Assembly (NCBI GenBank): GCA_951406725.2
Contig: OX597833.1
Coordinates: forward strand, 9,486,001 to 9,550,000
Length of the DNA: 64,000 bases
Source of the DNA: Octopus vulgaris
Taxonomy: Eukaryota
Direction: 5' to 3'
The notes under the pieces were generated by a model. The model did not search any database. It had not been told where the DNA came from and saw only the letters and a list, made by a program, of their open reading frames with translations. Positions within the stretch are counted from its first letter, which is position 1. Each line of letters starts with the position of its first letter. Positions 1 to 64,000 of the stretch are shown here, one piece after another. The position numbers and the translations under genes were made by a program.

Positions 1-120
1 GAGCCATTAATAGTGGTCATCCTTTTTGCTAGAGGAAGATCCGCTATGGTCTTATATGCTACACCACTGGTTTTCAATTCATATTAATCAAATTAATATT
101 CAATTTTTCACCCTTATTAT
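1..120. repeat. Interspersed repeat fragment, unclassified
   Basis: Closely matches the reverse complement of 36635-36755 (shared ...GAAGATCCGCTATGGTCTTAT.TGCTACACCACTGGTTTTCAATTCAT...). Confidence 0.7.
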
Positions 121-750
121 GTGTGTGTGTGTGTTTATTAGCAATTCGTATAAAATTGCATCAATGACTTGAACTTGAATAAGTGGTTTCACATAAATGG
201 GGATAAATTTAAAAGGTTTGTTGTTATTATTATTACTGTTTGACTATTGTAATCACGTTTGTTGGTTCCTCGTCAGAGAAACGTTGTTGTGTTGCATTTG
301 TTAAATAATTGTAAACCGTAACCCTTCCCCTTTCGGAGAAGGGGCTTTGGTTATTGTTTAAAAATTGAATTGTGTCCCTGTCTGGGGAAATTGACAATAT
401 TTTCACCGTCTTTACGGAAGCATTTTTGTTAAAATGCCTTCGATAGAAGAAAGTCCAAAAATGAATTTCGCTGCAGCCGTACACTTCTATACAAGAGGGA
501 GGACAAGATCCAATTGATCGAAATTGCAAGAGACGGGCTTACAATTCCAGTCTGTTATATATTTTGAGTATTGTTATCACTCGCGATATCAAGATATAAC
601 TTTCTATTTTGTATTTTATGTGTAGATGTATATATATAGATGTATATATAGATGTACATGTAATATGTACACATATATATACACATATATACATGCATAA
701 TATATCTACCCATACATACATACGCACACACACACACACACACATACATA

Positions 751-885
751 GGGGCAGGTGTGGCTGTGTGGTAACAAACTACGTTCCAAACACATGGTCC
801 CGGGTTCAGTCTCACTGTGTGGTGACTTGGCATGTGTCTTTTGCTGTAGCTTCAGACCAACAAAAGCCTTCTCAGTGGATTTTGT
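751..885 (+). mobile_element. tRNA-derived SINE family A, head (degenerate)
   Basis: A-box-like TGGCTGTGTGGT and B-box-like GGTTCAGTC; matches other copies at 12116, 39960 and 54581. Confidence 0.7.
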
Positions 886-1019
886 ACATACATACATACA
901 TACATATATATACATGCTTACGTACATATTCGGCATAAACACTCTACCACTACAACTAATAACTGTTGGGAACACTTTGAAACCTGCCTTAGATTCGAAC
1001 CGGAATCTCAAAAACATTG

Positions 1020-2713
1020 TCCCCTTCAGCGCCAAGCTCAACTGCTCTATCCTGACATGGAGGGTATCAGCAATGAAATCTATAACAAAACACTCATTGA
1101 CGTTGAAGACAGAATTGCTAAACTGGGTGGAAATTAATTGTCGACGTATGGTCTGCTACAAGCATTCAGGTCAGGGTCAAATAGCCTTCCCACTGCTGTC
1201 ATTCGTGAAACAACCTATGACACTCAAGTGCTTTCAAAGTACATTGTTGAAAATAAGCCTAAATTACTTCCGGACCAGCTGCATGCCTACAGAACTATTC
1301 TTAACAGTGTACGCCAACGCGAGGGACGAATCCTCTTCCTCGATGCTCCTGGAGGGACAGGAAAAACATTTATTACAAAGCTTCTCCTTGCAGAAGTCAG
1401 GTAGCATCAGGACATTGCAGTAGCTGTAGCCTCCTCTGGCATTGCAGCTACTTTGATACCTGGTGGCAGGACAGCACACTCAACTTTTAAACTCCCTCTC
1501 AATTTAGCAGCATCCGAAATGCCTTCATGCAACATCAACAAAAGCTCAGATCAGGGACAAGTACTTAAAATGTGTTATGTAATTGTCTGGGATGAGTGCA
1601 CTATGGCTCACAAGGGAGCTTTGGAAGCATTAGATAGAGCCCTGAAAGACATCCGAGACTGTCAAGCTCCAATGGGAGATGTAACGCTTCTGTTGTCAAG
1701 TGATTTCAGGCAAACTCTTCCTGTCATTCCGAAAGGCACTAGAGCTGACGAAGTTCAAGCATGCCTAAAGTCCTCTACCCTGTGGCATCATGTTACAATC
1801 TTTAGTCTCACCACTAACATGAGAGCTCAGTTACACGGCGACAAAATGTCCACAAAGTTTGCACAGGACATTTTGACACTTGGTGAAGGCAAGATGCCTC
1901 TCGATGCTGCAGGACAAATGGAAGTGTGGTCATTTTCCTTTGTTGTTAATTCTGTAGATGACCTCAAAAACAAAGTCTTTCCCAACTTCACACAAAACTA
2001 CCAAAATCACAATTGGCTGTGTGAAAGAGCAATATTAGCTCAAAAAAACGTCGCTGTTAAAAAAATTAATCAACAGCTAATGCATTCTCTTCCCAGCATT
2101 ATACACACTTACAACTCTGTTGATACAATTCCAGATATAAATGAAGTTGTGAACTATCCTCCTGAATTTCTCAATTCACTGGAGCCTCCTCGACTACCTC
2201 CACACATATTAGCACTTAAAGTTGGAACTCCTGTAATGCTACTCCGCAATCTGGAACCACCAAGACTTAGCAATGGAACACGAGTGGTGATAAAGAAAAT
2301 GATATTACACGTTATCGAGGCGATCATTCTTTCTGGATGTGGAAAAGGTGATGACGTCTTTATTCCAAGATTTCCTCTTACTCCATCAGGAGCAGAAATT
2401 CCATTTACATTCAGAAGACTGCAATTCCCCCTTCGTGTCAGCTTTGCCATGTCCATTAACAAATCTCAGGGTCAAACCCTCTCTGTAGCTGGTCTTCTCT
2501 TGGAAGAGCCCTGCTTCTCGCATAGGCAACTGTATGTTGGCTGCTCAAGAGTAGGAACCAAAAGAAACCTTTTTGTATATACTCCACAAGGAAAAACAAG
2601 GAACATTGTTTACAACGAGGTGTTATAATCTCAACAGCCAGGAGGTATATACATGATCCCCTTTTTTTAACAAATTTCATGTACTTTCATGTATTTATAT
2701 TAATATACATATA

Positions 2714-2774
<61 letters not shown>

Positions 2775-2843
2775 CCATATATATAACAGAAAGTCTAATT
2801 CTTCTATTGAATGTAACCGGGCAACGCCGGGTATCTCTGCTAG
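1020..2843 (+). mobile_element. Helitron, 5'-truncated (PIF1 helicase half of RepHel plus intact 3' end)
   Basis: Helicase motifs DAPGGTGKT, IVWDEC, DFRQTLPV and SFAMSINKSQGQTL. Subterminal hairpin CCGGGCAACGCCGG (2817-2830), then CTAG (2840-2843) followed by T. Confidence 0.92.
1024..2628 (+). pseudogene. Helitron PIF1-like helicase, interrupted by in-frame stops
   Basis: One reading frame runs through ORFs 1138-1404 and 1453-2628, with TAA at 1135-1137 and TAG at 1402-1404. No Rep/HUH domain is present. Confidence 0.85.
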
Positions 2844-2861
2844 TATAAGATAAAGAGTAAA

Positions 2862-2957
2862 AACACTACGATCGTTTCATGCCCGTAACCAATTCGAATA
2901 ACAATAATTTAAATTCAATTAATAATTCGAATTATGGTTACAGTCAATCTTCAGGTT
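2862..2957 (-). ncRNA. Minimal type-I hammerhead ribozyme-like motif with extended stem II
   Basis: Minus strand reads AC-CTGAAGA-[~70-nt hairpin TTGACTGTAACCA...TGGTTACGGGCAT]-GAAA-C-GATC-GTA-GT. Stem III loop is palindromic (CGATCG); stem I is weak. Confidence 0.55.
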
Positions 2958-3829
2958 AATTGTAATATTTTAATAAATAATCAGAAATATTTAAACAGTA
3001 TTTTTTAAGAAATAAATAATATAATAATTTTTCTTATAAAAAAACTCTATTATCAAACTAGAAACTTAACGATTATGATTATGTCAAAACATCGATTATA
3101 ATAATATAATATAATATAATATAATATATATATATACGTTCTGAATTCGGCTTTGTTTTTCCTTCTTCTGAGTCGATAAAATAAGTACCAGCTGAGCACT
3201 GGAATCGATGTAATCGACTTATGTTCTCTCACTGACTTGCTGGCCTTGAACCAAAATTTGGAACCTATATTATAATCATTAATAAACGCGAGCACTATAA
3301 AAATATGTACGCGCTTTGAAGAATAAAACAAAAAAAGTAAACATACATACATATTTGAATATACATTGTTAATAAAAATATTTTGAAACACGAATACAAC
3401 TCACATAAAGAATAACCGCTAAAAATTAAACAAAACTATCGACTTCATGCTAAAAAGATAACTTCTCTCAAAGCAATGGAAGCATCACAAAGTAAACCAC
3501 CTAATTCACAGAAATAAACCTTCACAGAAATGGAGAAAAAATAGCACTTTAGAAATGACTAAACATACAATAAACAAGCAATTTACGAAAGAAAAGATGT
3601 ATTACAAGGTGACACATGAAATCTTATCGTAGGGAACAAGCTGCACAAAAAGCAAAGTCATTGAATATTCAAATCTATCCAGGAATGGGAGCTTGATGTT
3701 TGAAAGAGTAAGTGCCATTTTGACGAAACCACCAAAAAATGGACAAAAAATAAGTCGCATAAAATTAAAAAAGAAAGCTGGAAATACTTTTAGCTGTATA
3801 GAGCGTGATTTTGATGTAATATTCTTTTT

Positions 3830-4008
3830 GATTTTGGTACAAGAGCAGCACTTTTAGGGGTAGGGGTCTCTTTATTTTATCAACCCACAAAACGATGACA
3901 GGCAAAGTTGACCTCGGTGGGATGTGAAGTCAGAGTGTAAACAGCCGGAAGAAATGCCGCTAAGCATTTTTTCCGATGCTCTAAAAATGTTCTGCCTGCT
4001 CGCTACCT
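3830..4008 (-). mobile_element. tRNA-derived SINE family B (degenerate)
   Basis: Plus strand GGCAAAGTTGACCTCGG...GAAATGCCGCTAAGCAT, as in the better copy at 10812-11040. Confidence 0.7.
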
Positions 4009-4597
4009 TATGGCATAATAAAAAAGTTCAACAAAAAAATGACAATTGTATAACCAACATCACTTACTAATTCCAGTTAATTAGCAGAGGCACAGTTCAG
4101 CCAAATAGTGTTTATTATACACTGTTGATAGCTGCCCCGCTCAAAAAAACCTAAAAGAACGTGAAGCATGGTAAATTATGTCCAGTCTTCTCCATGCTAA
4201 ATATGATAGTATTAAAGTGTTCAAATAGGTTGATATACATCTATTATATAAAATCCGTTCTGTGTGTGTGTGTGTGTGTGGGGTGCGTGTGTGTATTCTA
4301 CGATTTCGGGCATCCTCCATCAATTGCGCTCAAATTTGATTTGTAGATACCGACGGTATGAGGGCGTCGTGTATAAGTCTTGAAAAAGTTACAAAAATCG
4401 ATTCCAGGTGAGAATGCGACCTATAAAGCTGCGGGAACGTGCATTTGTACGCGCAAGTACATCAGCTGTTGCGATGTACTTACTAGTACTTTAAACTCTT
4501 CGGTTGCATATTTGTGTGAATAAAATCGTTTTTCTTTGGAATAGAAAAAATCTATCTTTATTTCTTCTTTTGCTGGTGTCTCAAATTTAGGTTAAAT

Positions 4598-4657
4598 CAG
4601 TGTTTCTCAATGGGGAGGCATATGGGACGGTCGGACAAGTTGTTTTGAGAAAATTTG
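4598..4657. mobile_element. 60-bp hAT (Charlie-like) internal-deletion relic
   Basis: Left TIR CAGTGTTTCTCAA, degenerate right TIR TTGAGAAAATTTG, and 8-bp TSD-like flanks GGTTAAAT/GTTTAAAT (7/8 match). Confidence 0.55.
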
Positions 4658-4715
4658 GTTTAAATGTTTGACAAATCAGCACCGTCCATTGGACGGAGTG
4701 CGCTTTGCTCGTATA

Positions 4716-4771
<56 letters not shown>

Positions 4772-4779
4772 CATACACG

Positions 4780-4818
<39 letters not shown>

Positions 4819-5489
4819 ACACACACATATATATATATGGCACTACTCGTTGTTCAATAGGGAGTTGTTTCATAGGTGACGTCCAAAAACATTCTCCAAA
4901 CAATGACTCCTGAAGTTCTCTCATCAAAAAAAAAAAAAAAAAAAATGCGCCCACTTGATAATTCACGCGAAATGGTGACATGACGTCTCTCAAATGATAT
5001 TAGATCTGCTTGCTGACCACAGAGTCTGCATTTATAGGAGGATTCGTAATGTCATCCTCTGTATTAAAGACTATATAGACATTGAATTGGTTAATCTTGC
5101 TCTTTTATTCCCATCCATCTATACATGCAGTGTTGACTAACAGGCTGTATATATAGATTTTATAGTATAGTATACTTAAATAGAAACATTAAGACATCAT
5201 TAATTCATTAAGAATTAACATATCTTTAAGCTTCACACTAAAATGTGAAAAATCTTGCGTTCAGAACCTTTTTTTATTGCACAACCAAGTACAACACTGA
5301 AGTCTTGTGTTTTATTATTTTCATCTTTGTCCAGTGTCAAGTAGAGTTGATATTATTGAAAGTTGTCTGCATCAGAAAGCATAATGTCTGATATTGCTGT
5401 TTTATTATTGAAGATACACTCCAGTAATTCATTTTTCTGACCATTGGATCTATCCACGTGCATTCTATGCAATATGTATACAATAAATA

Positions 5490-5621
5490 GGCACAGGCAT
5501 GGCTGTATGGAAAGAAGTTTCGGTTCAGTGCCACTGCATGACGCCTTGGGCAATTCTCATTTACTATAGGCTCGGATCGACCAAATCCTTGTAAGTGGAT
5601 TTAGTAGACGGAAATTAGAAG

Positions 5622-5706
<85 letters not shown>

Positions 5707-5890
5707 ATGTGTGTATGTGTGTTAGTGTTGGTGTGTTTACATTCCCGTCAGCTAGCGATTGGGCAAAAGAAACCGATAGGATAAGCACCAAGCTTTAAAA
5801 ATATAAATAAGTGGTTGATTTGTTCGACTAGATTTCTTCAATCTTGATCTCCAGCGTGACCGAACTTTAATGACTGAAACAAGTAAAAGA
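5490..5890 (+). mobile_element. SINE family A (head, internal (TG)n, tail)
   Basis: Head 5490-5625, (TG)n 5623-5702, tail ending ...TGACTGAAACAAGTAAAAGA. Confidence 0.7.
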
Positions 5891-6379
5891 CGGATACAAG
5901 ATACATGGCAGTGTTATTTTCTCTGTGTGGTTTATGTGTAAGTCCAGTTGTACACTTTGTAATATGAACAACATATCCAGAAATGTTATTGCATGGAAAT
6001 TATTCTTGCAATATGTAAACACTGCCTAGATTTGTTAGTTTTCGACTGTTTTGCATAAATACGTTGTTGGATTTTGAGTGAGTTACTTAGAGAGAATATT
6101 TCTGTTTTGAAACCGCTCATTCTAAATATGTCTCGTTTTAGGTAGTACTGTTTTTACTCTCTTCTGACTTATATTTACTTCAATCTTCTTTAGGTTTTAG
6201 AAATGAAGGGCCTTTTATTGCTATCATGGTACTATGACATTCTGTAGTCCCTTTATCAGTTTAGGCACTAGGCTTTAAGAATTGTTGTTGCTGTGTTGCC
6301 ATTCCTCTCACAACAGCATTCTTCTGTTTTATATTTATTGGCTTCCTTGAAGATACAACACAGCATGTGTAGTGCCTCC

Positions 6380-7450
6380 TAGTGTTAGGCACCTAATATT
6401 ATAAAGATTCATTTTTATTTCAGTCACCAAATTCTGATCGTCTTTATTTTCAGATTTTTGTATTTAGATCATTTTTCCATTTCTTTCAGAGATATTTTAT
6501 CGTGAGTTGTACTTTTATTTTAAGGCGCTTCCTCTCTCTTGGTTCTTTACAGCAATATCAGATTGATATGACTTGATCACCTCGTTATATGGATTGACTT
6601 ATCCCAGAATATGATGAGATCTTTTCTCGTATATAGTCTTTGTTGATGTTTCATCATGTTGGCGTAGTCCCAAGTCCGTCGTGTCTATAGATGTAATCTG
6701 CTTTATCAGAGACTGAGAAGCCAAACTAGTTAATTCCTTCTCATCTACCTCTGTATATTCTACACAAAAAATATTCTTACATTTGTTTTTGTGGTTGTTG
6801 ATGGAAAGAGTTTGATCGGGTCACATTCAAAAACCATTTCGTCTCAGCTTTGAAGTCTGCAGATTATAATTATATTAAAAGAAAAAGAAATAAAGAAATT
6901 CAGTATCCCTTTATGTTTTTATTTAAGTATAACCCGTATTTCGTGGTTGTTCTGCAGATATTGGATTATTAGATTTAAAGCTACATCCGGCAACCTTAGA
7001 TATCTAGTTCCATTCTTATAGTCCTTGCTATGGAAAGCAAACGAGCTTTCTTTGAAACCAGGAAATTCACTTTCAAATTGAATATCCAAAATCTTCAGCT
7101 CTTGAAATTGTTGCAAAATCTTTCATTATGGTAACTTGACGGCAATTCTAGATACTTTGACGTTCATAATTTTGGTGCGGAGATTTTCCTATTTCCTCAC
7201 GTTTTTTGCTTTCCACTCTATGAAAGTGGCCAGCAACATGATTACGGAAAACTCAACTTTTGCAGTAGTCTTATTTATAAAGAGTGCTTTCACTGCACTG
7301 CCGAACACAGTTCTGTGTGCCTTGGGTATGAGCAGTGTTTTATGTTTGTGTTGTTTCAGTTCTACTGAAGTAATAATGAGCAGAATACTCATGAGGTGTA
7401 TTTTCTGTATTTAATTATTCCCATGAAACGCAACGTTTTAGGGATCGTTT
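6380..7450 (-). mobile_element. Very old R4/Dong-like RLE LINE remnant
   Basis: Minus-strand fragments LIIFWD, DKISLKEMEK, SKYKNL and a KAET-like segment match the endonuclease region of the 18256-19449 copy. The extent beyond ~6860 is uncertain. Confidence 0.55.
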
Positions 7451-7844
7451 CTGTTTTGAGTCCTTACGTTCGGTTTATATCTGCTTCTAGATCTTGATAT
7501 TGGGATAAGTTCCCCATTAGTTTTATTAATGTTTTCACTATGAGAGTGGTGCACAGTATAACTGTTAAAGCGCCGGGAAAAGTGTATGGTAGCATTAATT
7601 TATGTGACTTTATGCTCACATCTCACAGATTTCAACTTCTTTTATGCTCTGGGAATTGATAAATTTACCGTCATAAGCTATGCGATAAATATAATCATAC
7701 CATATGAATTCTAAAATCTCTGACTTATATATATATATATATATATATGAAGAATATTTGTCCACAGTTGCAATGTTGAGCATTCATTCTCACTGTTCGA
7801 TTCTAACGCGCGCGCGCACACACATTATTGGTTGTCTACATCAT

Positions 7845-8150
7845 CATCAGAACCACTGACGACAACATTACCATCTCTATACCATTAAACACTAATACCT
7901 CAACCATTATTATCATCATCATCACAAACTTAGTACAGCAGCTACCATCGCCACCACCATCATCATCAGTATACTAATCATGGTCATCATCACGTTCGTG
8001 ATGCTGATTATGAAGATGATGATTATGATCATCGTCGTCACCCCCGTCATTGTTATCACCACCACCACCACCTCCACCATCATCACTGTCAACATCATTA
8101 TCGCAGCCACAGTTATTATCAGAACTACAAGTATCAGCATCATCTTCATC
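7845..8150. repeat. Degenerate (CAT/CAC)n low-complexity tract
   Basis: Runs of catcatcat and caccaccac. Confidence 0.8.
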
Positions 8151-8693
8151 TGCAGCAAGAGCTTCCTTTCTCCTCACAGTCAAACATCTCTTCTTCATCG
8201 CCCACTCTATTTATGGTTCAGTGAAAGGAAAGAGCAATCGGAAAACATGTTACTCACCTACCCCCCCCTCCTCATTTACTTAGGCACTAACACATATTCA
8301 AAAGAACCACCACGCCCACCCTAACCGTACATCACCACCATATCCTAACAAAACAAATTCTTCCCGACATACTGATATCTGTGAAACGCAACAAAAACTA
8401 AAGTACAAAATTTAGATGGAATTTCTTTCAGATATTTTCAGTGAATGAATTTTGTTGCATACTTCGCAGGTTTTTCTTTTACTCGATTTATCATTCAGGC
8501 ATATAAAGTGGACCCCATTTTTATTGTAAAGGGGCTGGAAATGCTGTTGCTAGCAATAACAAAATAATAGGGAGATGAATTGAGAGGAATTGTGTGGAGG
8601 AATTAAAAAGTACATTAACCCTTCTACTTTTTTTCCGATATCTTTAGATTTATAAATCAAGGGAATTGATGTTATACATGCATACCTACCTAC

Positions 8694-8695
<2 letters not shown>

Positions 8696-8724
<29 letters not shown>

Positions 8725-8840
8725 TGTATGTATGTATGTATGTATGTATGTATGTATGTATGTATGTATGTATGTATGTATGTATGTATGTATGTATGTA
8801 TGTATGTATGTATGTATGTATGTATGTATGTATGTATGTA
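8696..8840. repeat. (TATG)n microsatellite
   Basis: Long perfect tetranucleotide run. Confidence 0.95.
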
Positions 8841-9479
8841 TTGTCATAGCTGTATGGCAAAGATGTTCTCTTCACAATCAAGAGGTTCTACATTCAATCT
8901 CACTTCACTCTACTTAGAAAGGTTAACGTTCTCTAGCGGAGTCACTGATCAGAAGAGAAAAATTTTAGAGACAGAGAAACAGTAGAGCATCGAACAAAAT
9001 CTATTGTGGTATGATTTAGTTATTTGATCAGTGGAGTTTAAATCCCAGCAACGTTAATCCTACTTTTCATCTTTCCAAGATGAATGAAATCTAGTGGGTG
9101 GATATAATCAGTTTTGATTTTTGAAGGCTTGTATATAGCCGCTATGAGTTAACAGAAATACATACACTTACATAGACACATACATGCTTACTTAAATACA
9201 TACGCATACATATTTAATCTACACTTGCTGAACACCCTGTTTATAATCAACAATAAAAGTAATAGCATCAGGAGATTAAGCTAGGTACTGAACCAAAGTG
9301 GCTGGACTGACTTTAATTAGGAACTTTGAAGATAAACACCCACCATACTAGCAAAAATTTATACATAAGTACATATCCTGCCAGTTAGAGAATACCAACA
9401 ATATCCTTTCCAGAAGACTGTGACTTTACTATCTAACAAGAAGTGGCTATCAAATACCAAATCAGCAAAAGTGATAACG

Positions 9480-9860
9480 TGCCTCTAAACTTTCATTCTG
9501 TAATAAAAGTGTTGATAGTTCCATACCATCAGTGATAATCAAAAAATTTCCGCAAGATACCTTTCCATAGGATATAATATTGTCGCTAAGACTGTCCGCA
9601 GTACCACACACACGAAAGGTTGTCCTAATGGCCATATCAAAGGCAACATGGAAGTATCCACAACTTTTAAAATATAGAATACAAGTGGAACATTCCAATA
9701 AAGATAGCAACACAGTAAAAGCACAAAAAGCGAGATATAGTTGTATGGGAGAGGAAACAGTGGCCATGTTCTGTAGTAGAGACCAAAGTCCGATGGAAGT
9801 GCACGTCTCATTAAAAATTGGGGAAAGAAAAACAGTACAGGAGAACTGATGAGAAACCAA
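9480..9860 (+). mobile_element. Possible degenerate Penelope-like coding remnant
   Basis: Peptides PSVIIKKFP and SNTVK...YSCM resemble the PLE RT-to-GIY-YIG linker (HPPSIIK.IP; NTVK.SYSCM). Heavily decayed. Confidence 0.35.
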
Positions 9861-10204
9861 CAATTCAAATATCCAGGCTATAGATTTTCATTTTTACCTA
9901 TTATCATGGGCTAGGTAACAACAGGTTTGTATAAAACTTTTGAAATGTTGGGGTCCTCTAAAGTATAACAGAGTAAACAATCAATTAGAGTTAATGTGAA
10001 GTAAGAATATATGAAACATTCTAGCAATTCCTCATTTGAGGTCTCTGAGCTGCACGCATGCGTGAACTCACCTATATGGAATATCCAAACTTGTTAACAA
10101 CATAAACAATATTGAAACTCATAAACCTATGTACTAAAAGTGACATGCAAACATATCACCCGAGTATAAGTTTATTCACACTCACACACGCATAGACACA
10201 CGCA

Positions 10205-10399
10205 AAAACGATGACAGGCAAAGTTGACCTCGGTGGGATGTGAAGTCAAAGTGTAAACAGCCGGAAGAAATGCCGCTAAGCATTTTTTCCGATGCTCTAA
10301 AAATGTTCTGCCTGCTCGCTACTTTATGGCATAATAAAAAAGTTCAACAAAAAAATGACAATTGTATAACCAACATCACTTACTAATTCCAGTTAATTA
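10205..10399 (+). repeat. ~195-bp near-identical copy of 3889-4083
   Basis: Two mismatches seen. The copy includes the SINE fragment and its non-SINE flank. Confidence 0.9.
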
Positions 10400-10811
10400 C
10401 ACATACCAAACATTTTAGATAAGCACATACCCAAATATCTTTGTTAGTAACTGATTAGAATTCTGTAAAGGGGAAAAAATAAAATCCAAAAGTGTATTGC
10501 TTCATAGATACATATACACGCACATGCATACGCACATACATAAACGTATGCGTATAAGTGGAGGTGTGTATGATTCTGCATCTATGTGCGAGTTTGTTTA
10601 CATACGAGTTCTCAAAATGTGTTGAATTTATTTTGAAACAACCGATAATTCCTTCTGTCGATTGTTAAAGATTATTGTCCGATTAGGTCTATCAGCCGAC
10701 AGTGTATCGCTAGTAAAATACTTTCTCCATCCCTTTTTCACTCTCTCCTTCTCTTTTTCTCTCACTCGCTATCTTCCTCTCTGTGTGTATATGGATATAT
10801 ATATATATATA

Positions 10812-11040
10812 TTTCTTTATTGCCCACAAGGGGCTAAACATAGACGGGACAAACAAGGACAGACAAAGGGATTAAGCCGATTACATCGACCCCAGTGAGA
10901 ATCGGTACTTAATTTATCAACCACGAAAAGATGAAAGGCAAAGTCGACCTCGGCGGAATTTCAACTCAGAAAGTAACGGCAGACGAAATACCGCTAAGCA
11001 TTTCGCCCGGCGTGCTAATATTTCTGCCAGTTTGCGGCCT
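10812..11040 (-). mobile_element. tRNA-derived SINE family B
   Basis: Minus strand has an A-box-like TGGCAGAA.., a B-box-like GAGTTGAAATTCC and a body ...GCCTTTCATC...; about nine copies in the window. Confidence 0.8.
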
Positions 11041-11044
11041 TCTT

Positions 11045-11560
11045 TCTTCGGTCCTTTGCGTCACGTGAGCTCAATTCACTACCTCTCTTCATCTGACACC
11101 AATCCCACATGGATTTCCACACAATTCCTACATTCAACTGCCCACCTTCACCTACACATCTGCATACCGCCTACATATACCGTCACGCACATATAAACAC
11201 TATATAAACATGCATACACACTGCGCAGCTCATTACTCACTTCATACACCATTACACGCTCACCCACGATCACCTTCCCACTCCATACACACTAACATCA
11301 AACTCTCCTAGCACCCACACCACTCACCATTATCCACACATCCACACACTATTATCCACATACCCACACAGAATCTTCAGTAGCAACACCACACACACCA
11401 CTATACGATTAGCCCCACTCATTCGCCATGTTGGACCGATGAAATATACAAGTTTTGTTTCATTCTCACTGTTTATTTTCCCTTATTCCTTTCTGATGAA
11501 GAGCATGGGCTCGAAACGTGAAGAACTTTATCATTTTTCCCGAGCGTCGAACTAATATGT
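11045..11560 (+). mobile_element. Penelope-associated 3'/pLTR-like fragment with hammerhead-like motif
   Basis: CA-rich tract followed by CTGATGA-A-GAGC-ATGG-GCTC-GAAA-CGTG (11493-11520). Downstream sequence resembles 41895-41930. Confidence 0.55.
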
Positions 11561-11747
11561 TTAGCGGTTCGGCAAAAGAGACCAATAGAATAAGTACAGG
11601 GCTTACAAAGAATAAGTGGTGGTGTGGATTTACACGACTAAAGGCGGTACTCTAGCATGTCACAGTCAAATTACTGAAACATATAAAAAGAGTAAAAAAA
11701 GATATATATATATATGTGTACAAACACAGACACACAAACATATATAC

Positions 11748-12000
<253 letters not shown>

Positions 12001-12057
12001 ACTATTACCTTTGAAGGTGATAACATCGTTATTATATTTTAAATTAACGATCTTATC

Positions 12058-12115
<58 letters not shown>

Positions 12116-12118
<3 letters not shown>

Positions 12119-12278
12119 GACGGGCTTCTTTCAGTTTCCATCTACCAAAACCACTCAGAAGGCTTTGGTCGGCTCGAGGCTATAGTAGGAGGCACTTGCC
12201 CAAAGTGCCTCGCAGTGGGAATGAACCCCGAAACATGTGGTTGGTAAGCAAGCTACTTACCGCACAGCCACGCCTACG

Positions 12279-12281
<3 letters not shown>
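12116..12281 (-). mobile_element. SINE family A head
   Basis: Minus strand GGCGTAGGCGTGGCTGTGCGGTAAGTAGC...GGTTCATTCCC...GAAAGAAGCCCGTCG, flanked by (TA)n. Confidence 0.85.
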
Positions 12282-12314
<33 letters not shown>

Positions 12315-12621
12315 AACATATATATACATATATATATGCACATATATATACACATATATATACATATAGATTCATATATATATATATACACACATATATA
12401 TATATACAAACATATATATACATGTAGATTCATATATATATATATATACACATATATATATATATATACAAACATATATATACACATATATATATAGATT
12501 CATATATATATACGCATACATATATACATACATATATATATACATATGTATGTATGTATATATATAAACATATTTATATGTATATATATATATGTGTGTG
12601 TGTGTATATATATATGTATGT

Positions 12622-12686
<65 letters not shown>

Positions 12687-13514
12687 AAGGCATACACACA
12701 TACACACACACAAAATTTATTAATTAAATGATTCGTGACAGTTGGCCAAGTTACCTCGCCAAGAAAGCTTATAAAGGAAGCTTATAAAATACATGACAAA
12801 AATAAATAATCCATGAATATATTAGAGTAAGATCTGGAATGAAAGAGATAATTGAAATATCTGATGCTGATTTTTATTGGTGAGCGAAGATTCTTTCATT
12901 GGCTCTATTGAATGGAAATATTTTGGAAGAAATTAGAAAGTGAGATTGAAAATAATAAATGAAATAAGTAAATGGTTGGGGTAAACATCTCTAAGTGATT
13001 AGAGAAGCAGAATGAATAGGGAGAAATTCAACTGTTTATAGAGGAAAATATTAAGACTTGAAGTAGAGTAAGTGGTGGAGAGAAGCAGAAAGTGTGAAGA
13101 TGTAGGAGTGAAACATGTTTATGTAAATTGAGTATGGGTAGGAGAGGAAAGAGACAAACTTGGAGAAAGAAGGTGTGTGAAAGCATGACTGTGTGAATGT
13201 GACTTGGTAAATGTCCAAGCGTTGAAGGTTGAATGTTTATATAAAAGGCGAGTCAGGAAGCGATATGCATGTTTGACTATAAAAAAAACAAATAATAAAA
13301 AAGAAAAGCCGTTGGAAAACTGATTATAGCAGCGACTCCATCTAAGAATATCTGAAAAAGGAATTTTATTCCAAAATATCATATCAGACTACGGATGACT
13401 AAATTACAACAGGTATATAGCCCACTCTTTGTATTATAGAGCATTGTTGTACCATTCAAAACTTTTTATTCTTTACAAACAATACACAATGCTGTTGCAT
13501 CATAACAAAAGCAA

Positions 13515-15862
13515 TTTTTTTTCCTGAGACTTTGCTGCAAGCAATCAAGCCCTATGCATAGCACTCGTGTGAACTCACCTCAGCCCTAATATAGAGGATG
13601 CAGAAGTACACGTACCAAAATATGCCATACTGCGAACAGACAGAAGGGAAAGGAGTCATGGTGGAGTTATTGTATACATCCGTGATGACCTCACACCCCA
13701 GGTCTTACTGTCATACTCAAATTCAGTATGTGACACCCTAATTGTATACATAAGACAACATAATATAGTCATATGCGATACATATTGCCCACCGGATACT
13801 CCAAACCACATAGGCAAGTTTGAAGATTGCCTCACAAGAATTAAAAAAATCCTCAAGCAACTGGAACACCACGTGAGCATATTTCTTATGGGGGATTTCA
13901 ACTTCCCCAACACCATATGACCCGAAGGACTCATGCACTCAAGAATGACTCATTGCAAACAAGCACAGGTGGAGTCCCTGCTGAACCTCACCAATGCCCT
14001 ATTCATGGAGCAAGTTGTACTCAGACCAACTAGGGCGAATAACATTTCGGATCTCTGCTTCACGAACAATATAGACAGCGTTCATGATGTGAAAGTGACG
14101 CCGACATTAGTCTCGGATCACAACATAATAGAGCTGTCTATATTTGGGCCGAAAGTAGCCAGAGATATACAGCCTAAAGGAAGCACCCGAAATCTCTCCA
14201 ATCTGAACTTCCACAAAGCAGATTGGAAATCGATCCAAAAAGAGATCCTCAGAGAGGACTGGCCGAAATGTCTCTCCACACTAGACATTGACATGAAGCT
14301 AGAATGTGTCATGTCCGTTGTGCAAACCATATGCCAGAAATATGTACCAGAGCACAAGGCCACAACAAATAGGAACAAATTTCCAAGGGAGAGAAAGATC
14401 CTCATGAGACGACGGGCGAAGATTGCAAATCGCCTCAATCAACATCGCAAAAGTTGCGAAAGGTCCCACCTAAAAACAACACTGATGGAGATTGAAAAAA
14501 AGGCTGTAACAATCCTATGTGAAGGAAAGAGCAGACAAAGAAGCCTGGGTTATAAAAAACATTAAGTCAAGCCCAAAGGCCTTCTTTCATTACGCGAAAG
14601 AAACAGCATCAGTACGCTGCAAGATAGGACCCCTCCTCTAAAAGGATGGCTCCCTCACAGACAGTCCAACTGAGATCAGTGAGATGCTGAATGATCAATT
14701 CAGAAGTGTCTTTACCACCCCGTTGTAACACAGACAAGTGAACGAACCAGTGGAATTTTTTGCCGCCTCACCTATAACCAGCGAAGCAGTTACGATAGAA
14801 TACATTGACATTAGCGAAGAAGATATACTACTAGCCATAGATGAAGTGGACACAAACTCAACTGCTGGTCCTGATGGTTTCCCAGCAATTCTCCTCAAAT
14901 CGTGTAAGCATGCCCTGGCAAAACCCCTCTAGATTCTCTTCCAGAGCTTTCTTGCAAATGGCAGACTGCAAAGCAAGCTGAAGGAGAGAATAATATGCCC
15001 AATACATAAAGGAGGAAGCAGAGTAGATGCCAAGATCTATAGGTCTATCTCTTTGACTTCACACATCAGCAAAGCCATGGAACAGATAGTCAGAGGGAAA
15101 TTAATCACATTCCTTGAAGAAAATACCTTCCTGAGTGATACCCAGCATGGTTTTCGACCAGGTAGGATCTGCTTGACCCAGCTCTTACAACATTATGACT
15201 GTATTGAGGCAGTTACCCAACAACTCAAATGATGGTGTAATCTACCTTGATTTTACAAAAGCTTTTGACAAGGTGGATCATGGTATGATATGCCACAAAC
15301 TGCGTGATCTCGGCATAGCTGGAAAACTTGGAAAGTGGTTACATGACTTTCTGAAAGATAGGAGTCAGGCAGTTGAGGTTAATGGAACCACCTCTATGAA
15401 AACACAAATAGTAATCGGTGTTCCACAGGGCACTGTCTTGGGACCTCTGCTTTTTATAATGACTCTCTCTGATATTCCCGCAAGTGCCGGATAGCAACCC
15501 TTGCAAGCTAGTGATATTGCACGTCTTCAACAGGACTCAATTTACAGATGGGCTGAGGATAATAATATGCAGTTTAATGGGGGGAAATTCCAAACACTGC
15601 GCTACCAGAGTTCTAAACTGAATATGAAACTTACAAGGTACACTGGTCCACAGAGAATTTCAATCCTAGAGCCTAAATTAGTGAGGGACCTGGGTATCGA
15701 CATGAGTGATGATACCTCTTTCCAAGTGCACATTACCAGGATGGCGACAAAGTGCAATCGACTGGCTGGATGGATCCTGAGAACATTCGGAACCAGAGAT
15801 AAGAAAACCATGATGGTCCTCTGGAGGACATTTGTCCTCACCCGCCTGGATTACTGCTCACA
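13515..15862 (+). mobile_element. CR1-group LINE, truncated at both ends and decayed
   Basis: APE motifs GDFN and SDHN; RT motifs DFTKAFDKVDH and GVPQGTVLGPLLF. Many stops. Same family as 44831-48532. Confidence 0.9.
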
Positions 15863-15954
15863 GTATGAGAAATATAGAACGTTATGCATATTAAATAAAA
15901 TTCTAAAGGCTGGGAAAAAATATATCTAGTGTAAGTGATATATATATATATAAA

Positions 15955-16210
15955 CGCATCTCTTAAGGATACACCCATTCCCCCAAAGAATGCTTTCCTT
16001 AAGCAACCCGTTAATAAGACAAATTCCTTTATTAACCATTTAGATGGCTCACCTTTTTCTTCGACTACAAGGACATTCAACAGTCTACTAATGATATAAC
16101 CTCTGAATTTAAGAAATTATTTAAATCTAAAAATATTCCTCCACCTAATCCAGGATTGAAACAGTTTCAAGATGATCTATGGTCTATTGTGAGGAATGTA
16201 AAATTTATCT
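15955..16210 (+). mobile_element. Penelope-like element N-terminal coding fragment
   Basis: Peptides SLKDTPIPPKNAFLKQ and FKSKNIPPPNPGLKQFQDDLWSIVRNVKF match the typical PLE ORF N-terminus. Confidence 0.6.
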
Positions 16211-16332
16211 ACTGTCATGGAGAAAGTGTAACTGTAAAAATGCAGAATTTTCGGAATAATAGGCATTGAAAAAGTATGTATGCGTGGAAATGTATGAATG
16301 AAGAGGTTCAAATTAAGGAAGTGTAATAATAA

Positions 16333-16469
16333 TGGTACTTAATTTATCGACCCGGAAAGGATGAAAAGCAAAGTTGACCTCTGTGGAATTTGAACATAGA
16401 ACGTAGCGATGGACAAAATATCGATGAGCATTTCGTAAACGTTCTAACAATTCTGTCAGCTCGCTGCCT
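16333..16469 (-). mobile_element. SINE family B fragment adjoining (AAT)n
   Basis: GGTACTTAATTTATCGACCC...GGAATTTGAAC...CAGCTCGCTGCC. Confidence 0.75.
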
Positions 16470-16503
16470 TAATTATAACAATAATAATAATAATAATAAT
16501 AAC

Positions 16504-16586
<83 letters not shown>

Positions 16587-16588
<2 letters not shown>

Positions 16589-18136
16589 CCGGGGACGTTT
16601 AACATGTGACAGCGATAAAACAGTGCTCCGAAATCTATCCACAAACATCGGAAACAAAGACATCGCATGGAGCCAAAAAATAACTGACAAAGGATTGGGC
16701 TATATCCGAGTAAGTAATACTCATTGAAATTTATTGCTATTTTCCAAACGAAATGATGTATTTTAACTCGATATCATCTCAAACCATATAAACATGCTTG
16801 ATACATTACGATCTATCAACAACAAATCATCTCCGGCCCCAAACACCATGTACAAAAACACTACGAATAAATTAAATAATACCGGTATTATTCAACCCAA
16901 GAATAACAATCGAGAAGTACGTACTTTAAATTTGTTACACAAAAAGTACGAAAAACTACACGTGCAAAACAATGTGACAACAGAAATGAACGGACCGGTA
17001 CCCTACAAAAGTGACGACCGTCAAAATAATGGGCCGGACGTTGTTCCTCATATTCCGCAAATAAAATCAAAAAGGCATACATGGACACGTAAGGAATACA
17101 TGTCAATCCTACACGCTTACTTTACAACAGTGCTCTACCCAAAGAACGAAAACACAACAACATATACATATAAAATATGGAAGAAAAATAACATAAACAA
17201 AGACTTGGAAACAGCAATGAACCCTAATAAACTAGCTAACGTACGAAGATATATTCTCAACGCAAAAAAATATCAGAAATAGAAATAGAACATTTAATAG
17301 AAAAAATACATCAGGAAAATGTAGATAGAAGCCACACAACAATGCCAAATAATATAAACACTGAGATAGTAAAACACGAAGACAAACATAACATTTCCAA
17401 CAAAAACGATGTAAACAAAAAACAACAAACCCAGACAGTAAGGAGGCATAATAATGCACGACAAGCAGCAAGCCAAAACACGACAGACAAACATACGAAT
17501 GAGAAAAAAAGCGACACAAATCTAGAACCTGGAAACAACGAAGGGGAGCCTAATGATTATGATACTATAAAAAGTAGAATAATCAAAGAACTGAAAAACA
17601 CAGATCTCAAAATGGACCCCCGACCATACCTCCCAAAAATCAAAATAGACAAAAAAATAACATCAATTATTAACAGCATAAACCTAGCTTTCACAGAACT
17701 AATAGCCACTGAAACAAATAGCGATATCACTGAGGTAAATGACTTAGTATATGCAGCAACCACTGCAGCCACAAAAGAAGCTGGATACTCCCTCAAACCT
17801 ATCCAAACAGTAGTACCACCACCAAAACAAACCCTATGGATAAATAACATCCAAAATACAAAACATAAGAAAAGATCTGTCGATTCTTAATGAAATCAGT
17901 AGACAACCAACGCTACTAAGCAACAAAAAGAAAACAAAAATACTGTGCAAATAAATCACAGAAAAAGATTTACCTGAGATAAAAGAAAAGCTAAAGCAAG
18001 ATATTCTTGCCAAAGCACGATCCGCTTTCGATACAGTAACCATCAGAGCATCACAACAAATCACAGCACATACCCAAAGCACACAGAGCTGCGCTCGGTA
18101 GTGAAGTGAAAGCACGCTATAAAAATAATACTACTG
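16587..18136 (+). mobile_element. R4/Dong-like LINE, internally deleted (5' UTR and N-terminal ORF fused to 3' UTR)
   Basis: N-terminal RHTWTRKEY...LANVRRYI region. Junction at ~18017-18025 leads into the same 3' UTR as the two downstream copies. (AAT)n on both sides. Confidence 0.75.
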
Positions 18137-18158
18137 AATGATGATGATGATGATAATG

Positions 18159-18255
<97 letters not shown>

Positions 18256-19446
18256 GAAAGACTGACATAGAAAGACTATATATACAACGTATAGAAGGTG
18301 GTAGAGGCCTTATACAGCTGGAAAACTACTATAAAATAACCACCATAGGACTGCAAAAATATCTACTTCAGAAGGAAGGAAAACTGATCCAGATAGCGGC
18401 AAAACACGAGTAAAACAAAAAACTGTTCTCAGTATTTAAGGAAGCTGACAAATACAAACAAGAAATCATACCACCTAATAAACATGAAGAAGAAGAAGAA
18501 GATGAAGAAACAACAAAAGCTATAAAAAAAATGAAATCCAAACTAAAAATAGAACAGCAACGAACCATGATAAAACGATGGCAAGAAAAGCCCCTTCATG
18601 GTAAATACTGGACTAAACTAAACGCAAAAGAAATAGACAAAGAAAAATCCCAGCAATGGTTGAGAAGCTCAGGACTCAAAGCAGAAACAGAGGGATTTTT
18701 AATTGCAGCACAAGACCAAAGCCTCCCCACCAGAAATTACCAAAAACATGTAATGAAAAGAAATATTACAAGTAACTGCAGAATATGTGGAGATGGACAA
18801 GAAACAATAAATCATATTATCTCTAGCTGCCCAGTCCTGGCTAAGAAGGAATATATTCACAGACATGACAGAGTTGGAACTTACATACATTGGGAGCTAT
18901 GCCAACATTATGGAATAACAACAGAAAAAAGATGGTATAGGAACACACCAGAAAAGGTCACAGAAAACGAGAAAGCAACCATACTCTGGGATATGCCGAT
19001 ACACACAGATAGAGAAATTAAGGCCAACAGACCAGATATAGTTGTCAGAGACCATGAAGAAAAAAAATGCTTTCTAATTGATGTATCAATACCGGCAGAT
19101 GACAACGTGTCTCTAAAAGAAATGGAGAAACTCTCAAAATACAAAGACCTGGAAATAGAGGTAACTAGAATGTGGAATCTGAAAACAGAAACAATTCCTA
19201 TCATAGTAGGTGCATTAGGCATGCTAAAAAAATATTCAGACAAATACATAACAAAAACACCAGGACTTACAAACACATATAACATACAGAAAATTGCACT
19301 ACTAGGTACTGCACACATCCTACGCAGAACACTTTCCATACAATAACCATCAGAGCATCACAACAAATCACAGCACATACCCAAGGCACACAGAGCTGCG
19401 CTCGGTAGTGAAGTGAAAGCACGCTATAAAAATAAAAATAAAACTA

Positions 19447-19449
<3 letters not shown>
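18256..19449 (+). mobile_element. R4/Dong-like RLE LINE, 5'-truncated
   Basis: GGRGL, CCHC finger CRICGDGQETINHIISSC, RHD, and RPDIV...LIDVS...KLSKY restriction-like endonuclease. Embedded in (AAT)n. Confidence 0.92.
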
Positions 19450-19500
<51 letters not shown>

Positions 19501-19511
19501 TATTATTATTA

Positions 19512-19550
<39 letters not shown>

Positions 19551-19552
19551 AT

Positions 19553-19762
19553 GATTTCAAATGTTGCCACAAGGGTAGCTTGGGGGAGGTGGGGATGAGT
19601 CGATTGCATCGACCCCAGTGTTCAACTGGTACTTATTTTATCAAACTCGAAAGGATGAAAGGCAAAGACGAACTCGGTGTAATTTGAACTCAGGACGTAA
19701 AGACGGACGAAATGCCGCTAAACATTTTGGCTAGCGTCTAACGTTTCTGCCAGATCACCACC

Positions 19763-19763
<1 letters not shown>
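19553..19763 (-). mobile_element. SINE family B
   Basis: Same consensus as 10812-11040; lies between AAT/ATT tracts. Confidence 0.75.
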
Positions 19764-19831
<68 letters not shown>

Positions 19832-19834
<3 letters not shown>

Positions 19835-20580
19835 GCAGATACAGAGGGATTTTTAATTGCAGCACCACCAGAAATTACCAAAAACATGTAATGAAAAGAA
19901 ATATATCAAGTAACTGCAGAATATGTGGAGATGGACAAAAAACAATAAATCATATTATCTCTAGCTGCCCAGTCCTAGCTAAGAAGGAATATATTCACAG
20001 ACATGACAGAGTTGGAACCTACATACACTGGAAGCTATGCCAACATTATGGAATAACAACAGAAAAAAGATGGTATAGGAACACACCAGAAAAGGTCACA
20101 GAAAACGAGAAAGCAACCATACTCTGGGATATGCCGATACACACAGATAGAGAAATTAAGGCCAACAGACCAGATATAGTTGTCAGAGATCATGAAGAAA
20201 AAAAATGCTTTCTAATTGATGTATCAATACCGGCAGATGACAACGTGTCTCTAAAAGAAATGGAGAAACTTTCAAAATACAAAGACCTGGAAATAGAGGT
20301 AACCAGAATGTGGAATCTAAAAACAGAAACAATTCCTATCGTAGTAGGTGCATTAGGCATGATAAAAAATATTCAGACAAATACATAACAAAAACACCAG
20401 GACTTACAAACACATATAACATACAGAAAATTGCACTACTAGGTACTGCACACATCCTACGCAGAACACTTTCCATACAATAATCATCAGAGCATCACAA
20501 CAAATCACAGCGCATACCTAAGGCACACAGAGCTGCGCTCGGTAGTGAAGTGAAAGCACGCTATAAAAATAAAACTACTG
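19832..20580 (+). mobile_element. R4/Dong-like RLE LINE, shorter 5'-truncated copy
   Basis: Nearly identical to 18678-19449, with a small deletion and a frameshift. (AAT)n flanks. Confidence 0.92.
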
Positions 20581-20611
20581 AATGATAATAATAATAATAA
20601 TAATAATGAGT

Positions 20612-21051
20612 GTTCCAAATTTTTCCACAGGGGTAGCCATTTTGAGGGAGGGGATGAGTCGATTTTATCGACTCCAGTGTTTCACAGTTAATTAATTTAT
20701 AGACCCGGAATGGATGAAAAGCAAAGTCGACCTTGGCGGAATTTGAACTAAGAACGTAGCGATGGGCAAAAATACCAATGAACATTTCGTCAAACGTTCT
20801 AACAATTCTGACAGCTCGCCCCCTTAATAATAATAATGATGACGATTTTAAATTTTTGCCTCAAGGCAGTTTGGGGAAGGAGATTAAGTCGATTACATAG
20901 ACTCCAGTACGTAACTGGTATTTATTTTATCGACACGAAAAGATGAAAGGTAAAGTCGACCTCGGCAGAATTTGAACCCAAACCGTAAAGACGGACGAAA
21001 TGCCACTAAACATTTCATCCGGCGTGCTAACGATTCTGCCAGCTCACCACC

Positions 21052-21052
<1 letters not shown>
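20612..21052 (-). mobile_element. Two tandem SINE family B copies
   Basis: 20612-20824 and 20846-21052, each followed on the plus strand by (AAT)n. Confidence 0.75.
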
Positions 21053-21115
<63 letters not shown>

Positions 21116-21161
21116 CAACAACAACAACAATAACAATAACAGCAACAGCAACAGCAACAGC

Positions 21162-21197
<36 letters not shown>

Positions 21198-21224
21198 AAC
21201 AATAATAATAATAATAATAATAAT
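21053..21224. repeat. Compound (AAT)/(AAC)/(AGC) microsatellite
   Basis: Read directly from the sequence. Confidence 0.95.
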
Positions 21225-21857
21225 GGTTTAGTAAACTACAAATATTCGTCGTTTTTGTAAAGTAAGACGTCTTTCTTATAATTTGTCAGACAGAACAAAG
21301 TAACGCGATTGACACAAGTTTTATGTCGAGAAGTAGGAGGGAGACGAACAGTAACAAGAACAGTAGCAGCAGCAGCAGCAGCAGCAGAAATTACAGGCAC
21401 ATTACAATAACAATTACCGCAATGACAGTAATAGGAACAACAACAACAATATCAACAACATTGCAACAACAACAGCAGCAATAAAATGATGAGGAACAAA
21501 AGAAAATGTCCGCCATTGTGTTCCGATTTCTTAATGGATTTAAGAAAGTATTGTCATGGTAACTGCACCATGTTGTAGTAACGTACGTGTGTTTGAGTAT
21601 TGGTGTGAATGAGTGTATGTGTGTGTATTGGTGTATGTGTGAGCGCATGTGTGTTTTATGTAAGCGTGTATGTAGCGTGTTTATGTGTAGGTGTGTCATG
21701 TACATGTGTGTGTATATGTGTGCAGATGTATGTGTATGTGTGTGTATATATGTGCAGATGTATGTGTGTGTGTGTGTATATATGTGCAGATATATGTGTG
21801 TGTGCATATGAAGGCGCATACAGATCTGTGAGCATAGGTGTATGTATGTGTTACCTT

Positions 21858-21894
<37 letters not shown>

Positions 21895-22117
21895 GCGTGT
21901 GCTGATCTATATGTGTATGTTAATGGATATGTATATTGTGTATGTGTCTGTCTGTGAGCGGATGACGGGGTGTACGTAGTGTTTGTTTATTTTATTTTTT
22001 TGTTAAGCAAAACTGTTCTAACATTTGTAAAATTTTTAATTTGTTGTTTTTTCGATCATTATTGCTGATATTATTGCTTTTTCTGTTAAAGTGTTTTCAA
22101 TGTTTTGACATTATTGA

Positions 22118-22161
<44 letters not shown>

Positions 22162-24429
22162 TTGTTATTATTGCTGATATAGCTCATATGGTTGTTATTA
22201 TTGTTGCATTATTTCTGCTGTCATTGGTAGTGAAGATCGTTGCCAGTGTTGTGGTTTCTATTATTGTTCTTGTTGCGGGCGTTGTTACTAATCTATTATA
22301 TTCTTTGTTTGGAGGAGAAAGTACTAAAATACTTTATGCATTAATGACGTCGCCCTAAAATGAGGAAAACAGACATCTTCCCTAATGAATCTAATTAACA
22401 CAAGCCAACATGAGAAACAAACCAGTCGCTTGAACTGCGAGAAAGAGCAGTCAAATCTTCCCCAATTCATACCTTAAGCTTAAGACAAAGGATATATTGA
22501 ATAATTATTGGATAATAATAATTTAGAGTTATATTAGAATTGTGTCAAAGACCAGGTTGCAGCGGTGCGACGAAAAATTTGATTCTTCAAAGTAATAAAT
22601 AAAAAGGGAATTTAAAATGTTTGGGGCAGGGCGGAAAGGGGATGAGGAAGTACTTAAAATGGCTATTCAATTGCTTTGATTGCAAATCACTGCCTCAAAT
22701 CATGCTTCTTGTTATATGTCTGTTCAAGGAAGCCTGACCATGAAATGGACGCCAGCAGCGGCTAACTAGAAGTCCCTACTCAGAATCTCTATCTGCTAAA
22801 AATAGCAACGAAATATCCTCAAATGAAGGTTTAATTTCTTAAAACTAGAAGAGAAGTAATTGTAAATATCCCTAAACAAAACAGGATAGTGACGGTTGGA
22901 ATGTATATGTTGATAAGGCTGCTGACCTGGGGTTGAACAACAATAACAACAGACCTCCACCAAACCAACAACAACAGCACCATCACCACTCTACAAACAC
23001 CGCTACGTCACAAGACCACTGGCGCCACCCATACACCACCTAAGCATGATCATTGCTGCAATGTCTGATGCAAGTTCCACTTTATTGAGGCCTAAAGTTA
23101 TACAAAAACAATAAATAATGTCATGACGTCAATGTTCTGTCACGATTTTCAAAGAATGAAAATATCATTATAGAGTTATTATGATGCCGAAGTCAAGTAG
23201 CGTGTTGGTGTGTATGTATATATCTCTCTCATCTAGCTCGTCTCCATAGGACGCCCCAGTTTGCTCTAATGCATGTGCGTATTTGCGCATCTGTGTATGA
23301 TTTTTGTATGCGTGTGTATTTTCTGTCTACGTGTATGTCTGTGGATGTAAGTATATGTGCTTGTATATGCTTGTATGTATTGTCTAAGTATCTGTGTGTA
23401 TATGTGTGTATGTGTGTGTGTGTGTGAGAGAGAGAGAGAGTGAGAGAGAGAGAGAGTTTCTGTGTGTTTGTACCTGTGTAAATTCTTCTTTGTGTATGTA
23501 TATATTTGGAATTTACAATACAAATAGTTATTTTAGTATTTATATCAATGATTCAACTTTCTGGAAAGGGAAGGATGTATAGGAGGATGCAGTCAATTGT
23601 TTAAACTTCATTACGTGACTATTTATTAGATTCGTCCAAGAAAGATAAAAGCCAAACTGAACAGTGGCCCAGGACAAGAAGCATCATAAATGAAGAGCTC
23701 AACATATTTTGTCCGCTACTTTCATCACAATATTTTGTAAATGTAATTACGTTTGTGTGGTTAAGAATTTCTTTCCATAACTATGTGGTTTCAGGTTCAA
23801 TCCAACTGCACTGAATTTTGTGCAAGTCCTTCTACTATAACCTTGGGTCGACTAATAGCTTTCCAGAAAACTCTGGTGGACGGAATCTCCTTGAAAAGTC
23901 GTCAGGATGTTTGATTTAGTCTATTAATCGGTTGATCTCCACCACCAGATCTTATGATGCTTTTGTATCGATAACTTTGCTGAAAAAATTCTTTGGGGCG
24001 AGGACAATCTCCTCCATTCCTATACAGATGATTTGAAAAGGACCTAGGGCGCTGCACTTCATCCTCTTGTTAAGCATTTAAAACTTATTAAAAAATTCTG
24101 AAATGTGAAATGTATTATTATAGTATCAGAAAATAATGCATCTAATCAATTTTACCAGTAAACCGCCATATTATTAACAATAATGATAAATCTCGCTTCT
24201 CTTCCCCATCTAAGATTGGTGCACATACTGTTTAATATTCTTTTATCGATCCCAGAAAGCATCTCATACTTATTTCATCAACCCCAAAAGTTTGAAAGGC
24301 AAAGTTGACCTCGGTGGCATTCGTACTCAGGACATAAAGATGGACAAAAGGCCGCTAAGCAACGTAATAACGATTCTGGCCAACATGGTAAATATTCTGC
24401 CAATTCGCCACCTGGAAGCTGAACATGTC

Positions 24430-25690
24430 ACTCCCAGCGTATCAAACCTACAGAGACCGAATTGACGGGGGAAGTCGTCAACAAGAAATATTGGTTTGCC
24501 TTGAAAAGGGCAATTAGAGTACAATCAGTTTTTTTATAAGGCATTAGTGAAGGTAATATGGGACTGTGGTCTCAGCTGCAACAACGAATAGGAAGTTGCG
24601 CAGGATGGCTACAGTGACCTACTCCTCCGACCAGTTGGTGATGCTTCCCTTATATATGGGACGTCGTGTGACCGAGGCCAGGCTCTCAAATGTACCTCCT
24701 CATAGGGACCAAGCAAGAGTAATGGCAATGCTAGAAGAGTACGGGGAGACAATAAGCATGAAAACAAGGGCCCAACAAAACAAAGCAAGAGTGTCAATGG
24801 AGTTTCAGTTGTTTGTTCCGGAAGCAGTCCATACAATCCCAGATTTTTTTCTGCTTCGGAGAGTACGATAGATGCGGATGGTCATAGAAGGGTTGGAAAC
24901 TCAGGCGTCATATTTGTTGCAAAACCTATCACGTAAAAGCTTTCTGTCCCTCTGTGAAAAAGTCGAGAGAGGTACTTCACACTGCACCACTATTCCCAAC
25001 GCTAAATCCGTTACAGATCCAAAGAGAGAAGCAGCGGCAATAACAACAATCACACAAGCAGATAGAAAAATGTCCAACAAAATTTCTAACTCTTCGGATA
25101 TAGAATGGGCCTCTGACGAGATAAAATCACCCGAGTATGTGATCATCGAGCAGTCCCCCGCCAAAAAAAAAAATGAGAGAGAGAGAAGGTGAAATAACTC
25201 CTAAATTCCAAACGTTTGTGAGCACCAGGCTGAAGAACTCTGCGCCAAATCTCGAAACCAAAGTTACAAACCAACAGCAAAAAGAAGAAGAAGAAGAAGA
25301 AGAAGAAGAAGAAGAAGAAGAAGAAGAAGAAGAAGAAGAAGAAGAAGAAGAAGAAGAAGAAATAAACCAGCTACAGCAACATCAAGAACTGAAACAGCAT
25401 TCTCAATAACAGCGAGAGACAGAACAGGATCAGCAACAGGGGAAGCCTAAACAAAAACAACTAAAACGACAACAACCACATCAACTACAAAAAACGGAAC
25501 TATAAGAACATTTCTCGGACAAGCCTCTGAAAATTATACGGAAGGAGGACGAGGAATTTCTGGAGTTTGTAGATTGAAATAAAGACAAAATTTTGACAAT
25601 GGGCGAGGGTCTTGATACTCTCATCATTGCCAGAATCCCAGAAGAGGGAGTCATTGACACCCCCTGGGAGATTGGAAGAATGGACTAGCC
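24430..25690 (+). pseudogene. Degenerate retroelement ORF1/gag-like sequence
   Basis: RRM-like ARLSNVPP...LEEYGETIS, then a frameshifted zinc knuckle (R)HICCKTYHVKAFC (CX2CX4HX4C with the first Cys mutated). Contains (GAA)n at 25282-25360. Confidence 0.5.
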
Positions 25691-25699
25691 GAACTCTTA

Positions 25700-27297
25700 T
25701 AAAGAGTAGAGGTCAGTAAGAATCGAAAAGAGCGTTTTGGTAGTCTCGAAATACGTTGTGTGAACACATTGATTAACCCTCGCTTCGTTAATTTATAAAG
25801 CCAGCTTGTGACAAGCATATAAAAGTGGCGACGAGATATTCGAAGTTTACGTCGGACGTTTAGATTTTTTTTAAAGAGAAATCATTAACATGGAGATTCG
25901 TTGGCTTGCGTGGTGAAGTTGCAACAACAAAAACAACAACAATTACAACAACTACAACAGCAGCAATAATAATGCCAACAGTTGCTGGAAGTAATGTTGA
26001 AAAAGTCCGAAAATATTTCAGGTTCGTTCTCGTCTGACAGCGTAGCAAATTCAATCAGAGAATTTATTTATAACCCAGAGGGTACTACTTTTTCTGCATA
26101 TTTTAGAAGATATGAAGAAATCTTCAAAAAAAAAAATGTAAAAATTGGAATGACGAAAAGAAGGTGCAACTACGTTTAAGGAAGTTATCCCTTGCCAAAC
26201 ACGAAAATTACCGTAACTATATTCTGTCGAAGAAACCAGGTGAGATTTGTTTCGATGAAACAGTTAATTTGTTATCGAGAATTTTCAGCGAAAGAAGTTC
26301 CCTGTTCAATACTCGTTGGCAATGTTTAAATTTAGTTAACAGATGACGATTTCCTTATGCTGGAGTAGTTAACCGAGAGTGTGAAAAAGTAAATGAAATA
26401 ACTCCGAATTTTTCAAATGTCTAATTTTTGTTCAAGGGTTAACGGCAAAAAAAGATACTGACATACATTCCCGTATACTAAAAAAATTAGAACAGGCTCA
26501 AAAATTAACTATACAGGCAACGGCTGAAGAATGCCATAGGATTATAAATTTAAGGCATGACGCGGCTAAAATTGAAGAAAAAGTTTGCTCTCAGATACAT
26601 GCGTATCGACCTGAAACGAATAAGAAAAAAGAAAAACGAACATCAAGACCAAATCCATGCTATGAGTACAGAGGTTTACATTTGAAAAGTAATTATCTTT
26701 TTAAAAATCGTAAATGTTTTGATTGTGGAAAAACCGGGCATAAAACCTCAACTTAGAAAGAATGTATTGCTAAAAAATTCTAAGCGAGGATCAGAGAAGA
26801 AAATTTGTGTCCATAAAAATGAATTGTGTTAATACCAAGTTACAAATGGATACGAGCAGAGATATCACGATAATTAATACAGATACATGGAAAAAAATAG
26901 GGAAACCTAGATTAAAGAAAACCTCGAAAATTGCGCGAGGTGTTTCAGGAAAAAAATTGCATTTTACGGGCGAAATGATAAGTGATGTTACATTTCGTAG
27001 AAAAAGCCAAAGTTTTTGTGTTGAAAAATGCAAATTTATTTCAAACAGACTGGATGGAACTATTTAACTTATGGGACTTCCCTGTACATATTCTTTTGTA
27101 AAAATATGAATAGTTCCATCACCAGTACAAACAAGGCATCGGAAGATTTAAAAAAAGTTTAAAACAAATTTTTCCTGGAGTTTTTTTTTTCTGAGGAATT
27201 GGGTCTTTGCACTAAAACAGAGGCGAAGTTTTCGAGAGAAAGAAAACGCTATACTGGTATTTAAACCGAGAATAACGGTACCTTTCGCAGCGTTTAA
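25700..27297 (+). mobile_element. Gypsy-type LTR retrotransposon 5' remnant (gag and protease)
   Basis: PBS-like TGGCGACGAG (25826-25835); gag TTFSAYFRRYEEIF and SLFNTRWQCLNL; knuckle CFDCGKTGH; protease LQMDTSRDITII...WKKIGKP. Confidence 0.8.
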
Positions 27298-27344
27298 CTG
27301 TTATATAAACATAACACATTCTCTTTTCTTTTCTCCTCTTATAG

Positions 27345-27485
27345 TTGCTGCCCTCACCTGCTACTATTGCTCCAATCGAGTGGAGAAGGCCTGTGGCGGC
27401 AACTTTCAATCATATTTATTCAAAAGTTCAACGTGCGATTCCACATATTCAAAATGCGCTCTGCAGAAAAACCCACCCCTGAAAG
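27345..27485 (+). CDS. Internal exon of a Ly6/uPAR (three-finger, quiver/sleepless-like) gene
   Basis: Polypyrimidine tract plus TATAG acceptor; G|GTAAGT donor; 141 bp, phase 1/1. Encodes AALTCYYCSNRVEKACGGNFQSYLFKSSTCDSTYSKCALQKNPPLK (Cys1-5). Confidence 0.9.
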
Positions 27486-27797
27486 GTAAGTCAACATACA
27501 CATGGTTATACACATATATCGTTACACACAAACACACATGAATATGTATACAAACAGGTACGCACATATGACAATACAAGCATACAACCCCCCCCCATAA
27601 TTCTTGCATTTGCACACAGTCACACTTATAAATAGGGTAATACAGACATATTAAACAAAACAAGCCGGAACTGGATAATGCAGAACTAGAAACTGTACAT
27701 GCAAACATTTAAGTGGAAAATTCTCGGGTAAAAGGCTATCCGTATATTTCTTATCTTATATCTAAATAACTTCACCAAAAACAACAACAACAACAAC

Positions 27798-27829
<32 letters not shown>

Positions 27830-27889
27830 AAGGCACAGAAACACTAATACAACCCAGTAGGAAAACTGAAAAATAAATCTCAAAGACTG

Positions 27890-28378
27890 GAATATCTACA
27901 ACTTCCTGTGAGTATTTTAAATTTCCCTCGAAATAAGAAACATATATCTATAGTTTTCGAACACAGAAACGATCAGCTTTAAAAATTTTAATATCCACAA
28001 CTTCTGCGAATACATATCCTTTTCTTTCTCCCTGACAATTCGAAAATGTAAACATCCTCTTTATTATAAGAACACTATAGTTTTCTCTTTTCGGACATAC
28101 AAAAGATCATCGTTAGTAAATTTTTAAAACTTTAATGTCTACAATTTTCTGTAAAACTTTTACCCTCCTTTTCTTTCCTTTCCCTCCTCCTTGAGTATTC
28201 GAAAATGTAGACATCCTTTTTATTGCAAAAACAGTCGTCTCTCATCGGACATATAAAGGAACATCTAAAAAAGTTTTTTTTAAAATTTTAATATCTACAA
28301 TTTTGTGTGAAAATTTTATCTTTCTTTTTTCCTTGACTAACCGAATATGTAAACATTCCTTTTATTGTAACAACACAA
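27890..28378. repeat. Degenerate ~150-bp tandem repeat
   Basis: Recurrent AATATCTACAA... and CGAAAATGTAAACATCC...TTTATT motifs, 3-4 units. Confidence 0.6.
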
Positions 28379-28659
28379 TTAAGTGCACGATAAAAAACAA
28401 AAAATTAAGAAGGTAATCACCTGCCAATATATAGAAACTGCACAATTACAAAAACTGTAAACCACAGTAAAACTTATAAAAAGAAAAGAAAAATTTCAAA
28501 GGAAAAATAATTCAATGAAGTGAACATCAGTATATATACATATATACATAAAATAAAAAAGAGTGAAAAAACTACAGAAGGCTTGTTTTATAAGGTTGAA
28601 GAATATATTTAAGTCGTTATGTTAGAAAAATGTTATAAAATTTTGTGTATAGTAACATA

Positions 28660-29948
28660 CGAGGGACGTTCAATAAGTAATGCCTCTGACCCACTTGCAG
28701 TTGTTTGATCTAGCTGAAATTTTGCATGTGCAATCATTTATATCTCTATAGAGTGAGTGGCAAGTTACAGCTCTGAATTAATTGTGGTTTCTGATTTACA
28801 GGTGTTTGAACCGAGTCAAGTGTGAAATGGAGCCTGTTGAGTGTCGAGCAGTGATCAGGTTTTTGTATTTGAAAGGACGCACACCACGGGAGACTTTTGA
28901 TGAAATGAAAGTAACTTATGGTGATGATGCCCCATCATATGACCTTGTAAAACGCTGGCATCGTGAATTCAAACATGGTCGGAACTCCGTGGAAACATCT
29001 CCCAGATCTGGTCGCCCCTTCTGCCATTGATGAGGCATCTGTCCGTCAAGTTGAGGCTGCCATTTTGGAAGATCGACGCATAATTATTCGCCAAATATCC
29101 CATGAGGTCAAGATTAGTACCGGATCTGTGGAAACTATCATTCATGACCATTTGCATATGCAAAAGGTGTCTGCCAGATGGATTCCCAGGTTGCTCACGC
29201 CTTTCCAGAAGCAAGAACGCGTCGAGTGTTCGAGGGTGAATTTGGAGATGTGCCAAGAAGATGAGTCAAAATTTTTCAAAAGACTGATTACACAGGATGA
29301 AACCTGGGTCCATCACGATGATCCAGAGACCAAAGCCCAGTCAATGCAGTGGAAGCACTGTGACTCACCCCTCCAAAGAAGGTAAGGGTGCAGCCCTCCT
29401 CTGGCAAGGTCATGCTCACAGTCTTCTGGGACCAGGACGGAGTAGTGATGACAGATTTCCTGGCAAAGGGTACCACAATTGCAGGAGCCTATTATGCTTC
29501 ACTTTTGAGGAAATTAAGAGAAGTTATCAAAATCAAGAGGCGGGGCAAGATCAGCAAAGGCATCCTCCTCCTGCATGACAACGCTCCGGTCCACAACTCG
29601 CTTGTCGCCAGATCAGAAGCACAGGCGTATGGCTATGAACTCCTCCCCCATCCCCCTACTTTCCTGACCTTGCACCCTCTGATTTTCACCTCTTCCCAGT
29701 CATGAAGTTGTTTTTGAAAGGAAAGCGTTTCCCAGATGATGCAGCCTTGATTTCTGAAGTCACGTTCAGGTTGGAGGACCAAGCTGGGGTCTTCTACAAA
29801 AACGGTCTCCAGAGCTGCATCAAACAACGGGAGAAATGCGTAACTCTGGGTGGTTCCTATGTAGAAAAAGACTAATAACTGTGCCAAGTTTCGTTGCTCT
29901 ACTGCTATGGGAAGTGGGTCAGGAGCATTACTTATTGAACGCCCCTCG
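28660..29948 (+). mobile_element. Mariner DNA transposon, full length (1289 bp), frameshifted transposase
   Basis: ~37-bp TIRs CGAGGG(A/G)CGTTCAATAAGTAATGC..CTGACCCACTT with TA on both sides. Transposase 28827-29875 has WIPRLL, DETWV, HDNAPVH and a frameshifted PDLAPSDF. Confidence 0.95.
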
Positions 29949-30619
29949 TAGCTTTTGGAGAAATACCCGGTTTCGTGTAAACTTTTCAAATTTCTCAAAT
30001 TTCTTTACCTACATCGTGTCATGTCTTCGTTATGTAAACGAAGACATGACACAAAATTTTATAACAAAATTTTAACATTTTTCTAACATAACGACTTAAT
30101 ATATATTCTTCAACCTTATAACACAAGCCTTGTGTAGTTTTTTCACTCTTTTCTATTTTTTATATATCCAACCACGTGCTTTCACACACCAACTTTCTCA
30201 CCTATATATATATAATTATTTTTTCTATCAATAATTAAAAATAGAACAAGAAGACTAGGTTCTTTTCAAGACCAATGTCAACGCTTTCATTTATCTCTAG
30301 GAGTAGTTAACACATTTGACCTCTGCTAATCCCAAGAGTATGAGACCGCTTTTGTCTCCTTATCATACTGGAATGCCCATTGCAGATCTTTTCACCGTCT
30401 GCCGAATCTATTTACAGACCTGTGTAATTTAATCTATTCACCAAGCTATCTATCTTGCTCCTACTATTCCCTGAAACACTCACATATTTATGAGCGTCTC
30501 AAGTACAAGACAAAGGTTGAAACTAAACGTCATTCAATAATACCTTTTAATAATAATTGGAAATAGTAATAATAATGGTAATAATGGTGATGGTGGCAAT
30601 AGTGTTAATAATAATAATT

Positions 30620-33028
30620 TAGCGAAAACTCATGTCGGATCAGAGGAAATATTAACAATGACAAATAGGAAAAATTCAACATAATAATGTGATGATGATA
30701 ATAATGAAAGGAAGCGGTTGGAATCTTCCTATGCTCTGATTGATGATACATCTAGTGATGGTGTTACAATAAAAACACTGGTGACAATGTTACACCCGGC
30801 AGACTCAGAGATACTATTTCGACTCCAGCCTGTCGTTATCCAACAGCAGAGGAAACGATGACTATACAGTTCCGAGTGATAAAAATAATCTCATAGCAGA
30901 AAACAGGTGAAATCTCTAATAAACCACAGGAAAGGAACAGTGATAGCTTGCTCGATGAGAGACGTATAAATGGTTTGGAAGAAGGCATTAAAACTAATGA
31001 TGATATGACAGATTGGCAAAAGGCAATCTACGACAAAATAAAGCCAAGGCCATGGGGGAATGATAGCGACATTATTTTCAACCTTAAAAAGGTCGATCTG
31101 TGGAAATTGAACCAAGAGACGAAAGCTGTGACTGAAATTCTGAAATACATCAGGACAAAAACATCACAGAAACAAATAATTTGATCAAGGCAGCAAGTAT
31201 TGTTGTGGCATAAATTGTCGGTGTTGATGTCAAGAAAAAGAAATATAATGAGAGTGACAAAAGAAAAGAGCCATGGTGGAAAAGAAGAATACAGGTGGGG
31301 TTTAGATATGCTCTCGAAGAAGGACATTTCTGTGTTAAACCGAAAAGAAAAGAGAGATCTTAGAAGCGAACAAAAATACAGGGCACTGAACAGGAAGTAT
31401 AATGTTGAAAGAAAGGGCCTGAAAGTGGTAATGGAGCAACTGAAACAGCACCTTGTTTCAAAGAAAGCAAATTTGGTCAGATACGACCAAAGAATGAAAG
31501 GTTACCAGCAGAATAGGTTATTCAGAATAACAGGCAGAACTAGTCATTTCAGATAGGGAAGTGAAGGAAATCAGCAAAAAATGGGCAACTGGAAGGCCTC
31601 GTGATCAGATGGATTTCAAGACTACTGAACCAAAAGATTTGGTGAATGTCATGCACGAATAGCTGCAAAACTCAACACCTTGTTAAATGCCGACCAAGTA
31701 ACACCAGAGTGATTGAGAATGGGTAGGACAGTGCTGTGCATGAAAAACACCGAAAAAGGCAATACGGTATACAATTACAGGCTGATATCCTGCTTGCCAT
31801 TTGTGTGGAAATTATTGACTGGAATACTCGCAGAATCAATGTACGAACATCTGGGAAAAAAATGGAGTCCTGCCACATGAGTAGAAGGGTTGCAAGCTTA
31901 AGTGCAGAGGTACCAAGGATCAACTCCTGAGTGACAAAACTGTGCCTAGAGACTGCAAGGAGGAAAACTAACTTAGCCATGTCATGGATCGATTATCGTA
32001 AGGCGTACGATATGATCCTACATCCTTGGATTATGGTATATATGAACCGATTTGGTATTGCATCGAATGTTGAGCGATTGCTCGGAAAAAGTATGTCGAA
32101 GTGGAGGACGGAACTGACAGCATACGGAAGAAGTTTAGGGACAATAGAAATCAGGAGAGTCATCTTCTAACGCGACTGCCTGTCACCACTGACCTTTGTA
32201 CTGTGCATGACATGACTAACACCGATTCTGAGGAAAGCAAAGGGTGGGTGTGTATTCAAAAGCCGCCAACAAAATGTCAACCACTTGTTATCCATGGATG
32301 ATCTCAAACTTTATGGTAAAGATGAATCCCAAGTCAGTTCCCTCGTTGATACGGTGTATACTCTCAGTGCTGATATCAGAATGGAGTTCGAACTGAAAAA
32401 GTATGGCGTGTTAGTCTTGAATGGAGGCAAAATCAAATGTATGGATGGGCTAGCGATACCGTCGGGGGAGGTTTTGAAGTAGATGATGATGGCAGAATAA
32501 ACAAACTATAAGTACTTGGTGATATTGGAAATGGATAAATTGAAGGAGAAAGAACTGACAGAAAAATTTAAGCTTGGAGTACTCGCGTAGACTGAGACTG
32601 ATCCTTAAGTCGAAATTAAACAGACGGAATAAGATTGAACCTATCAACACCTGAATGACTTCACTCCTTAGATATTGAGCAGGAGTAATGGCATGGAAAA
32701 TAGACGAACTAAACAGCTTAGACAGAAAGACAAAGAAGATGCGGACTAGATTTGGGATGAACATGTCATGAACTGAATGAACACACACACCACAAAAATA
32801 TTGAACTTTTTCCTCAACCTAGTATTACCGCTGGAGGTACCAAAGATCACAATGTTATGGTGAATAAAAAAGAAAGAACATGTATGATTATCAACATAGC
32901 ATTCTCCGGTGACAACAGAATCAATGTGAAAGAAGAAAAAATAAACAACTACGACGATTTAAAGTGGGAAATACGAAAGTTGTGGTCAATGAAGAGAGTA
33001 GACATGATACCAGTAGTAATTGGCGCTT
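30620..33028 (+). mobile_element. Old R4/Dong-like RLE LINE with RT remnants
   Basis: MSWIDYRKAYD, LSPL, NHLLSMDDLKLYG and C-terminal KWEIRKLWSMKRVDMIPVVIGA. Many stops. Starts near degenerate AAT repeats. Confidence 0.8.
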
Positions 33029-33471
33029 TTTCTACTAAAGGCACAAGGCTTGAAGTTTCATCGACCCCGAAAGGAAAAAAGACAAAGTCGACCTCAGTGA
33101 AATTTGAATTCAGAACGTAAAGACAGACGAAATGCCACTAAACATTTCCTCCACCCCGGTGTGCTAACTATCCTGTCAGCTCGAATATTGATAGCTGTGA
33201 CAGGAAACATATTTGACGCCACATCCTTTGTATTTCAATTTACAGGTCCTTATATTCATTAAACTTCTCAAATTCCTTAACAGCGATATTCTTTATCATC
33301 TATCAATTTACAAGTATTTTCTAGCCTGTCTTTAATAATGTCTGGTTGATTTGTCTGGATTGTTCTATCAGTGTTGACCAGAAAATAACACGTTAACAAC
33401 TTTGAAGCACCAGGTAGTGACTGCACATAAAACAATATACTGAAGCGTGTTTACATTCGAGATGCTTGTGT

Positions 33472-33604
<133 letters not shown>

Positions 33605-33663
33605 TGATTAACCAAAATTTGTTTTTGTTTCATCACTAACATTCTCTTTTCTCGCCTTTTCAG

Positions 33664-33884
33664 ATGGATGGATCGGTTACATCCGGGGATGTTACAAACA
33701 AGGTGCGCTGCAGGGCATCGACGACAGCAACGGTTGCCGATACTGGACATCGCCCCTCAATAACATGACGGCACTCTACTGTTTCTGTGACACAGATTAT
33801 TGTAATAGTTCTCCAACTGGCTATTTTTCTCTAGGATTTTCCATCACCATTGCCATCGCGATAACTGTCATTATTGTTTTCTAA
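33664..33884 (+). CDS. Terminal coding exon of the Ly6/uPAR gene, with GPI-anchor signal
   Basis: Polypyrimidine tract plus CAG acceptor, phase 1. Encodes (D)GWIGYIRGCYKQGALQGIDDSNGCRYWTSPLNNMTALYCFCDTDYCNSSPTGYFSLGFSITIAIAITVIIVF*, with CxCxxxxCN followed by a hydrophobic tail. Confidence 0.92.
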
Positions 33885-34113
33885 AAGAAAAAATGGGATG
33901 AGAACTATTAGTTTTTGTTCTTGGATTTTTTACTAGTGTGGATGTTATTGTTCAAATTGGTGTGGTTGTCTTTTCTCTAGTTTGTTTATTCTGCCATCAT
34001 ATGTCTATCTAATCTTTTACGTGTTCACCAGTTTCTTCTCCAATTGTATTCCATTGGTATTTTATTACCTATCACCTTAGATCTAAAATATAATCCTCCC
34101 ATTTAAGAAACCA

Positions 34114-34119
34114 AATAAA
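34114..34119 (+). promoter_or_regulatory. Candidate polyadenylation signal of the Ly6 gene
   Basis: First AATAAA I found after the stop codon; others occur near 34224 and 34294. Confidence 0.35.
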
Positions 34120-35141
34120 TAGTAAAAATACATGAATACTTCATTAAGACCACCCACCTGTCATAATTAAGAATTTCGTCATACCCCAGCATAGCCGCAG
34201 TCCAACGAATGAAACAACTAAAAGAATAAAAGAATACAGTTATCCAGTATTTTATCCAATTGGTGATCCTTCAACAAAGTATTTGCTTGTTATAATAAAT
34301 CGTTAAAACGAAGCGGGTTTAAATATAAAATCAGTTTTATTAATAACATCACTTCTCAGATACGTCAAAACAGGAAACGCGAATCCATTGGGTTTATTTT
34401 GGCTGCTAATTAAATACCAAAGAAACACAAATATAACATTTTTTAATAGAAATAGTTGAATACAAAAACTTATAAACAATAATTTGCATCTAATAATTCC
34501 TGTTTAAGTACTTGCTTGAAAGCCATAAATTGCCCTTTAAATAAGTGATATTTTTCAAAATCAATAGTTTATTATACAAAAGCGTTTACAGCTAATAATT
34601 CAGTTTCCAAAGATTATGTCAAGTTAACATTAATTTTTAGGCGACGATTATTTTCATACAACTACACATACACACACACACACACACACACTCTCTCTCT
34701 CACTGATGTCAATAAATATTCATACGCATACACACACATATATCGATATATGTATTATTCTTATAACGACAGCAATTAAATTTATACAAGTACACAGATA
34801 TATTAAAATGCACATGCATATACATACACACAATATACACACATGCGTTTGTATTTATTGATAGCACCACCCAACGATATGTTACTCAGAAATACGAGAT
34901 GAACGTGGTTCTCATGTTCCTTTTAAACGTACATTTTAGTCTCACAGTACGGAATAGAGATCATGATTAAACAATAGATTTTTCACTTAGTGACTAGAAA
35001 AACTAATTCTTCCAAATAGTTTCAGGCCTTATTATTAAGTTATCAGAGGTCGATTTCTAATTTTGTGAACCCGCAGTTAGCACCCGTTTCCTCGTCACAA
35101 TATGGCAAAGACGTATGAGTGTTAAAAACATGTGCCTCCAC

Positions 35142-35183
<42 letters not shown>

Positions 35184-35220
35184 ATGTGTGTGTGGGAGGG
35201 ATGTGTATGCATTTTCTTAT

Positions 35221-35430
35221 TTTACTACCTCCGCCTTAGCGAAGACGGAGGTATTGTTTTCAGTCGTGTTTGTTTGTTTGCTTGTCCGAGGACGAGATAT
35301 CCCAAGAACTGTTGGTTAGATTTGGATGACACTTTCAGAAATGTTTGGCCTCCTGATTGGCACGAACTGATTAGATTTTGTGATCGATCCGGTACCGGAC
35401 AAGGATTCTGGATAATTCGTTATATTTACT
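35221..35430 (+). mobile_element. HINE/DINE-1-like (Helentron-associated) non-autonomous element, 5' part
   Basis: T-rich start, subterminal hairpin TACCTCCG...CGGAGGTA (35226-35253), then a (GTTT)n-like tract. Confidence 0.55.
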
Positions 35431-36204
35431 TTACATGATTACGATCTTACGTTGATTTTCAAGTCTTTCTCAGTTATCTCCCTTTAGGCTGTTTCCAAAG
35501 TGTTATTTTCGTTTCTTAATCATCAATTTTATTCGCGTCTCTATCTTAGTAGAAATAAATGGATAAATACATTAAAGTACATAAACAAACGGCAGCAAAA
35601 CCGTTCAGAAATTAAATGAAACTGACATATTTTATAATATATATATTATACATACAAATTAACACTTTACAGTATACTTATATACAAACATACATCTATA
35701 CATCGATCCATTTGCTTTCATTTCTGTGTCTGTGTGCGCGCGCATGTGTGAGAGAGTGTTTCCAGGTCATTGCTTTTGCGTGTGTCCGTGTGTGTGTGTG
35801 TGTGTGTGTGTCCGTGTGTGCGTGTGTGTGTGTGTGTTTGAGAGTGAGTGAGTGTGTAACTGTGTGTTTTCATTTCTGTGTGAGTGTGAGAGTGTGTGTT
35901 CGTGTTTTCATTTCTGTGTGTGTATTTGTTTGTGTGTGTGCGACAATTACAGCTATAACAAACACTTTGACCAGCTCTAAGATACCCACATTTTCAGATC
36001 ACTAACTTCTAAATCAAAAGAAATTCAATTTATTGGATCTTTAGCGACAACATATTATTTCACACCGGTTGTGAAGCAGTGATGAGGGAGAAACACAAAG
36101 ACACACATATATACATATATACATACATATACATCTATATCTATAGAAATACATTTATACATATACAGCTATACATATACATGTATAGATATACATGTAT
36201 ATAT

Positions 36205-36243
<39 letters not shown>

Positions 36244-36337
36244 TACATGTAAATATATATATACATCTATATCTATCTATCTATCTATCTATCTATATAT
36301 ATATATATATATACATGTAAATATATATATACATCTA

Positions 36338-36407
<70 letters not shown>

Positions 36408-36411
<4 letters not shown>

Positions 36412-36600
36412 TAATCCAAACATGAAAACACAAAGAGAAAACACAACAACGCGAGGACGTGGAACAATATAGTATTATTGGACGCTAAGGAAAGAAGGAG
36501 GGTTTAACGTTTCGAGCGGAGCTCATAGGAAAAGGAAAGATCCAAAGAAGGGAAGACGGAGAAAAAAATCGCCAACGGTACACACGCGGTTACATTTTGA
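36408..36600 (-). mobile_element. Penelope-associated repeat with defective hammerhead remnant
   Basis: Minus strand GAGCTCCGCTC-GAAACGTTAAA but no CTGAnGA box; flanked by (TA)n. Confidence 0.45.
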
Positions 36601-36879
36601 ATATATATATATACATGTAAATTTAAGTTAAAAATAATAAGGGTGAAAAATTGAATATTAATTTGATTAAAATGAATTGAAAACCAGTGGTGTAGCAGAT
36701 AAGACCATAGCGGATCTTCTTCTAGCAAAATGGATGTCCACTGTTAATGGTTCATCCCTCTTATATAATAGTTTCACTTTATTAGTTTCACTATTAAAGT
36801 GAAAGCATATGACATTACAATACAGAGATGTTTTGTTTCACTTTTAACACGTAATACCGAAATAGTGGAGAAGATATGA

Positions 36880-37048
36880 TATTGCTGTGGGCTCGCCCTC
36901 GGCAAGAAGTTAAATTTTTTTGCCCATAACACTACATGGACCCTAAGTAAGGCATGTGCAAAATTTGAATAAAATTGGTTGTGTAGTTCTCAAGTTTATT
37001 GATTCACACAGACAGACACACACACATTCTCAGGTTTATATATATAGA
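36880..37048 (-). mobile_element. Non-autonomous Helitron-like 5' end
   Basis: Minus strand A|TCTATATATATAAA followed by (TG)/(TGTC) repeats. No 3' end identified. Confidence 0.45.
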
Positions 37049-37065
37049 TATCTATCGATATATCT

Positions 37066-37126
<61 letters not shown>

Positions 37127-37162
37127 TTTATATATATTTATATATATTTATATATATATATA

Positions 37163-39903
37163 TACTCAAATTCGGTGTGTGACACACTAATTGTACATAT
37201 AAGGCAACTTGGTGTAGTTATATGTGCTACATATCACCCTCCAGATGCCCCAAGCAATGTAGGCAAGTTTGAAGACTGCCTTATAAAAATAGAAGTTCTA
37301 GTCACATTAGAACAACACATAAGTGTACTTCTTATAGGAGACTTCAATCTGCCCAATGTCAGATGGCCCGAGGGCCTTTCTCTCCCAGGAATGACACGAT
37401 GCGAACGAGAACAGGCGAGGTCCCTCCTGAACCTCATCAACACTCTGTACATGGAGCAAATAATACTCCAACCAACCATGGCAGGTAACATACTGGATCT
37501 CTGCTTCACAAATAATATGGATCTCATCCATAATGTGAAAGTGACACCGACACTACTCTCGGATCACAACATGGTAGAGCTGACCATGTACGGGCCAAAG
37601 GAAAGCATGGGCATGCAGTCTACAAGAAACTCTCAGAATCTTTCCAGCTTGAACTTCCATAAGGCAAACTGGAAACGAATTGAGAAAGAGATCCTCAAAC
37701 AAAACTGGCCTGAATGTCTCTCCATCGACATGAAACTCCAACAATTCATGTCTGTAATGCAAGCCATATGCTACAAATGTGTCCCAGAGAGAAAGGCCAC
37801 TGTACACAAGAACAAAATCCCCAGAGAGAGGAAAATTCTAATGAGACGGCGTACAAAAGTTTCAAATCGTCTAAACAAACAAATTGAAAGCAGTGAAAAG
37901 TCCCGCCTGAAAATAAAACAATTGGAAATTGAAAAATGTCTGCAACTCTCTCATGAAAAAGAAAGAGCAGACAAAAAAGCCTGGGCTATAGACAACATAA
38001 AATCTAACCCCAGAACTTTCTACAGGTATGCCAAAGAAACAGCTACGGTACACTGTAGGATAGGGCCACTCCTTGAAAAGGATGGCACACTCATAGGAAA
38101 TCCAATGAGGATAAGTGAAATACTAAATGAGCAATTCAAGAGTATTTTCACTCCACCCCTAGGGCATTTTCAAGTCAGTAATCCAACTGACTTCTTTACC
38201 ACTGCAGATATAAAATCAGAGGCAGCGATGATTGATTACATCAATATAAAGGAAGACGATGCCATAAAGGCTATAGATGAAATGAAAACAAACTCAGCTA
38301 CTGGCCCGGATGGATTCCCGGCAATCCTTCTAAAAGTATGTAAGAGAGTCCTAGCAAGACCACTGCAGTTCCTCGTTCAGAGCTTCCTTGCAACTGGCAA
38401 ACTTCCAAGAAAACCGAAGGAAGGTAAAATATGCCCTATTCATAAAGGAGGTAGCAGAGCGGAGGCCAAGAACTACAGACCTATCTCTCTGACCTCACAC
38501 ATCAGTAAGGTCATGGAACGAATAGTCAGAAGGAAACTAATCACCTTCCTTGAAGAAAATGACTTGCTGCCTGACACCCAACATGGTTTCCGACCAGGAA
38601 GAAGCTGCCTAACTCAGCTCCTACAACACTATGACTGGGTGCTGAAACGACTGCTCAACCACCCAAATGTGGAAGTCATATATCTTGACTTTGCAAAGGC
38701 CTTTGATAAAGTCGATCATGGAATGATATGTTACAAACTGCGTGATCTTGGCATAGTTGGAAAATTGGGAGAACGGCTTCATGACTTTCTCACGCAAATA
38801 GTGAGCGGTGTTCCGCAAGGCACTGTTTTGAAACCACTACTGTTCATAATGGCCCTCTCAGGCATGCCCTCAGCCACGCAGAGAGCCACGACCACAAGTT
38901 ATGCAGGTGATACAAAAGTTTCACATGCAATACAGAACCCTGAAGACACTATACACCTGCAATGTGAGTTGAAAAAAATATACAAGTGGGCTGAAAAGAA
39001 TAGCATGCAGTTCAATGCTGAAAAGTTTCAAGCTTTATGCTATCAGCATGCAAAACTAAATGCAATACCCAATAAATACGCTGGACCTGGAGGGATTGCA
39101 ATCCCAGAGGCACAATCAGTGCGAGACCTGGGTATTTACATGAGTGATGATGCAACCTTTCATGTGCATGTTGCTAAATTGGCAATGAAATGTAGGCGGC
39201 TGACCGGATGGATTCTTAGAACCTTTAGAACAAGAGACCAAGAAACCATGATGGTTCTCTGGAGGATACTTTTCCTAAGCCACTTTGACTATTGCTCTCA
39301 GCTATGGTCACCATCCAGTGTCAAGTTAATCACAGAACTGGAGGCGATCCAACGAAACTACACGAAGAAGATAGCCTCTGTGCAGCATATAAGCTACTGG
39401 GAAAGACTCAAGAGATTAAGACTCTATTCCTTAGAGCGTAGGCGAGAAAGCTATGCCATAATATACATCTGGAAGATCCTAGAAGGACTTGTCCCAAACT
39501 TTGGCATCGAGAGTTACACAAATACTAGAACTGGGCGCCACTGCGTAGTGCCAAGGACTCCAAATTTAGCATCAAGATGTAGGACAAGATACTGTGATAG
39601 CCTGGGCTTCAGAGGCCCATATTTCTTCAATATCCTCCCGAAGAATCTGAGAGACCTGCATGGGGTGGATGCAGATGTCTTTAAAATAAAACTGGATCTC
39701 TTCCTGTCAGATGTCCCAGATGAACCAACTTCACGGCAGGAGGTGCAGATGAGGGCAGCTGCATCGAACTCTCTCATGCACCAAATGGCAATTGCTAAAA
39801 AGCATTCGTGAAGTAAAATCATGTAGCAACACCAAATGGTGGTGCCCCAGCATGGCCACAGCTCGTGAGCTGAAACTAGATAAAATAAAAAAAATAAATA
39901 AAA

Positions 39904-39908
<5 letters not shown>
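37163..39908 (+). mobile_element. CR1-group LINE, 5'-truncated, ORF2 open but catalytically dead
   Basis: APE GDFN/SDHN and RT DFAKAFDKVDH. YADD is mutated to YAGD and ~16 aa are deleted in frame. Stop at 39811, A-rich tail, (TA)n on both flanks. Confidence 0.93.
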
Positions 39909-39957
<49 letters not shown>

Positions 39958-39959
39958 AT

Positions 39960-40722
<763 letters not shown>

Positions 40723-41195
40723 GTAAATAACGACAAAATTGCATATTCTCTTAACTACATAATTAAGGGAGATAACTAAAAAATAACTTCAAGACTTACT
40801 TCCCTAGAATCATATAAAAAAAGACGTGACTGTTTGATCTCTCAGTGTGTTCCTTTTCCGCTTGCAAAGGGGACATAAGCATTCGCGCACGAAGAGACAC
40901 ACACATATACAACTTTTCTGCTGGTACCTTTAACAAATAAGCATTGGCCAGCTTATAATTTACATTTAATAACACACCACAACTATATAAAGTACTAACA
41001 ATATCTAGTACTACCCTTTGGACTTAATCAGGTTTTTATTTTGTTTTAGTTAGTATATATGCGTATATACACGTATGTATGTATGTATGTATGTATGTAT
41101 GTATGTATGTATGTATGTATGTATGTATGTATGTATGTATGTATGTATGTATGTATGTATATATGTATATATGTATGTTGGTATGTATGTATACA

Positions 41196-42015
41196 TAACC
41201 TTGAACTCTCAACCTTGAACTTGTTCGCATAAACTGCCCCGTTCGTTTTATTTTTATTTTCTCATATATTATCCTTTTTTTACATTCATTTCATCTGCAC
41301 GCATTTTTTTTCTCTCCTTCTTTCTGTGTTCCTTCTCTGTGTATCTTTCTGTTGAAGAGCGTAGGCTCGAAACGTTAAAGACTTGTTTTATTTATATTTC
41401 CTGAGCACCATACTAATACAATTGTTTGTTTGTATTCCACCTGCCTTCGTCTTTTGTTTATTTCCGTAAACCTGCCTTCGTCTTTTGTCTATTTTCATAA
41501 AGCTTCCCGTTATATATTACGCGCTCACGTGGTCTCACTTTCATCCTATATTCTACCAACACCACTTTCAACTCTTACCTCTACATTGGATTTTCTTTAC
41601 CCCTTGGATACTTACCATTGGCTGCACCTCTCTTTCACGGATCAAAGTGACTTTGTTATTGATGTGAAATCCTTAAAAAAATATACCACGACGTCTATAC
41701 ATTTCTAACCTTGAACTCTCAACCTTGAACTTGTTTGCATAAACTGTCCCGTTCGTTTTATTTTTATTTTCTCATATATTATCCTTTTTTTACATTCATT
41801 TCATCTGCACGCATTTTTTTCTCTCCTTCTTTCTGTGTTCCTTCTCTGTGTATCTTTCTGTTGAAGAGCGTAGGCTCGAAACGTTAAAGACTTGTTTTAT
41901 TTATATTTCCTGAGCGCCATACTAATACAATTGTTTGTTTGTATTCCACCTGCCTTCGTCTTTTGTTTATTTCCGTAAACCTGCCTTCGTCTTTTGTCTA
42001 TTTTCATAAAGCTTC
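41196..42015 (+). mobile_element. ORF-less element: two ~311-bp direct repeats, each with a hammerhead-like motif (retrozyme or PLE pLTR-like)
   Basis: 41196-41506 matches 41706-42015, with a 199-bp spacer. Motif TCTTT-CTGTTGA-A-GAGC-GTAG-GCTC-GAAA-CGTT-AAAGA at 41344-41381 and 41853-41890. Confidence 0.7.
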
Positions 42016-42049
42016 ATATATATATACATATACAGATATATATATATAT

Positions 42050-42109
<60 letters not shown>

Positions 42110-42128
42110 GGTTGTATATATATAAAAG

Positions 42129-42458
42129 ACCCCCTTCGGTCATGATTGACCATGGGTTTGCACCTAGAGAGTTACCCTCTGAGGCACAAGTCTGGGCAAG
42201 GTTGTTTTTATGGAAGACCAGTAGTCGCCCATGCATACCGGCCTCTCCTCTCCACGCCACCAGTGTTATCCAAGGGAAAGACAAAGGTCGATACAGCTTG
42301 GCACCTGTGACGTCGCAACTCATTTCTACAGCTGAGTGAACTGGAGCAACGTGAAATAAAGTGTCTTGCTCAAGAACACAGCACGCAGCCCGGTCCGGGA
42401 TTCGAACTTACAACCTCACGATCGTAAGCTCGACGCTCTAACCACTGAGCCATGCGCC
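42129..42458 (-). mobile_element. tRNA-derived SINE family C, apparently full length
   Basis: Minus strand GGCGCATGGCTCAGTGGTTAGAGCG (A box) ... GTTCGAATCCC (B box) ... TGTGTTCTTGAGCAAGACACTT. (TA)n flanks. Confidence 0.85.
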
Positions 42459-42499
42459 TATATATATATATATATATATATGTATCTATATATATTTTA

Positions 42500-42736
42500 T
42501 ACTCATTTACTCTTTTACATGTTTCAGTCATTTGTCTGGAAACATGCTGGAGCACCGCCCTTTGTTGAGTAAATCCACCCCAGAACTTATTATTTGTAAG
42601 CCTTATACTTATTCTATCCGTCTCTTTTGCCGAACCGCTATGTTACGGGGACGTAAACACACCAGCATCGGTTGTGAAGTGATGTGTGGGGGACAAACAC
42701 AAACACAGAAGCATATACACACACATATAAATATAC

Positions 42737-42804
<68 letters not shown>

Positions 42805-42952
42805 GACGGGCTTCTTTCTGTTTCCGTGTACTCACAAAGCTTTGGTCGGTCCGAGGCTATAGTAGAAGACCGTCGCCCATGGTGTCACGTAGTGGGATTG
42901 AACCCAGAACCATGTGGTTGGTAAACAAGCTACTTCCGATACAGTCACTCCT
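42500..42952 (-). mobile_element. SINE family A (head, internal microsatellite, tail)
   Basis: Reverse complement of the 39960-40722 layout. Confidence 0.8.
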
Positions 42953-44201
42953 GTTTGTTAACCTGACAACTAGTTCAAGGTGAGCTCTGATTGGTTGTAT
43001 GCAAACGAGCTCATTAATAGTGTCCGGAGCTCTCGTGGGAGAAAAAAACTTTCGCGGCTGGGTCACATGAGAAGATGTGACCACCTTATTGTGGACTGTG
43101 CTTACACACGCACAAACAGACACACACATTGATACATGCAAAGACGCACACTCGTAGGTATTTCTGCTTTAAGAATGTTGACCTTACAACCGTGACATTC
43201 TGAAGAAATTGTATGTGTGTGTTGGTCAGCCAATGTGTGTGTGTGTGTGTGTGTGTGCTTTAAATTCTCTGTCCGTGTGCGCGCACGTATTTTTGCAAGA
43301 GTGTTTTAAGCTCATAGTTTGTGCGTGTGTGTGTTTGTGTGAGTGTGTGTATACATTATTTTTTCATTTTTGTGTGTGTGAGTATATAACTGTATGTTTT
43401 TATTTCTCTGTTAGTGTGTGTGTGTGTGTGTGTGTGTTGTCCGTGTGTGTGAGTGTTTGAGTGTGTGTGTGTGTGTGTGTGTGTGTTTGTCCGTGTGTGT
43501 GAGTGTTTGAGTGTGTGACTATATTTCCATTTCTCTGTGTGTGTGTGTTTGTGCATTTGTCTGTGTGTGTGTTTTCATTTCAGTGATTGAGTGTGTGAGA
43601 ATATTTTTATTTCTGTGTGTGCGTGTGTGTGAGCGACTGTGTGATTTATTTCTGTGTGCGTGCGACAATTACAGCTACAACAAACACTTTAAGCATCTCT
43701 AAGATACCCACATTTGCAGATCACTAACTACTAAATCAAAAGAAATCACAATTTATTGAATCTTTAGCGACTTAAAATATTGCACATATTTTTCTCATAT
43801 GGTGACAATGTATTATTTCACAAGTGGATAAAACAAATTCTCATACTGGCGTGGAGGAGGCTGATATTCTCTCTGCAGGTGTTAAGCACACAATGACCCC
43901 CGTATCTACGTACCTGGATCGGCCATAATTGGTTTCATTTGGAGAACTCTCGGGTGTGGAATATTTATGACTATAGAAGTTGACTTGTTACAGGCTTCGT
44001 TTATGGCCTCACTTTTGTGGATTTTGAGAAGTCCACAGACGTTACTGTGGACTTCGAAGGATTTAGTCGGCCCAAGACGATAGAAGAAAACACTTGTCTA
44101 AGGTGCCACGCAGTGGGACTGCACCCGGAACCGTGTGGCTGGTAGGCATGCTACTCCCCCCGCTTATATATATATATATATATATATCAATATCAATATC
44201 A

Positions 44202-44289
<88 letters not shown>

Positions 44290-44436
44290 ATAGGTGTAGA
44301 GGTGGCGGTGTAATAAGTAGCTTGCAAACGAACCGCAGTGTTCTGGGTTCAGTCCCACTGCGTGGCGTGTTGGGCATGTGTCTTCTACTATAGCCTTGTC
44401 CCGACCAAATGCTTGTGAGTGGATTTGATAGACGGA

Positions 44437-44487
<51 letters not shown>

Positions 44488-44503
44488 AATCTATATGTGT
44501 TTG

Positions 44504-44573
<70 letters not shown>

Positions 44574-44775
44574 TATATATATATACGGACTTTGTCAGTG
44601 AACAGGTCGCGGATTTTAGCGACGAAAATATTTTGACAAATTAAACTTAAATGTTGGAGTGAATCGAACGGCTTTTGTGTGTTTCTTAAATGGCTTATAA
44701 ACACCTCCCACGCTGCAATTGTTTTCGTTTCAGCACACGATCTCAGATCAAATTACTTGCTATGCGAGTACATCT

Positions 44776-44830
<55 letters not shown>

Positions 44831-47800
44831 CCCCTGTGTTCCAGGGGTTCCTCAGGAAAATGGATCACCTACCCCGGTGAACGACCAGGTAGTGAAGGAT
44901 AGGAGAGCCAAGGGAGCAGAAACCGGAAGCCCCCCTGTACCAATGGTCCTACAAAGAAATGAAAAATTAGAAAAAAAGAAGAAAAAAGGAAGGACCGAAA
45001 ACAAAAATAAGGAAGGAAAAGGAGGAAAAGACAAAACAACCAAAGTTGAAACCCCAACCCACCACACAAACAGTAGAGAACCCCATGGAGGATCCAATGC
45101 CACCCAGTACACTTCTGGAAAGAAGAAATCTGGAAGGCACCGAATAACCTGTAAATTCTACCTGCGGGGCAAATGTTGGCATGATGAGGACGGCAAAAAC
45201 AGCCGGTTCGCCCACCCGACACCCCGCCAGAACTTCAGAGGACTCAAAGAGAAAAGCTTTACCGAGGGAACACAAAAAATGTCTCTCAGGAAAACTTTCA
45301 AAAACGAAGTGCCCTCCTCAGATGTTCTGCGCAACGCAGCAGCTGAGCAAGAGTCTTTTTTGTGCATGGCGCAAAGAATTGTCCGGCAGCTAACCTGGCT
45401 ACACCAAGCACAGAGAAGGAACCCTGCCCACCACTATGCAAGACCACCACAGTCAACAGACACGGGATGGCCTCCCCTAACGCCTGCACAGCCGTCACCC
45501 CAATACTTTTACTAAATATTGGGGGCCTGTTGCATCAAAATAGAAACAAAATTTCTTTCCTGAGAGATCTTACTGCATGCAATCAAGCCCTATGCATAGC
45601 ACTTGTGGAAACTCACCTCAACCCTGATATAGATGACACAGAAGTACACATACCAAACTATGCCATACTGCGAACAGACAGAAGGGAAAGGAGCAATGGT
45701 GGGGTTGCTGTATACATCCGAGATGACCTCAAACCCCAGGTCTTAATGACATACTCAAATTCGGTATGTGACACTTTAATTGTATACATAAGACAACATA
45801 ATATAGTCATATGCAATACATATTGCCCATCGGATGCCCCAAATCACACAGGCAAGTTTGAAGATTGCCTCACAAGAATTAAAGAAATCCTCATGAATCT
45901 GGAACACCACGTGACCATATTTCTTATGGGAGATTTCAACTTCCCCAACGTCAAATGGCCCGAAGGTCACATACTCTCAGGAATGAATCATTGCAAACAA
46001 GTACAGGTGGAGTCCCTGCTCAACCTCACCAATGCCTTATTCATGGAGCAAATTGTACTCAAGCCAACTAGGGCGAATAACATTCTGGATCTCTGCTTCA
46101 CGAACAATATGGACATCATTCATGATGTGAAAGTCACACCGACATCAGTTTCGGATCACAACATAATAGAGTTGTCTATGTTTGGTCCAAAAGTAACCAG
46201 AGACATACAGCCTAAAGGAAGCACCCGAAATCTCTCCAATCTGAACTTCCACAAAGCAGATTGGAAATCGATCCAAAAAGAGATCCCCAGAGAGGACTGG
46301 CCGGAATGTCTCTCCACACCAGACATTGACATGAAACTAGAATGTGTCATGTCTTCTGTGCAAGCCGTATGCCAGAAATATGTCCCAGAGCACAAGGCCA
46401 AAACAAATAGGAGCAAGATTCCAAGAGACAGGAAGATCCTCATGAGACGACGGACGAAGGTTGCAAATCGTCTCAACCAACATCCCAAGAGTAGCGAAAC
46501 ATCCCGCCTAAAAACAACACTGATGGAGATCGAAAAAAGGCTGCAACAATCCTATGTAAAGGAGAAAGCAGACAAAGAAGCCTGGGTTATAAAAAATATT
46601 AAATCAAACCCAAAGGCCTTCTTTCATTACGCGAAAGAAACAGTCTCAGTGCACTACAAGATAGGACCCCTCCTCCAAAAGGATGGCTCCCTCATAGACA
46701 GTCCAACTAAGATCAGTGAGATGCTGAATAACCAGTTCAAAAGTGTCTTTACCACCCCGTTGGAACACAGACAAGTGAACGAACTAGTGGACTTCTTTGC
46801 CGCCTCAACTATAACCAGCGAGGCGGTTACAATAGAATGTATTGACATTAGCGAAAAAGATGTCCTACTAGCCATAGATGAAGTGGACACAAACTCAGCT
46901 GCTGGTCCAGATGGTTTCCCAGCCATCCTCCTCAAAGCGTGTAAGCATGCCCTGGCAAAACCCCTCTAGATTCTCTTCCAGAGCTTTCTTGCGAATGGCA
47001 AACTGCCAAGCAAGCTGAAGGAGAGAATAATATGCCCAATACATAAAGGGGAAGTATAGCAGATGCCCAAAATTATAGGCCTACCTCTCTGACTTCACAC
47101 ATCAGCAAAGTCATGGAACGGATAGTCAGAAAGAAACTAATCGCATTCCTTGAGGAAAATAACTTGTTGAGTGATACCCAGCATGGTTTTCGACCAGGTA
47201 GGAGCTGCCTGACCCAGCTCTTACAACATTAGGACTGGGTGTTGAGGCAGTTATTCAACAAATCAAATGTGGACGTAATCTACCTTGATTTTGCAAAAGC
47301 TTTTGACAAGGTGAATCATGGTATGATATGTCACAAACTGCGTGACCTCGGCATAGCTGGAAAATTTGGAGTGTGGTTACATGACTTCCTGAAAGATAGG
47401 AGTCAGGCAGTAGTGGTTAATGGAGCCACCTCTATGAACACGCAAATAGTGCGCGGTGTTTCACAGGGCACTGTCTTGGGACCACTACTTTTTATAGTGG
47501 TCCTCTCAGATATGCCCTCAAATGCCCGGATAGCCACTCTGGCCAGCTATGCAGACGATACGAAAGTCTCGCAGAAAATACAGAACCCCAGCGATGTTGC
47601 ACACCTGCAGCAGGAGTTGGACTAAATCTACAGATGGGCTGAGGATAATAATATGCAGTTTAATGCTGAAAAATTCCAGGCCCTGCGCTACCAGCATCCA
47701 AAACTGAATATTAAACTTACAGGAAACACCGGTCCACAGGGAATTTCAATCCCAGAGCCTAAGTCTGTGAGGGACCTAGGTATCGACATGAGTGATGATA

Positions 47801-48532
47801 CCTCTTTCCAAGTGCACATTAACAGGATGGCGACAAAGTGCAGACGACTGGCTGGGTGGATCCTAAGAACATTCAGAACCAGATAAGGAAACCATTATGG
47901 TCCTCTGGCGGACATTTGTCCTCGGCCGCCTGGATTACTGCTCACAACTATGGTCACCCACCAGTGTAAAATTAACAGCGGTACTTGAAGCAATCCAGAG
48001 AAGATTCACAAAGAAGATCGTCTCTTTGCAATAGCTCAGCTACTGGGAAAGGTTGAAACAGCTAAGACTCTACTCCCTGGAGAGAAGACGGGAGAGGTAT
48101 GCAGTAATATATGTCTGGAAGATCCTGGAAGGAATTGGGCCAAATTTTGGCAATGTAAGCTACACCAATGCTAGAACGGGACGACACTGCATAGTGTCAA
48201 AGATCCCAGCAATGCCATCACGCTTCAGGACCAGCTTCTGCAACAGCCTGGGTTTCAAGGGCCCACAGCTTTTTAATATTCTCCCAAAGAGTCTGAGGAA
48301 CTTGCACAAAGTAGATGTAGTGGTTTTTAAATCAAAGCTGGACATCTTCTTGTCGAGAGTCCCAGATGAACCTACCTCCCGGCAAGAGGTGCAAATGAGA
48401 GTAGCTATATCAAACTCCATTCTTCACCAAGTGCCACATATTAGACGAGGTTCTTCGCAATAACAGTGCAGCACAAAACGGCAGTGCATCAGCATGGCCG
48501 CAGCTCTGAGTTGAAACTAGTGAAAAAATAAA
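44831..48532 (+). mobile_element. CR1-group LINE, near full length (ORF1 part and ORF2), inactivated
   Basis: ORF1-like frame to 45515 with a CCCH-like finger. ORF2 has LLNIGGL, VETHL, GDFN, SDHN and YADD. Several stops and a frameshift. (TA)n flanks. Confidence 0.93.
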
Positions 48533-48543
48533 TATATATATAA

Positions 48544-48598
<55 letters not shown>

Positions 48599-48706
48599 CG
48601 TGTGTGTGTGTGTGCGTGTATGTGTGTGTATGTATGTATGTATGTATGTATGTATGTATGTATATATATGTGTGTGTGCGTGTGCGTGTGTGTGTGTGTG
48701 TGTGTA

Positions 48707-48758
<52 letters not shown>

Positions 48759-49376
48759 GTTTGTTTGTCTATCCCTCCAACATCACTTGACAACTGGTGC
48801 TGGTGTTTTCACGTCCCCGTAACTTAGCGATTCTGGAAAAGAGACCGATCGATTAAATACTAGGCCTACAAAGTATAAGTCCTAGGGTTGATTTGCTCGA
48901 ATAAAGGGCGCTGCTCCACCATGGCTAATAACTGAAAAAATTAATAGAGAGTAAAACAGAAAATATCGACAAAAGTGTGTATTCTCTTAACTAAATAATC
49001 ACGGGAGATAACTACAATATATTCTAGAGTTACTTCCCTTGAATCCTATAAAAAAAGACATGACCGTTTAATATTTAAGTGCGTTTGTTTTTCGCTTGCG
49101 AAGGACACACTTGCATTCGTACAGGAAGAGACAAACATACACATGCAACTTTCTGCTGCTAACTTAAACGAATAAACATTGACTAGCTTATAATTTACAT
49201 TTAATTACATCCCACAACTATATAAATTACTAACAATATCTAGTACTGCCCTTTGGACTTAATCAGGTTTTCATTTTGTTTTAGATAGTATATATGCGTA
49301 TGTGGGAATCTACACGTGTATATGTATGAATGTATGTATTTATATATATAAATCTATATATATGTAAATATGTATG

Positions 49377-49508
<132 letters not shown>

Positions 49509-49539
49509 GTGTGTGTCTGTGTGTGTGTGTGTATGTATT

Positions 49540-52500
49540 AATGTCAGGTTACTTTCAAGTGCTACTGGTAACTTGTAACCCAGTACAACCTGTTGCATGG
49601 TCGGGTCTTCGGCGACTAAACCGGCAACCTCACCAAGCTTGCTTGTTGAGGCGGGTGTTTATTGGACACCATGCGGGATGAAAAACAAAATCCGTCAAAG
49701 GGCGGAGGAATTCTTGAGAGTCATCGGCCATCCAATAAATGTCTTAAGGTTGTATCATGCACGGGGACATAGAAATAATCGGACTGAATATCCGATCGCG
49801 CGGTTAAACCATTGGGAGTGAAGGACTCCTAGCCTTTGTTCAGGCATCCATCTAGGAGAAGGTAACTCAAGTAACTGGGATGACTCCGACATAAAACCTG
49901 CGGCTCAGTGGTTACCGATGATGTTGACTTGTTCTTCTTTTCGGATTATGGCTGCTTTTGCTTAGTGAGTGGGACTGACTCAGTGCACAGCCTTTCCTCA
50001 CTTTTAAAAAAATCTTCTTGCACAGGCATTGCACGATAACAACATTGATTGATTGATTAAATTGATTAACTAATTCATGATTGTTGATGGCGCTGTGAGT
50101 CTCAACTGAATGGCTGGCTGTAGCCTTAAAAAGCAAAAAATCAATGATGTACTAAAACAGTATAAAAATAAATGGCAGTAAGGACTCTGGAACCACATCA
50201 GCTGAAAGAGTTTGGCCCGGCAGGGGCTCCAGAGCATCACAGTCTGAACCCGGCCGTCATCATGCTGCTTTGATAGAACCAAAGAAAATATTGAATATTG
50301 GCTGTTGGAATGTACGGACACTACTTGACCGCAAGTCCACTGAATGTCCTGAAAGAAGGCCTGCGCTTGTTGCGAAGGAGCTTCAACGCTATGATCTTGA
50401 CGTCGTTGCTTTATCTGAGACGAGATTACCTGGAGATGGTCATCTTACAGAATCTTGTGGAAAACATACATTCTTTTGGAAAGGGAAGAATGAAGAGTTT
50501 AGAGGAGAAGCTGGAGTGGCATTTGCTGATAAGACTACTCTTGTGGACAAGTTGGAAGAATTCCCAGTCGGAATTAACGATCGTCTTATGTCCATGAGAA
50601 TTCCATTGGTTAAAGGAAATTATATGACCTTGGTGAGTGTGTATGCTCCAACTATGTTCTATACTGATGACGAAAAACTTTCTTTCTACCATGATTTGAA
50701 GGGAATTATAAGAAATATCCCTCGGGCAGTCATCGTACTAGGTGACTTTAATGCTAGAGTGGGTAGGGATTTTAACACATGGACTGTAATTGGAAAGCAT
50801 GGGGTGGGGAAGCGTAATAGTAATGGCATGCTTTTGCTGCAGATGTGTGAGGAGCTGCGTCTGTGTGTTACCAATGCCATGTTTCAACAAAAGAATAAGT
50901 TTAAGACTACATGGATGCAACCTGCATCTAAAGAATGGCATATTCTGGAATACATCCTTGTTAGAGTGTGTGACAGACAGGATGTGCAGTGTGCTCGTGT
51001 TCTTCGTGGAGCTGAGTGTTGGACTGACCACTGCCAAGTACGTTCAAAAGTGAAATTAGTCACAAAACATAAAATCTGAGCTGCAGGGATTACCCTGCCT
51101 AAAAGACTGGATGTTGATCGTCTTAGGTGTAATAGTGTGAAGAGAACTTTACGAGAGGAAATGAATGCTGTAGATATTGGGGAGGATTGGCCAACCCTTA
51201 AAAAGTCAGTTTATGATATTGGCGAGAAAGTTCTGGGATTGAGACAAAGAAAGCATCAAGATTGGTTTAAAGAAAATGATGAACATATAGATGATTTATT
51301 GGCTGATAAAAGACGTACTTTGTCACGCTATTTGTCAGCAAAGCTACAGGAAAGGGAAGTGTTGCATAGGGAACTCAAGGACGTAAAATCACGTCTGAGG
51401 CAAAGGCTCTCAGAGATGAGGGATACGTGGTGGAGTAAGAAGGCTGATGAGATACAGGCGGTATCATATTCCAATAACACAAAGCTGTAGTATGGTCTCT
51501 TGCTAGAAGTTTATGGACCGACGTCTTCCCTGATGACACCATTCCGAAGCAGGGATGGTAAAAACTTCTTCGTGATTCACAAGGAATTCTGCGAAGGTGG
51601 CAAGAACACTTTGATGAACTTTTGAATCAGCAGTCTGTAGTTAGTGAGGATGTTCTCAATCTCATCCCTGGATTACCTGTGAAGGCAGCACTCGCAGAAC
51701 CACCAAAGTTGGAAGAAGTTACAATGGCTGTCTCAAGGTTGAATAATGGGAAGTTTCCGGGTATGGATGGCATACATGCGGAGTTGTTACAGTATGGTGG
51801 TGAGAAACTTCTGCAGAAACTTCACTCTTTGTTTGGTAAGATATGGACTAGTGAATCTGTACGAGGACTGGAGAGATACAGTAATGGTGGAAGGGAAAGG
51901 GCAGCAGGAATGATTGTGGTAATTATAGGAGAGTATCATTGCTGTCTGTTGTAGGAAAGGTTTTATGCATGGTACTTCTGGATCGTCTGCTGAAATACGT
52001 TGCAGACTGTGTTCTTCAAGAAAGTCAATCTGGCTTTCGTGTGGAATGTGGCACTGCTGATATAATCTTTTCAGCTAGACAGCTTCAGGAGAAGTGTGGA
52101 ACAGGGTCTGGATTTGTATCAGGTTTTTGTCGATCTGACAAAAGCCTTTGATACCGTCAATAGAAAAGCATTGTGGAAAGTCCTCCAGATACTTGGGTGT
52201 CCTGAAAAGTTCCTTGCTTTGGTTAGGTCTTTTCATGAAGACATGAATGGTAGGGTGAATGTTAGAGGGAAAATGTCGGAGCCCATTGCAATACAAAATG
52301 GAAATAGGGGGATATCCTGGCACCGACCCTATTTGCCATATATTTTGCGATGGTGTTCTGTATTGCATTCAGAAACTGCAGATACGGTGTTTACATCCAT
52401 TATCGAACCTCTGGCAGCATATTTAATATCAGGCACTTTGCTGCGAAAACAAAGGCATTTACCTCTATCATGAGAGACCTTTTGTATGCAGATGATTGTG

Positions 52501-53714
52501 ATCTAGTAGCACACACAGAGATTGATATGCAACACATTTTTAATGCATTCTCTGATGCTTGCACTGCCTTAGGATTGACAGTCAATCTCAAGAAAACTGT
52601 TGTCATGCATCAATCTGCCCCTGGTAAGCAGTATAGTGTACCAAATATCTATGTGTATGTTAAACGACTTGATGTAGTTGATCAGTTTGTCTACCTGGGA
52701 AGCACTATTAATAGATATAGCAATTTGGATGATGAAATTCCACATAGAATTAGGAAAGCAAGTGTTGCTTTCGGAAGGGTAGAAAAGCGCCTCTGGAGTC
52801 GGCGAGACATATGCAGAAAGACAAAGATAAAGGTGTACAAGGCATGTGTGCTCCCTTCTCTTCTCTATGCCTGCGAGATGTGAGTCATATATCGATACCA
52901 CTTTAAACAACTGGAACGTTTCCATCAGATGTGTCTTAGACGGATCTATGGCATTAAGTGGAAGGACCGCATCAGTGATCATGAAATATTGGAAGGCTCT
53001 CGGTGTGAAAGTGTAGAAGAGCTCTTGTGTTAAAGCGAAGGCTCAGATGGAGTGGTCATCTGGTCAGGATGAAGGATTCAAGGATGCCAAAACAACTCTT
53101 TTATGGAGAGTTAGCTAAAGGAGAACAACCTCCACATAAACCAAAAAAGAGGTATAAGGACTTGCCGAAGGCTTCCTTAAGAGATGTTTGCATCTCTCCT
53201 GACACATGGGAAGGCATAGTTATTGATCGTAGCTGGTGGAGAAGGATTGTGCACGAGGGGACAGCCATTTTTGAGAAATCTCGAGTGGCACATAAGAAAG
53301 TAAGGTGGGATGTCAGGAAGCGCATCGCTGTTACACTTCCAGATGGGAAGGGTCTTCCTATGATGCTGACATGCAGTGTCTGTGCAAGACCCTGCCTCAG
53401 AAAAGCTGGACTCAAGAGTCATCTTCGTAGTCATAAAGCGAGACAGATGAGTGACAACCTGGCCACTGGTGGTGGTGTAACACACCATACTAATAATATC
53501 TGTCGGGCATGCAAAAGAGAGTGTAATTCGGCAGGAGGACTTAAACGACATGCACAGGTACATGAAGCCCAGTTACAACTACAGCCGGCTATTACCGGTA
53601 AAGGTTTTAGTTGCCAATTCTGTACAAGACTGGGCTAAAAAGTCACATTCGATCACACCGCCAGTAACAGTTAAGCTTAGTGCAATGGCCATACTCGATG
53701 ATGAGGGGGCAGCC

Positions 53715-53720
<6 letters not shown>
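49540..53720 (+). mobile_element. RTE-clade LINE, near full length, inactivated
   Basis: ~700-bp 5' UTR; WNVRTL, LSETRL, VYAPT, GDFNARVG, DLTKAFDTV, LLYADDC, LRWSGHLVRM; C-terminal C2H2 fingers. Multiple stops and frameshifts. Confidence 0.93.
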
Positions 53721-53790
<70 letters not shown>

Positions 53791-54027
53791 GTTGAAATAT
53801 GTTACAAAAGGAAAATATAAAATACACGTGAAAATTTAATGGGAGAATAAGAAAAAATCAACGAAAATGCACATTGTAAATAAAAAAGAAAAAGCTTTTT
53901 ATGAAAGGTAACGACAGATATATACTTTTAGATGGGATGAGGTAGTAATAAAAGTCATTATTATGAGATGATTAAAAAGTCAGAAAGCAAAGCATACCAT
54001 GGTTTCGTCATAAGCTATTCGTTCCCC

Positions 54028-54128
<101 letters not shown>

Positions 54129-54309
54129 TACATATGCAGTCAGATCTAGTCAAGTAATTTGCCTCATTTTTTTGTTAAATCTAGTTGGAACCGATAGATA
54201 AGAGAAAATCATTTGGTCATTATATTTGATTGACTGTAGTTGTTGATTTTTTCGTAGAAGCTTTTGGCTTGAAGCAGGGTTAGGTGTTTATGTAGTTTTC
54301 TGATGGTAG

Positions 54310-54513
54310 TAGGGACAAACGGAGGCACACAATCGTATACATATATACACTTGTGTACGACGGGCTTTTTTCTGTTTCCGATACGAAATCGAATCATAAG
54401 GATTTAGTCGACCCGGGACGATAGAAGAAAACACTTGTCTAAGGTGCCACGCGGTGGGACTGCACCAGGAACCGTGTGGTTGTTAAGCAGGCAACCCCCC
54501 ACTGAGATATATT

Positions 54514-54578
<65 letters not shown>

Positions 54579-54808
54579 ATAGGCGTAGGAATGGCTGTGT
54601 GATAAGTAGCTTCCCTACGAAACGCAGTGTTCTTGGTTCAGTCCCACTGCATGGTATCTTGGGCTAGTGTCTTCTACTATAGACTCGTGCCGACCAATCC
54701 TTGTGAGTGGAATTGATAGGCGGAACATACACACACACACACACATACACACACACACACACTCACACAAACATATATATACATATATGTGTGTGTGTGT
54801 GTGTAGGG

Positions 54809-54845
<37 letters not shown>

Positions 54846-55021
54846 GTTTGTATGTCTGTTTATCCCTCCAACACCGCTTGACAACCGGTGCTGGTGTGTT
54901 CATGTCCCCGTAACTTAGCGTTTCGTCAAAAGAGAAAATAGATTAAATACTAGGCCTACAAAAAATAAGTATTGGGTTCGAATTTCGCTGCGGCATGGAA
55001 TATATATATGTATATATATAT

Positions 55022-55101
<80 letters not shown>

Positions 55102-55290
55102 TAATGTCTGTTTATTTCTCGAACATCGTTGGACAACGGGTGCTGGTGTGTACAATTCCCCGAACTTAGCGGTTCGGGAAAAGGGACCGATAGTTTAAAT
55201 ACTAGGCCTACAAAGTATAAGTCCTGGGGTCGATTTGCACGAATAAAGTCATTGCTCCACCATGGCCGCAGTCAAATAATTGAAAAATTA
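54310..55290. mobile_element. Cluster of SINE family A pieces (minus head, plus head, two tails)
   Basis: 54310-54500 (-), 54581-54998 (+), and an extra tail at 55097-55290. Confidence 0.75.
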
Positions 55291-55794
55291 AGTGTGTAAA
55301 ATAGAAAATAACCAGAAAAGTTTATATTCTCTTAACTACACCAGTAAGGGAGATAACTAAAAATCAACTTTTAGAGTTACTTCCCTTGACATATTAATAA
55401 AAGACATGACAGTTTAAGATGTAGGTGCGTTTATAATTCCCATGCGAAGGGCACATTTGCATTCGCGCAGGAAGATACAAACATACACATGCAAATTTTC
55501 TGCTGTTAACTTTAACAAATAAACATTATAATTTACATTTAATTACACCCGAAAACTATGTAAAGTACTCACCATATCTAGTACTACCCTTTGGACATGA
55601 TCGGGTTTTTATTTTGTTTTAGATAGTATATATGCGTATGTGGGTATATACACGTGTATATGTATGAATGCATGTATTTATGTATATAAATATATATATA
55701 TATATGTATGTATGTATATATATATATTCATAAATTTATAATTTTATATATATATATGTAGGTATATACCTATGTATATATATATATATATATA

Positions 55795-58776
55795 TACTCA
55801 AAAATGGAAGATAAAATTCCTGGAGGACTGGGTCGATGCCCATCCAAACCACATCCCTTTCTTCGTCCTCACTGAAACCCATCTTAGTAACCTCCACTTG
55901 GAAGCCGAGGTGAAAGTTAAAAATTTCAAAGCCATTCGTGCTGATCGTGCTGGCAGAAGAAAGGGTGGGACTGCCATTTATGTTCATGATTCATTCTCAA
56001 CAGAAGCTATGAACATATTTTCCAATGGATACTGCGAAGCAGTCGCTGTATTCAGTCAAACCAACAACTTAACAGTAGTTGGGCTCTACAGACCACCCCA
56101 AACGCCCCTACCATGCTTCAAGGAATGCCTCAACAACATAAAGTGTTTCATTCAGCAGTGTCAACCTGACAACATTTTAATGATGGGAGACTTCAACCTT
56201 CCCGGGGTTGACTGGTCTACAAACAGTCTGCCGCCAGGTTCTTCTCTCTCAACCCCTGACAGGGAGGCAGTGGAATCACTTCTTGACTTCATGGATGATT
56301 TCTTCCTATCCCAACTGGTGCTCGAACCAACGAGATGTCACAAAAACGTCTTAGACTTAATTTTCAGCAATCACACTGATACTATCCACAATATTGCAGT
56401 GGCGAAAACTTTACTCTCTGATCATGACATGGTTCTCTGTGATCTGAGATTTCACCGGCCAAAATGCAAAACAAATGTCATCCCTCCTGTTCATTCATTT
56501 GACACTATGGATTTCCACAATGCAAACTGGGAAGCAATCAATAATGATCTTGCACAAGTCGATTGGTCCTTCACGCACACATACACACCCACTAACATCA
56601 AAAAGTCCTGGCAGTCATTTGTAGATACCATTACGAACATATGTGCAAAACACACCCCATTAAGATCTGCAAACAAATCTAAGTGTCGAATCCCTAGAAA
56701 TAGAAAATCTCTCATCAGGAAAATTAAAAGAATTAACAAAAAAAATCAACGAGCTGAAATACTGTCAACAGCAACACACCAACCTGACTGCCATCTTGTC
56801 ACTAGAGATTAAAAAACATAAACTCCAAAACAACATGATGTCTATCATCAATAGTCAGAGAAGAGCTGAAGAGGCCTGGGCCATTGAGAAGATCAAACTC
56901 AATCACAAAGTGTTCTTTTCATTTGCAAAAATACACAGAGTCACTGGTTCTACTGTTGGCCCTCTGATTGATGAAAATGGTACTCTTCAAGACAATGCCA
57001 AAACCATGGGAGAGATATTGCAGAAACAATATTGCTCTGTTTTCAGCAATCCTGATATGACTGATCTGGGCTGTATCAGTGATGTTACTCCCCAATATAC
57101 TTTATCGGACATAACCTTTGGCGCTCCTGATGTCTTAGCAGCAATAAAGGAAATGAAGCATAATTCAGCAGTAGGTCCCGATAGGTTCCCTGCTTGTGTC
57201 TTGAAGATGTGTCAACACCAACTTGCACCCCCTCTAGCCAATCTGTGGCGGAACTCACTGGATGCTGGATATATACTAGAAGACCTTCTATCCCAGTCTG
57301 TTGTCCCAGTTTTCAAAAAAAGGAAACAAATCGCTTGCCGTGAATTACCGTCCAATCTCACCCACCTCTCATATCATTAAGGTATTTGAGAGAGTGCTGA
57401 GATCGCGTATGACTCACTTCCTCGAGAGTCATAATATGCTGAACTCCAACCAGCATGGATTCCGTAATGGAAGAGATTGCCTGACGCAGCTACTGCATCA
57501 TTTTGATGACATTTTGAGAGCCTTGGGAGAGCCTGATGTCATCTACCTTGATTTCAGCAAGGCCTTTGACAGGGTTGATCATAAGATCCTTTTGAGAAAG
57601 CTGTCCAATATTGGTGTCACTGGAAAGCTGCTGCAGTGGATCAAGTGCTTCCTGTCTAACAGAACCCAACATGTTGTAGTCGAAGGGGTCAAATCCAGCC
57701 CAGCAAAAATCAGCAGTGGTGTCCCACAAGGCACTGTGTTGGGCCCACTTCTCTTCATCATCTACATTAATGTTACTGACACCATCAAACACAGTAACAT
57801 CAGAACCTTCGCTGATGATTCCAAGCTCCAGAAGGTCATCAATGGCGTGGATGACCGAAAAAGCCTTCAGTCAGACTTACTGGCTGTTGTCCAATGGGCG
57901 GAAAAGAACAACATGTTGCTAAACGAAGACAAATTCAAACTGATCCACTTTGGAAGGGAGGACGCTCTGAAACTCCCATACTCCCTTCCTTCTGGAGAAA
58001 TATTCATGGCGTCTAACATCAGAGACTTGGGAGTAACAGTGGACAACAACATAAGCTGGGCTACACATATGAGCAGCAAAGTTGATATGGCCCGCAGAAT
58101 GTGTTCCTGGATTCTCAGAACCTTCCAGTTGAGAGATTCCCACACCATTATCCTTCTTTTCTCCACTTTTGCCCGACCCCACCTTAAATACTGCTGTCCA
58201 CTGTGGTCTCCCTACACAAAACAAAATATTATAAGAATTGAAGCTCCCCAAAGGTCAATCACAAAAAAGATAGATGGCATGTCAGACCTTGACTACTGGG
58301 GTAGACTACAGAAACTGAATCTGTATTCACTCCAACGACGCCGTGAACGCTACATTATCTGTATGATGTGGAAAATATTCCATCAGCACTGTCCGAATGA
58401 TGTTGGCATCACCTTCAAAATACATCCAAGGCTTGGACCACGTGCCATCCGTCCACAACAAAAATCTAAATCGCATCACATAACGACAATACGGCACAAT
58501 TATTTCACCTCAATTGGACCCGCTCTCTTCAACATTACACCAGGACACGTCAAAACAGAAACTGACCACACAAAATTCAAGAAGTCTTTAAACAAATTCC
58601 TTCAAACAGTCCCGGAAAAACCAACCACACCCGGATATGTCTCCGAAAACAATAGCTCTCTGCTCGAATAGGCCTCGGTGCCCAAATCCTGAATTAAAAG
58701 ACTTCGCCAGGTGGTGCTATTAAGTTAGACATGGCCTGGACCAATACTGGCCAAAACCTTTCTAAGTTATTCTAAG

Positions 58777-58779
<3 letters not shown>
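55795..58779 (+). mobile_element. CR1-group LINE, second family, slightly 5'-truncated
   Basis: TETHL, GDFN, SDHD, DFSKAFDRVDH, GVPQGTVLGPLLF and FADD. Two frameshifts at A runs. 3' tail (TTCTAAGTTA)x2, (TA)n flanks. Confidence 0.93.
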
Positions 58780-58824
<45 letters not shown>

Positions 58825-59885
58825 ATATATGTATGTATATATGTATGTATATATATATATGTACATGCATATAACTATGTATATATGTATGTAAGCATAT
58901 ATATATATATATATAAGATATATGCGTGTGTGGGTAAATACACGTATATACGTATGTATGTATATATAAATATATCTATGTATGTATATGTATAGAAATA
59001 ATTTGTAAAACTAAATCATATACTATAGGAGCTAATTGTTGTTATTTATGCTCTAATGAGTTTAAAGAAATTTTATTTTATAAGTATGATAATTTACTTA
59101 ATACTGGTGAAGAGCGCAAAATAAAATGCAGACATAAGTTACTTTACCTATATAATAAGTTTCATGATAAATAGCATTAATAGTTCCCTATTAAGGTTAC
59201 TTTAGTTTAGTTTAATTTAGTTTAGATAATTATATTTATTTGGTTATGTAGTCTAGGTTTTAATTATAGTTAGTCTTTATTGATATTTCTTTGTTTTAAT
59301 TAGTTCATTTTTAATGTATATTAATATAACAGTTTATGGTACGTTAAAACTTTAATAATTTATATTAGATTTTTTTATTTTCTTTAATTATATATATTTT
59401 TTTAAATTTTATTTTATTATGTATTTTTATTATGCATTTGTTATATGTATATTGGAGGATATTTTTATATGAATGATGGGTGTTATTTAGTGGTGTATAT
59501 ATTGAGTTTTGTATGTATGTGTGAATGTTTACGATCCCTTTGTTTTTTATTTGGTATGTTGAATTGACAGATTTTATTTGGGTATTGTCTGTTATAATAA
59601 AGTTTATATAGATATTTGGGTGATTGTCCGTGAATATGTAGGTATAGGTGTGTATGTATGTGTGCATGTGTACAAATGTAAGTGTAGATGCGGGAGTGTA
59701 TGAGTGCTATGTAATTGAGTGGGATTATTTATGCACTTGTATATATGAATGTTATGAAAGTGCGTGTTGTTGCACCTGTCTGCGTGTACACACTTTTAAA
59801 TATATTAATTTTTATTTACTTTTTTGAAAAACTGTTTCTTATATATATGAGTATGTGATGTTATGTGTGAATGTATTTTTATATA

Positions 59886-59946
<61 letters not shown>

Positions 59947-60029
59947 TATATACATATACATACATATTTTTTATATATTTTTTTTTTTTTTAATATTGGT
60001 GCATATGTCGAGGTTTGTAAGTATGTATA

Positions 60030-63000
60030 TGGTTTTTGGTGTATATATCGAGGTATATACGTATGTATAGGTTTGTGTGAGTGAAGTGGGTATTTGTATT
60101 TGTGGGTGTGTGGTTTATGTGTGTGTATTTGTGTTTGAATGTATAGGTTAGGGGGATTGATATATAGGTTTGTTATAGAGTTTAGTAAAGGGAGGTTTTA
60201 TCATTATATGTATTTATGAGTTTTAGTTTATCTTGGTAGTTTTAATAAATAATTTGTAGTAATTTATGTCTATTTTTGATGTTTGTTATTTTATTACATT
60301 ATTCCATTCTTAATTTTAAGTAATGTTAGTTTACCACCTGGTTATAATTTTTAATTCCATTTATTCCATTCATAATTTTAATGACGTTTGTTTCCATAGT
60401 GCTACGTATGAGCCTCAATATATGCACCGGTGATTCGCTTCCACATCCGTGCGGATGGGTGAGAGTATGCATTGAGTGTAGTGATGGGGCTCCCTTTGCT
60501 ATGCACGTTTGTACCTGTGTGGTAGTCTCCATGTGTACATTCGCGCACGGGTATACGTGCGGGGGGCATACGCGCACGGCATGTGCGTGTACCCCCTCAC
60601 ATGTACATGTGCATGCTTGTTGGGCTCGATATGTGCAACGGTGTGTTCGCGCCCGCATTCATGCGGATGGGTGAATTGCACAATTAAGATACGCACACGT
60701 GTGTGTGTGCGTTTTTTGGTTGTGTAGTTTGTTTATCTGGGTGTGAGTGGGTGTGAGCGTATTGTTGTGGATGTCGAGTTTGATACGTATGTATATGGGT
60801 GTGTTTGGGGGGTTGTAAGTATGTGTTGTGTGTGTGTGTTTGCGTATGTGTGTTTGTGTGTGGATGTATATATGGGGATTGCTATGTGGGTGTAATTGGG
60901 TATGGAGGGGGAGTTTTGTCATGGTGGTTTGTTGGTGATTTGTGGTATGTTCTGTATATTTGGGTTAGTTATGTATTGTTCTTGTGTGTGTAATTGTATA
61001 CATGTATGATTGGTGTGAGTGGGATTGCGCCCATTTTTGGGATGTATGTGTTTATTTGTCCGTGTGGGGTGGGAGTGGTTTTTTGGTGTATATGTTGAGG
61101 TTTATATGTAATTTTAGGTATGTGTGAATGAGGTGGGTATTTGTATTTGTTATGGGTGTGTGTTTTACGTGTGTGTATCTGTTTGTGAATGTATAGGTTA
61201 AAGTGATTGTTATATAGGTATGTTATAGAGTTTAGTAAAGGGAGGTTTTATCATTTATGTTTTTATGAGTTTTAATTTATCATGGTAGTTTGATTAAAGA
61301 ATTCGTAGTAATTTATGTCTTTTTATGATATTACATTATTCCATTCATAATTTTTACGTAATGTTTGTTTACCGAGTGAATATAATTTTTAATTCCATTT
61401 ATTCTATTTCTCCATTCATAATTTTAAATGACGTTTGCTTCCATAGTGCGTATTCTTTTTATACATATGTTAGGTTCCTATGGTAACGTAATTTTGGTTT
61501 GACGTTTTTAACGGCTTAGAATTTAATTTCACTTCATAATTTGAAACTGACTTGAAAGTATGTATATTTTTTCTTCTTATGTCATATTGTTACTTTTGAT
61601 ATTCTGGTTACTTATGAAGTTTTTTATATATCGTATTATGTGTAATAATGTTGTTTTTCTTTGGAGTGTTTATGTATGTGGGAATGTGTGTGAGTGTGTG
61701 CGTATTTTAGTTGTATAATTTATTTATCTGTATGAGTGTGGGTGTGTAAATATTGTTGTATATATCGAGTTTAGTGAGTATGTATATGTGTATATGTGAG
61801 GGAGTATATGTATATGTTGTGTGTGTGTGTTTTACGTATGTATATTTGTGTGTGAATGTGTATATGGGTTTTTTATATAGGTTTGGGTATGTATGTGTTA
61901 ATTTATCTGTGTGGGGTGGGAGTGGGTTTTTGGTGTATATTGAGGTTTATACGTTAGTATAGGTATGTGTGAGTGAGGTGGGTATTTGTATAAGTCGTGG
62001 GTCTGTGGTTTACGTGTGTGTATTTGTGTGTGAATGTTTAGGTTAGGGGGATTGCTGTATAGGTTTGTTGTAGAGTTTAGCAAAGGTGATTTTATCATTA
62101 TATGTTTTTATGAGTTTTAGTTTATCATGGTAGTTTTATTAAAGAATTCGTAGTAATTTGTCTATTTACGATGTTTGTTATTTTATTACATTATTTCATT
62201 CATAATTTTTAAGTAATGTTCGTTTTACCACGTGAATATAATTTTTAATTCCATTTATTCCATTTCTCCATTCATAATTTTAAAAGATGTTCGTTTCCAG
62301 AGCGGGAATACTTTTTATACATATGTTAGGTTCCTTGGTAACGTAATTTTGTTTGGTGTATATGTTGAGGCTTATATGTACTTATAGGTATGTGTGAATG
62401 AGGTGGGTATTTGTATTTGTTATGGGTGTGTGGTTTACGTGTGTGTATTTGTGTGTGAATGTATAGGTTAAAGGGATTGCTATATAGGTATGTTATAGGG
62501 TTTAGTAAAGGGAGGTTTTATCATTTATGTTTTTATGAGTTTTAATTTATCATGGTAGTTTTATTAAAGAATCCATTCATAATTTTTTTAAATAATGTTA
62601 GTTTACCGCGTGAATATAATTTTTAATTCCATTTATTCTATTTCTCCATTCATAATTTTAAATGACGTTTGCTTCCATAGCGCGTATTCTTTTTATACAT
62701 ATGTTAGGTTCCTATGGTAACGTAATTTTGGTTTGACGTTTTTAACGGCTTAGAATTTAATTTCACTTCATAATTTGAAACTGACTTGAAAGTATGTATA
62801 TTATTTCTCCTTATGTCATATTGTTATTTTTGATATTCTGGTTACTTACGATGTATTTTATATATCGTATTATGTGTAATAATGTTGTTTTTCTTTGGAG
62901 TGTTTATGTATGTGGGATTGTGTGTGAGTGTATGCGTATTTTAGTTATATAATTTATTTATCTGTATGAGTGTGGGTGTGTTAATATTGTTGTATATATC

Positions 63001-63517
63001 GAGTTTAGTGAGTATGTATATGTATATGGTGTGTGTTTTACGTATGTATATTTGTGTGTGAATGTGTTTATGGGTTTGCTATATAGGTTTGGGGATGTAT
63101 GTGTTTATTTATCTGTGTGGGGTTGAGTGGGTTTTTGGAGTATATATTGAGGTTTATATGTATGTATAGGTATGTGTGAGTGAGGTGGGTATTTGTATAT
63201 GTCGTGGGTGTGTGGTTTACGTGTGTGTATTTGTGTGTGAATGTTTAGGTTAGGGGGATTGCTATATAGGTATGTTATAGAGTTTAGTAAAGGAGATTTT
63301 ATCATTATATGTTTTTATGAGTTTTAGTTTATCATGGTAGTTTTATTAAAGAATTCGTAGTAATTTATGTCTATTTACGATGTCTGTTATTTTATTACAT
63401 TATTTCATTCATAATTTTTAAGTAATGTTCGTTTTACCAAGTGAATATAATTTTTAATTCCATTTATTCCATTTCTCCATTCATAATTTTAAATGATGTT
63501 CGTTTTCTAGAGCGGGA
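60030..63517. repeat. Complex tandem repeat (about five copies of a ~400-bp block; ~1.2-kb higher-order unit twice)
   Basis: Block starts near 60032, 61080, 61927, 62352 and 63132; 61080-62350 resembles 62352-63517. Confidence 0.85.
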
Positions 63518-63888
63518 ATGTGGGTTGTATGTGTGTGTGAGGGAGTATGAATAAGTATTGTGTTGAAGTATTTGGCTATTTTATTTATTTATCGTTGCCT
63601 AGACGTTTTTATGTGTATGTATAGGGATATATATATAGGTGTGTGATTTAGTGTATGTATTTAGATATGGTTATATATAATTAGTTATATGTGTATGGGT
63701 GTATATATAGTTTATTTTTGTTTTGTTTTATATTTAATTGTTGATAGGTTTATTTTAGTTTATATATTGATTATATATGGATTATATATAGGTTATATAT
63801 AGATTATATATTTATATTCATTAATACTTTAATTATTTTAAAATTATTATTTTTATATTTTAAAATATTGATATTTTAGATTGGAAGT

Positions 63889-63931
63889 CCACCTGAAGAT
63901 TGTCGATCAGGACAAGAAACAATTGTAGTGG
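63889..63931 (+). ncRNA. Minimal type-I hammerhead ribozyme
   Basis: Stem I CCAC/GTGG; core CTGAAGA; stem II TTGTC/GACAA; GAAA; stem III with palindromic CAATTG; cleavage triplet GTA (63925-63927). Confidence 0.8.
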
Positions 63932-64000
63932 CGATTTTTTTGACTTTTTATTAAAATTTTATGTATTGATTAAGTCTTTCCTTGTTTGTTTTGCAAAATA

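Follow-up and report, generated by a model that had tools for sequence, protein, structure and literature searches.

Fixed U-turn changes in the hammerhead motif of two Penelope-like families of Octopus vulgaris, and an ORF-less tandem copy of one family's ends

The window, i.e. the whole stretch of 64,000 nucleotides of Octopus vulgaris DNA that was analyzed, contains at positions 41196 to 42015 an ORF-less element, which consists of 1.6 units of a 510-nt monomer and stems from the ends of a Neptune-type Penelope-like element (PLE). As a locus it is an unremarkable by-product. The main finding concerns the hammerhead motif that it carries: two high-copy families of this genome possess fixed changes in the U-turn of the catalytic core, A6U and U4C, and the motif appears to have remained under selection thereafter.

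As an explanation of the element we consider it probable, though with some reserve, that the parental enzyme went more than one round on an end-joined RNA of approximately 510 nt and that the U6 hammerhead was kept as a folded signal and not as a cutter. A wider proposal is put forward tentatively, as a possibility that we would not yet call probable: both PLE lineages may have broken the U-turn independently and been amplified with the fold kept, in which case the hammerhead would mainly be a recognition structure and mini-elements would be born without cleavage.

Anatomy of the element and its parent

The original prediction had described near-identical direct repeats of about 311 bp around a spacer, inserted between (TATG)n and (TA)n and devoid of a meaningful ORF, and this description holds. 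The repeats span 41196-41506 (311 nt) and 41706-42015 (310 nt) and differ at four places (41226/41736, 41237/41747, one T within a T-run, and 41407/41916). The flanks are (TATG)n at 41073-41192 and (TA)n at 42016-42124, in a microsatellite-rich host genome of 2.8 Gb. The only ATG-initiated ORFs of the element are two of 36 aa, both on the minus strand, and an open frame of 109 codons had no Pfam match.

For mapping we used a monomer of 4,492 nt taken from a coding copy (L037), with negative positions counted relative to the predicted hammerhead cut. The order in the window is 5' region 196-294, a join, the 3' end from -85 to the tail, 5' region 1-294, the same join, the 3' end again, and (TA)n. 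The features are:

41073-41195, unstranded: (TATG)n/(TA)n microsatellite forming the left target flank; a target-site duplication is unreadable here
41196-41294, plus strand: 5'-truncated piece of the 5' region of the parental PLE, monomer positions 196-294
41294-41295, plus strand: first ORF-removing join, by which the 5' region is linked to position -85 of the 3' end, with a 1-nt microhomology (T)
41295-41509, plus strand: parental 3' end with the end of the 3' UTR, hammerhead and tail; 41509 is the usual parental 3' end
41344-41381, plus strand: first minimal type I hammerhead homologue, U6 at 41352, predicted cut after 41376
41439-41501, plus strand: two 31-nt tandem copies inside the tail, which mark one young subfamily
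41510-41804, plus strand: parental 5' region, monomer positions 1-294; its first letters are the invariant TTATATATTA found at the tandem junction
41804-41805, plus strand: second ORF-removing join, identical to the first
41805-42015, plus strand: second copy of the parental 3' end, 3 nt shorter than the usual end
41853-41890, plus strand: second hammerhead homologue, identical to the first, U6 at 41861, predicted cut after 41885
42016-42124, unstranded: (TA)n target bordering the 3' end, the situation of most family members

Because the element maps onto this monomer and matches a further coding copy (L031), the 199-bp "spacer" is parental 5' region, falling within 41510-41804. The piece at 41196-41294 is 99% identical to L031 over 99 nt and lies upstream of the parental ORF start (approximately position 637 of the monomer). 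Over the window element, identity to L031 amounts to 98.6-99%, and one variant missing from L031 occurs in both repeats (41331/41840), so that both derive from one template.

Five copies of 4.3-4.6 kb carry pieces of a PLE reverse-transcriptase and GIY-YIG ORF between matching ends; in all five long copies examined the ORF is broken. An in-frame stop early in the ORF is common to L031:8016 and L033:5697 (minus strand) and is missing from L037. The motifs DKG, MGTRMGP and YIDD are found in L037, and the CX2-5CxxC linker between reverse transcriptase (RT) and endonuclease (EN) reads CSRPRCRTC in L031, with the last C changed to Y in L037. A PLE-type RT (DKG, MG..MGP, YIDD) followed by a C-terminal GIY-YIG endonuclease is therewith present in the parent family, as are partial tandems forming pseudo-LTRs and (TA)n targets, and 2,358 homologues contain RVT_1, many of them with GIY-YIG (PF01541). 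The parent would accordingly be classed as a young Neptune-type EN+ PLE, a clade assignment made from domain motifs and not from an RT phylogeny.

This is in agreement with the Neptune-clade PLEs of Craig et al. 2021 (PMC8557442), which share the DKG/YIDD motifs, the linker, the C-terminal GIY-YIG domain and a 3' hammerhead, as well as partial tandems, inverted 5' copies, (TA)n targets and a 30-40-nt tail. To the latter feature (PMC8557442, PMC11167929) the 31-nt tail copies of the window may correspond. In contrast to these PLEs, the window copy has no ORF and its core is CUGUNGA, while canonical cores are reported there for non-Naiad PLEs. Non-autonomous PLE derivatives with pLTRs were described for Chlamys in the same paper.

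The repeat is the end region (pseudo-LTR) of a coding PLE, which largely bears out a possibility that the original prediction had named as speaking against it. The tandem junction of the young subfamilies occurs 172 times in the genome; among 90 tandem loci examined, 72 continue into the ORF. Of the others, 13 were assigned to an ORF-less and 5 to a truncated class, although inspection showed that one of these 5 lacks the ORF as well. A full-length array with three tandem junctions 4.47 kb apart (G000:C6:117391915-117400883) could be a master.

The hammerhead motif and its U-turn

Both motifs read TCTTT-CTGTTGA-A-GAGC-GTAG-GCTC-GAAA-CGTT-AAAGA and lie 509 nt apart. They comprise stem I (UCUUU/AAAGA), the core C3 U4 G5 U6 U7 G8 A9, an extra A, stem II (GAGC/GCUC), GAAA and a palindromic ACGU. 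Two matches occurred in 0 of 100 shuffles, which bears out the claim of paired hammerhead-like motifs with a CUGUUGA core, and the cuts proposed after 41376 and 41885 are correctly placed as predicted sites. An Rfam search (E<=10) found no hammerhead in the element. A custom covariance model, built on 14 of 19 canonical hammerheads found in metagenome PLE loci and having covarying stems, gave 27.3 bits for both motifs (rough E 8.5e-5), the top two of 14 hits in the window. The features of a minimal PLE type I hammerhead are present, namely stems I and II, the extra nucleotide after A9, G10.1-C11.1 and the palindromic 15.2-16.2. The core departs from the required CUGANGA (or UUGANAA), with U6 in 14,238 of 14,734 copies. 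By sequence and model score, the motif is a true homologue of the PLE minimal hammerheads. An alternative register (U3 U4 G5 A6 A7 G8 A9) offered no proper stem II on inspection.

The metazoan PLE minimal hammerheads (Cervera and De la Pena 2014, PMC4209133) are likewise of type I with a short stem I, an extra nucleotide between 9 and 10.1, G10.1-C11.1, a palindromic 15.2-16.2 and no stem III. They differ from the motif in question in that the core variant there is U3-A8 and not U6.

The original prediction had left two readings of the core, a family-wide variant or a shared inactivating mutation. The former is borne out and a private mutation at this locus is rejected: the 14,734 exact motif copies have U6 in 96.6%, A6 in 140 and C6 or G6 in 356 cases (controls 0), CTGTTGA itself not being fixed at N7. 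We also sampled 92 copies by a downstream motif outside the hammerhead. Seventy of them held the hammerhead motif, with T6 in 68 and A6 in 2 copies, N7 as A22/T30/G6/C12 and H17 as A56/T12/C1/G1; the remaining core positions were conserved in at least 66 of the 70.

Six U6 subfamilies were delimited by eye on a tree of weak support. Between their majority sequences a difference is seen at 1 of 30 constrained positions compared to 53 of 115 flank columns, the latter containing T-run noise (Fisher p 3.6e-6, with the single varying position counted as a change even though it is an artefact of locus selection). The true differences within the motif are confined to N7 and H17, exactly the positions that are free in a working hammerhead, and H17 is G in no subfamily majority (mean identity of copies to their own majority 0.91-0.98). 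The motif stayed constant while its flanks changed and was therefore under purifying selection after the loss of A6. The U6 lineage contains no compensatory change, and a constraint at the DNA level is therefore conceivable as well.

A tree of 132 copies with positions 6 and 7 masked, of rough support and arbitrary root, shows a succession of subfamilies; a small CTGATGA group of old appearance may be ancestral or a reversion. At 11487-11526 (plus strand) the window holds a 3'-end fragment of an old solo copy from this lineage, which has the canonical CTGATGA core and belongs to the group. That A6 is the ancestral state rests on outgroups: all 19 hammerheads from 18 of 80 metagenome PLE loci have A6 (loci from an alignment-based scan; an earlier scan gave no relative), and the octopus genome holds 8,289 canonical motifs (control 86).

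In a second family of high copy number, whose ends are PLE-like (e.g. L341-L370), the core is CCGACGA (U4C) in 19 of 30 sampled loci, and 8,023 exact copies of this motif exist; a canonical CTGACGA subfamily with 1,988 anchor hits stands beside it. An ORF of its own was not recovered from the loci examined for the U4C and canonical copies. Stem II is the same as in the U6 family; stem I is GTTT/AAAC compared to CTTT/AAAG. This covariation of stem I between the families points to an RNA fold.

Published work on the CUGA turn gives a hint towards the effect of U6. A mutational scan found low activity for all single mutants of the turn (PMC9901934), natural A6C has a kobs below 0.1 per min (PMC3088659) and a designed A6C loses more than 10,000-fold in Mg2+ relative to Mn2+ (PMC7151607). 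U4C and A6C variants keep some activity in nature, and U4C viroid variants remain infectious (PMC3088659). By this analogy U6 quite probably attenuates cleavage strongly. The A6C of phage Bcep176 and the U4C of viroids (PMC3088659, PMC7151607) are thus comparable as natural changes of the turn with low but non-zero activity; in contrast, the present change is A6U, is fixed in an animal retrotransposon family of more than 14,000 copies and is described here at the sequence level. The literature searched (main texts) contained no natural A6U hammerhead, so its novelty is provisional. In the window subfamily U6 permits an additional U6-A15.1 pair, with a predicted rod-like fold of -10.2 compared to -7.8 kcal/mol for the hammerhead, although the rod is not the minimum free energy (MFE) fold in every U6 subfamily. 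Taken together, U6 probably leaves the hammerhead too slow for it to delimit the template RNA.

Joins, copy ends and the template

The exact join of the window has two genome occurrences, both inside the window, and the 510-nt unit is confined to a single locus. An amplified retrozyme family was therefore ruled out. A looser join pattern produced 20 matches (including the two in the window) at 14 places, one of which is not the element, and the joins mostly differ. For the 21 ORF-less tandem loci pooled, 10 repeat one join per locus, 8 are too short to reveal a second join, and 3 continue beyond the join site into ordinary 3' UTR. Three loci (L005, L040, L277) are of precursor type, and none has the join of the window. 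Repeated joins have their 3' side at -72 to -102, and single joins are spread from -49 to -185. The genome contains approximately eight distinct repeated joins.

Two pairs of loci share a join. L236 and L256 also have their start and a core mutation in common and look like a segmental duplication, whereas L008 and L009 start differently and seem to be separate insertions of a single template, so that at least one mini-template would have given two insertions. One ORF-less array (L035, G000:C8:18600231-18602538) has five identical joins with a unit of about 492 nt and an inverted 5' copy, which together with the tandem is a typical PLE footprint.

Three other routes to the joins were rejected. 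Splicing out of the ORF does not fit, as the joins vary and lack a GT donor. Homing of a new copy into the 5' UTR of an old one is at odds with mini-copies that end in (TA)n and not in a remaining element. DNA duplication alone cannot account for a copy that begins at monomer position 196 and has a join ahead of its first hammerhead.

A further hint arises from the ends of the copies. While the 3' ends are fixed at the tail, in (TA)n, 42 of 91 solo copies start at -120 to -81, and 42 of the 56 that reach -80 stop in that stretch; 16 of 30 young solo copies start at -131 to -87. This is the same range in which the repeated joins lie. ORF-bearing tandem copies that cross the stretch a second time stop there in 1 of 61 cases, which argues that it is no general block to the enzyme. 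The stretch may instead be the start of a short transcript. In both families the 5' ends of solo copies (L311-L340, L451-L540) cluster approximately 90-130 nt upstream of the cut; they are often AT dinucleotides joined to (TA)n and may mark a transcription start. The tandem junction always continues with TTATATATTA, and priming is therefore likely internal, as shown for another PLE (PMC11167929).

Starts at the cut itself are rare in the U6 family (1 of 91 solo and 0 of 67 tandem copies). Of 92 copies from the other family that have a canonical core, likewise one has its start within 3 nt of the cut, and the lack of cut-site ends is therefore uninformative on the activity of U6. Cut-site starts had at first seemed to be in excess among the canonical cores (3 seen), but the 92 copies did not confirm this, with starts at 0 to +9 in 5 of 92 compared to 2 of 91 U6 copies (p 0.44).

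In the favored explanation a tandem parent would give rise to a short transcript, which begins approximately 85-130 nt ahead of the cut and extends approximately 220-310 nt into the next unit. Its ends would be joined, either covalently or by the RT jumping from end to end; the enzyme would nick (TA)n, prime internally at the tail end and copy 1.6 rounds. A6>U would lower cleavage, and the stems, G8, A9, G12-A14 and ACGU would be kept for binding of the PLE protein or for residual protein-assisted cleavage. A circular template is plausible, and with its join some 85 nt ahead of the cut the circle need not arise by cleavage. This scheme requires one hammerhead and no cut and is the simplest reading.

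End-joining and excision give the same circular sequence and are inseparable from DNA alone. We regard it as unlikely that the element is instead a nascent retrozyme, for which the U6 ribozyme, acting as a dimer or helped by the PLE protein or Mn2+, would slowly cleave a template-switch precursor with two hammerheads about 510 nt apart; the 509-nt piece would be ligated into a circle and copied by the PLE enzyme. The conservation pattern of a working hammerhead persists after U6, the three precursor-type loci fit an excision by two hammerheads, and identical joins are repeated up to five times in L035. Moreover, A6C is active in Mn2+ (PMC7151607), a PLE hammerhead was found to cleave only with its protein (PMC11167929), and animal retrozymes derive from PLE pseudo-LTRs (bioRxiv 10.64898/2026.07.22.740005). 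This has to be set against an assembly that holds no precursor with the join of the window, the clustering of repeated but not of single joins, and the near absence of copies starting at the cut. The double-hammerhead fold is predicted to lie 11.2 kcal/mol above the MFE, and the predicted circle is less structured than its shuffles (-50.9 compared to -56.9 +/- 4.7 kcal/mol, 40 shuffles, z +1.3).

Still less probable, in our judgement, is a purely linear origin, by which template switching and unequal crossing-over produced a tandem mini-master of two or more units, now lost or polymorphic. The window would hold a 5'-truncated retrocopy of its transcript, with a dead hammerhead conserved for a DNA-level or incidental reason. 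Multi-unit arrays do exist (the five joins of L035 and the three junctions on C6), and the U6 lineage is free of compensatory changes; but a separate lost master would be needed for each of the distinct repeated joins, and the stem I covariation between the two families speaks for the fold of an RNA.

The join of this locus is spanned by contigs in three runs presumed to be RNA; strand, ends, level and circles are not readable from contigs, and in two of the three the depth of the unique flank is of similar order to that of the join. In one run of a second organism no alternative letter exceeds 5% at position 6. These contigs are given no weight as support.

Relation to retrozymes and genomic surroundings

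Animal non-LTR retrozymes (Cervera and de la Pena 2020, PMC7229834; Li et al. 2026, bioRxiv 10.64898/2026.07.22.740005; for further background see PMC6765202) are non-coding and built of units in head-to-tail order, each with a single type I hammerhead, and they originate from PLE pseudo-LTRs; in this respect the element is alike. It is unlike them in its unit of 510 nt compared to the typical 150-450 nt, in its minimal, non-canonical core, in a join confined to a single locus without a family, and in a predicted circle that is not self-paired. The designation as retrozyme-like is thus apt for the 1.6 non-coding tandem units with two motifs; the element resembles a nascent PLE-derived retrozyme and falls short of one in amplification, core and circle structure. 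The approximately 20 ORF-less tandem loci, mostly of independent joins, could illustrate how retrozyme-like elements originate from PLE ends.

Why PLEs retain hammerheads is a question on which this genome offers a natural experiment, as it combines a U6 lineage with an older A6 subfamily and a U4C family with canonical subfamilies, the fold being kept in both. Cleavage by a PLE hammerhead is weak and dispensable for insertion in vitro, where hammerhead-dead mutants of another PLE still insert (PMC11167929), and whole PLE clades are described as lacking canonical hammerhead motifs (PMC8557442). If U6 and U4C do not cleave, selection on the fold would indicate a function other than catalysis. 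Should U6 prove active, the accepted core would be too narrow, with descriptors based on CUGANGA missing more than 20,000 motifs in this genome alone.

The original prediction had further proposed mobilization by a PLE reverse transcriptase, in line with the parentage from coding PLE copies with the same ends, and had regarded PLE relics as common in the window. The relics are in fact LINEs of the AP-endonuclease type, to which 41 of the 130 scanned ORFs belong. Searches of the window for PLE coding sequence were negative, both by tblastn with the parent protein and with a PLE profile of 31 sequences. One LINE frame of 954 codons with AP-endonuclease and RT domains is unbroken (36947-39808, plus strand), and broken LINEs lie at 45347-47622, 50156-52880 and 55742-58668. 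The window also contains fragments of a PIF1-like helicase, likely of a Helitron (1405-2625, plus strand), and of a mariner-type transposase (29364-29702, plus strand).
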